The position numbers and the translations under genes are program-made. DNA of 62,809 nt, the filler included, from Clostridia bacterium (GTDB taxonomy: Bacteria; CBDUZB01; JAGLHV01), in NCBI GenBank assembly GCA_030637025.1. It is 7 parts of 7 records of this genome, joined end to end, with 100 filler letters (N's around TTAATTAATTAA, not from the genome) between each part and the next. Parts side by side here need not be neighbours in the genome. Positions count along the whole stretch, not along the records: positions 60,190 to 62,809 come from DAOVVV010000074.1; 6 more parts are not named here. One strand, written 5' to 3'. Position 1 is the first letter of the stretch, and each line of letters begins with the position of its first letter. Positions 1-62,809 of the stretch are shown here, one piece after another. The notes below the pieces were generated by a model. The model was given only the letters and a program-made list of their open reading frames with translations, was not told where the DNA came from and made no database searches.

Positions 1-691
1 CTATAGGTGTTTGTTGTATAGAAGATTGCTGATCGAGAGCTTGTTGGACTATGCTTTGTTCATCAACGGGTTGTTCAACAGAAGGTTGTTCGGGAACAAT
101 TTGTTCTGTTGGTGTTTGTTGTATAGAAGATTGCTGATCAAGAGCTTGTTGGACTATGTTTTGCTCATCAACGGGTTGTTCAACAGAAAGTTGTTCGGGA
201 ATAATTTGTTCTGTTGGTGGGGGTTCTATATTATTTTGTTTATCAGCAGGTTGTTGGTCATCCGGTTGTTCATCAATGGGTAAAATAGATTCTAAGGCCT
301 CTTTGACCTGTTGTATGTGAGAAGAAAAGCTTTCTTTTTTTTGGATTGTTTCCGGCTCAAGTATTTGTTTTATTCTCTCTTCTCGTTCTTTTTCTATCAA
401 CAGTTCTTTTACTTCGGTAGTTGTTTCTGTTTGTTCTTCCGGTGTTTTTTCTTGAGTTCCAATGGTTGGGTCCGGATCTTGTACCAGTTTTTCTTCCAGA
501 TAATCTACGATTTTTTTTAGCTGATTTTCTATGGGAAGGACATCTTCCGGATCTTTGTTTTTAATTGCATTGTCTTTTGTAGGAGGTTTATAAAAGACTT
601 TTATTTCTTCCTGGTCTTTGATGTCATTAGCGTCATTGTTATTATTATCGTTATTATTATCGTTATTATTATCGTTATTATTATCGTCCAT
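1..691 (-). CDS. Acidic low-complexity (Q/E/P-rich) protein, N-terminal part; runs off the window edge and is absent from the ORF track
   Basis: Manual translation from ATG at 691 (MDDNNNDNNN...KDQEEIKVFYKPP...) stays open to position 1. It has an upstream promoter and an AGGAGG, and both repeats are in frame. Confidence 0.8.
   Translation of the reverse strand, partial: MDDNNNDNNNDNNNDNNNNDANDIKDQEEIKVFYKPPTKDNAIKNKDPEDVLPIENQLKKIVDYLEEKLVQDPDPTIGTQEKTPEEQTETTTEVKELLIEKEREERIKQILEPETIQKKESFSSHIQQVKEALESILPIDEQPDDQQPADKQNNIEPPPTEQIIPEQLSVEQPVDEQNIVQQALDQQSSIQQTPTEQIVPEQPSVEQPVDEQSIVQQALDQQSSIQQTPI
6..218 (-). repeat. 105-bp (35-aa) coding tandem repeat, at least 2 copies
   Basis: GGTGTTTGTTGTATAGAAGATTGCTGATC recurs at 6 and 111. 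Unit PTEQI(I/V)PEQ(L/P)SVEQPVDEQ(N/S)IVQQALDQQSSIQQT. Confidence 0.9.
638..688 (-). repeat. 12-bp tandem repeat (GATAATAATAAC)x4 encoding DNNN
   Basis: Directly visible just after the start codon of the minus-strand ORF. Confidence 0.9.
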
Positions 692-815
692 TTTTTTTGT
701 ATACTTTAAAATAACAAATTTTAAACAGTATACTTTCCTCCTTTTTTAAAGTTTCCGGAAAACAGATATTTTAAAGACTAATATTTTATTAAATTAAATC
801 CAATAAGACAACATA

Positions 816-844
816 AATATACCATTCCTTTTCTATTTTGTCAA
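816..844 (-). promoter_or_regulatory. Sigma70-type promoter of the 691 ORF
   Basis: TTGACA-17 nt-TATATT with extended -10 TG on the minus strand. Confidence 0.7.
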
Positions 845-1053
845 GAAAATCAAAGAGTATTTTAAAAAGATAAATATTATGATTTTTGAAGAAGGGTAAT
901 TGTTTTTTAACAGAGTTAGTTTGTATTGAATTTTAATGATAAGAAAAAAGAAATTGGCTAATCCAAAATAATTTATTTATAGAGGAAACGTGCTTAAAAA
1001 GTAAAAGCCGGAATAATTTTTGGGAATTAGATATTTCTTAAGAGGAAAAGTAA

Positions 1054-1082
1054 TTGACAAGCATTAAATTTTATGTTAATTT
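1054..1082 (+). promoter_or_regulatory. Sigma70-type promoter upstream of dusB
   Basis: TTGACA-17 nt-TAATTT with extended TG. Confidence 0.5.
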
Positions 1083-1249
1083 ATAAAAAAAATAAAAGGC
1101 AGCTGGACATTTAAAGACTAAAAATTAAGTATAATTGTCTTTTAAAGTGTTTCTTTAGGTTATAAAAATAATTCTGTACAAGAAAAAGGTATTTTGATTG
1201 CGAAAATATTTATTTAAAGGAAAAAAAAGAATAAAAAAATTAATTTAGT

Positions 1250-1290
1250 ATCCAGAGATTTTAGAAAAAATCTTTGGATTTTTTCTTTTT
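1250..1290 (+). terminator. Intrinsic-terminator-like hairpin in the dusB leader
   Basis: ATCCAGAGATTT...AAATCTTTGGAT stem followed by a T-rich tract. Confidence 0.5.
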
Positions 1291-1308
1291 AATTAAGGGA
1301 TAAATAAT

Positions 1309-2274
1309 ATGTCTGAATTTAAAATAGGTAAACTTACGCTTAAAAACAATGTGCTTTTATCTCCGTTGGCAGGAATTTCAGATTTACCTTTTAGAATAAT
1401 AAACCGCCAATTTGGTTGTCAATTTGCTTTTACCGAAATGGTTGATGCCGCTTCCATTAAATATCGCAAAGGGGTAAAAATTTGCAAGCTGGAGACAATT
1501 CCGGAAGATAGCCCCTTAGGAAGTCAATTGTTAGGACAGGATGCCGGGATAATGCTGGAAGGGGCTTTATTTCTTCAAGACCGGGGAATAGATTTGATTG
1601 AAGTGAATGCTTCTTGTCCGGCGAGGAAGGTAATTAAAAAAAAAGCCGGTGCTTTTTTAATGAAAAACACAGGAAGATTAAAAGAGATATTAAAATTATT
1701 GGCTAAAAATCTTAAAGTACCGCTTACCCTGAAAATTAGAACCGGGTGGGATGATAACAGCCTTAATGCTGTAGAAGTTGCATTATTAGCCGAAGATTGT
1801 GGAATTGATGCTTTAGTTATTCACGGGCGCCATTGCCGGCAAGGACATCAGGGCCCGGTCAATTATGCATTGATTAAAGCAGTTAAAGAACGGTTAAGTA
1901 TTCCGGTAATTGGTAATGGAGGAATATGGTGCGGGAGAGATGCTCTGTTGATGTTTGAGCAAACCGGTTGTGATGGGATAATGATTGCCCGTGGTGCACT
2001 GGGAAATCCATGGATATTTAAAGAAATAGATGTTTTTTTAAGTCAGGGAATAATTTTACCCCGGCCAGGCTGGGATAAGGTAAAGGATACGCTAATTCAA
2101 CATTTGCATTTTTTAATTAATAAAGACGGGGTCCCTTTGGCTATTATTAAAATGAGAAAATTTTTTCGGTATTATCTTAAAAACCTTTCGGGAAGAAAAA
2201 AAATAGTTTCTCTCCTGGATAAAGCTAAATCAGAAGAAGAAGTAATTAGCATGCTTAATTCTCTGCAGGATTAA
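1309..2274 (+). CDS. dusB: tRNA-dihydrouridine synthase (DusB/NifR3 family)
   Basis: Motifs LSPLAGISDLPFR, NASCP, KIRTGWD, IHGR, GNGGI, MIARGALGNPWIF. Confidence 0.92.
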   Translation: MSEFKIGKLTLKNNVLLSPLAGISDLPFRIINRQFGCQFAFTEMVDAASIKYRKGVKICKLETIPEDSPLGSQLLGQDAGIMLEGALFLQDRGIDLIEVNASCPARKVIKKKAGAFLMKNTGRLKEILKLLAKNLKVPLTLKIRTGWDDNSLNAVEVALLAEDCGIDALVIHGRHCRQGHQGPVNYALIKAVKERLSIPVIGNGGIWCGRDALLMFEQTGCDGIMIARGALGNPWIFKEIDVFLSQGIILPRPGWDKVKDTLIQHLHFLINKDGVPLAIIKMRKFFRYYLKNLSGRKKIVSLLDKAKSEEEVISMLNSLQD

Positions 2275-2305
2275 AAGGTTATATGAAATTTATTATAAAA
2301 AATGT

Positions 2306-2334
2306 TGAATCGGGAAATATACTTTTGCATCTAA
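2306..2334 (+). promoter_or_regulatory. Possible autoregulatory ECF promoter
   Basis: TGAATC-16 nt-CATCTAA resembles TGAAAC-N16-CGTCTA-type ECF promoters and lies just upstream of the ECF gene. Confidence 0.3.
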
Positions 2335-2351
2335 ATAACTGAGGGGAAAAA

Positions 2352-2939
2352 ATGGTTGCAGATAAACAATTTTTAATTAAAAAATCCCAGGCAGGAGATT
2401 TACTTGCTTTTGAAGAATTAGTTAAGCGCTACGAAAAAAAGATTTATAATCTCGCCTGCCGGATAATGGGTAATCAGGAAGAAGCAAGCGATATTCTTCA
2501 GGAAACTTTTTTACAAGCTTTTCGTAAACTGGCAAGTTTTAGGGGAGAAGCTGATTTTTCTACCTGGCTATACCGTATAGCGGTTAATCTTTGTTTTATG
2601 AAAAAACGAAAGGGTAAAAAAATGAAAGTTTTTTCTCTGGATGCGCCTATTTTAACGGATACGGGGGATTTAAAAAAGGAAATTCCTGATAATTGGTCAA
2701 AAAACCCTTTAGCTTCTTTGGAGAACAAAGAATTAAAAGAGTATTTAAATAAAGCAATAAATCAACTTTCTCCGGAATATAAAACAGTATTTATCTTGCG
2801 GGATGTAGATAAATTATCTAACACGCAGGTGGCTAAAATTTTAAAGCTTTCCCTTTCTGCGGTTAAATCCCGTGTACATCGAGCGCGTTCTTTTTTACGG
2901 CATAAAATTTCATCGTATTTTAAAGAACATAAGGAGTGA
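2352..2939 (+). CDS. ECF RNA polymerase sigma factor (RpoE/SigW-like)
   Basis: Region 2 (DILQETFLQAFRKLASFRGEADFSTWLYRIAVN) and region 4 (SAVKSRVHRAR). Confidence 0.93.
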   Translation: MVADKQFLIKKSQAGDLLAFEELVKRYEKKIYNLACRIMGNQEEASDILQETFLQAFRKLASFRGEADFSTWLYRIAVNLCFMKKRKGKKMKVFSLDAPILTDTGDLKKEIPDNWSKNPLASLENKELKEYLNKAINQLSPEYKTVFILRDVDKLSNTQVAKILKLSLSAVKSRVHRARSFLRHKISSYFKEHKE

Positions 2940-2945
2940 AAATCA

Positions 2946-3185
2946 ATGGATTGTGAGGAATTATTTTTTATTTTATCCGATTACTTTGATCAGGAATTGG
3001 AAATGGAACTTTATGATGAAATGGAGGAACATATAAAGACTTGTTGTTATTGTGAGTTTTTGTTTGATACCTTTAGTAAAACACTGGAACTTTGTTCTGA
3101 GATGGAACAATTAGAAGTTTCGCCGGAAGTTCATTTAAGAATTATACAATTAATTCGTATAGAAATAGAAAATGACACAAGGTAA
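2946..3185 (+). CDS. Soluble zinc-binding anti-sigma factor (zf-HC2/ZAS)
   Basis: MDC...LSDYFDQEL...HIKTCCYC (HxxxCxxC); directly downstream of the ECF gene; no TM segment. Confidence 0.88.
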   Translation: MDCEELFFILSDYFDQELEMELYDEMEEHIKTCCYCEFLFDTFSKTLELCSEMEQLEVSPEVHLRIIQLIRIEIENDTR

Positions 3186-3277
3186 ATCTTTTTTTAAAAA
3201 ATACATCTAATATAAGTTAACCGCCTTAAGCAATTTCACTTTATTTTTGTTCTACCTTACACCAAAAAATTTCATTA

Positions 3278-3306
3278 TTGACTTTCTGTTGTTTTGATGT
3301 TAATTT
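3278..3306 (+). promoter_or_regulatory. Sigma70-type promoter of the TPR lipoprotein gene
   Basis: TTGACT-17 nt-TAATTT with TG; the same architecture occurs at 45218. Confidence 0.55.
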
Positions 3307-3348
3307 TTTTATATAAAGGCTTGCTTTTTAAATAGGGAGAAAAAACAA

Positions 3349-4431
3349 ATGGTTTTTTCTAAAACAGCAGTAGTTTTAATCGGTATTAGTTTTTTATGCA
3401 GTTGTACGTCATCACAAAATAATAAAGAAATAAAAGAGAATAAGGAAGTAGTAAAAGTTAATCCCAATAAGGCGGAATTGCATTATATTTGTGGGGTGGG
3501 TTATCATAAGAAAGGATTATATGATAAAGCGATAAAGGAGTTTAAAGAAGCCATAAGGATAAATCCGGATTATGTAAATGCTCATGAAAATCTTAAGGTG
3601 GTTTGTGAGGAGAAGCTTTTATATAATAGAGCAATAGAAGAATTCAAAGAAACAATAAAAAATAATCCTTACGATGCAGACTCACATTTCGGTCTGGGAA
3701 TTGTTTATGAAGGGGGAGGGTTGTATAATAAAGCGATAAAAGAATATAGAAAGGTTATAAAGATAAATTATAATCATGCGGAGGCACATTATAATCTTGG
3801 GGTGGTTTATTATAAAAAAGGATTATATAGTAAAGCGATAAAAGAATATAGAGCGGTTATAAAAATAAGTTACAATTATGAGAAGGTACATTATAATCTT
3901 GGGATGGTTTATAAAAAGAAAGGTTTGTATAATAAGGCGATAAGGGAGTTTAAAGAGGCTCTAAGGATAAATCCCAATTATACAAAGATTCATAGTGATA
4001 TGGGGGATGTTTATGAAAAGAAAGGTTTATATGATAAAGCGATAAGGGAATATAAAAAGGTGGTGAGTTTGAATCCTGATTGTGCGGAAGCGCATTGTGG
4101 TCTTGGAGTAGCTTATGAAGGGAAGCGTTTGTATGATAAGGCGATAGAAGAGTTTAAAAAAGCGATAAGGATAAAGCCGTATTATGCAGATGCCTACAAT
4201 CGCCTTGAGGTGGTGTATAGTAAGAAAGTTTTGCAGGATAAGGAGATATGGGAATATAAAGAAGAGATAAGGATAAAACCTGATAATGCGGGAGCGCATT
4301 ATAATCTTGGGGTTAGGTATTCAATTTTAGGTAAGCGAAAAAAAGCTATGGATGAATACAACACATTGGAAAAATTAGATAAAAAATTAGCCAATAGGCT
4401 TTTAGATAAAATTAACAAAATTACGGATTAA
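3349..4431 (+). CDS. Tetratricopeptide-repeat lipoprotein
   Basis: Lipobox-like FLCSC; about 8-9 34-aa TPRs (AHYNLGVVYYKKGLY.KAI.EY). Confidence 0.88.
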   Translation: MVFSKTAVVLIGISFLCSCTSSQNNKEIKENKEVVKVNPNKAELHYICGVGYHKKGLYDKAIKEFKEAIRINPDYVNAHENLKVVCEEKLLYNRAIEEFKETIKNNPYDADSHFGLGIVYEGGGLYNKAIKEYRKVIKINYNHAEAHYNLGVVYYKKGLYSKAIKEYRAVIKISYNYEKVHYNLGMVYKKKGLYNKAIREFKEALRINPNYTKIHSDMGDVYEKKGLYDKAIREYKKVVSLNPDCAEAHCGLGVAYEGKRLYDKAIEEFKKAIRIKPYYADAYNRLEVVYSKKVLQDKEIWEYKEEIRIKPDNAGAHYNLGVRYSILGKRKKAMDEYNTLEKLDKKLANRLLDKINKITD

Positions 4432-4740
4432 CCAAAAAATAATTTAAAAACGTAGGAAGAAAAAATTCCTATTACCAAATGATTTGCCCTTTGTTAAAGA
4501 GCAAGGAATACTTTAACCAATAAGTTTAATTGGTTAGTATTTTTACAAGATTACTGCCAAAAATAACTCTCCTATATGTTAATCAAAGAAACTAAATATT
4601 GAGCAAAATAATTTTTTAGTTTAGAATATTCTTTACTTTTTAAATAAGTTTATGTTATATTAATCAGAATTAATCTGGGGATTGCTTTTTTAGTGAACCG
4701 GGAAAAAATAAAAAATAAAGAAAAGGATAGGTGAAAAATT

Positions 4741-6699
4741 ATGAACAGTTTGATTTTTCCGATTGTAGTAGGGTTCTTAGGGCTTTTATTTGCTGGGTGG
4801 ACATATTTGACGGTAAAGAAGAAGAATGAAGGTTCGGAAAAAATGAAAGAAATTGCTGAAGAGATTCATTTAGGAGCGATGGTGTTTTTGCGCAGGGAGT
4901 ATAAAATCATTGGTTTTTTTATTGTTTTGGTATTTATTGTTTTGAGTGTTTTTTTAAGTTTTTGGACCGGGATGGCGTATCTTTTAGGTGCGGGTTGTTC
5001 GATGTTAGCCGGTTTTTTGGGTATGCAGGCAGCGACCAGATCCAGTAGTCGTACCTGCCAGGGAGCTGTTACCGGAAAAATATCGGAAGCATTAAATATT
5101 GCTTTTTGCGGCGGTTCGGTAATGGGAATATCTGTAGCAGCTTTAGGTTTGATTGGTTTAGGTTTTACTTATATTTTAACTAAGAATCCGCTTATAATTA
5201 ACGGATTTGCCATGGGTGCCAGTTCTATTGCTCTTTTTGCCCGTGTAGGCGGTGGAATTTATACCAAAAGCGCGGATGTAGGAGCGGATTTAGTAGGTAA
5301 AGTGGAAGCGGGTATACCCGAAGATGATCCGCGTAATCCGGGAGTTATTGCTGATAATGTCGGAGATTGTGTGGGAGATACAGCCGGGATGGGAGCGGAT
5401 TTATTTGAGTCTTACGTCGGTTCGGTAATTGCTACTATGGCTATCGGGGCTACTCTGGCCAACCCTTTAAAATGGATGTCTTTACCCTTGTTTCTAATTA
5501 CTATCGGATTAGTTGCTTCGGTTTGTGGAATACTGTCTTTAAAAATTTTAAAGAATATAAAACCGCAATTAGCTCTCAGATATGCCACTTATATAGGGGG
5601 AGTTCTTTTTCTGCTGGGTGCCTATTTTATAATCGCTAAAACTTTTTCTTCGCTAAATTTATTTTGGGCTGTTTTAACCGGATTGGTTGCCGGAATGTTG
5701 ATTGGATTAGAAAGTGAATATTTTACCAGCGGCCCTCCTATAAAAAATATTGCTAAAAGTTGTCAATCCGGAGCGGCAACAAATATTATTACCGGTTTAG
5801 CCGTGGGTTTTGAAAGTACAATATTACCTGTTTTAACTATAAGTTTGGCTATTTATATTGCTTATTTTTTTGGAGGACTTTATGGTATTGGTATTGCCAG
5901 TGTAGGTATGCTGGCTACTATCGGTATAGTAATGTCTACTGATTCCTATGGCCCGATTGCCGATAATGCCGGAGGAATTGCCCAAATGTCCAAGCAGGGA
6001 CCGGAAGTAAGAAAAATTACCGATGAGCTGGATTCTTTAGGTAATACTACCGCTGCTGTAGGTAAAGGGTTTGCTATTGGTTCTGCGGCTCTTACTTCTT
6101 TAGCGTTGTTTTCTGCTTATCAGCGTACGGCGAATCTGTCGGTGATAAATTTAACCAATACTACGACGGTTATCGGCTTATTGTTAGGGGGGTTAATGCC
6201 CTTTATTATGGCCGCTTTAACCTTGAAAGCCGTAGGCAGGGCTGCTAACAAAATGGTAATAGAAATCAGGCGGCAATTTCGGGAAATTGTAGGTTTAATG
6301 GATGGAAAGGCAAAACCGGATACAAAAAGGTGTGTTGATATTGTTACCACCGGTGCACTTAAAGAAATGATATTGCCCGGATTGATTGCTTTACTTGCTC
6401 CTTTAGTAGTTGGTTTTGTTATGGGAAAAGAAGCCCTGGGCGGATTCTTGGCGGGGGCGACTACCTGTGGTGTTTTATTAGGCATAATGATGAGTAATGG
6501 AGGAGCTTGCTGGGATAATGCTAAAAAATGGATTGAGGAAGGAAATATGGGAGGAAAGGGTACACCGACTCATGCGGCAGCGGTGGTTGGGGATACAGTA
6601 GGAGATCCTTTTAAAGATACCTCCGGACCATCTATGAATATTTTAATAAAATTAATGGCCATAGTATCTTTGGTTTTTGTCCCTCTTTTTAGTAAATAA
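4741..6699 (+). CDS. hppA: Membrane-integral pyrophosphatase, K+-dependent, probably Na+-translocating
   Basis: [42 protein letters not shown] (Ala) marks K+ dependence; ADLFESY Glu as in Na+-PPases. Confidence 0.95.
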
Positions 6700-6827
6700 A
6701 GTTTTTAAATTTAGACTTTATTGGTTAATAAACAGAAAAAAACAGTGAATGGATAATAATTTTTATAGAATTAACAGAAGGCTTAATTTGTGTAAGATAA
6801 AAATAAAATTTCGGAGGGAATAAATAA

Positions 6828-7238
6828 ATGTGTAATGAAAAAAAAGATGTTTTTAGTGGAAAAATTTGTGTAACGGCAGAGGATGGTAATTTGGATGCTC
6901 AGGTTGATCCTCGTTTTGGAAGGTGTCGGTATTTTATTATTATTACTCCTGAAACAATGGAATTTGAAGCAATAAAAAATCCTAATATGGAAGCAATGGG
7001 TGGGGCTGGTATTCAGTCAGGGCAGTTAGTGGCTGATAAAGGAGCAGAAGTTGTTTTAACCGGAAACATCGGACCAAATGCTTTTCAAACTTTACAGGCA
7101 GCGGGGGTTAAAGTTATTACCGGAGTAGAAGGGGAGATTAAGCAGGTAGTTTCCCGGTATAAGACAGGAGAATTAGTTCCTGATTCTAATCCCAATGTGG
7201 GGGAACACTTTGGAGTGCAGAAAAATAAAGACAAGTAA
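6828..7238 (+). CDS. NifB/NifX-family (FeMo-cofactor-binding-like) protein
   Basis: DPRFGRCRYF, GGAGIQ, GNIGPNAF motifs. Confidence 0.88.
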   Translation: MCNEKKDVFSGKICVTAEDGNLDAQVDPRFGRCRYFIIITPETMEFEAIKNPNMEAMGGAGIQSGQLVADKGAEVVLTGNIGPNAFQTLQAAGVKVITGVEGEIKQVVSRYKTGELVPDSNPNVGEHFGVQKNKDK

Positions 7239-7360
7239 TTATTAGACTGAAATAAGGATAATATTGTGGCAGCAGGTAATTAGATAAAATGTTATTTGCG
7301 GGGGATGTCTTTTTCATGGGGGGGGACCAAAGAATAGCGGGTTAGATTCCTTTTTTTCTC

Positions 7361-7389
7361 TTGACATTGATAAAGGATGTTTTTATAAT
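7361..7389 (+). promoter_or_regulatory. Perfect-consensus sigma70 promoter
   Basis: TTGACA-17 nt-TATAAT. Confidence 0.8.
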
Positions 7390-7457
7390 TAGAAAAAATC
7401 AGGAAAATTTATTTTTTGGTGTTATTGTGTGATGAGCAATCTATAATATAAATTTAT

Positions 7458-7493
7458 AAAAGACAGTCAGTTTTATACGGCTGTCTTTTTTTT
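7458..7493 (+). terminator. Intrinsic terminator about 100 nt after the 7361 promoter
   Basis: AAAAGACAGTC...GGCTGTCTTTT followed by a T run. Confidence 0.65.
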
Positions 7494-7558
7494 GTAGGAA
7501 GTTAAGTAATAATCAATAAAGTAAAGTTTTAATTTTGATAAATAAATATTATATTTAA

Positions 7559-7700
7559 AGAGTTCTGTAAAATACAATATTTTGTCATTCCGCTCCGCCT
7601 CAGGCGGATGATGCGGAATCTATAATTTTTTTAAATATCAATAGATTCCTGCTTTCGCAGGAATGACAATCAAGGTAAAAAGGCTATTTTGCAGAAGTTT
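7559..7700. mobile_element. MITE-like element carrying a GTCATTCC...GGAATGAC palindrome
   Basis: Imperfect terminal IRs (AGAGTTCTGTAAAATA / TATTTTGCAGAAGTTT) enclose GTCATTCCGC...GCGGAATCTAT and ATAGATTCCTGCTTTCGCAGGAATGAC, plus a TCCGCCTCAGGCGGA mini-palindrome. Confidence 0.6.
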
Positions 7701-7736
7701 AATTATATTGGAGAAAGAGAGGTTTTAAAAAAAGTA

Positions 7737-9461
7737 ATGATTTCCGATATTATTTTTGGATTAATAGGGGGATTAGCTTTTTTTCTTTTTGGAATGAAGT
7801 TAATGTCTGAAGGATTACGCAAAGTAGCCGGGGAACGTTTAAAGAAGATTATTCATCTTTTCACTAAAACACCGTTTATAGGTGTTTTAGTGGGAGCAGG
7901 GGTAACCTGTCTGATTCAAAGCAGTAGTGCTACCAGCATTATAGTTATTGGTTTAGTTAATGCTACTCTGCTTACGCTGAGGCAGGCTATCAGTGTAATT
8001 CTGGGAGCTAATATCGGAACGACCCTGACGGCCTGGTTGGTATCATTTATGGCGGTTTTTAAGATTACTCATTATGCTTTACCGGCGGTAGGTTTAGGTT
8101 TTGCCCTTAACAGTCTGGGAAAGACCAGAAAGACAAAAGAGTGGGGTGAAGTCCTTCTTGGTTTTGGAATTCTCTTTGTGGGTTTATCTATTATGAAAGA
8201 TAGTTTTGAACCTCTGAGCCATAGCGAAATGGTAAAAAATATCTTTATTAAATTTAGTGCTTATCCTATTTTAGGGGTTATTGTAGGAATGTTGGCGACT
8301 ATGATTTTGCAGTCAAGTAGTGCCACAATAGCCATAGTTCAGGTTTTGGCTTTTAATGGCTTAATCAGTTTTGAGGCAGCTATTCCTTTAGTCTTGGGTG
8401 AAAATATTGGTACAACTATTACTGCCGAATTGGCGGCTATCGGGACTAATCTTTCTGCCCGCCGGGCAGCGAGATCACATGCCTTGTTTAATATAATAGG
8501 GGTGGCTTATATGCTTATTCCCCTTTATTTGGGAATTTATTCGAAAGCTATTGACTATTTTTTTCCCGGCCCGGTGACCACGACAAATGTGATGATTCAT
8601 ATTGCTGTTGCCCATAGTGTTTTTAATATTTTTAATACTTTTGTGGTTTTTTTGCCTTTAATTGGGTGGCTGGAGAGAATGTCAATTAAAATGATTCCCG
8701 GGGAAGTTGAATTATTAGAATCGGTTCCCCGGTATTTAGAGAAACGTCTCCTGGATACTCCTCCGGTGGCTTTAGAACAAGCAACCAAAGAAATAGTACG
8801 GATGGCAGAAATATCCCGGGAAGCGATGAGTAATGCTGTAGAAGCCTTTTTTAATAACAATCAGAAATTGATAGCTAAAGCTTGTAAGAGGGAAGATGCC
8901 ACGGATGATTTACAAAAAGAAATAGCTCAATATTTAATAGAATTATCTCAGAGGAATTTAAATTCTTCCGAAGCGGAAGAATTACCGGTGTTACTCCATT
9001 CGATAAATGATATTGAAAGAATCGGAGATCACGCTGTAAATATCTGCGAATTAGCCGAGCGTAAAATAGAGCAAAAATTACCTTTTACAGCAAAGGCTAT
9101 TGAAGAATTAAAAACTATGTATCAGGAAATGGATAATATGACCGGAGAAGTTATCGAGGCTCTGGAAAATGATGATTTGGACAAAGCAAGAGCGGCATTA
9201 AGAAGAGAAGATATTCTTAACAAAATGCAAACAGACTTAAGACAAAGTCATGTTCAGAGATTAAATGATGGTAATTGTAAGCTTTTATCAGGACTTATTT
9301 TTATTGATTTTGTTGATAATATAGAAAAAGCAGGAGATCATTTAACCAATATCGCTCAATCTGTTTTGAGTGGTTTACGCTGGGCAGGGACAAATATAGA
9401 ACGGATTAAAGAAGTTGAAGTAAAAAATGAAGAAAGCGGGAAGGTGGAAAATTCGGTTTGA
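7737..9461 (+). CDS. Na/Pi cotransporter family protein with C-terminal PhoU-like domains
   Basis: Two QSSSAT and G(A/E)NIGTT repeats and DIERIGDH PhoU motifs. Start moved to ATG 7737 because the TTG at 7689 lies in the MITE end. Confidence 0.93.
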   Translation: MISDIIFGLIGGLAFFLFGMKLMSEGLRKVAGERLKKIIHLFTKTPFIGVLVGAGVTCLIQSSSATSIIVIGLVNATLLTLRQAISVILGANIGTTLTAWLVSFMAVFKITHYALPAVGLGFALNSLGKTRKTKEWGEVLLGFGILFVGLSIMKDSFEPLSHSEMVKNIFIKFSAYPILGVIVGMLATMILQSSSATIAIVQVLAFNGLISFEAAIPLVLGENIGTTITAELAAIGTNLSARRAARSHALFNIIGVAYMLIPLYLGIYSKAIDYFFPGPVTTTNVMIHIAVAHSVFNIFNTFVVFLPLIGWLERMSIKMIPGEVELLESVPRYLEKRLLDTPPVALEQATKEIVRMAEISREAMSNAVEAFFNNNQKLIAKACKREDATDDLQKEIAQYLIELSQRNLNSSEAEELPVLLHSINDIERIGDHAVNICELAERKIEQKLPFTAKAIEELKTMYQEMDNMTGEVIEALENDDLDKARAALRREDILNKMQTDLRQSHVQRLNDGNCKLLSGLIFIDFVDNIEKAGDHLTNIAQSVLSGLRWAGTNIERIKEVEVKNEESGKVENSV

Positions 9462-10162
9462 TTAAGAAGAAACAAAATGAAGATATATCCTTTAAGGCAG
9501 GACATAGAAAAAGATTAAGAGATAAATTTTTAAAACACGGGCTTAAAGCTTTTTACGATTATGAAATTATAGAATTACTTTTGACTTTAGGTACTCCCCG
9601 TAAAGATTGCAAGCAGCAGGCAAAAGAAGCTGTAAAGAGATTTAAAGGATTAAAAGGAACACTAGAGGCGTCAATAGAAGAATTAGGTAAAATAAAAGAT
9701 ATCGGTCCGCTTAATGCTTTTGGAATAAAACTTTTTCAAGCGGTAGCGGAAAGGTATCTGCAAGAGCGAATTATTAATACTGAGTTCAAAATAGATTCTG
9801 CTAAAGTAATTTTTGATTACTTATATCAATCAATGCAAAAAGAAAAAAAGGAACTTTTTAAAGTTTTTTATCTTAATAATGCTAATAAAATTTTGGAAAT
9901 AGAAGATATTTTTTGCGGTACAGTAGACCATATTGTTATTTATCCCAGGGAAATAATTAAATCTGCTTTAGACCGAAATGCAACCCGGCTTATTTTTGTT
10001 CACAATCACCCTTCCGGTAATCTAAAGCCAAGTAGTTGTGATATTCAGATTACTCAGGAACTTAAAAATGCCTGCCATGCGGTACAAATAGAATTACTTG
10101 ATCATATTATTATTAGCAGGGATGGTTATTATAGTTTTAAGGCAAATAACTTACTCCTTTAG
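9458..10162 (+). CDS. radC: RadC-like JAB/JAMM protein
   Basis: GHRKRLR N-terminus, YPREI, HNHPSG..PS..D, LLDHIII; overlaps the previous stop codon. Confidence 0.93.
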   Translation: MIKKKQNEDISFKAGHRKRLRDKFLKHGLKAFYDYEIIELLLTLGTPRKDCKQQAKEAVKRFKGLKGTLEASIEELGKIKDIGPLNAFGIKLFQAVAERYLQERIINTEFKIDSAKVIFDYLYQSMQKEKKELFKVFYLNNANKILEIEDIFCGTVDHIVIYPREIIKSALDRNATRLIFVHNHPSGNLKPSSCDIQITQELKNACHAVQIELLDHIIISRDGYYSFKANNLLL

Positions 10163-10256
10163 TCCTATCAAATAGTACAATCAATGTTTATTTTTTATTT
10201 TATAATTTAATGATTCATTTTTAAAGAAAACATTTTTAATATTTGTTGTAAATTCG

Positions 10257-10284
10257 TTGACAAAACGGAAATTTGTGCTATATT
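10257..10284 (+). promoter_or_regulatory. Sigma70 promoter upstream of the riboswitch
   Basis: TTGACA-16 nt-TATATT with extended TG. Confidence 0.65.
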
Positions 10285-10312
10285 TAAATTAGAAAAAGGA
10301 AATATGTAAACT

Positions 10313-10407
10313 TTAGTCCGAAAAGGCAAACCTCGAGTGATTGAGGGGCGCAAAGCTACGGAACTTAACTGGGTTACAAAATTGGTAAAGTTAGCCGAGC
10401 TACCGAA
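10313..10407 (+). ncRNA. c-di-GMP-I (GEMM) riboswitch aptamer
   Basis: GGCAAACC-stem-GTGA tetraloop-stem-GGGCGCAAAGC-TACGGAACTTAA...TAGCCGAGCTACCG matches the GEMM-I consensus. G at the Vc2 G20-equivalent position points to c-di-GMP rather than cGAMP. Confidence 0.9.
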
Positions 10408-10437
10408 AAAATACTTTTCCGGTAGGTCGGTTTTTTT
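10395..10437 (+). terminator. Riboswitch expression-platform terminator
   Basis: CCGAGCTACCG...CGGTAGGTCGG followed by T7; its 5' arm overlaps the aptamer 3' end. Confidence 0.85.
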
Positions 10438-10535
10438 ATATCCTGATATCCAGGGGAATTATAATACCTGGAATAGTCAAGGAGAAAGAGACAAATAAAG
10501 TATTATATGGTGGTTGAAAGAGGTATAACAAAAAA

Positions 10536-11090
10536 ATGGAATCAAAGATGATTAATATAATAAAAACAACTAAATTAACGGTAAGGGGTTCTTTATTATT
10601 TGTTTGTTTCTTAGGTGGTATATCTATATTTTCATTAGCGATGAATTCTACCAATTATACTCTTGATTGGGATGTAATTAATAGTGGGGGAGACGAGGGG
10701 AGTTCTACTAATTACCGGATAAATGTTTCTGTTGCTCAAGCTGCTATTGATTCAGCAGCAAGTACTAGTTATCAATTAGAAGCAGGCTACTGGTCCGGGC
10801 TTGCCGGTGAAGAGGCTATTTCTTATCAGACAGATAACCAGATAAAGAATAGTACTGAAGGAATTTATATTGGTAATGGTATTTATAATCTTGACGGAAG
10901 CAGTCAAACTAAAGCCCGGAATGTAAACAATAGCCAAACAGCAATTTATCATATTCGTATAGAAAACGACGGAAATAGCTCTGATACCTTTGTGGTTACC
11001 GGAACCGGAGGAGATATTAATTGGACGGTGACTTATTACGATGCCTTAAGCGGAGGGAGTAATATTACAGCTAATGTAACCGGGGGTGGA
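10536..11090 (+). CDS. Secreted surface protein with 145-aa repeat modules, 5' part (continues at 55676)
   Basis: Signal peptide, STNY..GG motifs; the 3' end matches 55676-55756 at 80/81 nt. Confidence 0.85.
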
Positions 11091-11190
11091 NNNNNNNNNN
11101 NNNNNNNNNNNNNNNNNNNNNNNNNNNNNNNNNNTTAATTAATTAANNNNNNNNNNNNNNNNNNNNNNNNNNNNNNNNNNNNNNNNNNNN
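11091..11190. other. Artificial contig linker
   Basis: N44-TTAATTAATTAA-N44 (stops in all frames). Confidence 0.99.
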
Positions 11191-12893
11191 TTAAATACTC
11201 TACCACCTATTTTAATCTGATAGATATATACCTTACCACTTACAACACACCCACTATTATCCCTACCATCCCAGATTAAAGATGTATTACTACTTGATGG
11301 TAAGTTATCTCTTACCACACTACCCGATAAATCAAATATCATTCCCTCAACTGTTTCATTATCAGGATTGGTAAAAATAAAATTAGCTATATCATTTATT
11401 CCATCCCCATTAGGAGTAATTATCTTAGGACTTAATTTAACAAAACGAGAATCTTCTTCCTCCTGGTAACCAATACTGTCTCTAATTTCAAAACCACTTG
11501 GCAACACCCCACTGGCTTCATCAATATTAGTTACCGTAATATCACTGGTTCCGGAAAAAGCATTATCATCAATGGTAACATTGGCTCGCAATTGAGTAGC
11601 ATTAATAAAATCAATGGAATTTATGGTTATTCCTATACCACTAAACATAACATCTACACCATTATAGAAATTTAAACCATTAACAACAACATCTAATGTT
11701 TCTCCGGGAAAAGCAAAAAAAGGAGAAAGAGAAAATAGCTGCGGAGGACCAAGATATTTTATGGTAAAATAATCCCAATTTGCTCCATTATCATTTCCCC
11801 CGGTGACAATAATATTATTATTATCATCACTTGTTACTCCCAACGCCCACTCAGTATTACCTCCATCATAGGTTGCCGAAGAAATAACTACTAAATTAGT
11901 ATCATATTTTATGGTAAAATAATCATCATTTGCTCCGTTATCACTATATCCAGCAACAATAATATTATTATTCCCATCTGTCGTTACTTTACTCGCGACA
12001 TCATGACTACCTCCATCATAAACAGCTGAAGTAATAACCACTAAATTACTATCATATTTTATGGTAAAATAATCATTATTTGCGCCATTATTACTACTTC
12101 CGGTAACAATAATATTATTATTACCATCTATCGTCACTCCATTCGCAAGATCATTATTCCCCCCATCATAAACTGCCGAAGAAAGAGCCACTAAACTATT
12201 ATCGTATTTTATGGTAAAATAATCCAAATTTACTACATTATAACTTCTTCCGGTGACAATAATATTATTGTTACTATCTGTCGTCACTCCACAGGCAAAA
12301 TCACTATTGCCTCCATCATAAGCTTCCGAAGAAATAAACACTAAACTACTATCATATTTTATGGTTAAATAATCACAATTTGTGCCATTATTCCTATATC
12401 CGACAACAATAATATTATTATTACTATCTATAGCCACTCCTTCCGCCTGATCATCATTACTCCCATCATAGATTGCCGAAGAAATAACCACTAAATTACT
12501 ATCATATTTTACGGTAAAATAATCCCAATTTGTTACGTTCCGGCTGTATCCAGTAACAATAATATTATTATTACCATCCACCGAAATTCCACGGTTCCAA
12601 TCACTAATACTTTCATCATAAACTGCCGAAACAATAACCACTAAATTACTATCATATTTTATGGTATAATAATCCCAATTTCCTCCATTGTCACTTTGCC
12701 CGGTAACAATAATATTATTATTACCATCTATTGTTATTCCACCCATATAATCAGCACTCCCTCCATCATAAGCTGCCGAAGAAATAGAAATCAATGTCCC
12801 TGCCCAAATTTTAACATTAAAAATAAACATAAAACCAACACTAACCAAAAAAAATAATCCCACTTTACAAAAATTTAAATATTTTCTTTTCAT
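11191..12893 (-). CDS. Secreted 7-repeat beta-propeller + Ig/IPT-like + CHU_C-type C-terminal domain protein, paralog 1 (3' end probably at 55391)
   Basis: Start MKRKYLNF with AGGAG; seven 50-aa YDGG..D...G...D.NNNIIVTG....NG.N.DYFTIKYDSNL repeats; ITPNGDGIND and WDGRD motifs. Confidence 0.88.
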
Positions 12894-12934
12894 TTGTAAT
12901 AATTCTCCTGATTTTCTTTTATTAAAAATAAAAA

Positions 12935-13102
12935 AAAATAAAGGTGAAATGTGTTTCGAACGATATAGCAAATTTTAGTGAAAATAAGCGTTAAAAAAAT
13001 AAGCCTGTCTGAGCAAAGCGAGTTGCTTATTTTTAGCTTGTTTTTGCGTGCCCGAAGGGTAAAATTATGCGTCCAGAGAGAAACATATTTTGCCTTTATT
13101 TT
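12935..13102 (+). repeat. 168-bp long-hairpin repeat element, copy A
   Basis: 22-bp terminal IR and nested stems around CTGTCTGAGCAAAGCGAGTT; other copies at 38193, 52678, 54840 and 55230. Confidence 0.9.
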
Positions 13103-13109
13103 CCCTGTT

Positions 13110-13136
13110 CGGGTGAACACAGGGATTCACCCCTAC
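13110..13136 (-). repeat. GTAG-type REP
   Basis: Minus strand GTAG-GGGTGAATCCCTGTGTTCACCC-G; second copy at 38368. Confidence 0.8.
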
Positions 13137-13197
13137 AATAACATCTCCATGTTTAACTGTTTTATCAAAATCCCCTACCCCCCTTAACTGCCTTTTT

Positions 13198-13349
13198 GGC
13201 TATTCGCCATTTGCCATTTGTAATCTTTTATCTATGGACTATCTGTTGTCCTGTCTTTTTTCTTTTAACTTTGTGCCTCCATGCCTTGATGCCTTTGTGC
13301 CTGTCTTTTATCTGTTATCTATGGACTATCGACTCTGGACTATGGACTT
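13198..13349. repeat. Short 7- and 8-mer degenerate tandem repeats downstream of recG
   Basis: GCCATTT units, ATGCCTTG-type octamers and CTATGGA-type heptamers. Confidence 0.7.
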
Positions 13350-13353
13350 TTAC

Positions 13354-15411
13354 CTACCCCACTGAAAGCCATTTTAAATTAGAACCAAATCTTTCCCAGA
13401 GAGCATCTTTTATTCTGCTTCGTTCAAAATCGGTTAAATTTACTCGTTCTAATGTTTTAAAAGCAATTTCTCGTGTTTTTTCCATAATCTTAAAATCAAT
13501 AATAATATTCCCGATTTTTAACTCCGGTAATCCGTGTTGTTGCGTGCCAAAAAACTCCCCGGGGCCCCTCAGTCGCAAATCTTCTTCTGCGATTTTAAAC
13601 CCATCATTAGTTGCCAACATAACTTCTCTTCTTCTTCTCGCCTCAAATGCTTTAAATTCCCCAATGAGAATACAATGGGAAGTATGTTTTCCCCGTCCGA
13701 TCCTGCCCCGTAATTGATGCAGAGTGGATAAACCAAAACGGTTACTGTTTTCTATCACCATTACCGTAGCATTATTCACATCTATTCCTACTTCAATTAT
13801 CGAGGTAGTGACCAATATATCCAGCTCTTTCTCTACAAACTTTTCCATTACTGTTTTCTTTTCCTTCTTTTTCATTTGGCCGTGTAAAATACCCACTTTA
13901 TAAGTAGGAAAAACATCCTTCTTTAGTTTTTCAAGCATTTTTACTGCTGCCTTTATCTGAAGACTCTCACTTTCATCTACTAAAGGATAAACAATATAGC
14001 ATTGTCTTCCCTTTTCTATTTCTTCCGATACCTTCCTATAAGCTTGTTTCTCTTTCATACATTGAGTAATAATTTTTCCCCGGCCTTTCGGAGATTCTGA
14101 TATAGTAGATACATCCAAGTCACCGTAAACAGTTAACGCTAAAGTCCGCGGTATTGGGGTTGCGGTCATTACTAAAACATCAGGATTTAGGCCTTTATTC
14201 CGTAACAAAGCACGTTGATTCACCCCAAACTTATGCTGTTCATCAATCACCACTAATCCTAACTGAAAAAAATCTACCCCTTCCTGAATAAGGCTGTGAG
14301 TTCCAACGATAATATCTATTTTCCCTTCCTTAAGTTCCTGACAAATTTTTCTCTTTTCCCTTTTTCCCATCCCTCCTGCTAACAAATCCACTCTAATTTT
14401 TAAAGGGGCGAGCATTTTCTCCAGATTTATATAGTGTTGCATAGCAAGTATTTCCGTAGGAACCATTATTACCCCCTGCCTACCATTTTCCACAGCTAAT
14501 AGGAGAGCCGCCAGAGCAACCACGGTTTTACCGCTTCCTACATCCCCTTGCAGGAGCCGATTCATTGGATGTATACTTTGCATATCGGAAAAAATTTCAT
14601 TAATTACTTTTTTTTGAGCCGGAGTAAAATCAAAAGGAAGTGTCTGACGAAAAGGAGTAAGTAATGTGCGCTTTAATCGGCAAGTAAAAGATTTTTTTAT
14701 TTTTTTTATCCCTTTCTTCTTAAAAGCCAACGCCAATTGAAAAAGAAAAAATTCGTCAAAGACAAGTCTACGGTAAGCTTTTTCCTTTTCCTGCCAATTT
14801 TGGGGGAAATGAATTTCTTTTATCGCCCAAATATAATCACAAAGATTTGCTTCATGTTTAATTATATCAGACAACATATTCTGAAAATTATCCACATATT
14901 TATCCAATGTTTTTTTTATCAAACTACGTAAAAACTTTATATTTAGCCCCTTGGTTAGTCCATAGATAGGCACAATTCGTTTGGTATGAATAAGATCGTT
15001 ATCAGACCCATCTAAAATTTCATAAGTAAAATTACTGCTTTCTAATTGAGTAAGTTTACGTTCAAAGTTACCGTGTAAGACGACATGGACTCCTGTTTTA
15101 AGAATATCCGCTAAATACATCTGATTAAAACAAATAAGAACTACTTCTCCGCTGTTATCTTTCAGGAAAATTTTTAGAATTCCATTTCTTTTTCTGGTAT
15201 AAATGATTTTCTGATTTACTACCTGAGCTTGAATGCTGGTCTCTTCCCCATCCTGAACTTTAGAAATTGCCTTCAACTGCCGTCTATCCTCATACTCCTT
15301 AGGAAAATAAGTAATCAAATCATAAACTGTTTTTACTCCCAATTTTTCCAACAATTTTGCCTTTTGCGGACCTACCCCTTTTAAATACTGCACATTATTC
15401 TTAAACATCAT
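13354..15411 (-). CDS. recG: ATP-dependent DNA helicase RecG
   Basis: QGDVGSGKT, DEQH, MTATPIPRTL, QLRGRIGRG, RGPGEFFGTQQHG. Confidence 0.97.
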   Translation of the reverse strand: MMFKNNVQYLKGVGPQKAKLLEKLGVKTVYDLITYFPKEYEDRRQLKAISKVQDGEETSIQAQVVNQKIIYTRKRNGILKIFLKDNSGEVVLICFNQMYLADILKTGVHVVLHGNFERKLTQLESSNFTYEILDGSDNDLIHTKRIVPIYGLTKGLNIKFLRSLIKKTLDKYVDNFQNMLSDIIKHEANLCDYIWAIKEIHFPQNWQEKEKAYRRLVFDEFFLFQLALAFKKKGIKKIKKSFTCRLKRTLLTPFRQTLPFDFTPAQKKVINEIFSDMQSIHPMNRLLQGDVGSGKTVVALAALLLAVENGRQGVIMVPTEILAMQHYINLEKMLAPLKIRVDLLAGGMGKREKRKICQELKEGKIDIIVGTHSLIQEGVDFFQLGLVVIDEQHKFGVNQRALLRNKGLNPDVLVMTATPIPRTLALTVYGDLDVSTISESPKGRGKIITQCMKEKQAYRKVSEEIEKGRQCYIVYPLVDESESLQIKAAVKMLEKLKKDVFPTYKVGILHGQMKKKEKKTVMEKFVEKELDILVTTSIIEVGIDVNNATVMVIENSNRFGLSTLHQLRGRIGRGKHTSHCILIGEFKAFEARRRREVMLATNDGFKIAEEDLRLRGPGEFFGTQQHGLPELKIGNIIIDFKIMEKTREIAFKTLERVNLTDFERSRIKDALWERFGSNLKWLSVG

Positions 15412-15478
15412 TTTTGCTCACTTTATACCCATCCTTTAAAACACAGCACCATCCGAAAATAAAAAAAGTAATTTTACT

Positions 15479-16186
15479 TTATTTTAACATAATCAACGAC
15501 ATCATTCTGTTTTGTTCCTTTTCCCGTCGATAAGAAAAAAAATATTCTTTTTGATGTGCGGTACACATATTACACATTGAAATATTTTTTTTCTTTATTC
15601 CCAATTCTATTAATTTTCGTTTTACCACTTTACTTAAATCCAGACTCCAGGAAGAAGGGGATTTTTTTTCCCCATCTTTTTTATTAAACTTATTCATAAC
15701 TTCCTCCCCCACCGTAAAACAACAAGGCCTGATGTGTGGTCCTATTCCTATCCAACAATTTTCCATCCGGCTATTGTAATATTTTTTCATCCTAGATAAA
15801 CCATTCTCGATGATATTCAGATAAAGACCCTTCCACCCACAATGCAATAAACCCACTGCACGATTTAAGGGATCTATGATAAATAAAGGCAGGCAATCAG
15901 CGGTAAATATAGCTAAAGGAACAACCCGGCGGTTAGTAACCAAACCATCTATACCTTTTATGTAATTATTTCTTTTTTCGTTCTCTACCACAAAAACTTC
16001 ATTGCTATGAATTTGTTCACCGTAAACTAAATTTTTAATATCCAAATCTATTGCTTTAGAAAGAATATTTCTTAATTCGGATCCCCGCATATTTCCAAAA
16101 TGCCGCGTAGTTGTAAAGATGCAAAGATTATATTTTTTACTAATATCTTCTTCGTAGATTAAACCGTTCTTAATTTTCCAAACCAT
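15479..16186 (-). CDS. pgeF: Peptidoglycan editing factor / purine nucleoside phosphorylase, PgeF (YfiH/YlmD) family
   Basis: QIHSN, DGLVT, TADCLP, HCGWKG, GPHI..CCF, FFSYRR. Confidence 0.9.
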   Translation of the reverse strand: MVWKIKNGLIYEEDISKKYNLCIFTTTRHFGNMRGSELRNILSKAIDLDIKNLVYGEQIHSNEVFVVENEKRNNYIKGIDGLVTNRRVVPLAIFTADCLPLFIIDPLNRAVGLLHCGWKGLYLNIIENGLSRMKKYYNSRMENCWIGIGPHIRPCCFTVGEEVMNKFNKKDGEKKSPSSWSLDLSKVVKRKLIELGIKKKNISMCNMCTAHQKEYFFSYRREKEQNRMMSLIMLK

Positions 16187-16213
16187 TTATAAAAAAACCT
16201 ATCTTTAATTAAT

Positions 16214-17287
16214 TTATGTTCCCCGGGTAATACCTTTAATTTGCAGGACTATCTCTTCGGGATTGGTAGCCGCGGAAAGGATATCTTCCAGATTTACTAA
16301 TCCCTTATTATACAATTGTAATAATGATTGGGTAAAAGTCTGCATCCCATAATAACCACCCTGCTCCATTGCTTGTCTTATCTCTGCCAGATTATTATCT
16401 TCTATTAATTTTTTAACTAAAGAAGTTACGACTAAAACTTCGACTGCCGGAATACGTCCTTGTTTATTAGTTAGAGGAAGAAGGCGTTGACAAATTACTC
16501 CTTTCAGTGTATCTGCTAATTGAAGACGAATTTGATTCTGATGATGGGGAGGAAAAAGGTCTATAATCCGGGTAACAGTCTGTACCGCATTAACCGTATG
16601 TAAAGTAGATAAAACTAAATGACCGGTCTGAGCAGCGGTTAAAGCTGCTGCCATAGTTTCTAAATCTCTCATTTCTCCGATTAATATAACATCCGGGTCC
16701 TGACGAACTACCCGTTTCAGTGCAAGAGAAAAATCCAGGGTATCCAAACCTATTTCCCTTTGGCTAATAAAACTATTTTTATCTTTATATAAAAATTCAA
16801 TAGGATCCTCAATGGTTATTATGTGGCAGGACCTATTAACATTAATAAAATCAATCATACTGGCCAGGGTAGTAGATTTACCACATCCTGTAGCCCCGGT
16901 AACTAAGATTAATCCTCTTGAATTATCAGATAATTTTTTTAATACCTCCGGTAAATATAAATCATGAAATTCAAGAATTTTTGTCGGCACCAGACGAATA
17001 GCTAAACTTATTGAGCCACGTTGCCTGAAAATATTTATCCTAAATCTTCCTAATCCCATTAGACTATATGATATATCACAGGCATAATTATCTTCAAAAA
17101 TATTTTTTTGCTTTTCATCCATTAAATTATAAGCAAATTTTTTCGTTTCTTCCATTGAAAGAGAAGAAAATCTGGAAAAAACCAACTTTCCATTAACCCG
17201 AAGAATAGGTTGACTTCCGGCCCGTAAATGTAAATCCGATGCTTTTAAAACAACCATTTCTTTAAGTATTTCATCTAACCCTGCCAT
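16214..17287 (-). CDS. pilT: PilT/PilU-family type IV pilus retraction ATPase
   Basis: ASDLHL, GATGCGKSTT, TIEDPIE, RQDPDVILIGEMRD, TGHLVLSTLH, GMQTF. Confidence 0.9.
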   Translation of the reverse strand: MAGLDEILKEMVVLKASDLHLRAGSQPILRVNGKLVFSRFSSLSMEETKKFAYNLMDEKQKNIFEDNYACDISYSLMGLGRFRINIFRQRGSISLAIRLVPTKILEFHDLYLPEVLKKLSDNSRGLILVTGATGCGKSTTLASMIDFINVNRSCHIITIEDPIEFLYKDKNSFISQREIGLDTLDFSLALKRVVRQDPDVILIGEMRDLETMAAALTAAQTGHLVLSTLHTVNAVQTVTRIIDLFPPHHQNQIRLQLADTLKGVICQRLLPLTNKQGRIPAVEVLVVTSLVKKLIEDNNLAEIRQAMEQGGYYGMQTFTQSLLQLYNKGLVNLEDILSAATNPEEIVLQIKGITRGT

Positions 17288-17383
17288 AATCTACTCCTTT
17301 CACAATATTTTTTATTATTTCTTCGAATTTATTTTATCTAAAATCCGTTTTATTTAAAAAATCTCATTTCTTTTAAAAAAATA

Positions 17384-18493
17384 TTATTTTAACCTTTTAC
17401 TTTTCCTTCGTAAAAAAGCAGGAATATCCAAATTCCCTTTTTGTTCCTCTTCCGAAGAAGAAATAGACCCCTCAATTTTTCGTTTATTATAATCCGGTGG
17501 TACTATAGGAAAAGGAGATTCGCTTATTGTTCTTTTTGGATTTAAGCGGGTAGCAATAACTGTAACTTTCAACTTGTCTTTTAATTCATCATCAAATGCC
17601 TGACCAAAAAAAACATTTGCATCACAAGACACAGCATCATGGATAATAGACATCGCTTCATTAATTTCAAACATAGTAATATCTTTAGTCCCGGTTATAT
17701 TTACCAATACTCCCTGTGCTCCGTCAATTGAAATATTTTCTAATAAAGGTGAACTAATGGCCATGTGGGCAGCATCTCTTGCCCTATTTTCTCCCTGTCC
17801 CTCTCCTAAACCAATTAATGCTTCCCCTGCTTGAGACATAACCGCTTTCACATCCGCAAAATCAACATTGATCATTCCGTGAGAAGTAATAATATCAGAA
17901 ATACTTTGTACCCCTTGACGCAACACATCATCGGCCACAGCAAATGCTTTTAATGCCGGAGTATATTGATCTATTATTTCAAATAATTTTTGGTTGGGAA
18001 TAACAATAAGGGTGTCTACTTTATTTTTTAAATCTTTTAAACCCTGCTCTGCCTGCTGAGCTCTAACTTTACCTTCAAACATAAAAGGTTTAGTAACCAC
18101 ACCAATAATTAGAATTTTTAGTTCTTTAGCAATTTCAGCAATTACCGGAGCACTCCCCGTCCCTGTTCCTCCTCCTAATCCGGCAGTAATAAAAACCATA
18201 TCTGCACCCATCAAAGATTCTCTTAATAAATCCCTGTCTTCTTCAGCTGCTTGCTTACCTAATTGCGGATTTCCACCTACCCCTAATCCTTTCGTCAATT
18301 TTACACCTATCTGCAACTTTTGTCCGGCAATAGAATATTTTAATGCCTGTGCATCGGTATTAACAGCAATAAATTCTACTCCTCTAATTTCAGAAAGAAC
18401 CATCCTATTTATTGCATTCCCGCCACCGCCACCTACTCCAATTACTTTTATGACTGCAGGATGCTCCTTAAAATCATCACTAAATTTTAACAT
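17384..18493 (-). CDS. ftsZ: Cell division protein FtsZ
   Basis: GVGGGGGNA, GGGTGTG, NVDFADV, C-terminal LDIPAFLRR. Confidence 0.99.
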   Translation of the reverse strand: MLKFSDDFKEHPAVIKVIGVGGGGGNAINRMVLSEIRGVEFIAVNTDAQALKYSIAGQKLQIGVKLTKGLGVGGNPQLGKQAAEEDRDLLRESLMGADMVFITAGLGGGTGTGSAPVIAEIAKELKILIIGVVTKPFMFEGKVRAQQAEQGLKDLKNKVDTLIVIPNQKLFEIIDQYTPALKAFAVADDVLRQGVQSISDIITSHGMINVDFADVKAVMSQAGEALIGLGEGQGENRARDAAHMAISSPLLENISIDGAQGVLVNITGTKDITMFEINEAMSIIHDAVSCDANVFFGQAFDDELKDKLKVTVIATRLNPKRTISESPFPIVPPDYNKRKIEGSISSSEEEQKGNLDIPAFLRRKSKRLK

Positions 18494-18633
18494 TACCAGC
18501 CTTTCCTTTCTTATGTTAAGGAATTGATTTAGCTATCAACTTTTCAACTTTAAAAAACTTCTTATTAATTCAACCTTCTTAAAAAAACAGATTAAAAAGT
18601 ATTTCATTAAGTTTGGTTTTTAATCAATTTTAT

Positions 18634-19863
18634 TTAAAACATTTCATTCATCCAGTTTTTTACTTTGTTAAAAAAAGAAAAAGATTTCCTGAAACGGGGA
18701 TTAATAAAATTACGATTTTCTTTCATCTGAGCATATTTAAGCAAACCAACCCCCGTAGCATAACGAGGATTAGAAACTATATCTACTATCCCTCCTACAT
18801 TCTGGGGAATTCCTATTCGAGTGGGCATATTAAAAATTTGTTCGGCTGCCTGACTTATTCCTTTAAGGAATGCAGTTCCCCCCGTAAAAATAATTCCGGA
18901 GGGTATCAAACTGTTATAACCACTGTTTTTTATTTCTTCTTCTACCATTATTAATATTTCTTCTACCCGAGGTTGAATTATTTCCGAAAGATGAAGCAAA
19001 GATATTTTCCTTTTCATCCTCCCATCTATACTTAAAAATTCTATCTCTTCATCCACATCAACAAGGCTGCTCAGGGCAACCCCATATTTTTCTTTGAGCT
19101 TTTTTGCTTCCGATAAAGAAGTACGTAAACCATAAGCAATATCTCTGATTATATAATCTCCTCCTATTAACAACTCTTTCGTAAAACGAATGTTTCCCTC
19201 TAAAAATATGGCTAAATCTACCGTTTGCCCCCCAATATCAACAAAAGCTACGCCTAATTCTTTTTCTGCCTGGGTAACTATTAATAAAGAAGACGCTACT
19301 AAACCAAAAACTGCTCCCTCAATAGTAAAACCGGCACGATTTATACATTTAATAATATTATTTAAAGAAGCTGTAGAAACGGTAACAATGTGAACTTCCA
19401 CACCTAAATGGCTTCCTTCCATTCCTATAGGATCCGGAACCCCTCTTTGCTTATCCACAATAAAAACTTGTGGGATAGTATGAATTATTTCCCGGTCAGC
19501 AGCAATTTGTATTGCTTTAGCCGATTCCATTACTAAATTAACATCTTCAGGAAGAATTTCTTTATCAGCCCTTGATATACTTATAGCTCCACTGCGATTG
19601 AAACTTTCTACATGCCCTCCCTTGATATTTACATAAACAGACCGCACAACATCCCCGGCCATTGCTTCCGCTATTTCTACCGCCTTAGTAATAGAATTAA
19701 CTGTTTCTTCTATATTTACAACCACACCGCCTTTCAATCCCCTACAAGCAACTTCCCCTACACCGACAACATCCAATTCGTCATTTATTCCTGTTCTTCC
19801 GATTATACAACATATTTTAGAAGACCCAATATCTAAACTTACTATATAATTGCTTTTCATCAA
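18634..19863 (-). CDS. ftsA: Cell division protein FtsA
   Basis: LDIGSSKI, VDIGGQT, TGGTA; located upstream of ftsZ. Confidence 0.97.
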   Translation of the reverse strand: MMKSNYIVSLDIGSSKICCIIGRTGINDELDVVGVGEVACRGLKGGVVVNIEETVNSITKAVEIAEAMAGDVVRSVYVNIKGGHVESFNRSGAISISRADKEILPEDVNLVMESAKAIQIAADREIIHTIPQVFIVDKQRGVPDPIGMEGSHLGVEVHIVTVSTASLNNIIKCINRAGFTIEGAVFGLVASSLLIVTQAEKELGVAFVDIGGQTVDLAIFLEGNIRFTKELLIGGDYIIRDIAYGLRTSLSEAKKLKEKYGVALSSLVDVDEEIEFLSIDGRMKRKISLLHLSEIIQPRVEEILIMVEEEIKNSGYNSLIPSGIIFTGGTAFLKGISQAAEQIFNMPTRIGIPQNVGGIVDIVSNPRYATGVGLLKYAQMKENRNFINPRFRKSFSFFNKVKNWMNEMF

Positions 19864-19941
19864 TGGTGCTCCTCATTTATAATATACAAATTTTAACTAA
19901 TTAAAATAATCAAACTAATTCAACTTTTTTTAGTTCCAACT

Positions 19942-20769
19942 CTATGTCTTGCTTAATTTAACTATCACTTTACCTATATCTGAAGTAAAATATTGCATAT
20001 CTACATAATCAATTTTTTTATTTTTATTCTTCAAATCAAGTAAAACTTTCTCCAAATAAGTTAATTTCAAATTTATATCAGGGGAAGGGACTTTACCAAA
20101 AAAAACTTTTGTTCCGTCCCGCAATAAAAATATTATTTTACAAAAATCTTTGGGTACAACTTTTACTATTTCTCTACCGATTGGGCATTTAGACTCATTT
20201 TTCACTAATTGTAAAAAATCTATTGCTAATTTCTTTTTTTCTTCTTCTTTACCGGAAATTAAACCTATAATAAAGGGTATTTCCTTTTTTAAGTCTTTGC
20301 AATCAAAAAGTATTCCCGCCTTATCAATGCCTTTTAATTGACCGTTGATTTTACAATATCCAACCGGCGTTCTTTCAATAATTTCTAAGCAAAGCGTACC
20401 CGGTATTTTTCGTTTCATAATTACCGTTTCTACCGTTGGAACCCCATTTAAGTATTCTTTAATATTTTCTTTTGTTACCAAAAAAATGTTTTCTTTTTTT
20501 CTTAATTTTAAAGATTTCCTTATTTCAGATTCAGATAACATTTCATTGCCTTTAATTTCAACTTTTTTTAACTCGAAAAAAGAGGAAAAAAACAAAAAGT
20601 GATAAAGCTTAAATATTATAATTCCACCAATTAGCGAAGCAGAAATTAAATTTAAACTATGTTTACTAATCTCTTTAATTTTTTCCTTTCTCAGTTTTTT
20701 AAATTTATTTCTTACCCTGATTTTCTGTTTTTTTATACTTTTCATAAATTTCGTCCTCAGTAAAAACAC
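19942..20769 (-). CDS. ftsQ: Cell division protein FtsQ/DivIB
   Basis: Basic N-terminus, one TM, POTRA-like domain (IKGNEML...PGTLCLEIIER), YVDM end; between ddl and ftsA. Start uncertain. Confidence 0.85.
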   Translation of the reverse strand: MFLLRTKFMKSIKKQKIRVRNKFKKLRKEKIKEISKHSLNLISASLIGGIIIFKLYHFLFFSSFFELKKVEIKGNEMLSESEIRKSLKLRKKENIFLVTKENIKEYLNGVPTVETVIMKRKIPGTLCLEIIERTPVGYCKINGQLKGIDKAGILFDCKDLKKEIPFIIGLISGKEEEKKKLAIDFLQLVKNESKCPIGREIVKVVPKDFCKIIFLLRDGTKVFFGKVPSPDINLKLTYLEKVLLDLKNKNKKIDYVDMQYFTSDIGKVIVKLSKT

Positions 20770-20842
20770 TTTTTCCCGAATTCATTTTTATAAACTCTCA
20801 AAAAAAACAAAAATTACTATTTTTTATAAATTAATTTTATAA

Positions 20843-21769
20843 TTATTTTTCTTTAAGAGAAAGCTCTATAATCTTTAAAATTAATTGATTAAAACTAATT
20901 CCCGCAGCCTGCGCTGCTTCCGGGAAAAGACTGGTTGGTGTCATTCCCGGAATAGTATTTATTTCTAAAACATAAATTTCATTTTCCTTGTTCACCATCA
21001 TATCTACCCGTGCTGCTCCCTGGCAATTAAAAGCCGAATAGGCTTTTTTAGCATATTGTTGTGCTTGTTTATAAACAGTTTCATCCAGGGCCGCCGGTAA
21101 AATATGGGTAGACATCCCCGGAATATATTTTGCTTCATAATCGTAAAAATCCCCTTTAGGAATAATTTCTATAACCGGCAAAACTGTTTCACCCAGGACC
21201 CCTACTGATATTTCTTTTCCCTGAATATATTTTTCTATTATTACTTCAGAACCATATTGAAATGCTTTATTTAAAGCCGGATATATACTTTTCATATCTA
21301 AAACCTTAGTAATCCCTACAGCTGAACCCTCCATAGAGGGCTTTACTATCACAGGAAATTCTAAAAACAGTTCCTGCAGAAAATCTCCTTTCTTTACCAC
21401 TTTATACCCTGGTGAGGGAATATTATTAAATGAAAAAAAGCATTTGCTAAAAACTTTATTCATTGCTAACGCAGAACTTAAAACCCCCGAACCACTATAA
21501 GGTAATTCCATCAACTCCAAAATAGCCTGTATTGTTCCATCTTCCCCAAAAGTACCGTGTAAAGCAATGAAAACATAATCTATTTTTTCTTCTTCTAATT
21601 TTGCCATAAATTCTTTTTTATCTACATCTATAGTTAAAACATTCAATCCTTCTTCAACCAATGCCTTTTTTACTGCTTTTCCTGTTTCAAGAGAAACCTC
21701 TCTCTCTTGAGACCACCCACCCATTATTATTCCTATCCGTTTATCCTGAAAAAACTTTTTTGTATCCAC
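20843..21769 (-). CDS. ddl: D-alanine--D-alanine ligase
   Basis: GGWSQEREVS, LHGTFGEDG, EINTIPGMTPTS. Confidence 0.97.
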   Translation of the reverse strand: MDTKKFFQDKRIGIIMGGWSQEREVSLETGKAVKKALVEEGLNVLTIDVDKKEFMAKLEEEKIDYVFIALHGTFGEDGTIQAILELMELPYSGSGVLSSALAMNKVFSKCFFSFNNIPSPGYKVVKKGDFLQELFLEFPVIVKPSMEGSAVGITKVLDMKSIYPALNKAFQYGSEVIIEKYIQGKEISVGVLGETVLPVIEIIPKGDFYDYEAKYIPGMSTHILPAALDETVYKQAQQYAKKAYSAFNCQGAARVDMMVNKENEIYVLEINTIPGMTPTSLFPEAAQAAGISFNQLILKIIELSLKEK

Positions 21770-21781
21770 TTTTTCCTCTCA

Positions 21782-22711
21782 TTACCAAATCTCAATCTCC
21801 AATTGCAATCTTATTCCGAATATTTCATCTATTTTCTTTTTAATTTTTTTTATTAAAAATAAAATATCCTTTGCCTGTGCTCCCTTTAAATTAACAATAA
21901 AATTCGCATGTTTTGTAGAAATTTGTGCTTTTCCCTTTCTTTCCCCTTTCAATCCTGCCCGTTCAATTAATTCTCCAGCGGTTAATTGACTTTTATTGAG
22001 AGGATTTCGAAAAATACATCCTGCACTATGAGAATTCACCGGTTGAGTTTGAGCACGCCTTTGTAAGTTTGATTTAATTATTGACAGTATATCATTTTTA
22101 TTCCCCTTTTTCAATAATAATTTAGCTTTGAGAATTATATTATTTTTTAAAATATTATTATTTCGATAACCAAATACCAGATCCGGTTTTCGTAATAGAC
22201 TTATGTTTCCATTCTCGTTGAAAACCTCCAATTCTTCTACTAAATTTCCTATTTCTTGTTTTTGTATACCGGCATTCATCATTAAAGCCCCACCAACCGT
22301 GCCTGGAATACCAGCTAAAAACTCTACACCCTGCAAACAACAATCAACACATTTCTTAATTAAAACAGGTATCCTAACACCTGCTCCTACTATTAATTTT
22401 TCATCGACAACTTGTATTCTGTTAAATTCTCCTTCTAATTTTAAGAGGGCCCCGGAAATACCTTTATCTTTTACCAGAAGATTACTTCCCGCTCCAATAA
22501 CTCTGTAATCAATATTGTTTTTATTCAACAGGCAAATCAGGATTTTCAATTCTTCGACACTATTCACTTTTACTAAATAATCAACAGGGCCTCCAACACA
22601 GAAAGTAGTATAATTTTTTATTAACTCATTAAATCTTACTCTTTTTCCCGCAATTTTTTTAATTTCTCTTTCTATATCTAAATCTAATTTTTTTTTCTTA
22701 TTTGACAGCAT
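21782..22711 (-). CDS. murB: UDP-N-acetylenolpyruvoylglucosamine reductase
   Basis: GAGSNLL, GIPGTVGGALMMNAG, SAGCIFRNP, KHANF. Confidence 0.96.
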   Translation of the reverse strand: MLSNKKKKLDLDIEREIKKIAGKRVRFNELIKNYTTFCVGGPVDYLVKVNSVEELKILICLLNKNNIDYRVIGAGSNLLVKDKGISGALLKLEGEFNRIQVVDEKLIVGAGVRIPVLIKKCVDCCLQGVEFLAGIPGTVGGALMMNAGIQKQEIGNLVEELEVFNENGNISLLRKPDLVFGYRNNNILKNNIILKAKLLLKKGNKNDILSIIKSNLQRRAQTQPVNSHSAGCIFRNPLNKSQLTAGELIERAGLKGERKGKAQISTKHANFIVNLKGAQAKDILFLIKKIKKKIDEIFGIRLQLEIEIW

Positions 22712-22768
22712 TGTTAATTCTCTCTTTTCTTAAACAGGTATATTTATTCTCCTGTTTTTTTTATTGAT

Positions 22769-24148
22769 TTATAATTTAATTTTTTTAAACTGTTCTAATA
22801 AACACCTACCTGTCTTCCAAACATCCCCCGCACCTAAAGTAATTACTATATCCCGGGGACGTAAAAGATTAGTAAGATTTACCTGAAAAGCATCATTCAA
22901 GGGAAAATACTGAATATCTTTCCCATGTTTTTTAATATTCTTTAAAATCAACTGCGAAGTTATTCCGGGTATAGGTTTTTCCCCTGCCGGATAAATATCC
23001 AGTATTTTCACTATATCAGCATCCTTAAAACATTCTCCGAATTTCTGATAAAGGTCACGGGTACGAGTATAGCGATGAGGCTGAAAAACAACTACCAATC
23101 TCCGATGAGGCCATATTTTCTTAATTGTTTCCAAGGTAAATTGTATTGCTGTAGGATGATGTGCATAATCGTCAATAACCAAAAAACCGTTTTCTTCTCC
23201 AACAATTTCCATTCTTCTTTTTACCCCTTTAAAATCTCCCAATGCTTCCTTAATACAAGAAAAATCAATACCTAATTCCAGACCACATACAATACTGGCA
23301 AGAGCGTTACTTACATTATGCATTCCCAAAACACCAATTTTTACTCTACCTAATTTTTCTCCTTTTTGCTCTACATCAAATTCACATCCAACTTCTCCGA
23401 ACTTAATATTCCCGGCAAAAAAATCAGCAGGGGTTTCTACCCCATAGGTAAAATATTTTCTATCAATCTGTTCATAAATATCCCTTAAATTTTTGTTATC
23501 ATTACATAAAATAGCACACCCATAAAAAGGCACTTTATTTATAAACTGGACAAATGCTTTTTGTATATTTTCCATATTACCATAATAATCAAGATGGTCA
23601 TTATCAATGTTGGTAATCACTGCAATAGTAGGAGTCAATTTCAAAAAAGAACCATCGCTTTCATCTGCTTCCGCCACTAAATAATCCCCCTTACCCAGTT
23701 TCGCGCCTCCTCCAATATTATTAAATCGTCCCCCAACCACTACCGTAGGATCAAACCCTCCCTGGGCTAAGACCCATGCAGTCATAGAAGTAGTAGTAGT
23801 TTTTCCATGTGTTCCCGCAATTGCTACTGCATATTTTAAACGCATTAATTCAGCCAGCATTTCTGCCCGACGGATAACCGGAATGTTTTTCGTTTTTGCT
23901 TCCTGTATTTCAATATTATTACGGTCAATAGCAGTAGAGGAAACCACTACATGAACATCATTTATATTCTCCCTGCGGTGTCCAATAAAAATATTTCCAC
24001 CCATTTTTGCCAATCTCTGAGTAACTTCTGTTTCTTTTAAATCCGAACCGGAAACCCTATATCCCATATTTATTAATATTTCGGCAATCCCATTCATTCC
24101 TGATCCGCCAATACCAACAAAATGAATATGTTTAATTTTTTTAAACAT
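22769..24148 (-). CDS. murC: UDP-N-acetylmuramate--L-alanine ligase
   Basis: GIGGSGM, GTHGKTTTT, EADESD, DDYAHHP, FQPHRYTR. Confidence 0.98.
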   Translation of the reverse strand: MFKKIKHIHFVGIGGSGMNGIAEILINMGYRVSGSDLKETEVTQRLAKMGGNIFIGHRRENINDVHVVVSSTAIDRNNIEIQEAKTKNIPVIRRAEMLAELMRLKYAVAIAGTHGKTTTTSMTAWVLAQGGFDPTVVVGGRFNNIGGGAKLGKGDYLVAEADESDGSFLKLTPTIAVITNIDNDHLDYYGNMENIQKAFVQFINKVPFYGCAILCNDNKNLRDIYEQIDRKYFTYGVETPADFFAGNIKFGEVGCEFDVEQKGEKLGRVKIGVLGMHNVSNALASIVCGLELGIDFSCIKEALGDFKGVKRRMEIVGEENGFLVIDDYAHHPTAIQFTLETIKKIWPHRRLVVVFQPHRYTRTRDLYQKFGECFKDADIVKILDIYPAGEKPIPGITSQLILKNIKKHGKDIQYFPLNDAFQVNLTNLLRPRDIVITLGAGDVWKTGRCLLEQFKKIKL

Positions 24149-24246
24149 TACACCCCCTTCAAATAAATAATCAATCCTTAAAACTAAATTTTAAACAAAA
24201 GAAAAATAAGTTTTGAACATTCTAATTTGGAATTTTTAATTTTACT

Positions 24247-24306
24247 GCCTGTCCACCCACAAGGTGGATCTGCTACGCCTCAGTCGCTTGTCCGCCTCTG
24301 GAGGAA
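24247..24306. repeat. Cluster of small REP-like palindromes between murG and murC
   Basis: TCCACC-CACAA-GGTGGA and TCCGCCTCTGGAGGA, related to TCCGCCTCAGGCGGA near 7594. Confidence 0.45.
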
Positions 24307-24433
24307 ATTAGGCTAATTTAGATGATATGATAAAGTGTCAAGCTTTCCCTGAAAGATAATATACTACCTTTCAACGAAATTACTAAAAAGGGGGAAAGCA
24401 TAACAACAAATCATTTATCAACAATATTTCATA

Positions 24434-25516
24434 TTATACTAAAGATTCAATCACTTTCATAACCCTATTTGTTGCATCCGGGTTACATATTTTTTTACAG
24501 GCGGAAGATAATTCTTTTAATTTTTCTTTATGTAAAAATAAATCCAAAACAACATTAACCAAAACAGAACTATCTAATTCTGATTCTTTGATTAAAATAG
24601 CCGCACCCCTTGAACTGAGATAGCGGGCATTTATTAGTTGATGTTTTGCCGTAGCATGAGGATAAGGAATTAATATACTGGGTTTAGCTTGTGCTATTAT
24701 TTCAGAAATAGTAACCGCTCCGGATCTGGAAATAATTAAATCAGCTAAAACATAAGCATCAGCTATATTTTCCATATAAGGAGTAACATAGGCACAAAGA
24801 CCTCCTGCTCGATACCCTTTTTCTACTGCATCAAAATCTTTCCACCCGGTAAGATGAATAAATTGTATCTTTTCTTTCCAATCTTGTAATAATTCCAACA
24901 TTCCTATAGTAAGTAAATTAATCGCATGCGCACCTAAACTACCCCCAAAGATGAAAACAGAAAATTTATCAGGGCTTAAACGTAAACGGCCAAAGGCCTT
25001 GTCTCTATCTGCTAATAATATTTCCCGCCGTACCGGTACTCCCGTATAAATTACATTCTTAGACGAAAAAAATTTAATAGAATCCTTAAAACCTATTACT
25101 ACTTTATTAGCTATTTTAGATAAAAAACGATTAGCCAGGCCCACCACCACATTGGGCTCATGAATAACAACGGGTATTTTATAAACCTTAGCCGCTAAAA
25201 TTACCGGTGGACAAACATATCCCCCTATTCCTATGATTAAATGAGGACGATTCCCGGTTAATATTTTTATTGCTTGAAAAAACCCATAAATTAATTTAAA
25301 AATAAAAGCAAAAAAGTCTAAAGAAATTTTTCTGGGCATCCCTATAGTAGAAATTGGAGAAAATTTAAATCCTGCCTTTTTGATAATTTCTTCAACCTGT
25401 TTTTTGTCAGGGCCGACAAAAACAACCTCCCAGGATTTTTCAACTAAACGGGCAGCTATAGCAATCCCCGGATAAATATGTCCCCCTGTTCCTCCGGTCA
25501 CAATTAAAATCCGCAT
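24434..25516 (-). CDS. murG: Lipid II GlcNAc transferase MurG
   Basis: GGTGGHIYP, HEPN, GGSLGA, RSGA. Confidence 0.97.
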   Translation of the reverse strand: MRILIVTGGTGGHIYPGIAIAARLVEKSWEVVFVGPDKKQVEEIIKKAGFKFSPISTIGMPRKISLDFFAFIFKLIYGFFQAIKILTGNRPHLIIGIGGYVCPPVILAAKVYKIPVVIHEPNVVVGLANRFLSKIANKVVIGFKDSIKFFSSKNVIYTGVPVRREILLADRDKAFGRLRLSPDKFSVFIFGGSLGAHAINLLTIGMLELLQDWKEKIQFIHLTGWKDFDAVEKGYRAGGLCAYVTPYMENIADAYVLADLIISRSGAVTISEIIAQAKPSILIPYPHATAKHQLINARYLSSRGAAILIKESELDSSVLVNVVLDLFLHKEKLKELSSACKKICNPDATNRVMKVIESLV

Positions 25517-25562
25517 AGATTTCCTCTAAATATTAATCTGATTGAAACAAATCAACTAATTT

Positions 25563-26657
25563 TTAATACTTTGTCTGTCGGGAAATATTTAATAAAATAC
25601 CTACTCCGATTAAATTAAATATTAAAGAAGAACCACCAAAAGACAAAAAAGGTAAGGGTAATCCTTTGGTCGGCAAACAAGCAGTTACTACTGCAATATT
25701 AAGTATCGCCTGAAAAGTAATTAAAAAAGTAATCCCCGCTGCCAGTAAACAACCAAAAAGATTTGGTGCTTTCAGGGAAATTTTCCTCCCTTGCCAGGCA
25801 AAAACAATAAAAACAAATATTATTATTAATGTTCCCAATAATCCCCATTCCTCTCCGATAATGGGAAAAATAAAATCCGTATGAGGCTCAGGCAAATGAA
25901 ATAATTTCTGCTGTGAATTTCCCAACCCCCGGCCAAATAATCCCCCTGCACCAAAGGCTAAAAGTGATTGAATAATCTGATACCCTTTGCTCTGAGGATC
26001 TGCCCAGGGATTAAGAAAACTTAAAATCCTTCTTTTCCGATAAGCAGCCTTAATAATAAAAATAAACAAAAAAGGTATCATTCCCAAACCAAGATAAGAA
26101 AAATGAAGCAACTTTATCCCCCCCATAAAAAACATAATAAATCCTACCCCGGCTAAAATAATTGCTCCACCAAAATCAGGTTCCAATAAAATTAAAACAC
26201 AAAAAACACCTAAAACAATCAATTGAGGCAACACCCCAACCTTAAAGTCTTTTATTTTCCCTCTTTTTTTGTCTAAAGAACGGGCAAGATAAATTATCAT
26301 TGCTATTTTAGCCAATTCCGAAGGTTGAAAATTTAGAAACCCTACCCTCAACCAACGACGGGCTCCACTTATCTGTTTACCAAAAATTAATACACCTACT
26401 AAAAGAAAAAAAGCAGTAATCAGTATCGATGGGGACAACCTCTGCCAGAGATTATAATCTATTTTACTTACCGCAATCATTATAAATAATCCCATAGTAG
26501 CCCAAAGAAACTGCTTTTTAAGAAAGAGAGTGCTATCCCCAAACCTTCTTTCCGCCATTATAGCACTGGCATTATAAATCATTATTACGCCAAAAACTAC
26601 CAAACCGCAAGTAATAAGAAATAATACTTTATTGGGAGCATGCCAATATTTTCTCAT
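25563..26657 (-). CDS. ftsW: SEDS peptidoglycan glycosyltransferase FtsW
   Basis: GARRW, FQPSELAK, LPEPHTDFIF, PFLSFGGSS. Confidence 0.96.
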   Translation of the reverse strand: MRKYWHAPNKVLFLITCGLVVFGVIMIYNASAIMAERRFGDSTLFLKKQFLWATMGLFIMIAVSKIDYNLWQRLSPSILITAFFLLVGVLIFGKQISGARRWLRVGFLNFQPSELAKIAMIIYLARSLDKKRGKIKDFKVGVLPQLIVLGVFCVLILLEPDFGGAIILAGVGFIMFFMGGIKLLHFSYLGLGMIPFLFIFIIKAAYRKRRILSFLNPWADPQSKGYQIIQSLLAFGAGGLFGRGLGNSQQKLFHLPEPHTDFIFPIIGEEWGLLGTLIIIFVFIVFAWQGRKISLKAPNLFGCLLAAGITFLITFQAILNIAVVTACLPTKGLPLPFLSFGGSSLIFNLIGVGILLNISRQTKY

Positions 26658-28033
26658 ATTTTTATTTTTCCAACCTCAGATTTAAAAAATTGTCCTCTTT
26701 CCCTAAAATTTTTAAATTGGTCATAACTAGAACAACCTGGGGAAAAAAGAACTATACTCTCTCTACTAGAATTTTTATAAGCTACTTCTACTGCCTGTCT
26801 AACTCCGGGAACTTTTATTATTTTAGTGGTTCCGGATAATTGTTCCATTATTAAATCACTTGCCTCGCCTAAAACAATTAATAATTTTATTTTTTCTTTT
26901 ATTAATTTTTTTAATGGAAAATAACCGTTTCCTTTATCTTTTCCTCCCATAATCAAAACCATTCCGGAAGAAAAGCTTTTTATCGCTACTAAAGTTGAAA
27001 AAACATTTGTCGATTTAGAATCATTTATAAATTTTATCGCGTTTATTTCTCTTACAAATTCTAAACGATGTTCCAGTCCATAAAAATTTTCCAATACTTC
27101 TGCTATTATTTCCGGATTTATCCCTGCCACTATGGCTGACGCGGAAACAGCCAACACATTCTCCAAATTATGCGGCCCCGGGAGTTTAATATTGGAAACG
27201 CATAAGGGTAAGTAATCATAAAAAATACTGTTCAATCCAAGAAAAATCTTTTCTTCTTTTATAAAGACTCCTTTTTTTAATTGCTTTTGGCGACTAAAGA
27301 AAATAATTTGTGATTTTATTCTTTTGGCAATTTCTGCACAATAGCGGTCATCGGCATTTAAGATACAAAAATCACGCGCAGTTTGGTTTTTAAATAAATC
27401 CGCTTTAATGCCGGCATACACATCCATGTTTTTATGACGCTCTAAATGGTCAGGGGTTATATTTAAAATAATACCGATATCCGGTTTAAAAGTTTTTATC
27501 CTTTCTAATTGAAAACTGCTTATCTCTAAAACTAAAACTGTATTTTTGTTTACCTTATTTACTAAATCGGAAAATGGAGTTCCTATATTACCTCCGACTA
27601 AAACATCCTTTCCCGCTTTTTTAAATATTTCACCTATTAACGTTGTCACAGTGCTTTTGCCATTGGTTCCGGTAATGGCAATTATCAACTTTGGATTTAC
27701 TAAAGAAAAAGCTATTTCTATCTCACTTAAAAGAGGAATATTTTTTTTACCGGCTTCCTCTATGAGAGAAAAATTTGTATCTATCCCCGGACTGGGAATA
27801 ATCAAATCTGCATTTAAAATATTTTTACTATGTCCCCCTGTTTCTATCTTTATCCCGGGAGAAATTTTATTTATATTATTCTTTAACGTGTTTTTATCCT
27901 TTACATCGCTAATTAATACTTTGGCCCCTAAACTATCTAACAAATTAGCACATGCTATTCCACTCTTTCCTATACCTAATATGGATATTTTTTTATCTTT
28001 ATAATTAACCAAAAAAAACTCCTCTTTGTTCAA
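26654..28033 (-). CDS. murD: UDP-MurNAc-L-Ala--D-glutamate ligase
   Basis: GTNGKSTV, EISSFQL, DHLERH, NDSKSTN, SPGCSSYDQF. Confidence 0.97.
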   Translation of the reverse strand: MNKEEFFLVNYKDKKISILGIGKSGIACANLLDSLGAKVLISDVKDKNTLKNNINKISPGIKIETGGHSKNILNADLIIPSPGIDTNFSLIEEAGKKNIPLLSEIEIAFSLVNPKLIIAITGTNGKSTVTTLIGEIFKKAGKDVLVGGNIGTPFSDLVNKVNKNTVLVLEISSFQLERIKTFKPDIGIILNITPDHLERHKNMDVYAGIKADLFKNQTARDFCILNADDRYCAEIAKRIKSQIIFFSRQKQLKKGVFIKEEKIFLGLNSIFYDYLPLCVSNIKLPGPHNLENVLAVSASAIVAGINPEIIAEVLENFYGLEHRLEFVREINAIKFINDSKSTNVFSTLVAIKSFSSGMVLIMGGKDKGNGYFPLKKLIKEKIKLLIVLGEASDLIMEQLSGTTKIIKVPGVRQAVEVAYKNSSRESIVLFSPGCSSYDQFKNFRERGQFFKSEVGKIKI

Positions 28034-28141
28034 AATATTTTTTAATTGAGTAATTATACCACACTAAATAATAAAATGCAAAAAGGAATTTCAGAATATG
28101 TATTTCTGTTTTTGGTTTTTTATAAATAGAATAAATTAAAT

Positions 28142-28504
28142 TTATTTGGAAGGAAAGAAAGGACATTTTGCGTTTTTACAATTTTTACAAACAAACAACC
28201 TGACTTCAAGAATTGCTATAATAAATACTGACCAAAAAACAATCAAAAAAAATTTATTTTTCCATAACCAAAACTGAGGAAATACAAGCAAAACAGTTAA
28301 AGATATTATTAATGCCGAAATATCTTTATAAGAATAATTATCCGGTTTTCGGGCAGGAATAAATTTTGTTATTTTACCCGGGAAAAAATGTGAACAAGAA
28401 TCTAATTTACAATCACACTTAGAGCAAAAAGAATAAATTATTATAGTAAAAAAAATAAGACCCAGAGCAATATATAATAATCCCCAGAAAAAAGATTCTT
28501 TTAA
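28142..28504 (-). pseudogene. 5'-truncated Cys-rich membrane protein gene (no start codon; missed by the ORF track)
   Basis: 120 open codons: LKESFFWGLLY...FCSKCDCKLDSCSHFFPG...FVCKNCKNAKCPF, with about 3 TM segments; begins in frame immediately after the stop of 28505-29011. Confidence 0.7.
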
Positions 28505-29011
28505 TTATCTTCCTAAATAGGAATCCATAACTTTCCAGGAAATTTTACCCCGCCTGGAAACTTTGTATTTCAATAACATTTGTCCGCTAATATGTCCATC
28601 ATCAATCGAGGCATAAACCCATCTGGAGGTTAAAACATGTATATCGGTTTCAGGATAAAATTTCATTGTACCTCCTGAAATGCCTTTATAAGGTATCAAT
28701 TCCCTATGTTTTATCAAATCAGCAATTATATCTTTGTGCGGATCTTTTAATCCTTTTTTCTTTAACCGTTCTGTTTCCCATTTACATAACTGTGGCTGAC
28801 AATTTAATAACTTCTCTTTCTGTATTAATAAATCTCCCATGTCCTCAATTTCTTCAACTAATTCTTTTTCCCGATGTTTAATTTCAATTACTTTGTTTTT
28901 ATTGCCGGCATTATTAAGCAACACAAAGAAAAGTAAAAACATAAAAACAATAACCAGACTAATCCAGTAAAATCGTTCTTTATAAAATCTACTAGAGGTA
29001 AATGTTATCAT
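28505..29011 (-). CDS. Hypothetical membrane-anchored protein
   Basis: AGGAGG RBS, N-terminal TM, coiled coil, then GGTM.F...WVYA..DDGH..G.MLL.Y domain. Confidence 0.8.
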   Translation of the reverse strand: MITFTSSRFYKERFYWISLVIVFMFLLFFVLLNNAGNKNKVIEIKHREKELVEEIEDMGDLLIQKEKLLNCQPQLCKWETERLKKKGLKDPHKDIIADLIKHRELIPYKGISGGTMKFYPETDIHVLTSRWVYASIDDGHISGQMLLKYKVSRRGKISWKVMDSYLGR

Positions 29012-29243
29012 TTAGTTCCTCCTTTTCCTGTATCATTTCAAACTATAATCTTAATTATAATAAATATTCTATGTTTTTTAAAGGCAAATAAATTTTATAT
29101 TGACACTTTGTTTTGGTTTTAGGCAAAAGTCGAACAAGGAAGACATATTTTTTTTGAAATAGATAATTTTTTAGATTGATTAGAAAGGAACATAAAAAAT
29201 GGTTTTTTCGTAAATAATGTGGAGAAATAGTATCTGAATCTTA

Positions 29244-29540
29244 TTATTTCCAGTTTTTATTCCATAACGATTCAGTTTCAGGATCAAGCAGTTTATTCCT
29301 GAATTCGTTTTTATTCATTATGACATTAATCATTGTTTTATAATCTTTATACGAATTATCTTTTGCCTTTTTAACTTTTAAGACACCAAAAATAGTCCTT
29401 TCCTCATTCCTGAAATAAATCTCAAAAGGGCGTTCATCATAATCAATTTGTTCATCAATAAAATCGTGCCGGACAAAATACCAGCGATTTCCATTTTTAT
29501 CCAAACGTTTATGTTTATCATATGTCCACATTTCTTTCAT
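29244..29540 (-). CDS. Hypothetical protein
   Basis: 98-aa ORF co-oriented with neighbours; no recognised motif. Confidence 0.65.
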   Translation of the reverse strand: MKEMWTYDKHKRLDKNGNRWYFVRHDFIDEQIDYDERPFEIYFRNEERTIFGVLKVKKAKDNSYKDYKTMINVIMNKNEFRNKLLDPETESLWNKNWK

Positions 29541-29650
29541 TTTCTATCCATACGGATCAAATATCCGGAATCTTTAAGTGCATCAATAATTTCAACTGTA
29601 TTCCTTCTTTTGACCTTTTAAATAAAATTTTGTTCGAACTATATAAAAAA

Positions 29651-30193
29651 TTATTTCACTGCAACAAAAATTGAACCTATAGATAAAATTATTGAAAATA
29701 ATGTTCTAAGGCTAAAGAATCGCGTAAGTAATAATCTTACGACAAGAAATATGGTAAAAAATATAACACCGAATCCTTGTACAACAATCAGAAAATATTT
29801 AATCGAACTAACTTGCATACCAAGGAAAATAATCCAGAGAATACCGGCAATAGCAGTAATGTTAAGCAATGTTTCCAGATAAATCTCTTTAAAAATGAAT
29901 GGATTATGTTCTACCCCTTCATCCAATTCAACCCCTCCCAAAGGGAAATACGTCTTTCTGATATGCAAAGTAATCCCTAAAATTAATAATATTTCAAATA
30001 GAATTAATGTAACTATTGTAGCAAAACCGGCTAAAGATTGTGAGATTATTCCCCCTTCAACAAGTAAAATGCCCACTATTACCATCGGTATCCACACAAA
30101 AACTTGTAAAATAACAAACAGGACGGAAATATACATGCTCATTGCCGCAACTTGACCGACAATATAATCCGATGTGTTTTTATTGTTTATCAT
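29651..30193 (-). CDS. Hypothetical membrane protein
   Basis: About 5 hydrophobic segments; AAGGTG RBS. Confidence 0.7.
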   Translation of the reverse strand: MINNKNTSDYIVGQVAAMSMYISVLFVILQVFVWIPMVIVGILLVEGGIISQSLAGFATIVTLILFEILLILGITLHIRKTYFPLGGVELDEGVEHNPFIFKEIYLETLLNITAIAGILWIIFLGMQVSSIKYFLIVVQGFGVIFFTIFLVVRLLLTRFFSLRTLFSIILSIGSIFVAVK

Positions 30194-30237
30194 CTTTACA
30201 CCTTATTTTATAAATTAGTTCCCTTTTTTTAAACTTA

Positions 30238-30774
30238 TCATCTTTTCCATTCAACTAAAAGCCACAAATAAAAAGTACACATCACCAATGTCATTATTAC
30301 CAAAGTAAATATCAAAGGAAGTATTACGCATAATTTAGTTAAAAAATACATCAATAGCATCAAAAACATTATTTCCCAAAAAAACAATGATTTGTCTATA
30401 ATACTTTCTTTTCCTAAATAAAAGCGAACAACCCTTTTTATAACCATTTTATCTAAAAAATTTAGATTTGAAAATTTAACCCCATAGGTAGAAAGATACG
30501 GATTTCTTTTTTTCCATAAAACTGTACCAATTACTTTTTGAGCTGAACGTTGACTATGGAGAGTAAATATCAGATAACATTTTTCCTGTCTTTTAAAATC
30601 AACTCCGCTTTCAAAACAAATTCCCCCTTGAGAAATATTAACAATTTTAGCATGCGCATCCCGACGAAAATTACGGTCAGAAGCATTTGAAACCGCTACT
30701 TTTAAGTTTAGTTTTATTCGCGGATATTTACGATTTTCTATCCCCAAAAGGCCTCCCTTTCTAAGTGTCAACAC
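30238..30774 (-). CDS. PilZ-domain protein with C-terminal TM segments
   Basis: RKYPR (RxxxR) and NISQGG motifs, YGVKF; true start probably TTG near 30747 after GGGAGG. Confidence 0.85.
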   Translation of the reverse strand: MLTLRKGGLLGIENRKYPRIKLNLKVAVSNASDRNFRRDAHAKIVNISQGGICFESGVDFKRQEKCYLIFTLHSQRSAQKVIGTVLWKKRNPYLSTYGVKFSNLNFLDKMVIKRVVRFYLGKESIIDKSLFFWEIMFLMLLMYFLTKLCVILPLIFTLVIMTLVMCTFYLWLLVEWKR

Positions 30775-31715
30775 TAATTAAGCAACGATAAATCTCTTAA
30801 TCGTTTAATTTTCTGCTTTTTTAAATAATCACCGATTCCTTCAACAATTTTTAAAGGCGTTTGTGGATTCAAAAAATTACCCACACCAACAGCAATAGCA
30901 GCGGCTTTTGCTATAAAAAACTCTAAAGCATCCGTGGTGTTCATTATACCACCCATAGCAATTACAGGGATATTAATAGTATTAGTCACTTCCCAAACCA
31001 TACGCAAAGCAATGGGTTTTATTGCCGGACCTGATAACCCCCCGGTAAAATTTGTTAATTTAGGCTTCCTGGTTGTTACATCAATAGCCATTCCTAAAGG
31101 GGTATTAATTAAAGAAACTACATCTGCCCCTGCTTCTTCGCAAGCACGGGCAATACGGGTAATATCCGTAACATTAGGTGATAATTTTACAATCAAAGGC
31201 AGCCTGGTTACTTTTCGTACTTTATTAACCAATTTATAAGTTAGTTTTGCATCCTGTGAAAAAATCTTTTTAGTTTCTAACTTATTGTTTTTTTTCTGAA
31301 ATCTAATATTAGGACAGGAAATATTCAATTCTATTCCGGCAATTTGCCGTATTTTATTTAATTCTTCCGTTATTTTTATATATTCAAAAACACTTTCTCC
31401 TCCGACACTTACAATAATGGGAGTAGAAGTTATTTTTTTTAAATTAGGTAATTTTTCCTTTAAAAATACCTCTAAACCAACATTTTGCAACCCAACCGCA
31501 TTAAGCATTCCTGCAGCAGTTTCCACTATTCGGGGAGGAGGATTTCCCAATTTAGGTTTAAGCGTAATAGTTTTAGTAACAATTGCCCCTAATTTGTTTA
31601 AATCTACTAATTCTTTATATTCTTCACCGTATCCAAAAGTTCCGGAAGCTACCATTACCGGATTTTTCATTTTTATTCCAGCCAGATTAGTAAAAAGAAA
31701 AGGTCTTTTATTCAT
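30774..31715 (-). CDS. pyrD: Dihydroorotate dehydrogenase B catalytic subunit
   Basis: ASGTFG, NISCPN, VKLSPNVTDI, GGLSGPAIKP. Confidence 0.96.
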   Translation of the reverse strand: MNKRPFLFTNLAGIKMKNPVMVASGTFGYGEEYKELVDLNKLGAIVTKTITLKPKLGNPPPRIVETAAGMLNAVGLQNVGLEVFLKEKLPNLKKITSTPIIVSVGGESVFEYIKITEELNKIRQIAGIELNISCPNIRFQKKNNKLETKKIFSQDAKLTYKLVNKVRKVTRLPLIVKLSPNVTDITRIARACEEAGADVVSLINTPLGMAIDVTTRKPKLTNFTGGLSGPAIKPIALRMVWEVTNTINIPVIAMGGIMNTTDALEFFIAKAAAIAVGVGNFLNPQTPLKIVEGIGDYLKKQKIKRLRDLSLLN

Positions 31716-32547
31716 CCCATATTACCTGCTTTGCATCAAATATCGGGCCGTCTTTACACACTCTAACATATTTAAAACCCGGAAAATCTTCACTTTTAAT
31801 CTTTACCGCACAGCCTAAACAACTCCCTATACCACAAGCCATATACTCTTCCAGACAAACCTGAGCGGGAATTTTATCTTTTTCAGTGATTTTAGCTATT
31901 TCCTTAAGCATTAAAGACGGACCACAACTATAAGTCATAAATAAAGAAGAAGACCGGCCAACTTTTAACTCTTCTTTTAAGAGATCGGTAACCAAGCCCT
32001 TACTGCCAATCGACCCATCTTCTGTAGCAATTTTTACCTGGCAATTTAATTTATCAAAATTACAAGTAAGTAAAGATTCTTTTTTATTTTTAATTCCGAT
32101 TAAAACAGAAACAACAAAAGAACGGAAATTCATCAAGCATTCCGCCAGGAATAAAAGAGGAACGACCCCTATTCCTCCACCGATTAAAATAATCCCGGAC
32201 TTTTGCTTTTGATTTTTTTTTCTTTCCGGAGGCAATATAAACCCATTACCTAAAGGCCCAATGATATCTATACACTCTCCGGACTTTTTTTGACTTAAAA
32301 TATTAGTTCCTTTTCCTACTATTTTATAAAGCAATTCAATTTTAGATTTTTGTTTTACCTTTGGAGGTCCAATTCTGTATATGCTGAATGGTTTTCTTAA
32401 AAAAGGTTCATATCCTTCACTAATTTGTACATTAATAAACTGGCCGGGTTTAGCAAATTTAGCAATCTGCGGAGCATCGACTACTAAATTGTAATATTGA
32501 GATGTAATCTTTTTATTAGCAATAATTTTCGCTTTAATTTGATACAA
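31708..32547 (-). CDS. pyrK: Dihydroorotate dehydrogenase electron transfer subunit
   Basis: PGQF, GPLGNGF, GGGIG, MACGIGSCLGC...VCKDGP 2Fe-2S motif. Confidence 0.95.
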   Translation of the reverse strand: MYQIKAKIIANKKITSQYYNLVVDAPQIAKFAKPGQFINVQISEGYEPFLRKPFSIYRIGPPKVKQKSKIELLYKIVGKGTNILSQKKSGECIDIIGPLGNGFILPPERKKNQKQKSGIILIGGGIGVVPLLFLAECLMNFRSFVVSVLIGIKNKKESLLTCNFDKLNCQVKIATEDGSIGSKGLVTDLLKEELKVGRSSSLFMTYSCGPSLMLKEIAKITEKDKIPAQVCLEEYMACGIGSCLGCAVKIKSEDFPGFKYVRVCKDGPIFDAKQVIWDE

Positions 32548-33829
32548 AAGTTCTATTCTCCATTACTATTCTACCTTCTACTATTGTAGTAACAGCAAAT
32601 CCTTTAAGCTTTCTCCCGATAAAAGGGGAATTTTTACATTTAGAATGAAAAAAATCATTGCCAATCTTTAATTCCATTTGAGGATCAATAATAGTTAAAT
32701 TAGCATATTCTCCTTTTTTTAATCTTCCTTCTTTTAGTCCTAAAATGGTTGCCGGATTCAACGTTACTTTTTTGATTGCTTCAGTTAACGACAGTACTTT
32801 TTTCTCCACTAATTCAACCATTATTAAAGGTAACAGAGTCTCCAACCCAATAATCCCAAAAGCGGCTAAATTAAACTCCGTGTTTTTTTCTATATCTAAA
32901 TGCGGAGCATGGTCAGAGACGATACAATCAATAGTTCCCTCCGCTAAACCTTCTTTTATTGCATTAATATCGGTTTGAGTGCGTAAAGGAGGTTTCATTT
33001 TCATATTAGTATTATATTTTCCTACATTTTTTTCAGTTAAAGTAAAATAATGAGGACAAGTTTCACAAGTAACTTTTATTCCTTTCCTTTTAGCTTCTTT
33101 AATCAGAGTTACTGATTCTTTTGTGCTTACATGGGCAATATGTAACTTTGCCCCGGTTAAGTTTGCCAAAGCTATGTCCCGGGCAACCATAATATTTTCT
33201 GCTTCCCGCGGTATTCCTGCCAGACCAAGAATAGCCGATACCTTCCCCTCATTCATTACTCCATTATGGGAAAGATTCAAATCCTCACAATGCACAATGG
33301 TTGGTAAATTAAAAGTTTTAGCATATTCTAACGCTCTGCGCATAATTTTAGCATTCATTATTAAATTTCCATCATCGGAAACTGCTACAATTCCAGCTTT
33401 ACTCATCTCTCCCATTGACGACAATTCTTTACCTAAAAGATTCTTGGTAATACTGCCAATAGGAAAAACATTTATTAATCCTTCTTTTTCGGCCTTCAAC
33501 AAAACAAACTTAACCCCGGAAACATTATCAATGCAAGGATTGGTATTAGCCATACAACAAACAGAAGTAATTCCTCCCATTGCGGCAGCTTTTGTTCCTG
33601 AGGCAATAGTTTCTTCATCCTCTCTCCCCGGTTCGCGAAGATGAACATGCATATCAATTAAGCCGGGAACAACTATTTTTCCTTGAGCATTTATAATTTT
33701 ATCAGCAGTAATTGATAAAGGTTTTTTAAGATATTTAATTTTGCTTCCTTCAATTAAAATATCTAAAACTTCATCTATTTTATTATCCGGGTTAACAACT
33801 CTTCCGTTTTTTATTAAAATTTTTTCCAT
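32534..33829 (-). CDS. pyrC: Dihydroorotase
   Basis: DMHVHLREPG, HCED, SDHAPH. Confidence 0.96.
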   Translation of the reverse strand: MEKILIKNGRVVNPDNKIDEVLDILIEGSKIKYLKKPLSITADKIINAQGKIVVPGLIDMHVHLREPGREDEETIASGTKAAAMGGITSVCCMANTNPCIDNVSGVKFVLLKAEKEGLINVFPIGSITKNLLGKELSSMGEMSKAGIVAVSDDGNLIMNAKIMRRALEYAKTFNLPTIVHCEDLNLSHNGVMNEGKVSAILGLAGIPREAENIMVARDIALANLTGAKLHIAHVSTKESVTLIKEAKRKGIKVTCETCPHYFTLTEKNVGKYNTNMKMKPPLRTQTDINAIKEGLAEGTIDCIVSDHAPHLDIEKNTEFNLAAFGIIGLETLLPLIMVELVEKKVLSLTEAIKKVTLNPATILGLKEGRLKKGEYANLTIIDPQMELKIGNDFFHSKCKNSPFIGRKLKGFAVTTIVEGRIVMENRTFVSN

Positions 33830-33830
33830 A

Positions 33831-34775
33831 TTAATCCTTGCTATTAATTTGTTTCCGCCCTGCTAATAAATATAAAACTGCCATCCTAATCGCTATACCA
33901 TTGGTTACCTGTTCTAAAATAACAGACTGGGGTCCATCGGCTACTTCACCAAATATTTCCACACCCCTATTCATTGGTCCGGGATGCATCACTAAACAAT
34001 CATCTTTAGCATATTTTAATCTTTCATTAGTTATTGCATAAAATTCCGCATATTCCCGTAAAGAAGGTAAGAGATGCTCCTTTTGTCTTTCTAATTGTAT
34101 TCTTAAAGTATAAATCACATCCACATCGTTTAAAGCTTTCTCCAGATTATAAAAAACTTCTACTCCCATACTTTCAATTTCCGGAGGAATAAGAGTTGCG
34201 GGAGCACAAACACGCACTTCTGCCCCCATTTTCTTTAAGCCCCAGATATTAGAGCGTGCTACCCGGCTATGTAAAATATCTCCGATTATTGTTACTTTTA
34301 AGCCTTTTATTTTCCCTTTTTTTTCTCTTATAGTAAATAAATCTAATAACCCCTGAGTAGGATGTTCATGCGCACCATCTCCGGCATTTATTACTGATGA
34401 TTTTATTGTCCGGGATACTATTTCTGCAGCACCGGCCATACTGTGCCGAATGATAACAAAATCTGCTTTCATCGCTTCAATAGTTTTTACCGTATCAATC
34501 AAACTTTCCCCTTTAACCACACTACTGGTAGAAATAGGAACATTTAAACTGTCTGCACTCAGCCTTTTGGCCGCTAGTTCAAATGAATTACGAGTTCTTG
34601 TAGATGGTTCATAAAAAAGGAGTACAACCGTTTGTCCTCTTAAAGCGGGAACTTTTTTTACCGAACGGGTAAATAATTCTTTAAAAGGCCCGGCCGTATC
34701 CAGGATTAATTGGATTTCTTTCTTGTCTAAATTTTCTAATCCCAGTAAATCCTTATTTTTTAATTTCATGGGCAT
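33831..34775 (-). CDS. pyrB: Aspartate carbamoyltransferase catalytic subunit
   Basis: [25 protein letters not shown]. Confidence 0.97.
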
Positions 34776-35322
34776 TCTCCAGAATTTCTTTTAAAATTAC
34801 CCTCTCGTTATCATCTACTTCCTTCAATTCGACACAAATTAATTCTTTAATTGAAGCAGGAAATATTTTTCCTACAAAATCCGGTTGGATAGGAAACTCA
34901 CGGTTACCACGATCAATCAGAACTGCTAAGCGAATAAGCTTTGGCCTTCCGAAATCAATTAATTCATCCAAAGCGGCCCTTATAGTCCTGCCGGTAAATA
35001 ACACATCATCCACTAAAACAATCTTTTTCCGGTCTATATTAAAAGGTATTTTTGTTTCACGCACTATGGGTTGGTCAGCAGCAGAATTTAAATCATCCCG
35101 ATACAAAGTAATATCTAAAACACCCACAGGAATATCTACGGATTCTATTTCTTTTATTTTAAAAGCCAGACGATTAGCCAGAGGAACACCCCTATTCTGG
35201 ATTCCAATAATAACCAGGTCTTCAACACCATAATTCTTTTCTATAATTTCATGCGCCATTCGTTTTATAGTTCGGTCTATTTCCGATTTATTCATTATTA
35301 TCTTCTTTTCGCGAAAAACCAA
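34753..35322 (-). CDS. pyrR: Bifunctional PyrR regulator / uracil phosphoribosyltransferase
   Basis: [41 protein letters not shown]. Confidence 0.96.
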
Positions 35323-35437
35323 AATAACACCTCTTAAATCTGTAATTATAAATTTTAAATTTATTAACTATATTTCTTTAAACTCTTAAGTGAAAAATAT
35401 ATACTTGTTGACTTTTTAAGTAACTAATTCAAATAAA

Positions 35438-36748
35438 CTAATTCTTTTTAATTCCCCTGGCTCCAATGTCTTTACGATAATGCATGCCCTCAAATTTTAT
35501 TTTATCAATTGTCTGATAAGTTAAATTAATGGCTTTATCTAAACTATCCCCTAAAGCAGTTACCCCTAAAACCCGTCCCCCTGCAGTTTGTAATTTTTTT
35601 TCACTGCTAAAAGCTGTTCCTGAATGAAAAGCCACAACATCTTTTATTTTTTTTGTATTTTCCAGACCGGAAATTTCTTTTTCTTTCTCATAACTGCCCG
35701 GATATCCCTGGGAAGTCAATACTACACAAACACAGGACTTTTTCTCCCATTCTATTACTAATTTATCCAGTTTTTTATCGATTACCGCAGAAATTATATC
35801 TAACATATCGCTTTTTAGTAACGGTAAAACAACCTGTGTTTCCGGATCTCCAAACCGAACATTGAATTCTAAAACTTTCGGCCCCTTTTTGGTAATGACT
35901 ACCCCTGCATAAACTACTCCCTTATATTCTATTCCCTCTTTTTTTAAACCTATTATAAAATTTTCAAAAACCTCTTTTTTTGTTTGCTCATATATCTCTT
36001 CGGTTATCACAGGAGCAGGAGCGTAAGCTCCCATACCTCCCGTATTTGTTCCCTCATCACCATCAAATACTCTTTTATGGTCCTGGGAAGAAATCATAGG
36101 TAAAACAGTTTCACCGTCACAAAAAGCCATTAAAGACGCTTCTTCCCCTACTACCATTTCTTCTATGATAATTTTATCCCCTGCACTACCAAATTTTCTT
36201 TCGACCATTATCATATCAATGGCGGCTATTGCTTCAGGCTTTGTTTTACATATTATCACACCCTTGCCTCCGGCTAATCCATCTGCTTTTACCACCAGGG
36301 GTACTCCTACTTTTTCCACACACTTTTTTGCTTCCTGGGGATCATCAAAAACATCAAAACGGGCAGTAGGAATATTATATTTAGACATAAACTCTTTAGC
36401 AAATATTTTACTTCCTTCTAATTGGGCTGCTTTTTTATTAGGGCCAAAAATAGCTAAACCTTCGTTTTGAAAATAATCCACAATTCCACTAACTAACGGA
36501 ACTTCCGGACCTACAATAGTCAAATCAACATTATTTTCTTTAACTAATTTCACTAAACCGGGAAAATCAAGAATACCTATATCAACACAAACACCCATCT
36601 CTGACATTCCGGCATTACCGGGAACACATAAAATATTGGAAACTTTTTTACTATTATTCAGTTTCCAAACAAAAGCATGCTCTCTTCCTCCCGACCCAAT
36701 AACTAAAACTTTCACTCTTTTTCCTCCCTTACCAAAATTATCAATCAA
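35438..36748 (-). CDS. purD: Phosphoribosylamine--glycine ligase
   Basis: GSGGREHA, KADGLAGGKGV, EFNVRFGDPE; the start may be a few codons downstream. Confidence 0.97.
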   Translation of the reverse strand: MIDNFGKGGKRVKVLVIGSGGREHAFVWKLNNSKKVSNILCVPGNAGMSEMGVCVDIGILDFPGLVKLVKENNVDLTIVGPEVPLVSGIVDYFQNEGLAIFGPNKKAAQLEGSKIFAKEFMSKYNIPTARFDVFDDPQEAKKCVEKVGVPLVVKADGLAGGKGVIICKTKPEAIAAIDMIMVERKFGSAGDKIIIEEMVVGEEASLMAFCDGETVLPMISSQDHKRVFDGDEGTNTGGMGAYAPAPVITEEIYEQTKKEVFENFIIGLKKEGIEYKGVVYAGVVITKKGPKVLEFNVRFGDPETQVVLPLLKSDMLDIISAVIDKKLDKLVIEWEKKSCVCVVLTSQGYPGSYEKEKEISGLENTKKIKDVVAFHSGTAFSSEKKLQTAGGRVLGVTALGDSLDKAINLTYQTIDKIKFEGMHYRKDIGARGIKKN

Positions 36749-36829
36749 ACCTTAATTTCCGGTAAATTATTTCTTTTAATTTCTATGTTTTATATCCATC
36801 TCTTTTATCAATAATCTACATTTTTGATA

Positions 36830-37627
36830 TTATACTAAATTCGCTCCGGCAAAGTCCACTGCATTTTTAAATAAAAATATACCATCTCCTTCTTCCGGTA
36901 ATTTTTTCCTTGTCCATTGAGGGTGGTGATATTTATTTATGTACCGCTCCGGATGAGGCATCATCCCCATTACATTTCCTTTCTTATTACAAATCGCGGC
37001 AATATTGAAAACCGAACCGTTAGGATTATCCGGATACCCGGATAAATTTCCTTCTTTATCCACATATTGAAAAATTACCTGTTCATTTTTTTTAAGTTTA
37101 TCCAATAAAAGTTTATTTTTACAAATAAATTTTCCTTCCGCATGAGCGATAGGTAAATAAATGATTTCTTTCATGCCCTTTGTCCATAAATTTTGAAACG
37201 TAAGTTTTCCTGTTTTTAAATATACCCACCTGTCTTCAAACCGCCCTGAATCATTACCGCTTAAAGTAACTAACTGCTCCTTTTCCATAACCTCTATCCC
37301 GGGAAGAAGACCGCTCTTTACCAATACCTGAAAACCATTACAAATACCTAAAACTAAATTTCCCTTACCTACAAATTCTTTTAAAGAAGAATACAGTTTA
37401 TATTTTAACTCATTAGCTAAAATCTTTCCGGCACTAATATCATCACCATAAGAAAAACCCCCGGGAATAACCAAAATCTGGTAATTAAGAAACGGATTAT
37501 CCTTCTTTAATATTTGATTGATATGCATTGATTTCGTTTGGGCCCCGGCAACTTTCAAGGCATAAACGGTTTCTTCGTCACAATTCGTCCCTGCTGTTCT
37601 CAAAACAACAGCTCTTACTTTTTTCAT
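36830..37627 (-). CDS. purQ: FGAM synthase glutaminase subunit
   Basis: GTNCD, PGGFSYGD, GICNGFQ, MMPHPER. Confidence 0.96.
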   Translation of the reverse strand: MKKVRAVVLRTAGTNCDEETVYALKVAGAQTKSMHINQILKKDNPFLNYQILVIPGGFSYGDDISAGKILANELKYKLYSSLKEFVGKGNLVLGICNGFQVLVKSGLLPGIEVMEKEQLVTLSGNDSGRFEDRWVYLKTGKLTFQNLWTKGMKEIIYLPIAHAEGKFICKNKLLLDKLKKNEQVIFQYVDKEGNLSGYPDNPNGSVFNIAAICNKKGNVMGMMPHPERYINKYHHPQWTRKKLPEEGDGIFLFKNAVDFAGANLV

Positions 37628-37760
37628 ATAATTTGTCTCCCTAAATTACGTATTGTCAAAAGTTTTACTTATTTTTCTTAAGGTATTTTACAAGAAATTT
37701 TCACTTTATTTGCAAAATTTTTTTGATTTTCCTTCCATTAGATTTTCGTTACTACCAGCA

Positions 37761-37850
37761 AAATTTCCGATAATGTTCTAAGTGTATCTTAAATCCTGCA
37801 AAGCAGGACTGGGTAAAGTGCCGAAGGCGCATAGCTAAATTAGACAAACT
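37761..37850 (-). other. Degenerate attC-like site
   Basis: Begins just after the stop of the small ORF with GTCTAAT (RYYYAAC-like), contains triloop hairpins and ends ACATTATCGGAAAT (GTTRRRY-like, degenerate). Confidence 0.3.
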
Positions 37851-37852
37851 GA

Positions 37853-38062
37853 CTATGTTCTTATCATTCCAAAATGTTCAAATGCTTTTTTAATTGGTTC
37901 TTCTTTATCCTGCGGACATGGATTTTTTCTTCCATCAACTCTATTTGCTGCTCTTCTTGGTTCAAGCCCATTCTTTTCTTTTACGTCAGCTATCCAACAA
38001 GTCTGTACAGTAAATCTAAAGTTCTCCCTTACCCACTCTTGAATTTGTTTATATGTTGACAC
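37853..38062 (-). CDS. Small conserved hypothetical protein, cassette-like
   Basis: TYKQIQEWV...F...TCWIADVK..GL...CP..K...I..AFEHFGM pattern; GTG start with GGGGG RBS. Confidence 0.8.
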   Translation of the reverse strand: MSTYKQIQEWVRENFRFTVQTCWIADVKEKNGLEPRRAANRVDGRKNPCPQDKEEPIKKAFEHFGMIRT

Positions 38063-38085
38063 CTTTATCCCCCCTTTTAAAACTC

Positions 38086-38114
38086 ACATCGGCTAACTTA
38101 AAATAGCCGAAATT
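38086..38114 (-). other. attI-like tyrosine recombinase simple site
   Basis: 11-7-11 imperfect inverted repeat ATTTCGGCTAT-TTTTAAG-TTAGCCGATGT containing a GTTAGCC core (GTTRRRY-like). Confidence 0.4.
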
Positions 38115-38192
38115 CTGTTACTAATCCTTTGATAAACAGGTAAATATCAATGTCTTGCCTTAAAATAATTAACACTTTTTTTACATTATCTA

Positions 38193-38360
38193 AAAATGAA
38201 GGTAAAATATGTTTTGAACGATATAGCAAATTTTAGCGAAAATAAGCGTTAAAAAAATGGGACTGTCTGAGCAAAGCGAGTTTCCCATTTTTAGCTTGTT
38301 TTTGCGTGCCCAAAGGGTAAAATCATGCGTCTAGAGAAAAACATATTTTGCCTTTATTTT
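38193..38360 (+). repeat. 168-bp long-hairpin repeat element, copy B (compensatory variant)
   Basis: Inner stem TGGGA/TCCCA replaces the TAAGC/GCTTA of the other copies. Confidence 0.9.
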
Positions 38361-38367
38361 CCTCATT

Positions 38368-38394
38368 CGGGTGAACACAGGGGTTCACCCCTAC
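38368..38394 (-). repeat. GTAG-type REP
   Basis: Minus strand GTAG-GGGTGAACCCCTGTGTTCACCC-G. Confidence 0.8.
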
Positions 38395-38444
38395 AATAAC
38401 ATCTCTATGTTTGACTATTTTTTGACTACTTATGACTAAATAAT

Positions 38445-38575
38445 GCTATTCGCCATTTGCCATTTGCAGTCTTTTGTTTCTGTCTTTTTATTTTTTTAAA
38501 CTTATAACTAATAACTCGTAACTTATAACTGTCGTTTCTGTCTTTGTACCTCGATGCCTTTGTGCCTGTCTTTAT
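38445..38575. repeat. Short 7- and 8-mer tandem repeats downstream of thrS
   Basis: GCCATTT units, TAACT-containing heptamers (x4), TGCCTTTG-type octamers. Confidence 0.7.
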
Positions 38576-38578
38576 CTT

Positions 38579-40309
38579 TTATTTCTTCTCTTTTATCTCC
38601 TGCTGCAGTCTGATTATCAAATCAGCAATTTTTAATTGTCCCAGGTTTTCGCCGTTTTTTTTACGCACGGCAACAGTTTGGGACTCTGCTTCTTTTTGCC
38701 CTAATACCAGCATATAAGGAATTTTTTGCATCTGGGCCTGCCTTATTTTATATCCTAATTTTTCATTTTCCAGGTCAACCTCTGCACGGATATCAGCTTC
38801 TTTTAAAGTTTTTAAAATTCCTTTAGCATATTCTTCCTGATTATTGGTAATAGTAATAATACGCACCTGCTCCGGAGCCAGCCATAAAGGAAAAGCACCG
38901 GCATAATGTTCAATTAAAATACCAAAGAACCGCTCCAAAGAACCCATTAATGCCCGATGAATCATAACTGCAGTATGTTCTCCCCCTTCTTTATCCCGGT
39001 ATTTAACATCAAAACGCTCGGGCAAATTAAAATCCACCTGCACGGTAGAACACTGCCATGACCTTTTCAGGCAATCTTTAATTTTTATATCTACTTTAGG
39101 GCCATAAAATACACCTTCCCCGGGATCAACCTGATAGGCAAGTCCTACTTTTTCCAGGGCCTTTTTAAGTGCCTCGGTCGCCTTATCCCACTCTTCAACA
39201 GTTCCCACATATTTAGGGGGACGCGTACTAAGAAAAACCTCAAAATCATTAAAACCAAAACTTTTTAAAATAAATAAAACAAATTCAATAACCGAAATAA
39301 TCTCTTCTTCTAATTGGTCTTCCCGGCAAAAAATGTGGGCATCATCCTGAGTAAACCCTCTTACCCTCATCAAACCATGTAATACCCCGGAACGTTCGTA
39401 CCGGTAAACAGTGCCTAATTCCGCCCAGCGAATGGGTAAATCCCGATAGCTGCGTAATTTTGTTTTATAGATTAAAATATGCCCCGGGCAATTCATCGGC
39501 TTAATAATATATTGCTGCCCCTCAATATCTATAGGAGAATACATATTTTCCTGATAAAAATCCCAGTGCCCACTGGTTTTCCAGAGATCAATCTTAGCCA
39601 GATGAGGAATAGAAAGCATTTGATATCCGGCTTTGCGATGTTCTTTCTTCCAAAAAGTCTCAATTATATCCCTAATCATACAACCCTTGGGATGCCAGTA
39701 AATTAATCCGGGCCCTCCTTCTTCATGAATACTAAAAAGATCAAGGTCTTTTCCTATTTTACGATGGTCCCTTTTTTTTGCTTCCTCTAAAGACAACAAG
39801 TACTTAGCTAATTCCTTTCGATCAAAAAAAGCCGTTCCATAAATTCTTTGTAACATTTGCCTCTTTTCATCCCCACGCCAATAAGCCCCGGCAACACTCA
39901 AAAGCTTAAAATATTTGACTTTCCCTGTGGATTTAAGATGAGGCCCTTTACATAAATCAACAAACGAACCCTGTTTATATAGAGAAACTTTCTCATCCTG
40001 AATTTCCTCTATTATTTCTACTTTATATATTTCTTTTTTTTCTTTGAGAAATTTTAACGCTCTCTCTTTTTTTATTTCTTCTTTTACAAAAGGTAAATCC
40101 AAAGCTATTATTTCTTTCATTTTGGAAGAAATAATTTCTAAATCCTGCGGGGTAAAAGAAGTTGCTTTATCAAAATCATAATAAAATCCTTCTTCGATAG
40201 CCGGACCGATAGCTAACTTCACTTCCGGATAAATTTCACTCACCGCCTGTGCCATTATATGAGCACAGGAATGCCTTAAAACACTGATATCTCCCTGCTC
40301 TTCTTTCAT
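38579..40309 (-). CDS. thrS: Threonine--tRNA ligase (short form without the N-terminal TGS domain)
   Basis: [37 protein letters not shown]. Confidence 0.98.
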
Positions 40310-40354
40310 CGTCTCCTCTTTCCTTTCTTATTCGTAGTTATTATTTTACGTCCT

Positions 40355-41314
40355 CTATTTTTTTTCCTGAACCAACAAATCTCGTTCGTCTATAATTCCA
40401 ATGGGTTTATTATTTTTATCTACTACCGGAATATTATCGAAATTTTTTTCTTTTAAAATTTTTATAGCTTCGTTCGCAAAAAAATCAACCGTTATAGTAG
40501 TCGGATTTTTCGTCATTATTTGGGAAATTTTTTTATTCAACAGGTCTTTCCCTTTTTTTTGTAAATGCCTTCTCAAATCACCATCGGTGAAAAAACCCAC
40601 CAGTTTCCCTTTTTTGTCTACCACACTTACCGCTCCCAATCGTCCCTGGGTCATTACAAAAAGTGCATCTTTAATGCTTTTTTCTTGTTTGATCACCGGA
40701 TTTTTCTTTCTTTTTTTTATTATATCCCCTACTTTAAGCAATCTTCGTCCGATATTTCCACCCGGATGAAATAAAGCAAAATCCTCTCTACTTAAACCTT
40801 TTTGTTTAAAAACACATATAGCTAAAGCATCTCCCATTGCCAGCATTGCCGTAGTAGAAGAAGTGGGAATTATATTATAAGGACAGGCTTCTTTTTTTAC
40901 TTCCACATTTAAAAAAACATCACCACTTGTAGCTAAAGTAGAACCCTTCCCACCGGTAACAGCAATTAATTTTACCTTCATTTTTTTTATCAGGGGCAAT
41001 ATCTTCCCTACTTCTGCGGTTTCTCCGCTGTAAGAAAGAATTATTATCAAATCCCTATTGGTTATCATCCCAATATCCCCGTGAATACTTTCCGCCGGAT
41101 GTAAAAAAAACGCCGGCGTGCCGGTAGAAGATAAAGTAGCAGCTATTTTTCTGGCTATTATTCCGGATTTTCCCATTCCCATAACCACGACCCGTCCTTT
41201 ACAATTTAAAACCAATTTAACTGCTTTCTCAAAATCCTGATTAATGTTTTTAATTAAACCCAAAATTGAATCTGCTTCTATATTTAAAATTTCCCTGGCC
41301 TGCCTGATAATCAT
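40355..41314 (-). CDS. kdsD: Arabinose-5-phosphate isomerase, KpsF/GutQ family (SIS + CBS)
   Basis: GMGKSG, HGDIG, SYSGET, PTSSTT, FHPGG and a CBS pair. Confidence 0.94.
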   Translation of the reverse strand: MIIRQAREILNIEADSILGLIKNINQDFEKAVKLVLNCKGRVVVMGMGKSGIIARKIAATLSSTGTPAFFLHPAESIHGDIGMITNRDLIIILSYSGETAEVGKILPLIKKMKVKLIAVTGGKGSTLATSGDVFLNVEVKKEACPYNIIPTSSTTAMLAMGDALAICVFKQKGLSREDFALFHPGGNIGRRLLKVGDIIKKRKKNPVIKQEKSIKDALFVMTQGRLGAVSVVDKKGKLVGFFTDGDLRRHLQKKGKDLLNKKISQIMTKNPTTITVDFFANEAIKILKEKNFDNIPVVDKNNKPIGIIDERDLLVQEKK

Positions 41315-41510
41315 TTAATTTCTCCTTTTATAATATATACAACTCTTAAAGACTGTGTCACAAATAGTCCTAAATCCCCCTAACCCCCACTACTGTCCCG
41401 ATGTTTTTGGGTTGATCTTTGAAATATATAATAAAATCAATAAGTTTTAGCGAAAATAGAATTTTAGGGTTTGGAATTTAATTTTTATTTATGTCATACT
41501 ATTACCTAAA

Positions 41511-41610
41511 NNNNNNNNNNNNNNNNNNNNNNNNNNNNNNNNNNNNNNNNNNNNTTAATTAATTAANNNNNNNNNNNNNNNNNNNNNNNNNNNNNNNNNN
41601 NNNNNNNNNN
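41511..41610. other. Artificial contig linker
   Basis: N44-TTAATTAATTAA-N44. Confidence 0.99.
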
Positions 41611-43092
41611 ATGATGCTTAAAGATGAGGAATTGCTGAGAAAAATAATTACTTTAATCAGAGAAAAAAAGATTAATGCCGAACATGCTGTTAATGATGTT
41701 TTTGAAACATTTATAAATTTATATAATAAGAAACAACTGCATTTTAAAGAATTGGCCCAGGATTTTTTAAATTTAAAAGAACGGATATTAAGTTCTTTTA
41801 GTGGCCTTTCCGGTCATTTTGAATGTCCGGTAGGAGAAAGGCATCGCATAATTGTAGCCGCACAAAAGTTAACTCCCTATATGGTTCTTAATATTCCCCG
41901 GGAGAATGTTTTAGCTTTTATCACTAAAGAGGGAGGGTATACTACACATGCTATGATTTTGGCTCGTTCTCTGGGTATACCGGTTATATTTGATATAAAT
42001 ATAAGAGAGAATTTTCAGTGTATGGATAGAGTAATTGTGGATGGGTTTTCCGGTAAAGTAATAGTGTCTCCTGATAAACGCACGGAAAAATATTATTCCC
42101 AAAAGATAGAAAAACTTAAAATCAGGGGGGAGTTTTGTGCCATAAAGAGTAAGATAGTTTCCAAAACCGCGAGTAACCTTAGAATCAAATTAAAATTGAA
42201 TATAAGTACACCCGGGGAATTAGAAATGATTAAAGATTTTAATTATGATGGAATAGGACTGTTAAGAACAGAATTTCTTTTTCTGGAGCGGAATCATCCT
42301 CCTTCCCAGGAAGAACAATTCAATATGTATAAATTAATTCTGCAAAAATCCGCAAATAAACCGGTAGTGGTAAGATTATTGGATATAGGGTCGGATAAAT
42401 TACCGTTATTTATTAATCTCCCTCAACAGATAAATCCTGATCTGGAAATAAAAGGAGCCAGGGCAGTAGAGAGTTTTTATGATTTGTATCTCACCCAGGT
42501 TAAAGCAATATTAAGAGCGGCAAAAGGGGGGGATTTAAAAATCCTTTATCCTATGATTGCTGATGAAAGTGATATTATAGTTTTTAAAAAACTGATTTCT
42601 CAGGCAAAAAAGGAATTAAGCAGGGAAAAGAGAGCCTTTAGTAAAAAAATAACAGATGGGATAATGATTGAAATCCCTTCAGCGGCTTTAAGAGCAGATG
42701 TTCTTTTGCCTATGGTGGATTTTGCCAATATTGGTTCCAATGATCTGCTTCAGTATACTCTGGCTGCTTTCAGGGGTAATGCTCTGGTAGAAAAAAGGTA
42801 TCATATTTTGCATCCGTCATTAGTTAAATTGTTTGAAATTATCATCAAGGCGGGTAAAAAAGAAAAGAAAGAAATTTGTCTATGTGGGGAAATCAGTTCC
42901 TTTGAAGAATTTTATCCGTTATTTTTGAAGTTGGGATTAAGAAGCTTTAGTGTGTCCGCAGCGAAGTTTCCACATATAAAATGTGAGATCTTGCATCTCA
43001 ATACCTCCAAAAAAACAGACCTGTTACAAAAGGTTTATTCCAGTAAATCAAAATTCGAGTTAGATCGATTATTCCATAAAAACTTTTCCTAA
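41611..43092 (+). CDS. ptsI: PEP--protein phosphotransferase (PTS enzyme I-like), 5'-truncated by the contig end
   Basis: GGYTTHAMILARSLGIP phospho-His motif, GIGLLRTEFLF, GSNDLLQY, LCGE. Confidence 0.88.
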   Translation: MMLKDEELLRKIITLIREKKINAEHAVNDVFETFINLYNKKQLHFKELAQDFLNLKERILSSFSGLSGHFECPVGERHRIIVAAQKLTPYMVLNIPRENVLAFITKEGGYTTHAMILARSLGIPVIFDINIRENFQCMDRVIVDGFSGKVIVSPDKRTEKYYSQKIEKLKIRGEFCAIKSKIVSKTASNLRIKLKLNISTPGELEMIKDFNYDGIGLLRTEFLFLERNHPPSQEEQFNMYKLILQKSANKPVVVRLLDIGSDKLPLFINLPQQINPDLEIKGARAVESFYDLYLTQVKAILRAAKGGDLKILYPMIADESDIIVFKKLISQAKKELSREKRAFSKKITDGIMIEIPSAALRADVLLPMVDFANIGSNDLLQYTLAAFRGNALVEKRYHILHPSLVKLFEIIIKAGKKEKKEICLCGEISSFEEFYPLFLKLGLRSFSVSAAKFPHIKCEILHLNTSKKTDLLQKVYSSKSKFELDRLFHKNFS

Positions 43093-43123
43093 AAAATAAA
43101 TAATATTTATCTTTAGAACATAT

Positions 43124-43152
43124 TTGACAAAAAATTATTTAAGTGCTACATT
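43124..43152 (+). promoter_or_regulatory. Sigma70 promoter of propeller paralog 2
   Basis: TTGACA-17 nt-TACATT with extended TG. Confidence 0.65.
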
Positions 43153-43225
43153 TTTATCAAAGAAAGATTTTAATCACAAATTTCAAGAAAATGTCTTTCC
43201 TGAGAGGTGGAACAAGGATAATTTA

Positions 43226-44950
43226 ATGAAAAGAAAATATTTAAATTTTTGTAGAATGAGATTATTTTTTTTAGTTTATGTTGGGTTTATGTTTATTTTT
43301 AATGTTAAAGTTTGGGCGGGAACATTGATTCCTATTTCTTCTGCAGTTTATGATGGGGGTTTTAATGATTATGCGAGTGGAGTGACGAGAGACGGGAATA
43401 ATAATATTATCGTTACCGGACGAAGTCACAATGGACTAAATGATGATTATTTTACCATAAAATATGATAGCAATTTAGTGGTTATTACTTCGGCAACCTA
43501 TAATGGTGGGAGTGATTATCGCGCACAGGGAGTGTCTATAGATAGTAATAACAATATTATTGTTGCTGGGTTTAGGTACAACGGAGTAAATAGTGATTAT
43601 TTTACCATAAAATATGATAGTAATTTAGCGGTTATTTCTTCGGCAATCTATGATGGAGGGAGTAATGATTACGCATCTGGAATGTCGATAGATGGCAGCA
43701 ATAACATTGTTGTTGCTGGTCATAGTAATAACGCAAATGATGATTATTTTATCATAAAATATGATAGCGATTTAGTGGTTATTTGTTCGGCAACCTATGA
43801 TGGTGGAAATGATGAGTCTGTTCATGGAGTGTCGATAGATGCTACTAATAACATTGTTGTTACTGGGCATAGTAACAACGGAGCAAATGATGATTATTTT
43901 ACCATAAAATATGACAGCAATTTAGTGGTTATTTCTTCGGTAGCCTTTGATGGCGGGAATGATGATTATGCGCACGAAGTGGTTATAACTGCCAATAATA
44001 ATATTATTGTTACTGGGTATAGTAACAACGGAGCAAATGATGATTATTTTACCATAAAATATGATAGCGATTTAGTGGTTATTTCTTCGGCAACCTATGA
44101 TGGTGGGAGTACTGATGCTGCACAGGGAGTGTCGATAGATGGCACTAATAACATTGTTGTTACTGGACAGAGTAACAACGGAGCAAATAATGATTATTTT
44201 ACCATAAAATATAATAGTAATTTAGTGGTTATTTCTTCGGTAACCTATGATGGTGGGGATGTGGATTCTGCGTATGAACTGTTGGTAGATGGGAATAATA
44301 ATATTATTGTTAGTGGATCTAGTTTTAATGGAACAGATGATGATTATTTTACCATAAAATATCTTGGCCCGCCTCAAATACTTTCTCTTTCGCCTTCTTT
44401 TGCTTCTTCCGGAGAAACATTAGATATTGTTGTTAGCGGTTTAAATTTTTATAACGGGGCTGATATTGTATTTAGTGAAACAGGAATAACCATAAATTCT
44501 ATTGATTTTATTAGTGCTACTCAATTGCGAGTCAATGTTACCCTTAATGATAATGTTTTTTCCGGAACCAGGGATATTACAGTAACTAATATTGATGAAG
44601 TAAATGGAATGTTAGCAGGAGGATTTGAAATCAGAGAAAACATTGGTTATCAGGAGGAAGAAGAATCTTATTTCGTTAAGCTAAGTCCTAAGATAATTAC
44701 TCCTAATGGGGATGGAATAAATGATGTAGCTAATTTTATTTTTACCAATCCGAATAATGAAATAGTAGAGGGAATAATATTTGATTTATCGGGCAGTGTG
44801 GTAAGGGATAACTTACCATTAAGTAGTACTACATCTTTAACCTGGGATGGCCGGGATAATAGCGGGTGTGTTGTAAGCGGAAAAGTATATATTTATCAGA
44901 TTAAAGTAGGTAGTAAAGTATTTAACGGGACGGTAGTTGTGGCGAAATAG
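43226..44950 (+). CDS. Secreted 7-repeat beta-propeller + Ig/IPT-like + CHU_C-type CTD protein, paralog 2
   Basis: Same architecture as 11191-12893; start MKRKYLNF; ends FNGTVVVAK. Confidence 0.9.
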   Translation: MKRKYLNFCRMRLFFLVYVGFMFIFNVKVWAGTLIPISSAVYDGGFNDYASGVTRDGNNNIIVTGRSHNGLNDDYFTIKYDSNLVVITSATYNGGSDYRAQGVSIDSNNNIIVAGFRYNGVNSDYFTIKYDSNLAVISSAIYDGGSNDYASGMSIDGSNNIVVAGHSNNANDDYFIIKYDSDLVVICSATYDGGNDESVHGVSIDATNNIVVTGHSNNGANDDYFTIKYDSNLVVISSVAFDGGNDDYAHEVVITANNNIIVTGYSNNGANDDYFTIKYDSDLVVISSATYDGGSTDAAQGVSIDGTNNIVVTGQSNNGANNDYFTIKYNSNLVVISSVTYDGGDVDSAYELLVDGNNNIIVSGSSFNGTDDDYFTIKYLGPPQILSLSPSFASSGETLDIVVSGLNFYNGADIVFSETGITINSIDFISATQLRVNVTLNDNVFSGTRDITVTNIDEVNGMLAGGFEIRENIGYQEEEESYFVKLSPKIITPNGDGINDVANFIFTNPNNEIVEGIIFDLSGSVVRDNLPLSSTTSLTWDGRDNSGCVVSGKVYIYQIKVGSKVFNGTVVVAK

Positions 44951-45217
44951 ATAAAAGGCAGGCAGAAAGGCATCAAGGCACAGAGGCACAAAGTAAAAGA
45001 GAAAAGATAAAGAAATTTAGAGTTGAATTTTGAAGTTTGTCTGCCCGCCAGTCTGTAGGGTGGAAAGTTTGAATTTGGGAGTTTTCTTATTTGTGTTTAT
45101 GACAATGTATGAAGCGAACGAAGTTAGTATATGACTATTTGTGACAGAGTATTTATGAGTAAGGAGAATTATTACAGATGACAATAAAATATTTAACATT
45201 AGGGAACTTTTTTACTA

Positions 45218-45245
45218 TTGACTTTAAATTAGTTTGTGTTAATTT
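45218..45245 (+). promoter_or_regulatory. Sigma70-type promoter of the TPR gene
   Basis: TTGACT-16 nt-TAATTT with TG. Confidence 0.5.
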
Positions 45246-45262
45246 ATTTATAAAGAGAAAAA

Positions 45263-47170
45263 TTGTTTTTTTATAGGAGAGAAAAAGTGTCTTCTAAAAA
45301 AACTAGTTTTTACGAATATTTTATTATAATGATGATAATTCTTGCCGTGTCCAGGTTTGTTCATAATAGGGCAGATTTAAAAAAGGATTTATATTCCGGC
45401 CGGCAAACGGATCAATCTGAAAAAACAGTTAAGATTGATGCCGGTAGTGGCGGGACTTATTATGATATGGGGGTTATTTATGGAAAAAGTGATTTATATG
45501 AGCAGGCGATAGAAGATTTTCAAGAGATAAAAAAACTTAAAGCAGTGCTCAAAACTAATCCTGATGATGTGGATGCTCATTATAATCTCGGGAGAATTTA
45601 TACTAAGCGGAGCTTACAGGATAAGGCGATAAAAGAATATAAAGAAGTACTTAGAATACAGCCGGAACATATAAAAGCTAATTTAGGCCTTAAATTGGTG
45701 CCCAGTCGGAAAGATTCATCTAAAAAAGAAAAGAAGGTAATAATCGTAGATAAAAAGGGGACAAAGAAGAAAAAGAATAAAAAATATATTATAACTCTGG
45801 TGTTAGTTTTTGTAGGGATTACTTTTTTTATCTTAAAAAAATTTTTACATAAAAAAACAATAGAAGAATATAAAAAAATAATTAAACTTCATCCCCGGAA
45901 TGCAACAGCTCATTGTGGCCTGGGTAAAATTTATATGGATAAAGATTGGGATGATCAAGCGATGGAAGAATTTAAAAAAGCAATTAAAATAAATCCTGAT
46001 TGTGGTGATGCCCATGCTTGTCTTGGAGTTCTTTATTGCCAGAAGGGTTTATTCAAAAAGGTAATAAAAGAGTGTAAGGAATCACTCAGGATTGATCCGG
46101 ACTATAATATAAATGCCCATTTTGGTCTGGGAAGGGCTTATACGGAAGAAGAACTTTATAGTCAGGCAATAAAAGAATTTAAAGAAGTACTCAAAATTAA
46201 TTCTAATGAAGCAGAAGCACATTATGGCCTTGGGCGAGCTTATATGATGGAAGAGCGTAATAATCAAGCGATGAAGGAATTTAAAGAGGCAATTAAAATT
46301 GAGCCGGATCATGTGCTGGCACATACAGGCCTGGGGGCAGTTTATAAAATTAAAGGTTGGGATGATCAGGCAATAAATGAATTTAAGCAGGCAATCAACA
46401 TAGAGACGGATAATATAGATTTACATATTAGTTTGGGAAAGCTTTATATAGATAAGGGGTGGGATGCTCAGGCGATAGAGGAGTTCAAGGAGGTAATTAA
46501 AATTGAACCGAATAATGCAGATTTACATATTGACCTGGGAAATTTTTATAAAGATAAAGGTTGGGATGACCAGGCAATAAACGAATTCAAGGAAGCAACT
46601 AAAATTGATTCCGATGATGTGAGGACTCGTTTAATTCTGGGAGATTTTTATGCGGAGAAAGGGTTGCCTAAAGAGGCGATGGAAGAATATAAAGAAGTAC
46701 GCAGGATACAACCTCTTTATTTGGGGGAACATTATTTTCTCGGATTAGCTTATGATAGACAGGGCTTATTTGATCAAGCAATAAAAGAATTTAAGCAAGC
46801 AGCAATAATGGAGCCGGGAGTAATAGATATAAATCTTCATCTTGGATTGGTTTATATGAAAAAAGGGTCTGATAAAGAGGCAATAAAAGAATTTAGCAAA
46901 GCGATCAAAATGGACTCTGACTGTGTGGGGGCCTATTTTAATCTTGGGTTTATTTATGTTAAGCAGTCTTTATATAATAAAGCGGTAAAAGAATTTAAAA
47001 AAGCAATTGAGATAGAGCCGGAAGTGGAACAGTTTCATTATGGTCTGGGGATGTCCTATCTTTATTTAGGTAAACGGTGGGAAGCACTTGAGGAATATAA
47101 AATATTGAAGGAATTAAACCAGGAAGCAGCGGATGCTTTTTTGAAAGAAATGCATATTATGACCAAATAA
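45263..47170 (+). CDS. Membrane-anchored TPR protein with two TM segments
   Basis: N-terminal TM, 2 TPRs, second TM (IITLVLVFVGITFFIL), then about 12 TPRs; the start may be GTG 45287. Confidence 0.88.
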   Translation: MFFYRREKVSSKKTSFYEYFIIMMIILAVSRFVHNRADLKKDLYSGRQTDQSEKTVKIDAGSGGTYYDMGVIYGKSDLYEQAIEDFQEIKKLKAVLKTNPDDVDAHYNLGRIYTKRSLQDKAIKEYKEVLRIQPEHIKANLGLKLVPSRKDSSKKEKKVIIVDKKGTKKKKNKKYIITLVLVFVGITFFILKKFLHKKTIEEYKKIIKLHPRNATAHCGLGKIYMDKDWDDQAMEEFKKAIKINPDCGDAHACLGVLYCQKGLFKKVIKECKESLRIDPDYNINAHFGLGRAYTEEELYSQAIKEFKEVLKINSNEAEAHYGLGRAYMMEERNNQAMKEFKEAIKIEPDHVLAHTGLGAVYKIKGWDDQAINEFKQAINIETDNIDLHISLGKLYIDKGWDAQAIEEFKEVIKIEPNNADLHIDLGNFYKDKGWDDQAINEFKEATKIDSDDVRTRLILGDFYAEKGLPKEAMEEYKEVRRIQPLYLGEHYFLGLAYDRQGLFDQAIKEFKQAAIMEPGVIDINLHLGLVYMKKGSDKEAIKEFSKAIKMDSDCVGAYFNLGFIYVKQSLYNKAVKEFKKAIEIEPEVEQFHYGLGMSYLYLGKRWEALEEYKILKELNQEAADAFLKEMHIMTK

Positions 47171-47402
47171 TTTTTTATTATCCGGAAAAAAACTTTTCTT
47201 TAGTTTCTCCCTTCTTTTTTCCCGCAGAATAATTTTTGATATAACCGGTAAATTTTTTTATTGCAAAAATCAGATTTAATTTGGTATGCTAAAAGAGAGT
47301 AGAGATAAGGGCATTAAATTAAAGTGTTAAAGAGTTTTGCGAAAGAACACATTGTGCTTGTTCGCTAGTATGTAAGGCGGGTCATTCCGCTATTTTTATG
47401 TT

Positions 47403-47466
47403 GTAGTCGCAGGCTTTAGGTTGCGTTGTCATCGAATAAATTACGCAGGCTAAAGCCTGCGACTAT
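47403..47466. repeat. Inverted GTAG-REP doublet (REPIN-like)
   Basis: GTAGTCGCAGGCTTTAGGTTGCG...CGCAGGCTAAAGCCTGCGACTAT. Confidence 0.8.
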
Positions 47467-47517
47467 CAAAAAACAAAACATTTTTGGCATTACTAAATAA
47501 ATAAAAAGGAGAAAAAG

Positions 47518-50221
47518 ATGAAAAGTATCTGGAAATATGGTGTTTGGGGTTTGTTTTTAATATTGTTGCTTAACGGGGCAGGTTTTACTGCCGGGAATAT
47601 AAAAGAAGCAGATCTATTATTTGATGAGGGAATATTCCAGGAGGCCTTGAAGAGATATGAATTAATATTTAAAGAAACTCAAAATGTTGAAATTCGCTGG
47701 AAAGCATTTTTTAGAACTTGTGAATCTTTAACTCACCTTTTCCGTTATGGAGCAGCAGCCCAAAAACTAATTTCTATTCCCCTGCCCAAACAAACAGATA
47801 ACCGGGTGCGCCTTTTAATCCTTAGAGCAGAGCTGTTCAGGGATTTTTTAAAGCAGTATTATTCTATTCAAAGAGGAGATATAATTGACGAAGAAAAAAG
47901 TGATGTTTTTCGTCTTACCCCGGAGGAAATAAAGGAAGAAATCAAAAAAGCATATAGACAGCTCTGGAAATTGCGTAAAGAGTTGGTAAAATTAGATATA
48001 AAAAAAGAAGGATATTTCCTGGAGATAAAAGATATTGACCTGGGAATGTATCCCACTCTATTTGATTATTTGATTTTGAGCTGGACTGATTACTTGTTGA
48101 GAGTGGAGGGACCCGGTTATTTGGGAGGAACCCGGGAAAGCATAAGGCCGGAAGCAAAATTATTGTTGGTGGATAAATTTAAGAGAAAGATAAAATTTAA
48201 TGATTCGCCGGCGTTATTAGCGGCAGAACTTATGGAGTCAGCCGGTATTTTTGCTCCTGTTGGCCGCCTGGAAGCAAGTGAACACTGGAAGATAAAACGC
48301 ATTTTATTACCATTAACTTATAATAATTTATTTGATTTAAAAAACTTAGCTAAGGATAAAAAATTATATGATTATAAGGATCTAAAAATATACAGAAAAC
48401 AGGCCAAGAAAATATTGCTTAAATGGATGGATAATTTCAAAACTAAAGAAGCTAAAGCAGAGGCCGGTTATCAGGCAGCCAAAATATTAAATAATGGTGC
48501 TCAATATTTACCGGCAGTAAAATTGTGCGAAAGAATAGAGGAAGAAGTTCCTCATACTTATGCCAGTAGTAAGGCAAAGTCTTTACGGGCAAGGATTCAG
48601 ATGCCCACCCTTAATTTGCAGGTAAAAACAGTAATGCCTCCGGCAAAGGAAGTTTTTACTGTTACCACCAGAAACCTGGAAAAAGTATATTTTCGGGTTT
48701 ATAAAATAGACCCTTACGGGCTTAAAAATGAAGAAAGTTTTTTTCGTAAAAACTTTAATGGATGGTCTAATTTACTTAATTATCCGAACCGGAAGTGGCT
48801 TAAAGAACATTTTTTGCCGGAAGTTAGTCCTTATAAAGAATGGAAGATAGCAGGAAACAAAAAAGAAGATTTTAATAGCTTTAATCAGGTAGTGGATTCT
48901 CCGGCATTAACCGCTGGAATATATCTGGTTTTAGCCTGCGGAGATAAATCATTTAAAGCGGGTAGTTCTTTATTGCGGGCTTGTTTTTTTAATGTTACGG
49001 ATTTGGTTTTAATCGGTACGGCAGGATTTAGTACCAAGGCAGAGGATGCTTATTATCGGTATATGGATGATTACGGACGGAAGGAGATAACGGATGAGGG
49101 TTTTCGTTTTTATGCCTTAGACGCAAAAACAGGAAAACCGGCAGGTACTGCGCATCTGGATCTTTATACTTACTCATCCTTCCAATCGGAGAGAAGGACT
49201 TTTAAATTAACCACAGACAAAACAGGAAGGGCTGCTTTATCCTTGCCGGTAAGAGTAGCACCTAATAATTATAATTATTACAATGTTGATCCATTAGCGA
49301 AAAGGGGTAAATCCTTTTCTTTTTGGAGGAACAATCAGTATCTTAATTATCATTCACCCAAGGCTCTGGTACTTTTTGTAGAGACTGATCGTCCTATTTA
49401 TCGTCCCGGGGATAAAGTTAAGGCCAAAGTAATTGTAGTAAGGAGAAAGTCAAACGGGTTTAAAACTTTAGATAAAACAGCAGAGGTAACTTTTTCTGCG
49501 TCCGATCCTAATGGGAAGAAATTTTTTACAAAAAAAGTTAATCTGAAAGAATTTGGCAGTGCTAGTGTTAGTTTTAAAATACCCACCGGCCGCCTATTGG
49601 GTAGATATAACATTAATGTCTATGGTGGCGATGGCCGTTTTAGTAATGATACAACTATTGGGTTTTCCGTAGAAGAATATAAGAGGCCGGAGTTTGAAAT
49701 TACACTTAAAGAAGCCAAAGAAGCCTGGAAGTATAATCAGCCGGTAAAGATTCTTGGACAGTCGACATATTATTTTGGCGGTCCGGTACCTAATGCTCCC
49801 ATTAAATACCGCATTAAACGGCAGGTCTATATACCCTGGTATTATCGTTATTGGTTTAGAGGGAATTATTCATCCCATGCCCAGGAGATAGTCACCGGTG
49901 AATTAAAGACCGATGAGCAGGGAAATTTTATAATTGATTTTATTCCTACAGCACCGCCTCAGACAAAATATGGAGGATGTCTTCCGGATATATCCCGATT
50001 TTTAGTGGAAGTAGAAGGCCGTGATTCCGGAGGCCGTACTATTTCTACTCAACAATCTTATCAAGCCGGCAAGAACGCTATTTATTTGGTGCTTGAGCCT
50101 AAGAAGGGATTTTATTTAAGCAAAGAAAGCGTATTTATTCAATCCCGGTGCCTGACTATTAATGATGCTCCGGTGGCAGGAAAAGGGAATTATAAAGTTT
50201 TTCGTTTGCAGGAAGTACCGG
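47518..50221 (+). CDS. Bacterial alpha-2-macroglobulin family protein, 3'-truncated by the contig end
   Basis: Signal peptide; MG2 motifs ETDRPIYRPGD, F.VEEYKRPEF, YYFGGPV. Confidence 0.88.
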
Positions 50222-50321
50222 NNNNNNNNNNNNNNNNNNNNNNNNNNNNNNNNNNNNNNNNNNNNTTAATTAATTAANNNNNNNNNNNNNNNNNNNNNNN
50301 NNNNNNNNNNNNNNNNNNNNN
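50222..50321. other. Artificial contig linker
   Basis: N44-TTAATTAATTAA-N44. Confidence 0.99.
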
Positions 50322-50322
50322 G

Positions 50323-50535
50323 GGCCGGCCGGTAAAAGAAGGGTTATACCATTATAAATTCAGGGTATTATATAAAGACGATAAAGAGTGGGTAGAAAAA
50401 GGTAAAGTAAATGTACGCTTTAGTGTGCCGGTACGAGGGGAAGTAGAGATGGAGATGAGAGGCAGAGAAGGAACGGTAGAAACAGAAATAGAAACAGAAG
50501 AAGAAATAGAGGAAAACAGTCAGGATATTAAATAG
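50323..50535 (+). CDS. 3' end of a gene, FlgD/Ig-like end with an acidic tail
   Basis: Manual translation GRPVKEGLYHYKFRVLY...ETEEEIEENSQDIK*, open from the contig start. Confidence 0.6.
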   Translation, partial: GRPVKEGLYHYKFRVLYKDDKEWVEKGKVNVRFSVPVRGEVEMEMRGREGTVETEIETEEEIEENSQDIK

Positions 50536-50539
50536 GATA

Positions 50540-50826
50540 ATGAACCTTTTGGCAGCAATAAGCTATGGGGTATCAATCAATGTCACTCCTCTGAAAGAAG
50601 GAGACTATTCCTGTAGATTTCTGCTTTCCAGACTGTGTCACAATTGCTTTTTTCTGTCATCTTCGGGCTTGACCCGGAGATCCAGTAAAATATTATCGTC
50701 GGAAAATGGATTCCCGATAAAAGATTTCGGGAATGACAAAGCCAAAAACGGCAATTATAACACAGTCTGTTCGCAGGAATGACGCGGTACCAGGAATGAT
50801 GCAGCAAGCTGCGGGGAATTAGACCC
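50540..50826. mobile_element. Nested non-autonomous elements: IS200/IS605-like end hairpins > palindromic repeat > MITE
   Basis: Outer GCAGCAAGCTGCGGGGAATT-type motifs; GTCA...GGAATGAC palindrome at 50582-50783, interrupted by the MITE. Confidence 0.6.
50629..50769. mobile_element. 141-bp MITE with 19-bp TIRs and a TTC target duplication
   Basis: CAGACTGTGTCACAATTGC / GCAATTATAACACAGTCTG (17/19); TTC at 50626-50628 and 50770-50772. Confidence 0.8.
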
Positions 50827-50924
50827 GAAAAGATATTGAATAAGGTGTTGAATACAACAAAAATAAAAAAAAACTATTTTGCGGAAATATTATTACTCGT
50901 ATAAAAATAGAGGAGATATATAAA

Positions 50925-52577
50925 ATGAATCTTTTTAAAAGATTAAAGGCCGGAATTTTTTTAATTATTTTTTTTATGTTTTTATCTGTGGGGTTTAGTT
51001 TTGCAGCGAGAAATAAAGATAGAACAGAAGCTATAATTCAGTATAATTTAGCTTCTTTTACTTACCGGGGAGGGAATATAGATTTAGCTATCAGTGAATA
51101 CCGGGAATTTGTGCATGCTTTTCCCGAAGATATCAAAGCCGGCCAGGCTCAATTTATGATTGGAGAATGTTTTTTTCAGCAAGAGAAGTATCCTTTAGCA
51201 GCCAGAGAATTTAAAAAAACCATAGATAAATATTCCCGGGATAAAAATACATGTTTAAACGCCAGGTATCGTTTAGGGGAATGTAATTTTAATATGGGGA
51301 AACATTTAACTGCTCTGGATTACTTTAATAAAGTAGCCCGCGGGAAAAATAAAAGTCTTAGAGCAGAAGCAATTTACGGCCGTGCCCTTTGCTATTTAGC
51401 AATGGAGGAAAATTATAAAAGTAAGGATGATCTATTAGAGTTGATTCAGTTTTATCCTGGATATCGAAAGGAAGCTAAGATTATAATTCCGATTAGTCTT
51501 ATTTTATTACAAGACAATCAGGTAAAGGCGGCTATGGATTATTTGAGGGAAAACGAAGAAGATGTCGCTTGTATTTATTATAACGGCATCGTTCATCAAA
51601 AAGCAAAAGAAACAATGAATGCCCTGGGTTTTTTTAAAAAAGTAGTAGAAAAAGCACCTGATAGTAAGTGGGCGGAAAAAGCTGTTTATAGTAGTGGGGA
51701 ATGTCTTTATCAAATCAGACAATATGCTTTAGCTTATAAATCTTTTGAAAAAACATTTAAAGATTTTGTGGATAGCGATTTAAGGGTACATGCTTTATTT
51801 TATATGGCCTGTTGTAAATTGCAAATGGAATCATTTAACGAAGCAAGCCTAAAGTTTACCAGACTTATTGAGGGGTTTCCCGATGATTCATTAGTTCCGA
51901 TAAGTAAATATTTTTTAGGAGAATTAGCTTTACAAAAAAGAGATTTTGCTGCGGCATTAACTAATTATTCTCAGGTATTAAAAGAACCGGAAATTTGCAT
52001 GGATGCTGCGTTTAAAATAATATGGTGTTATATGTTGGAAGGACAATACGGAGAAGTAATTACCCGGTCGGAAAATTACTTACGGGAATATCAGTGGGGT
52101 AAATTAGTTGCTAAGGTAAAATTAGTTAAAGGTATTGCTTATCAGAAAACGGATAAATTCCTGGAAGCTAATCAGACTTATCAGGAAGTAATTGATTATT
52201 TTCCGGAAACAATATTTTCAGAAATGGCGACTTATCTTTTAGCTACTTCTTATTATCAAAGTAAGGAATATGCGCAGATAGTCACTCATGTTTATCAGAT
52301 TTTAAAAAATTCTCCCACCAGCCCGAGTAAATGGCAGGCAGAGGCATATTTTTGGGTAGCCGAAGCCTATTTTGAGCTTAAACAGTATAATCGTGCCGGT
52401 GTGGTTTACGATTTAGTAGTTAAAAATTATCCTTATCATCAACTTGTTCCCGAAGCACAGCATGCTATTGCCGCTTGTTATGCTAAAGAAGGTAAATATG
52501 AAGAGGCAAAAAGAGCTCAGCAGAAAGCAGGAGAACTTGCTGCCGAATTGAAAAAGAGGGATGTAAGTGCCCGGGCC
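50925..52577 (+). CDS. Secreted TPR protein (BamD/CpoB-like repeats), 3'-truncated
   Basis: Signal peptide; repeated ..FP.....AQF.IGECFF-type TPRs. Confidence 0.85.
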
Positions 52578-52677
52578 NNNNNNNNNNNNNNNNNNNNNNN
52601 NNNNNNNNNNNNNNNNNNNNNTTAATTAATTAANNNNNNNNNNNNNNNNNNNNNNNNNNNNNNNNNNNNNNNNNNNN
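52578..52677. other. Artificial contig linker
   Basis: N44-TTAATTAATTAA-N44. Confidence 0.99.
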
Positions 52678-52794
52678 AAGCGTTAAAAAAATAAGCCTGT
52701 CTGAGCAAAGCGAGTTGCTTATTTTTAGCTTGTTTTTGCGTGCCCGAAGGGTAAAATTATGCGTCCAGAGAGAAACATATTTTGCCTTTATTTT
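52678..52794 (+). repeat. 168-bp hairpin element, copy C (cut by the contig start)
   Basis: Matches the 3' two-thirds of copy A. Confidence 0.9.
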
Positions 52795-53017
52795 CCTCGT
52801 TCTACCTCCTGTCTCATAAATACTTTGTCACAAATAGTCGCGTCACACATTGTCATAAACGCAAACAAATTCAAACTCCCAACTTCAAAATCCCAAATAT
52901 GTTTGCTCAATTAATTGAGCAATTACAAACAAACTTAAACTAATGCTCCCAATATAACCATCTTTGTCTTTTAACTTTGTGCCTCTGTGCCTTGATGCCT
53001 TTGTGCCTGCCTTTTAT

Positions 53018-54748
53018 CTATTTCGCCACCACAACCGTCCCGTTAAATACTTTACCACCCACTTTAATCTGATATATATATACCTTTCCACTTACAACAC
53101 ACCCACTATTATCCCGGCCATCCCAGGTTAAAGATGTAGTACTACTTGATGGTAAGTTATTCCTCACCACACTGCCCGACAAATCAAATATCATTCCCTC
53201 AACTGTTTCATTATCAGGATTGGTAAAAATAAAATTAGCTACATCATTTATTCCGTCTCCATTAGGACTAATTATCTTTGGGGTTACTTCAACAAAATGA
53301 GTATCTTCTTCCTCCTGATAACCTATGTTTTCCCTGATTTGAAAACCTCCGGCTAACATTCCATTTGCTTCATCAATATTAGTTACCGTAATATTACTGG
53401 TTCCGGAAAAAGCATTATTATCAATGGTAATATTGGCTCGCAATTGAGTCGCGCTAATAAAATCAATGGAATTTATGGTTATTCCTGTTCCATTAAATAC
53501 AATATCAGCCTCGTTATAAAAATTTATACCATTGATATCAATATCCAATGTTTCCCCGGGTTGTGCAAAAGAAGGAGAAAGAGAAAATATTTGAGGAAAA
53601 CCAAGATATTTTATGGTGTACCAATCATAACTTGCTCCATTCCAACTATATCCGGCAACAAAAATATTATTATTACCATCTGTCGTCACTCCCCAAACCA
53701 CATCAGCGTTACCCCCATCATAGACTGCCGAAGAAATAACAACTAAATTACTATCATATTTTATGGTAAAATAATCCAGATTTGCTCCATTCTCACTGTA
53801 TCCTGTAACAATAATATTATTATTACCATCTACCGTCACTCCATAGGCCCAATCATCATTCCCTCCATTATAAGATGCCGAAGAAATAACCACTAAATTA
53901 CTATCATATTTTATGGTTAAATAATCTTCAATTGCTCCAATTGCAGTTCTTCCGCTAACAATAATATTATTATTCTCATCTGTTATAACTCCATACGCCA
54001 CATCATGACCACCTCCATCATAGACTGCCGAAGTAATAACCGCTAAATTACTATCATATTTTATGGTTAAATAATCATAATATGCCCCACTCCGCCTACC
54101 TCCAGTAACAATAATATCATCATTCCTATCCGTAGCTACTCCATGTGCCCAATCATAATCCCCTCCATCATAGACTGCCGAAGAAATAAGCACTAAATTG
54201 CTATCATATTTTATGGTTAAATAATCCCAATTTCCTCCAATCCAACTTGTTCCGGTAACAATAATATTATTATTGGCATCCACCACCACTCTAAATGAAT
54301 TATCAGTACTACTACCTCCATCATAGCTTGCCGAAGCAATAAACACTAAATTACTATCATATTTTATGGTTAAATAATCATCATGTACTCCATTCCAACT
54401 TTGTCCAAAAACAAAAATATTATTATTATCATCTATCACCACTCCACACGCATCCTCATTACTACCTCCATCATACACTGCCGAAGAAATAACCACTAAA
54501 TTACTATCATATTTTATGATTAAATAATCATCATTTGCTCCAATATAACTACCTCCAGCAACAAAAATATTATTATTACCATCTGTCGTCACTCCACACG
54601 CCCAATCATTATACCCTCCATCATAGGTTGCCGAAGAAAGAGAAATCAATGTCCCCGCCCAAGCTTTAATATTAAAAGTAAACATAAACCCGATATAAAT
54701 CAAAAAAAATAATCCCACTTTACAAAAATTTAAATATTTTCTTTTCAT
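53018..54748 (-). CDS. Secreted 7-repeat beta-propeller + Ig/IPT-like + CHU_C-type CTD protein, paralog 3
   Basis: Same architecture; ISPNGDGIND, WDGRD, FNGTVVVAK. Confidence 0.9.
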   Translation of the reverse strand: MKRKYLNFCKVGLFFLIYIGFMFTFNIKAWAGTLISLSSATYDGGYNDWACGVTTDGNNNIFVAGGSYIGANDDYLIIKYDSNLVVISSAVYDGGSNEDACGVVIDDNNNIFVFGQSWNGVHDDYLTIKYDSNLVFIASASYDGGSSTDNSFRVVVDANNNIIVTGTSWIGGNWDYLTIKYDSNLVLISSAVYDGGDYDWAHGVATDRNDDIIVTGGRRSGAYYDYLTIKYDSNLAVITSAVYDGGGHDVAYGVITDENNNIIVSGRTAIGAIEDYLTIKYDSNLVVISSASYNGGNDDWAYGVTVDGNNNIIVTGYSENGANLDYFTIKYDSNLVVISSAVYDGGNADVVWGVTTDGNNNIFVAGYSWNGASYDWYTIKYLGFPQIFSLSPSFAQPGETLDIDINGINFYNEADIVFNGTGITINSIDFISATQLRANITIDNNAFSGTSNITVTNIDEANGMLAGGFQIRENIGYQEEEDTHFVEVTPKIISPNGDGINDVANFIFTNPDNETVEGMIFDLSGSVVRNNLPSSSTTSLTWDGRDNSGCVVSGKVYIYQIKVGGKVFNGTVVVAK

Positions 54749-54839
54749 TTAGAATAATTCCCCTGACTGTTTTATTTTTATCCTGCCTTATCTTTCTAAC
54801 CATAATAAAAAAATCAGAAAAAACAAAGACAAAACATAC

Positions 54840-54884
54840 TGGGTAAAATTATGAGTTTAGAGATAAATATATTTTGCTTTTATT
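54840..54884 (+). repeat. Degenerate right-arm remnant of the 168-bp element
   Basis: GGGTAAAATTATGAGTTTAGAGATAAATATATTTTGCTTTTATT. Confidence 0.65.
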
Positions 54885-54898
54885 AAACAAGCCTATTT

Positions 54899-55120
54899 TT
54901 ATACGGATTCTACCGTTTTTATTTCCGGTACATCTTCTTTAATCATTTTCTCCACGGTTTCTTTCATGGTAATCTGAGCCATAGGACAACCATGACATGC
55001 ACCTTTTAATTTTACTTTAACTACCCCTTCATCAGACACATCTACTAATTCAATATCCCCTCCGTCTGCCTGTAACAATCCTCTGATTTTTTCCAGAGAC
55101 TTCTCAATTCTTCCTTTCAT
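54899..55120 (-). CDS. NifU C-terminal (Nfu) Fe-S carrier protein
   Basis: LQADGGDIELV, LKGACHGCP. Confidence 0.93.
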   Translation of the reverse strand: MKGRIEKSLEKIRGLLQADGGDIELVDVSDEGVVKVKLKGACHGCPMAQITMKETVEKMIKEDVPEIKTVESV

Positions 55121-55229
55121 CTTTTACTCCCTCCTTTTTAATTTTTTTAACCAATTTAAACAAATTCAACCAATATAACTAATTCAACTGTCTTTATAAA
55201 CCGTCTTTTCTATTTTAAACTATATTAAA

Positions 55230-55397
55230 AAAATAAAGGCAAAATATGTTTTGAACGATATAGCAAATTTTAGCTAAAATAAGCGTTAAAAAAATAAGCC
55301 TGTTTGAGCAAAGCGAGTTGCTTATTTTTAGCTTGTTTTTGCGTGCCCGAAGGGTAAAATTATGCGTCCAGAGAGAAACATATTTTGCCTTTATTTT
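55230..55397 (+). repeat. 168-bp hairpin element, copy D (perfect 22-bp terminal IR)
   Basis: AAAATAAAGGCAAAATATGTTT...AAACATATTTTGCCTTTATTTT; overlaps the stop codon at 55391-55393. Confidence 0.9.
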
Positions 55398-55575
55398 GCT
55401 AAAACCACTGTCCCGTTAAATACTCTACCACCTATTTTAATCTGATAGATATATACCTTACCACTTACAACACACCCACTATTATCCCTACCATCCCAGA
55501 TTAAAGATGTATTACTACTTGATGGTACGTTATCCCTCCCCACTCTTCCCGATAAATCAAATATCATTCCCTCAA
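55391..55575 (-). CDS. 3' end of a propeller/CHU_C gene (probably paralog 1)
   Basis: Encodes ...WDGRDNSGCVVSGKVYIYQIKIGGRVFNGTVVLAK*; 55416-55575 matches 11191-11350 with about 6 mismatches near the contig end. Confidence 0.8.
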
Positions 55576-55675
55576 NNNNNNNNNNNNNNNNNNNNNNNNN
55601 NNNNNNNNNNNNNNNNNNNTTAATTAATTAANNNNNNNNNNNNNNNNNNNNNNNNNNNNNNNNNNNNNNNNNNNN
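55576..55675. other. Artificial contig linker
   Basis: N44-TTAATTAATTAA-N44. Confidence 0.99.
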
Positions 55676-57112
55676 GGAGATATTAATTGGACGGTGACTT
55701 ATTATGATGCCTTAAGCGGAGGGAGTAATATTACAGCTAATGTAACCGGGGGTGGATGGTCTACCGGGGCGTTAGCCGGTGCAGCAACCCGGGATATTCG
55801 GGTAGAGGTTATTCCCGGAGTTGGTGTAGGCGGTGGTGTTTCCAGAGATATATTAATTACTTCTACTTCACAGGGAGACGCTAATGCCGATGCAGTAAAA
55901 GCTACTACTACGGTAAACAGCGGATATCAAACAGATAGCCAGGTAAAAAACAGTACTGAAGGAACTTATATTGGGGATGATATTTATAATCTTAACGGAG
56001 TAGACCAAACTAAAGAGCAAGCTGTAAACAATACCGAAACAGCAATTTATCATATTCGCATAGAAAACGACGGAAATAGCTCTGATGCCTTTGTGGTTAC
56101 CGGAACCGGAGGAGATGTTAATTGGACGGTGACTTATTATGATGCCTTAAGCGGAGGGAGTAATATTACAGCTAATGTAACCGGGGGTGGATGGTCTACC
56201 GGGGCGTTAGCCGGTGCAGCAACCCGGGACATTCGGGTAGAGGTTATTCCCTGTCCGGCTGTAAGCAGTGGTGTTTTAAAAGAAATGATAATTATTGCCA
56301 CTTCTCAGGCAGATACTAATGTTAGAGACATGGTAAAAGTAGTTGCTGTTTGTGGTACTTTTGTGGATGAAGTTACCTGTTCTTTTACGGATATGGTTCC
56401 TGAATTTATTCCTTTAAATAAAGAAGAAGTATTATTAAAAATATCCCTCAGTGTTGAACACAATGCTGCATGGGATGGTGTAAGATTAAGTAAGATTGGT
56501 ACGATACAGGATATTGATATAGTTGCGGTCAGGGTGTATCAGGATAATGGCAATCAGCAGTTTGACGGAAGTGATATTTTAGTTGGAGAAGGGACATTTG
56601 TTAATGGGATAGTTGACATTGGTCTTGTTCCTCAAAATATTAGTAACGCAATTAAAAGTTATTTTATTACCTGTGAAATAGAAACTAATGCTGAAATAGG
56701 AACAACAATAGGTGTTGAATGTGATCCTAATATGTTTAGTATCGTAGCCCCTGATGGAATGGCTTCTGATTTATATTGTTTTTATACCAGAACAGCAATA
56801 GTAGTAGAAGTCATTATTTCTAAAACAGTTTTGCATCCGAATTATCCTAATCCTTTCAGACCCGGCAAAGATAGAACAACAACTATTCAGTATGATTTAA
56901 GCGAGGATGTGAATAGTATCGAAATAGAAATTTATAGTTTAGCCGGAGAACTGGTAAGGGAATGGTCAGGTAATACACGCAGAGGCAGGCATAGAATTCT
57001 CTGGGATGCGAATAATCAGGGAGGAAAAAGGATATCTTCAGGAATGTATTTTGTTGTAATTAAAGAAAATGGTAAAGTAATGGATAGAAAAAGGATAGTA
57101 GTAATAAAATAA
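55676..57112 (+). CDS. Surface protein, 3' part: 435-bp (145-aa) repeats plus a FlgD/T9SS type A-like C-terminal domain
   Basis: Repeat period 55676 to 56111; NYPNPF...IQYDL...IYSLAGELVR...WDA.N..G..ISSGMYF CTD; overlaps the end of contig 1. Confidence 0.85.
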   Translation, partial: GDINWTVTYYDALSGGSNITANVTGGGWSTGALAGAATRDIRVEVIPGVGVGGGVSRDILITSTSQGDANADAVKATTTVNSGYQTDSQVKNSTEGTYIGDDIYNLNGVDQTKEQAVNNTETAIYHIRIENDGNSSDAFVVTGTGGDVNWTVTYYDALSGGSNITANVTGGGWSTGALAGAATRDIRVEVIPCPAVSSGVLKEMIIIATSQADTNVRDMVKVVAVCGTFVDEVTCSFTDMVPEFIPLNKEEVLLKISLSVEHNAAWDGVRLSKIGTIQDIDIVAVRVYQDNGNQQFDGSDILVGEGTFVNGIVDIGLVPQNISNAIKSYFITCEIETNAEIGTTIGVECDPNMFSIVAPDGMASDLYCFYTRTAIVVEVIISKTVLHPNYPNPFRPGKDRTTTIQYDLSEDVNSIEIEIYSLAGELVREWSGNTRRGRHRILWDANNQGGKRISSGMYFVVIKENGKVMDRKRIVVIK

Positions 57113-57136
57113 TATTAAAAATCGAGGAAAAAATCG

Positions 57137-58126
57137 ATGAATATTTTCAAAGGCAGCTTAATTATTGTAATTTGTTTAATAATTAGTATGGGAATATGTT
57201 TTGGAGCGGATGAAAATGCAGGGACAAGCGGGGCGGATTTTTTAAAGATAGGAGTAGCTGCCCGTCCTGGGGGTATGGGAGAAACTTATACTGCGGTAGC
57301 AGAAGATGTGTATGCACTACATTGGAATCCAGCCGGGTTAGTAAGTGTTAAAGGTAAAGAAATTTTTACTACTTATATTCACTGGTTTGAAGAGACTAAC
57401 TATGGATTAGTCAGTTATGCTCATTCTTTAAATAGGGGTAAAAGTATCGGGTGCAGTATTGTTTTACTTAATTCCGGGGGGATAAAAAAAACCGTAATAG
57501 ATGATAGTTCCTCTCTTGGATATAGGGAAGAGGGTTCTTTTAGTGTGCAGGATATGGCTTTTAGTATAGGTTATGCACAAAGATTACCTGTAGATTTGTT
57601 ATGGTCGATAAAATCTTTAAGCTCCTTGAATTTAGAAAGATTAGATTTAGGGGGAGTATTGAAAATAATTCATCGTAAATTGGATACGGCATATGCTACT
57701 GCTTTTGCTCTGGATTTAGGACTAAAATACAGGATTCCTTTAAATAATTTTCCTTTGACCGATATTGGTGTAGTTCTTCAGAATATGGGTTCATCTATAA
57801 AATTTGATAAGGATGATGATCCCTTACCTTTCATGGTGAAATTAGGAGTAGTTTCTAAAATACGAAAAGGAATCAGACACTTAGTTGCAATAGGGGCAGA
57901 CTTAAATTTTCTTCAAAAAGCTGAAATGAAAATGAATTTAGGATTTGAGTATTGGTATAAGGAGATGTATGCAGGCAGGATGGGATATAAATACAATTAT
58001 GATGCCGAAGGTTTAACTGCGGGTTTAGGGTTTCGTTATGAGAATTATCAAGTAGATTATTCTTTAGGATTAGACCGGATTTTGGGTGATGTACATAGAA
58101 TTTCTTTAGGTTACCGGTTTAAATAA
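57137..58126 (+). CDS. PorV/PorQ-family outer-membrane beta-barrel
   Basis: GTSGADFLKIGVAARPGGMGE, WNPAGL, terminal HRISLGYRF. Confidence 0.85.
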   Translation: MNIFKGSLIIVICLIISMGICFGADENAGTSGADFLKIGVAARPGGMGETYTAVAEDVYALHWNPAGLVSVKGKEIFTTYIHWFEETNYGLVSYAHSLNRGKSIGCSIVLLNSGGIKKTVIDDSSSLGYREEGSFSVQDMAFSIGYAQRLPVDLLWSIKSLSSLNLERLDLGGVLKIIHRKLDTAYATAFALDLGLKYRIPLNNFPLTDIGVVLQNMGSSIKFDKDDDPLPFMVKLGVVSKIRKGIRHLVAIGADLNFLQKAEMKMNLGFEYWYKEMYAGRMGYKYNYDAEGLTAGLGFRYENYQVDYSLGLDRILGDVHRISLGYRFK

Positions 58127-58140
58127 TAAGTAAAAAGTTT

Positions 58141-58168
58141 AATTCCCCGTAAGCTTGCTGCGGGGTAG
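58141..58168. repeat. IS200/IS605-like end hairpin remnant
   Basis: AATTCCCCGTAAGCTTGCTGCGGGGTAG, the reverse-complement relative of the motif at 50803-50820. Confidence 0.5.
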
Positions 58169-58248
58169 TTTATTTATGCTGATAGGAATAGAAATAGAGA
58201 TAAAGGATAATAATTGGGGGCAAAACAGATAAAAAAGGGATAAAAAAA

Positions 58249-59694
58249 ATGAATAATAAAATAATGGGGTGTAGAGTTAAAAAGTCAATAGGGAAGAAAT
58301 TAAAAGTAGTTGTTTTGTTTGTAACTTTTATAAGTGTTAATTATTTATTGTTAGACATTTCCCTTTATGCTGCAGTACCGCAAAGGATAAATTACCAGGG
58401 GAAATTAATGGATAATGCCGGCCAGCCGGTAAGTGACGGGAATTATAGTGTTACTTTTCGTATTTACAATGTATCTGTCGGCGGAGTTGTTTTGTGGAAT
58501 GAGACCCAGACAGCGAGTACGCAGGATGGATTATTCAATGTTATTTTAGGCTCGGTAAGTTCTATTAATTTAAGTTTTAATGAGGATTACTGGTTAGGGG
58601 TAGAGGTAGCAGGTGACGGGGAAATGAGTCCAAGGCATAGATTGGTGACTGTACCGTATAGTTTTCGTGCAGAAGATGCTAATGATTCCGATAGATTAAA
58701 CAGCCAGAGTGCCGGTTATTATCTTGATGCGGGAAATATTAATAGCGGGACTTTAAGTGATAGCCGTCTTTCCGCTAATGTAACTAAATTAGGTTTCAGC
58801 ATAGAAGCAATTGAAATTAGTCCGAATATAGTTTCCAGCATAGAGGGGGTAAGTAATGACGGAGGAAACATTGATTTAATAGCCGGGACGAATATGACTA
58901 TTACTCCGAATGATGCGGCAAATACGATTACTTTTGATGGCGTTGGAGGTGGAGATAATTTGGGCAATCACACAGCCACACAGAATATTCAGTTGAATGG
59001 TAATTATCTTTCCGGTGACGGGGGAAATGAAGGAATTTATGTCAACAATGATGGCAATGTTGGCATTGGGACGACAACCCCGAGTACAAAATTTCATGTT
59101 CAAGGTGGCGATGTTCTTTTTAAAGACCTATCTAATCTATTGCTAAAATTGGAATCAATCGCTCAAGAAGATACCTGGCTTATGTACAGAACCAATGGGA
59201 TTGATAGATGGAGCATTGGCGTGAGAGAATTTAATAATAGTCTCAGATTTACTCCTGGCTATTATACTAATTTTCCTTCTATGGTTATTAATACTTCAGG
59301 TAATGTTGGAATAGGAACAACGAATCCATTATACCCATTGCATATGGGAAATGGGGCATATTGTTCTGCTACTGGGGTATGGACAAATGCTTCGTCAAGA
59401 AAGTATAAGGAAAACATAACGAAATTGACTAAAGAAGAAGCAATTTCTGTATTGAAGCATCTTAATCCGGTGAAGTTTAATTATAAAATAGATAAAGAGG
59501 ATAAATATATTGGATTTATTAGTGAAGATGTTCCGGAACTGGTAGCTACAAAAGATAGAAAAGGATTATGTTCAATGGATATTGTAGGAGTTTTAACCAA
59601 AGCAGTTCAAGAATTACAAATTGAAGTTGAAAAATTAAATCAAAAAAATTTAGAATTGGAAGAGAAAATAAAGCAATTAGAAAGACAAAAATAA
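58249..59694 (+). CDS. Signal-peptide-bearing tail-fibre-like protein with a C-terminal intramolecular chaperone (peptidase S74-like)
   Basis: AVPQRINYQGKL N-domain, GNVGIGTT repeats, SSRKYKENI...GFISEDVPE...LTKAVQEL coiled coil. Confidence 0.85.
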   Translation: MNNKIMGCRVKKSIGKKLKVVVLFVTFISVNYLLLDISLYAAVPQRINYQGKLMDNAGQPVSDGNYSVTFRIYNVSVGGVVLWNETQTASTQDGLFNVILGSVSSINLSFNEDYWLGVEVAGDGEMSPRHRLVTVPYSFRAEDANDSDRLNSQSAGYYLDAGNINSGTLSDSRLSANVTKLGFSIEAIEISPNIVSSIEGVSNDGGNIDLIAGTNMTITPNDAANTITFDGVGGGDNLGNHTATQNIQLNGNYLSGDGGNEGIYVNNDGNVGIGTTTPSTKFHVQGGDVLFKDLSNLLLKLESIAQEDTWLMYRTNGIDRWSIGVREFNNSLRFTPGYYTNFPSMVINTSGNVGIGTTNPLYPLHMGNGAYCSATGVWTNASSRKYKENITKLTKEEAISVLKHLNPVKFNYKIDKEDKYIGFISEDVPELVATKDRKGLCSMDIVGVLTKAVQELQIEVEKLNQKNLELEEKIKQLERQK

Positions 59695-59720
59695 ATTTTA
59701 GAAAAAAAAGGGGAATATTA

Positions 59721-60089
59721 ATGAAAAGAATAAAAGAACCAATTATAAATAAATTGAAGAGTTTAGGCAGAATAAAATTAAAAACAGTTATTTTGCTTTT
59801 AGCCTTTATAAGTGTTGTTTATTTAATGTTGGTTATTTCCCTTTATGCTGCGGTACCGCAAAGGATAAATTACCAGGGGAAATTAATGGATAATGCCGGC
59901 CAGCCGGTAAGTGACGGGATTTATAGTGTTACTTTTCGTATTTACAATGTATCTGTCGGCGGAGTTGTTTTGTGGAATGAAAACCAGACAGCGAGTACAC
60001 AGGATGGATTATTCAATGTTATTTTAGGCTCGGTAAGTTCTATTAATTTAAGTTTTGACCAGGATTACTGGTTAGGGGTAGAAGTGGCC
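59721..60089 (+). CDS. Second tail-fibre-like paralog, 3'-truncated
   Basis: 59835-60088 is nearly identical to 58357-58610 (AVPQRINYQGKL domain). Confidence 0.85.
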
Positions 60090-60189
60090 NNNNNNNNNNN
60101 NNNNNNNNNNNNNNNNNNNNNNNNNNNNNNNNNTTAATTAATTAANNNNNNNNNNNNNNNNNNNNNNNNNNNNNNNNNNNNNNNNNNNN
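60090..60189. other. Artificial contig linker
   Basis: N44-TTAATTAATTAA-N44. Confidence 0.99.
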
Positions 60190-60190
60190 T

Positions 60191-60391
60191 GGATTGAAAG
60201 GGGAGGAAATTCCGCTTGGGGCAAGAATGATTGCCATAGCAGAGACGTTTGATGGTTTGACCTCTCAATGTTCTTTTTGTGTTCCTTTTTCCCGTAAGGA
60301 AGCAATTGATGTTTTAAAGAAAAATGCAGGGGGGCAACTGGATCCTGAATTAGTAGAAAAATTTATTGAAATAGTCGATAAAACTGTTTAA
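60191..60391 (+). CDS. 3' end of an HD-GYP-domain protein (degenerate motifs)
   Basis: GLKGEEIPLGARMIAIAETFDGLTS...AGGQLDPELVEKF. Confidence 0.8.
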   Translation, partial: GLKGEEIPLGARMIAIAETFDGLTSQCSFCVPFSRKEAIDVLKKNAGGQLDPELVEKFIEIVDKTV

Positions 60392-60572
60392 AGACATTTA
60401 TTTTCGTAAAAAAACGTATAAAAACGAAAAGAAAGATTTAATAGGATATAAATAAATATATTATAGCAAAAAATATTCTAAAGAAAATAAAAAATAGAAA
60501 CTCGGAAAATTGTGCAGTTTATAGACGGGAAAATTAGTTAAAAAATAAAAATAAAAAATATAAATTTTTTAC

Positions 60573-60601
60573 TTGACATCATTTTGAAGATTTGCTACTA
60601 T
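60573..60601 (+). promoter_or_regulatory. Sigma70 promoter of the PEP-CTERM locus
   Basis: TTGACA-17 nt-TACTAT with extended TG. Confidence 0.7.
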
Positions 60602-60829
60602 AAACCCGTAAGGATGAAGAATAAAAACATCTGAAGGAAGTGCCTTCCGAATTTTTGAATGTATCATTTTGTTTGTAAGAAGGAAGAAGATAATATCAAA
60701 GAGATTTAATTCCAAAAACAAAACATAAAGCATAAAATTCAACAATGAATGAAAGATAGATGTTTGTCAATTGTTGATAAATGTTTATGAAAGAAGTTTA
60801 TCTTGAGCAAAGAAAGGGGGTGAAAATAA

Positions 60830-61492
60830 ATGAAAAAAATAACTGCAGTTTTGTTGGCAACTCTTTTGGGAATGTTGATGGTAGTTGGGGGTGCTTCCGC
60901 GAGTTTGATTGGTCTTGATCTGGGTTTCCCTGATATACTCTCCAATACTTCCGGAGACTATTATTATGACTCAGGTTCACAACTTTTTACAACAGACGCA
61001 GAGGCCTTGCACATTACTTTTGACGGAATGAATTTGATTGATATTGATGACGGAACAAGACATGTCGCAAGCTATGCAGCAGCGTTTTATGTAGATAACT
61101 CCGGAAATTTTGTAAGTGGAGTAGCTGGTAACGACCTGGAGATTTATGGGAAATTTACCTACGGTAGTACTACTTATGACGGGCTCTTATTATCAGGAGA
61201 GGTTACTAATTTTGGATGGCAGAATCTTGTAGGTAAATATGCAATGTTTGACTTTACCTTTAATTTCACTGCTGGATTGTTAAGCGATTTCTATCCTGAT
61301 GGTGTCTTTGGTGGGGATGTTTTTTTAGCTGAAAATAGTACTTTTGCAGACAATTGGTGTATAGATCATTCCTCTGTTTACGGGGTGAAACATGATACTG
61401 CTCCTGTGATTCCCGAGCCGGCAAGTATGATGTTGTTTGGGACAGGTCTGGTTGGTTTGGTTGGTTTTGGTAAGAGAAAGTTTTTTAGTTAA
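60830..61492 (+). CDS. PEP-CTERM sorting-domain protein
   Basis: Signal peptide (ASA); C-terminal IPEPASMMLFGTGLVGLVGFGKRKFFS. Confidence 0.93.
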   Translation: MKKITAVLLATLLGMLMVVGGASASLIGLDLGFPDILSNTSGDYYYDSGSQLFTTDAEALHITFDGMNLIDIDDGTRHVASYAAAFYVDNSGNFVSGVAGNDLEIYGKFTYGSTTYDGLLLSGEVTNFGWQNLVGKYAMFDFTFNFTAGLLSDFYPDGVFGGDVFLAENSTFADNWCIDHSSVYGVKHDTAPVIPEPASMMLFGTGLVGLVGFGKRKFFS

Positions 61493-61624
61493 TAGCAACT
61501 AGGTTTGTTCTTTTATTTTATTAATTGGGGTGGGGTTGGATTTAAAGATTTACATCCGGCCCTGCCTCTGATAAGGTAAAAGTTTTAAAAAAGAAGTAAA
61601 AAATAATTAAAGGAAGTGATTAAA

Positions 61625-62809
61625 ATGGATATTTTTAAGAGTATAAAAATATCAATGGTTTTATCCAGTTTGGTAGTACTGTTTGTATGTATATTTTCTA
61701 ATATAGGATTTGCTGACCCGTCAATAATGCTTTATGTTGATGGAGGCTCTGATTATTATTATGATAATACTAAACCTATTCCAACAGATCCGACAATTAT
61801 TAATTATAGTGTGGATTTAGGTTTTAGTCTTATACCTACATCACCCGATGCATGGAATACTGATACTTTTGTTACAAATAGTTCTGCGTTTAGGTTCGTT
61901 ATTGCTACAGATAAATATGATTGGTTTTATGATATGCATTTGGTTGCTGCTGTACTGGAGGGAGAAACAGGAAGTCTTAATGTTTCTTGGGGAAGTACTG
62001 TATTATCCGGAACGATGTTTAACGGGACACCTACGATTACGGGTTATGGGAAGACCTATGTAATGCCTACTCATTCTGTATTTCCTACAGATTATCTCTT
62101 ATATAGCCTTGGGGATATTGAAAATGATGTAAATGAACCAATTTTTTTAGACATAACCTTTAGCGGTTATTCCAGGGTACATTTTGATGCGTTTGCCTAT
62201 AATGGGAAAAAATGGGATGACAATCCTTTTTCTCATGATGTGACTTCTACTGGGGAACCTATTCCTGAGCCGGGGACTCTTATTTTGTTTGGAACGGGAA
62301 TAATAGGTATGATTGGTAGTTTTGCCCGGAAAAGATTTAAGGAATTGAAACGATTTTTAGATGTGGTGTTTTCCGGTATAGGATTGGTTTTATTATCACC
62401 ATTGTTTTTATTTGTTGGGATATTAATAAAGTTAGATTCTAAAGGTTCTGTTTTTTATAAACAGATACGGGTAGGTGAAAATCAGAGAAAGAGTAGAACA
62501 GAAATAGAAGTAGGGCAGGAAGAACGGCGAAGAATTAATGCTCCGGGGCGTTTATTTATGGTGCATAAATTCAGGACAATGAAACTAGATGCAGAAACAA
62601 AAACCGGTCCTGTTTGGGCCAAAGAAGATGATACCCGAGTTACAAAAATAGGACATTTTTTAAGAAAAAGTCATCTGGATGAATTACCGCAATTGTTCAA
62701 TGTTTTTATCGGTGAGATGAGTTTAATAGGTCCAAGGCCGGAAAGGCCTGTATTTGTAGATAATTTTAAGAAGGTTATTCCTAAATATGATAAAAGATTA
62801 AAAGTGAAA
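61625..62809 (+). CDS. Fusion of a secreted domain, an internal PEP-CTERM and a priming phosphoglycosyltransferase (Bac_transf, WcaJ/PglC-like); runs off the window and is absent from the ORF track
   Basis: One open frame from ATG 61625: signal peptide, HSVFPT/VHFDAF/NPFSHD domain, IPEPGTLILFGTGIIGMIGSFARKRF at 62261, then KRFLDV...LSP...QIRVG...KFRTM...RVTKIG.FLRKSHLDELPQLFNV..GEMSLIGPRPERP. Confidence 0.9.
   Translation, partial: MDIFKSIKISMVLSSLVVLFVCIFSNIGFADPSIMLYVDGGSDYYYDNTKPIPTDPTIINYSVDLGFSLIPTSPDAWNTDTFVTNSSAFRFVIATDKYDWFYDMHLVAAVLEGETGSLNVSWGSTVLSGTMFNGTPTITGYGKTYVMPTHSVFPTDYLLYSLGDIENDVNEPIFLDITFSGYSRVHFDAFAYNGKKWDDNPFSHDVTSTGEPIPEPGTLILFGTGIIGMIGSFARKRFKELKRFLDVVFSGIGLVLLSPLFLFVGILIKLDSKGSVFYKQIRVGENQRKSRTEIEVGQEERRRINAPGRLFMVHKFRTMKLDAETKTGPVWAKEDDTRVTKIGHFLRKSHLDELPQLFNVFIGEMSLIGPRPERPVFVDNFKKVIPKYDKRLKVK

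Follow-up and report, generated by a model that had tools for sequence, protein, structure and literature searches.

A PEP-CTERM sorting signal placed internally, in frame with a monotopic phosphoglycosyl transferase, in a Clostridia bacterium genome

Genes and features of the locus

The window analysed in this study is a stretch of 62,809 nucleotides from a Clostridia bacterium genome, in which contigs were concatenated with N spacers, and its positions 60190-62809 are contig C41 (DAOVVV010000074.1; 2620 nt). The sequence before position 60190 is therefore no genomic neighbour of the gene described here. On this contig, a single open frame starts at 61616, or at the ATG at 61625, and gives 395 amino acids counted from that ATG. 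The 3' end of the frame is open because the contig ends inside the gene, and a 452-aa full-length copy from another assembly retains the fusion. The features of the locus are collected in Table 1.

Table 1. Features of the fusion gene and its surroundings (positions of the window unless a contig is named)
Feature	Position	Strand	Basis or remark
HTH + HD_5 (HD-GYP-type) regulator gene, 3' end	60190..60391	+	5' part on C7; marks the join of C7 (reverse complement) to C41
Canonical PEP-CTERM cargo protein, 220 aa	60830..61492	+	PF07589, 27.4 bits vs 20.7, aa 194-216
Fusion ORF	61625..62809	+	First 395 of 452 codons; contig end cuts the gene
Remaining codons of fusion ORF	C71 (L004 12111..12797)	-	
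Probable signal peptide (aa 1-30, cut ...NIGFA/DP)	61625..61714	+	Sequence reading: basic n-region, hydrophobic core, GFA
Choice-of-anchor-N ectodomain, beta-sandwich	61844..62245	+	NF038141 and AF2 models
Internal PEP-CTERM module: IPEP, TM helix, RKRF	62258..62338	+	PF07589 and TIGR02595 above cut-offs
Monotopic phosphoglycosyl transferase core (Bac_transf), N-terminal two thirds	62339..62809	+	PF02397, Foldseek, phmmer
Re-entrant membrane helix (KRFLD...SP...IKLDS)	62348..62437	+	Model helix aa 238-271, pLDDT 96-98
Basic insertion between RVG and GRLF (aa 285-309), subfamily trait	62477..62551	+	Alignment
Asp-Glu dyad D352-E353 (LDELPQ)	62678..62683	+	Invariant in 17/17 rows
P-R-P motif (aa 370-372)	62732..62740	+	Invariant in 17/17 rows

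The fusion architecture at 61625-62809 was confirmed as genuine. It would be an artefact if an assembly chimera or a sequencing frameshift had fused a PEP-CTERM gene to an adjacent transferase gene, and the window is indeed a patchwork of metagenome-assembled contigs in which the short contig C41 ends within the gene and its last ~380 bases represent a minor sequence variant. This explanation is nevertheless extremely improbable. Contigs assembled from four runs of two studies cross the fusion junction with 0 gaps, and no stop or indel was found between RKRF and KRFLD. Three of these runs are DNA (X1, a 3575-nt contig spanning 60900-62808; X2, 2987 nt, 61308-62808; X3, 1718 nt, 60998-62712), all from a single study, and may represent the source sample; the fourth is an RNA-library run (X5, 371 nt, 62149-62509), whose contigs are no proof of transcription. 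All four runs carry C71-like letters where C41 has the minor variant, and the overlap of C41 and C71 (512 nt at 94.5% identity) has an identical reading frame in both contigs. Moreover, diverged orthologues and other genomes carry the same fusion.

The N-terminal half has the probable build of an exported protein. The signal peptide proposed in the initial annotation is supported by its residue pattern and by orthologue conservation, with F24, S25, G28, F29, A30 and P32 invariant, and the predicted structure places a helix at aa 9-24. The following extracytoplasmic domain, which had been likened to choice-of-anchor N, matches NF038141 over aa 74-207 with 44.6 bits against a cut-off of 40, and strands occupy aa 82-199 in the AF2 models. 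Members of the choice-of-anchor N family otherwise bear C-terminal anchors, and a stand-alone homologue, P0002, which is 76% identical to the cargo domain of the fusion, scores 53.6 bits for choice-of-anchor N and has a canonical PEP-CTERM at its C-terminal end. The fold search with the ectodomain returned generic beta-sandwich matches only (pilin, adhesin and biofilm-matrix domains), from which no function follows; 4fx5_A came out on top (Z 9.2 and rmsd 3.6 over 113 aligned residues), RbmA reached Z 7.4, and the Foldseek matches to the FmlH lectin domain and iota-toxin Ib were weak.

A complete PEP-CTERM signal follows the ectodomain, and both profiles bear it out. PF07589 (cut-off 20.7) matches aa 212-236 with 24.4 bits, rising to 25.9 on the 452-aa copy, and TIGR02595 gives 22.3 bits on the fusion protein and 27.4 in the genome scan against a cut-off of 16. 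The tripartite build is present, namely IPEP, then GTLILFGTGIIGMIGSFA, then RKRF, and runs exactly from 62261 to 62338 (I213 to F238) as first annotated, with the predicted helix at aa 216-236. All 17 aligned rows, which were picked for having PEP, share P214, E215 and P216. The canonical PEP-CTERM gene reported upstream of the fusion was also recovered, and the tail of its product is 46% identical to the internal tag. Like canonical PEP-CTERM cargo of the EpsH/XrtA type, as outlined in passages of Haft et al. 2006 (PMC1569441), the fusion has a signal peptide, a variable exported domain, PEP, a helix and a basic cluster; it scores above both curated cut-offs, and an exosortase and EpsI belong to the same locus. 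Unlike such cargo, it does not carry the tag at the extreme C-terminus, and 214 enzyme residues follow. A passage of the same paper reports that 87% of PEP-CTERM proteins have fewer than 10 residues beyond the domain.

The C-terminal part is a monotopic phosphoglycosyl transferase (PGT) core with the Asp-Glu dyad and GPRP (62729-62740) that had been recognised in the sequence. PF02397 (cut-off 27) scores 141 bits on the ORF as truncated by the contig end and 200 on the 452-aa copy, phmmer matches the core to WbaP and PglC chains, and Foldseek aligns it to PglC 8e37_A (E 5.3e-13, TMt 0.76) and to WbaP 8t53_A (rmsd 1.9 across 208 columns). Among the 17 aligned family members, D246 and P259 of the re-entrant helix and G369-P372 are invariant. 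The D352-E353 pair is presumably the catalytic dyad, a role taken from the established PglC/WbaP mechanism, and we likewise take the re-entrant helix with its proline break and the PRP motif to act as they do in monotopic PGTs. The core, the ectodomain, the TM helix and the re-entrant helix all fit the AF2 model.

The fusion resembles the small PGTs such as PglC of Campylobacter in its catalytic core, proline-broken re-entrant helix, Asp-Glu dyad and PRP. However, PglC begins at the re-entrant helix, whereas the fusion has 241 residues ahead of it, including a membrane-spanning helix and an exported domain. Also unlike PglC, it carries the 25-residue basic insertion after RVG, which has low pLDDT in the model and occurs in 12 of the 17 aligned PEP-bearing relatives and in the G022 homologue, which lacks PEP. 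Among NCBIfam models, the fusion matches best to the C-terminal catalytic halves of the large WbaP/WcaJ, TIGR03025 and TIGR03013 (EpsB_2) families, and, judged by homology and locus, it would, like these enzymes, prime synthesis at an EPS locus that includes an exosortase. Unlike the large PGTs, it stays below the respective cut-offs (TIGR03025 EPS_sugtrans, 271.0 vs 295.55; TIGR03023 WcaJ, 234.1 vs 410.75; TIGR03013 EpsB_2, 228.3 vs 393.35). Their four-helix N-terminal bundle is missing: a Pfam scan of the fusion protein returned PF07589 and PF02397 only, with PF13727 absent, and the model shows a single helix before the core.

Conservation and distribution of the fusion

The same domain order was found in other genomes. 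The orthologues P0003 and P0004 keep the fusion and are 57-59% identical over the N-terminal 240 aa; the junction, IPEPGTL[IL]LFGTG..GMIGSFARKRF.E.KR.LD, is nearly invariant among orthologues, whereas the ectodomain diverges. These orthologues also bear on the possibility that one frame gives two products, the transferase being translated also or mainly from an internal ATG (M229, MIGSFARKRF...) and the long frame reflecting a cargo gene that reads through into a distinct gene for a small transferase. The in-frame ATG lies within the tag helix and is conserved in P0003 and P0004, and an ORF caller would start there on C71 (224 aa). Nevertheless, this explanation is very unlikely: the orthologues, at that degree of divergence, have no stop between the two parts, Met is absent at this position in other members (e.g. 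P0013, P0014 and P0017), a product starting at M229 would miss half of the helix, and our reading of the sequence located no clear ribosome-binding site at the usual distance ahead of the ATG.

A junction of the form "PEP + 25 residues + KRxxD" was found in 14 further diverged transferases, all of one clade. The family survey comprised 151 rows (P0001, P0003, P0004 and 148 of the top 150 phmmer matches), and PEP stands at a fixed distance before KRxxD in 17 of them, a count from a top-150 list that favours tag-bearing matches, as the query contained the tag. PF07589 matched 16 of the 17 PEP rows at E <= 0.1, 7 of them above the cut-off, and none of the 13 PEP-less rows scanned. In the tree, one 62-row set (SH-aLRT 95) holds 17/17 PEP rows, 2/2 PEP-like rows and 15/16 rows with a TM helix only; none of the 89 rows of the survey outside this set has PEP.

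Many members of the family have merely a spacer of ~50 residues, or almost nothing, ahead of PEP, and it is therefore PEP-TM-PGT that forms the conserved unit; in the fusion, the cargo domain of 180 aa is an extra and not what the design is about. The short-spacer proteins of loci L050, L051 and L052 share the junction and the clade with the fusion, and downstream of their genes come those for PEP-CTERM cargo and for a membrane protein of 290 aa that has a homologue at the fusion locus. They differ in having only a signal peptide and the spacer before PEP, where the fusion has a complete cargo-type domain, and in lying directly after EpsI, where the fusion stands three genes further downstream. 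A full-size cargo domain is thus the distinctive feature of the window's family member. To judge from the sequences, the choice-of-anchor-N domain was probably acquired via recombination with a cargo gene at the common PEP-CTERM sequence. That the tag derives from genuine cargo is supported by P0002 and by the seven canonical PEP-CTERM genes that neighbour the fusion in G273.

Further searches defined the range of the architecture. In a profile search of 401 genomes, eight of the 150 matches listed (576 further matches followed) start at model position <=90, and among these eight listed matches, with G255 and G095 left out, PEP fusions occur in G000 and G273 only; the early-start match of G156 was inspected and has no PEP, and G174, G094 and G061 gave no TIGR02595 match. 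The N-terminal alignment A2 yielded 78 pattern matches in metagenome_contigs and 11 in genome_contigs, none confirmed as a relative. A word-index search with residues 205-300 gave 18 matches, of which only the three known ones are fused, a number set by the shared-word limit and no measure of family size. No description of the architecture was found in the literature searched.

Within the same clade, PEP is degraded (PEV, PEA) in the two PEP-like rows and absent in the 15 TM-only rows, while the helix and an RKRY-type basic cluster are kept. This loss in close relatives favours the explanation that the PEP-CTERM-like segment is left over from an ancient fusion, is neither bound nor cut by the exosortase, and now functions purely as the single TM helix tethering a periplasmic domain to a small transferase; the ectodomain would then be a periplasmic sensor or scaffold, comparable to the multi-helix N-terminal domain of WbaP/WcaJ. 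A statement in Haft et al. 2006 (PMC1569441) that PEP-CTERM copies distant from the C-terminus may be non-functional is in line with it. We regard such a purely anchoring segment as somewhat unlikely, though by no means negligible. Against it stand the constant spacing of P-E-P in 17 diverged proteins, the tag being far better conserved than the ectodomain among orthologues, and the seven rows above Pfam's curated cut-off; moreover, a PEP motif is superfluous for a plain anchor.

Exosortase and the genomic setting

The initial annotation looked to an exosortase in the genome, and one is encoded there (TIGR02602, 167.7 bits vs a cut-off of 105.55; PF09721, 199.6 bits). It adjoins EpsI (TIGR02914, 107.5 bits) within a glycosyltransferase cluster, which has no transferase of its own within the 16 kb examined. 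The reverse complement of C7:1-141 equals C41:1-141 at 100% identity, in a stretch that is unique within the genome, and the frame of the HD-GYP gene is continuous through this join, with PF13487 matching positions 119-170 on the C41 part and 6-162 on C7 3..755(-). By this exact contig-end overlap and the read-through, the fusion is placed 5419 nt downstream of the exosortase on the same strand, a tighter genomic link than was visible to the initial annotation. The 288-aa membrane protein downstream of the fusion also occurs in L051 (E 2e-31). In a side observation, P0003 and the exosortase homologue P0179 both have a longest contig of 31,890 nt, a mere hint that they lie on the same contig.

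In the scan of reference-genome loci (query, the 5-row alignment A7), PEP and TM precede the transferase in 6 of the 80 loci kept. An exosortase lies within the locus (10 kb) in 4 of these 6 and in 0 of the 74 others, a contrast confounded by taxonomy, since the PEP-less loci are mostly from Bacteroidota/Haemophilus and kin are not independent. In G156, a PEP-less small transferase also adjoins an exosortase. The gene order in L050 and L051 is GT2, exosortase, EpsI (TIGR02914, 84-86 bits), PEP-PGT and then PEP-CTERM cargo genes; that PEP-PGT genes in several lineages directly follow exosortase-EpsI and precede cargo genes argues against an anchor without any tie to sorting. Two observations point the other way. 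The fusion of G273 (98% complete) is flanked by seven canonical PEP-CTERM genes, and no exosortase was detected in this genome with PF09721 or TIGR04178. Conversely, the same-genus genomes G001 and G003 possess an exosortase, and a search of G001-G003 (97, 89 and 86% complete) did not turn up the fusion, which indicates that the fusion is not essential to the exosortase system.

A complex prediction weakly suggests contact between the exosortase and residues 200-452 of the fusion. The pair scored 0.40, and three controls, which were unrelated proteins and probably not membrane helices, reached 0.00 at best; contacts agreed at >=69% between runs, with a partner pLDDT of >=71. In the calibration, 116 of 157 solved complexes reached the score mark, as did 2 of 215 mismatched pairs, and the band <=0.60, in which our score falls, held only 18 of the 157 solved complexes yet both passing mismatches.

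A proposed coupling of protein sorting to glycan priming

On balance, we favour the reading that the fusion gene is real and under selection and encodes a priming enzyme coupled to an exosortase. The signal peptide would route the beta-sandwich domain at the N-terminus through the inner membrane, and the PEP-CTERM helix would halt transfer and act as the anchor, oriented with PEP on the outer side of the membrane and RKRF on the inner side. After another three residues, the PglC-like re-entrant helix is predicted to dip into the cytoplasmic leaflet, which would place the catalytic domain with D352-E353 on the cytoplasmic side. The arrangement put forward initially, with the cargo outside and the enzyme inside, is thus coherent as far as the predicted structure and the fold comparison, which agree, can indicate. 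By homology and locus, the enzyme may put the first sugar-1-phosphate onto undecaprenyl phosphate, and the product polysaccharide may be the one made by the glycosyltransferase genes beside exosortase/EpsI. The internal PEP-TM-basic module could be the handle recognised by the exosortase of the locus, docking the priming enzyme at the sorting machine. Cleavage by this exosortase would most likely occur at PEP, freeing the ectodomain as ordinary cargo and leaving a transferase anchored by one helix; the leaving group would then be a whole transferase, whereas in canonical cargo it is a peptide of ~20 residues. Protein sorting may thereby determine the place, timing or dose of the first step of polymer synthesis. 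The initial annotation had likewise proposed that such cleavage could free the cargo and activate the priming step or couple it to sorting.

A further-reaching proposal, which we consider unlikely, is that the exosortase acts as a transpeptidase from protein to glycolipid, with the PEP-PGT, delivered to it as the leaving group when cargo is sorted, as its built-in supplier of the acceptor. If this were true, the cargo would be moved onto the undecaprenyl-diphosphate-linked glycan just primed by the same transferase, one enzyme molecule would be used per cut, polymer starts would be tied 1:1 to cargo export, and the fusion might reveal the function of exosortase.

The way in which exosortases act on their substrates, and the constant company of polysaccharide genes, are still largely inferential twenty years after the system was defined, and Haft et al. 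2006 (PMC1569441) in one passage ask for experiments on exosortase/PEP-CTERM. In the window's member, a cargo domain that can be recognised as such is joined to an enzyme that is well understood and has a standard assay; this protein would be a handy reporter, since a single polypeptide would allow cleavage, docking and activity to be followed. For annotation, these genes are named simply 'sugar transferase' or 'polyprenyl glycosylphosphotransferase', and no Pfam or NCBIfam model covers the architecture. One conserved protein that carries both a sorting tag and a priming enzyme may serve as a Rosetta-stone link between protein sorting and the initiation of polysaccharide synthesis.

Reading frame and anatomy of the fusion gene

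The window consists of metagenome-assembled contigs with N runs between them, and the fusion gene, which joins a signal peptide, a choice-of-anchor N domain, an internal PEP-CTERM tag and a phosphoglycosyl transferase (PGT) core, lies on contig C41. The motifs IPEP...RKRF (62261-62338), LDELPQ and GPRP described in the initial annotation were exact in the sequence, as were its coordinates. Moreover, the upstream gene (60830-61492), described there as canonical, encoded an ordinary PEP-CTERM protein by Pfam, the tail of which was 46% identical to the internal tag of the fusion. In NCBIfam, the families of large transferases matched the fusion by the catalytic half alone, with scores below their cut-offs.

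Features of the fusion gene, supporting contigs and neighbouring genes
Feature	Position	Detail
Contig C22	window 11191-41510	
Contig C41	window 60190-62809	2620 nt; carries the fusion
Fusion ORF	window 61625 (ATG) to window end (+)	395 codons, stop-free (ORF listing)
Choice-of-anchor N	fusion aa 74-207	44.6 bits, cut-off 40 (NCBIfam)
PEP-CTERM PF07589	fusion aa 212-236	24.4 bits, cut-off 20.7 (Pfam)
TIGR02595	fusion ORF	22.3 bits, cut-off 16 (NCBIfam)
Bac_transf core	fusion ORF	141 bits (Pfam)
Arg/Lys-rich insertion	window 62477-62551	25 residues, between RVG and the KFRTM strand of the core
Signal helix	aa 9-24	AF2
Beta-sandwich	aa 82-199	AF2
Linker	PEP motif	AF2, low confidence
Helix	aa 216-236	AF2
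Re-entrant region helix	aa 238-271	AF2, pLDDT 96-98
Run X1 contig, 3575 nt	window 60900-62808	spans junction
Run X2 contig, 2987 nt	window 61308-62808	spans junction
Run X3 contig, 1718 nt	window 60998-62712	spans junction
Run X5 contig, 371 nt	window 62149-62509	RNA library, second study; not proof of transcription
T9SS-type tail	L017 (C7) 1232-3184 (-)	
T9SS-type tail	L004 (C71) 10235-11932 (-)	
T9SS-type tail	L004 (C71) 303-3032 (-)	assigned by eye from tail
Multi-pass membrane protein, ~290 aa	L004 (C71) 6839-7705 (-); L051 12329-13198 (+)	no Pfam family; downstream of PEP-PGT/cargo cluster

The end of contig C71 carries a 512-nt copy of the fusion gene with 94.5% identity to C41, which is open to the contig end (GIIGMIGSFARKRF...) and provides the C-terminus absent from C41. 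A 452-aa copy, P0001, also occurs in the protein database. The orthologues P0003 (458 aa) and P0004 (459 aa) were 59% and 57% identical, respectively, within the N-terminal 240 residues. Each of the three proteins is annotated with PF07589 and PF02397, and their alignment showed an almost invariant junction and a diverged ectodomain. The uninterrupted frame proposed earlier was upheld by contigs of public sequencing runs, which span RKRF-KRFLD with no stop or frameshift and 0 insertions or deletions. Runs X1-X3, from a single study, may represent the source sample. In all runs, C71-like letters were present at window 62431-62772, which indicated that the C41 tail represents a minor variant with an unchanged frame.

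The AF2 model of the fusion (mean pLDDT 77.8) contained a confident catalytic core, the fold of which resembled PglC (8e37_A, E 5.3e-13, TMt 0.76) and WbaP (8t53_A) in Foldseek, in agreement with the sequence search. The ectodomain folded alone (pLDDT 75) bore only a generic likeness to pilin, adhesin and matrix beta-sandwiches (best Z 9.2). The basic insertion was disordered in the model. Of the 17 PEP-bearing relatives, 12 share it, as does a PEP-less homologue (L006 1327-2253 (-)).

At window 60100-60190, contigs are stitched by N runs around the 'ttaattaattaa' linker, and genes across spacers are not genomic neighbours. Two adjacent ORFs (58249-59694 and 59721-60137) have a near-identical N-terminal region of ~100 residues (AAVPQRINYQGKLMDNAGQPVSDG...); the former ends in a coiled-coil-like tail, and the latter is truncated by the contig end.

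The exosortase locus of the source genome

The exosortase on which the initial annotation had made its reading depend was present as a single gene (PF09721, 199.6 bits; TIGR02602, 167.7 bits versus 105.55), adjoined by EpsI (TIGR02914, 107.5 bits). Around them on contig C7 lie GT2 and GT4 glycosyltransferases, an O-antigen-ligase-like protein, a deacetylase and an acetyltransferase, and no phosphoglycosyl transferase was found in the 16 kb examined. Only six PEP-CTERM matches were obtained genome-wide, four of them on C41 and C71.

The first ORF of C7 (3-755 (-)) encodes HTH and HD_5 domains (profile positions 6-162) and runs off the contig start, and C41 begins with HD_5 profile positions 119-170. 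The reverse complement of C7:1-141 was 100% identical to C41:1-141 and absent elsewhere in the genome, and the frame of the HD-GYP protein was continuous across the join. Because this exact 141-nt overlap is unique and the reading frame uninterrupted, the reverse complement of C7 was placed before C41. The resulting order, on one strand in window orientation, is as follows: glycosyltransferase genes, exosortase, EpsI, a 650-aa protein with a T9SS-type tail, the HD-GYP regulator, a PEP-CTERM protein, the fusion gene, a 565-aa repeat protein, two PEP-CTERM proteins and a 288-aa membrane protein. Between the exosortase end and the fusion start lie 5419 nt. The position of the HTH and HD-GYP-type (HD_5) regulator, with exosortase/EpsI on one side and the PEP-CTERM genes on the other, may indicate that the locus is controlled by c-di-GMP.

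Genes for T9SS-type C-terminal tails are interleaved with the PEP-CTERM genes (two scanned scored above the TIGR04183 cut-off), so that two different C-terminal sorting systems stand side by side in one locus. At its other end, the first 141 nt of C71 (1-141) match C40 exactly, and largely also C75 and C74; this segment is a repeat or an assembly-graph branch point.

Distribution of PEP-bearing transferases

When 1.84 billion cluster representatives were searched with P0001 by HMMER, 57,751 matched at E <= 0.001. The 151 rows examined were P0001, P0003, P0004 and 148 of the best 150 matches, a set biased towards tag-bearing matches because the query contained the tag. The 150th match, P0002, was without a transferase domain. 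Homologues with the architecture described earlier do exist: besides P0003 and P0004, further PEP-bearing transferases were found, and in 17 of the 151 rows PEP stood at a constant distance before KRxxD, separated by 25 residues comprising the helix and an RKRF/RKRY-type basic cluster. The helix alone was retained in 16 rows, and 116 had neither PEP, a PEP-like motif nor the helix. With Pfam, PEP-CTERM was matched at E <= 0.1 in 16 of the 17 PEP rows (7 above cut-off) and in none of the 13 PEP-less rows scanned. The N-terminal regions were diverse, with PEP at residues 2 to 266, a PKD domain in one protein and only a short spacer in several.

In a catalytic-core tree of the 151 rows, every PEP and PEP-like row (17 and 2) fell within one 62-row set (SH-aLRT 95), together with 15 of the 16 helix-only rows, and PEP occurred in none of the 89 rows outside it. 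Within the set, the trait was scattered (11 changes), a pattern consistent with an old PEP-TM-PGT design that decayed repeatedly, or with a trait gained more than once.

In a scan of species-representative genomes, the best 80 of 410 relatives were retained, and six loci, labelled Omnitrophota (two), Planctomycetales, Planctomycetaceae and Elusimicrobiales (two), had PEP and the helix at the canonical place. A profile built from 50 exosortase homologues matched in four of these six, one of the other two being a contig of only 4.8 kb, and in 0 of the other 74, a contrast that is confounded by taxonomy and by kin that are not independent. In loci L050 and L051, the order was GT2, exosortase, EpsI (TIGR02914, 84-86 bits), the tagged transferase (PEP-PGT; 293 and 290 aa, ~50-residue spacer) and then PEP-CTERM cargo genes. 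The cargo genes of L051 are followed by a 290-aa homologue (29% identity, E 2e-31) of the 288-aa membrane protein of C71; common to the source genome and an Omnitrophota-labelled one, this protein may be an unrecognised system component. PEP-less small transferases also adjoin exosortases, for example in genome G156. The fusion was not found in three same-genus genomes (fragmented assemblies), two of which have an exosortase. The 59%-identical fusion orthologue P0003 and a 76%-identical exosortase homologue, P0179, may lie on one contig, since the longest contig given for each is 31,890 nt.

Implications of the internal tag

Haft et al. (2006; PMC1569441) considered that PEP-CTERM segments lying well away from the C-terminus may lack function. 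The fusion was unmentioned in the passages covered of that paper and of the epsSMASH preprint, and no description of it was found among the listed matches from the open full-text literature on PEP-CTERM/exosortase and on phosphoglycosyl, monotopic or sugar transferases.

The fusion ectodomain is 76% identical to P0002, a canonical PEP-CTERM protein that stands alone. By sequence, this large ectodomain is a cargo-type domain, probably acquired via recombination at the shared tag sequence. The pattern was alike in genome G273, the only one of 401 diverse genomes to show a clear fusion (485 aa) among the listed matches of a profile search; a paralogous cargo gene is adjacent, and seven canonical PEP-CTERM genes follow in tandem (L049, C45 4360-11323). 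No exosortase was found in G273 (98% complete) with PF09721 or TIGR04178, and the motif was degraded to PEV or PEA in 2 of the 151 rows, within the clade. Both observations favour the main alternative, that the tag is now merely an anchor, which we consider rather unlikely.

While the anatomy of the fusion is established, its mechanism is what we infer. Judged from sequence comparison, tag and enzyme are a conserved unit, sited after exosortase-EpsI and before the cargo genes, and this placement suggests that the exosortase recognises the priming enzyme. When the exosortase was modelled in complex with fusion residues 200-452, the prediction was weakly supportive, with a score of 0.40 (best of three controls 0.00). 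Among 157 solved complexes, 116 passed the mark, 18 of them at <= 0.60; among 215 mismatched pairs, 2 passed, both at <= 0.60. The runs had at least 69% contact agreement and a partner pLDDT of at least 71. Such recognition of the priming enzyme would consist of docking, or of cleavage at PEP.
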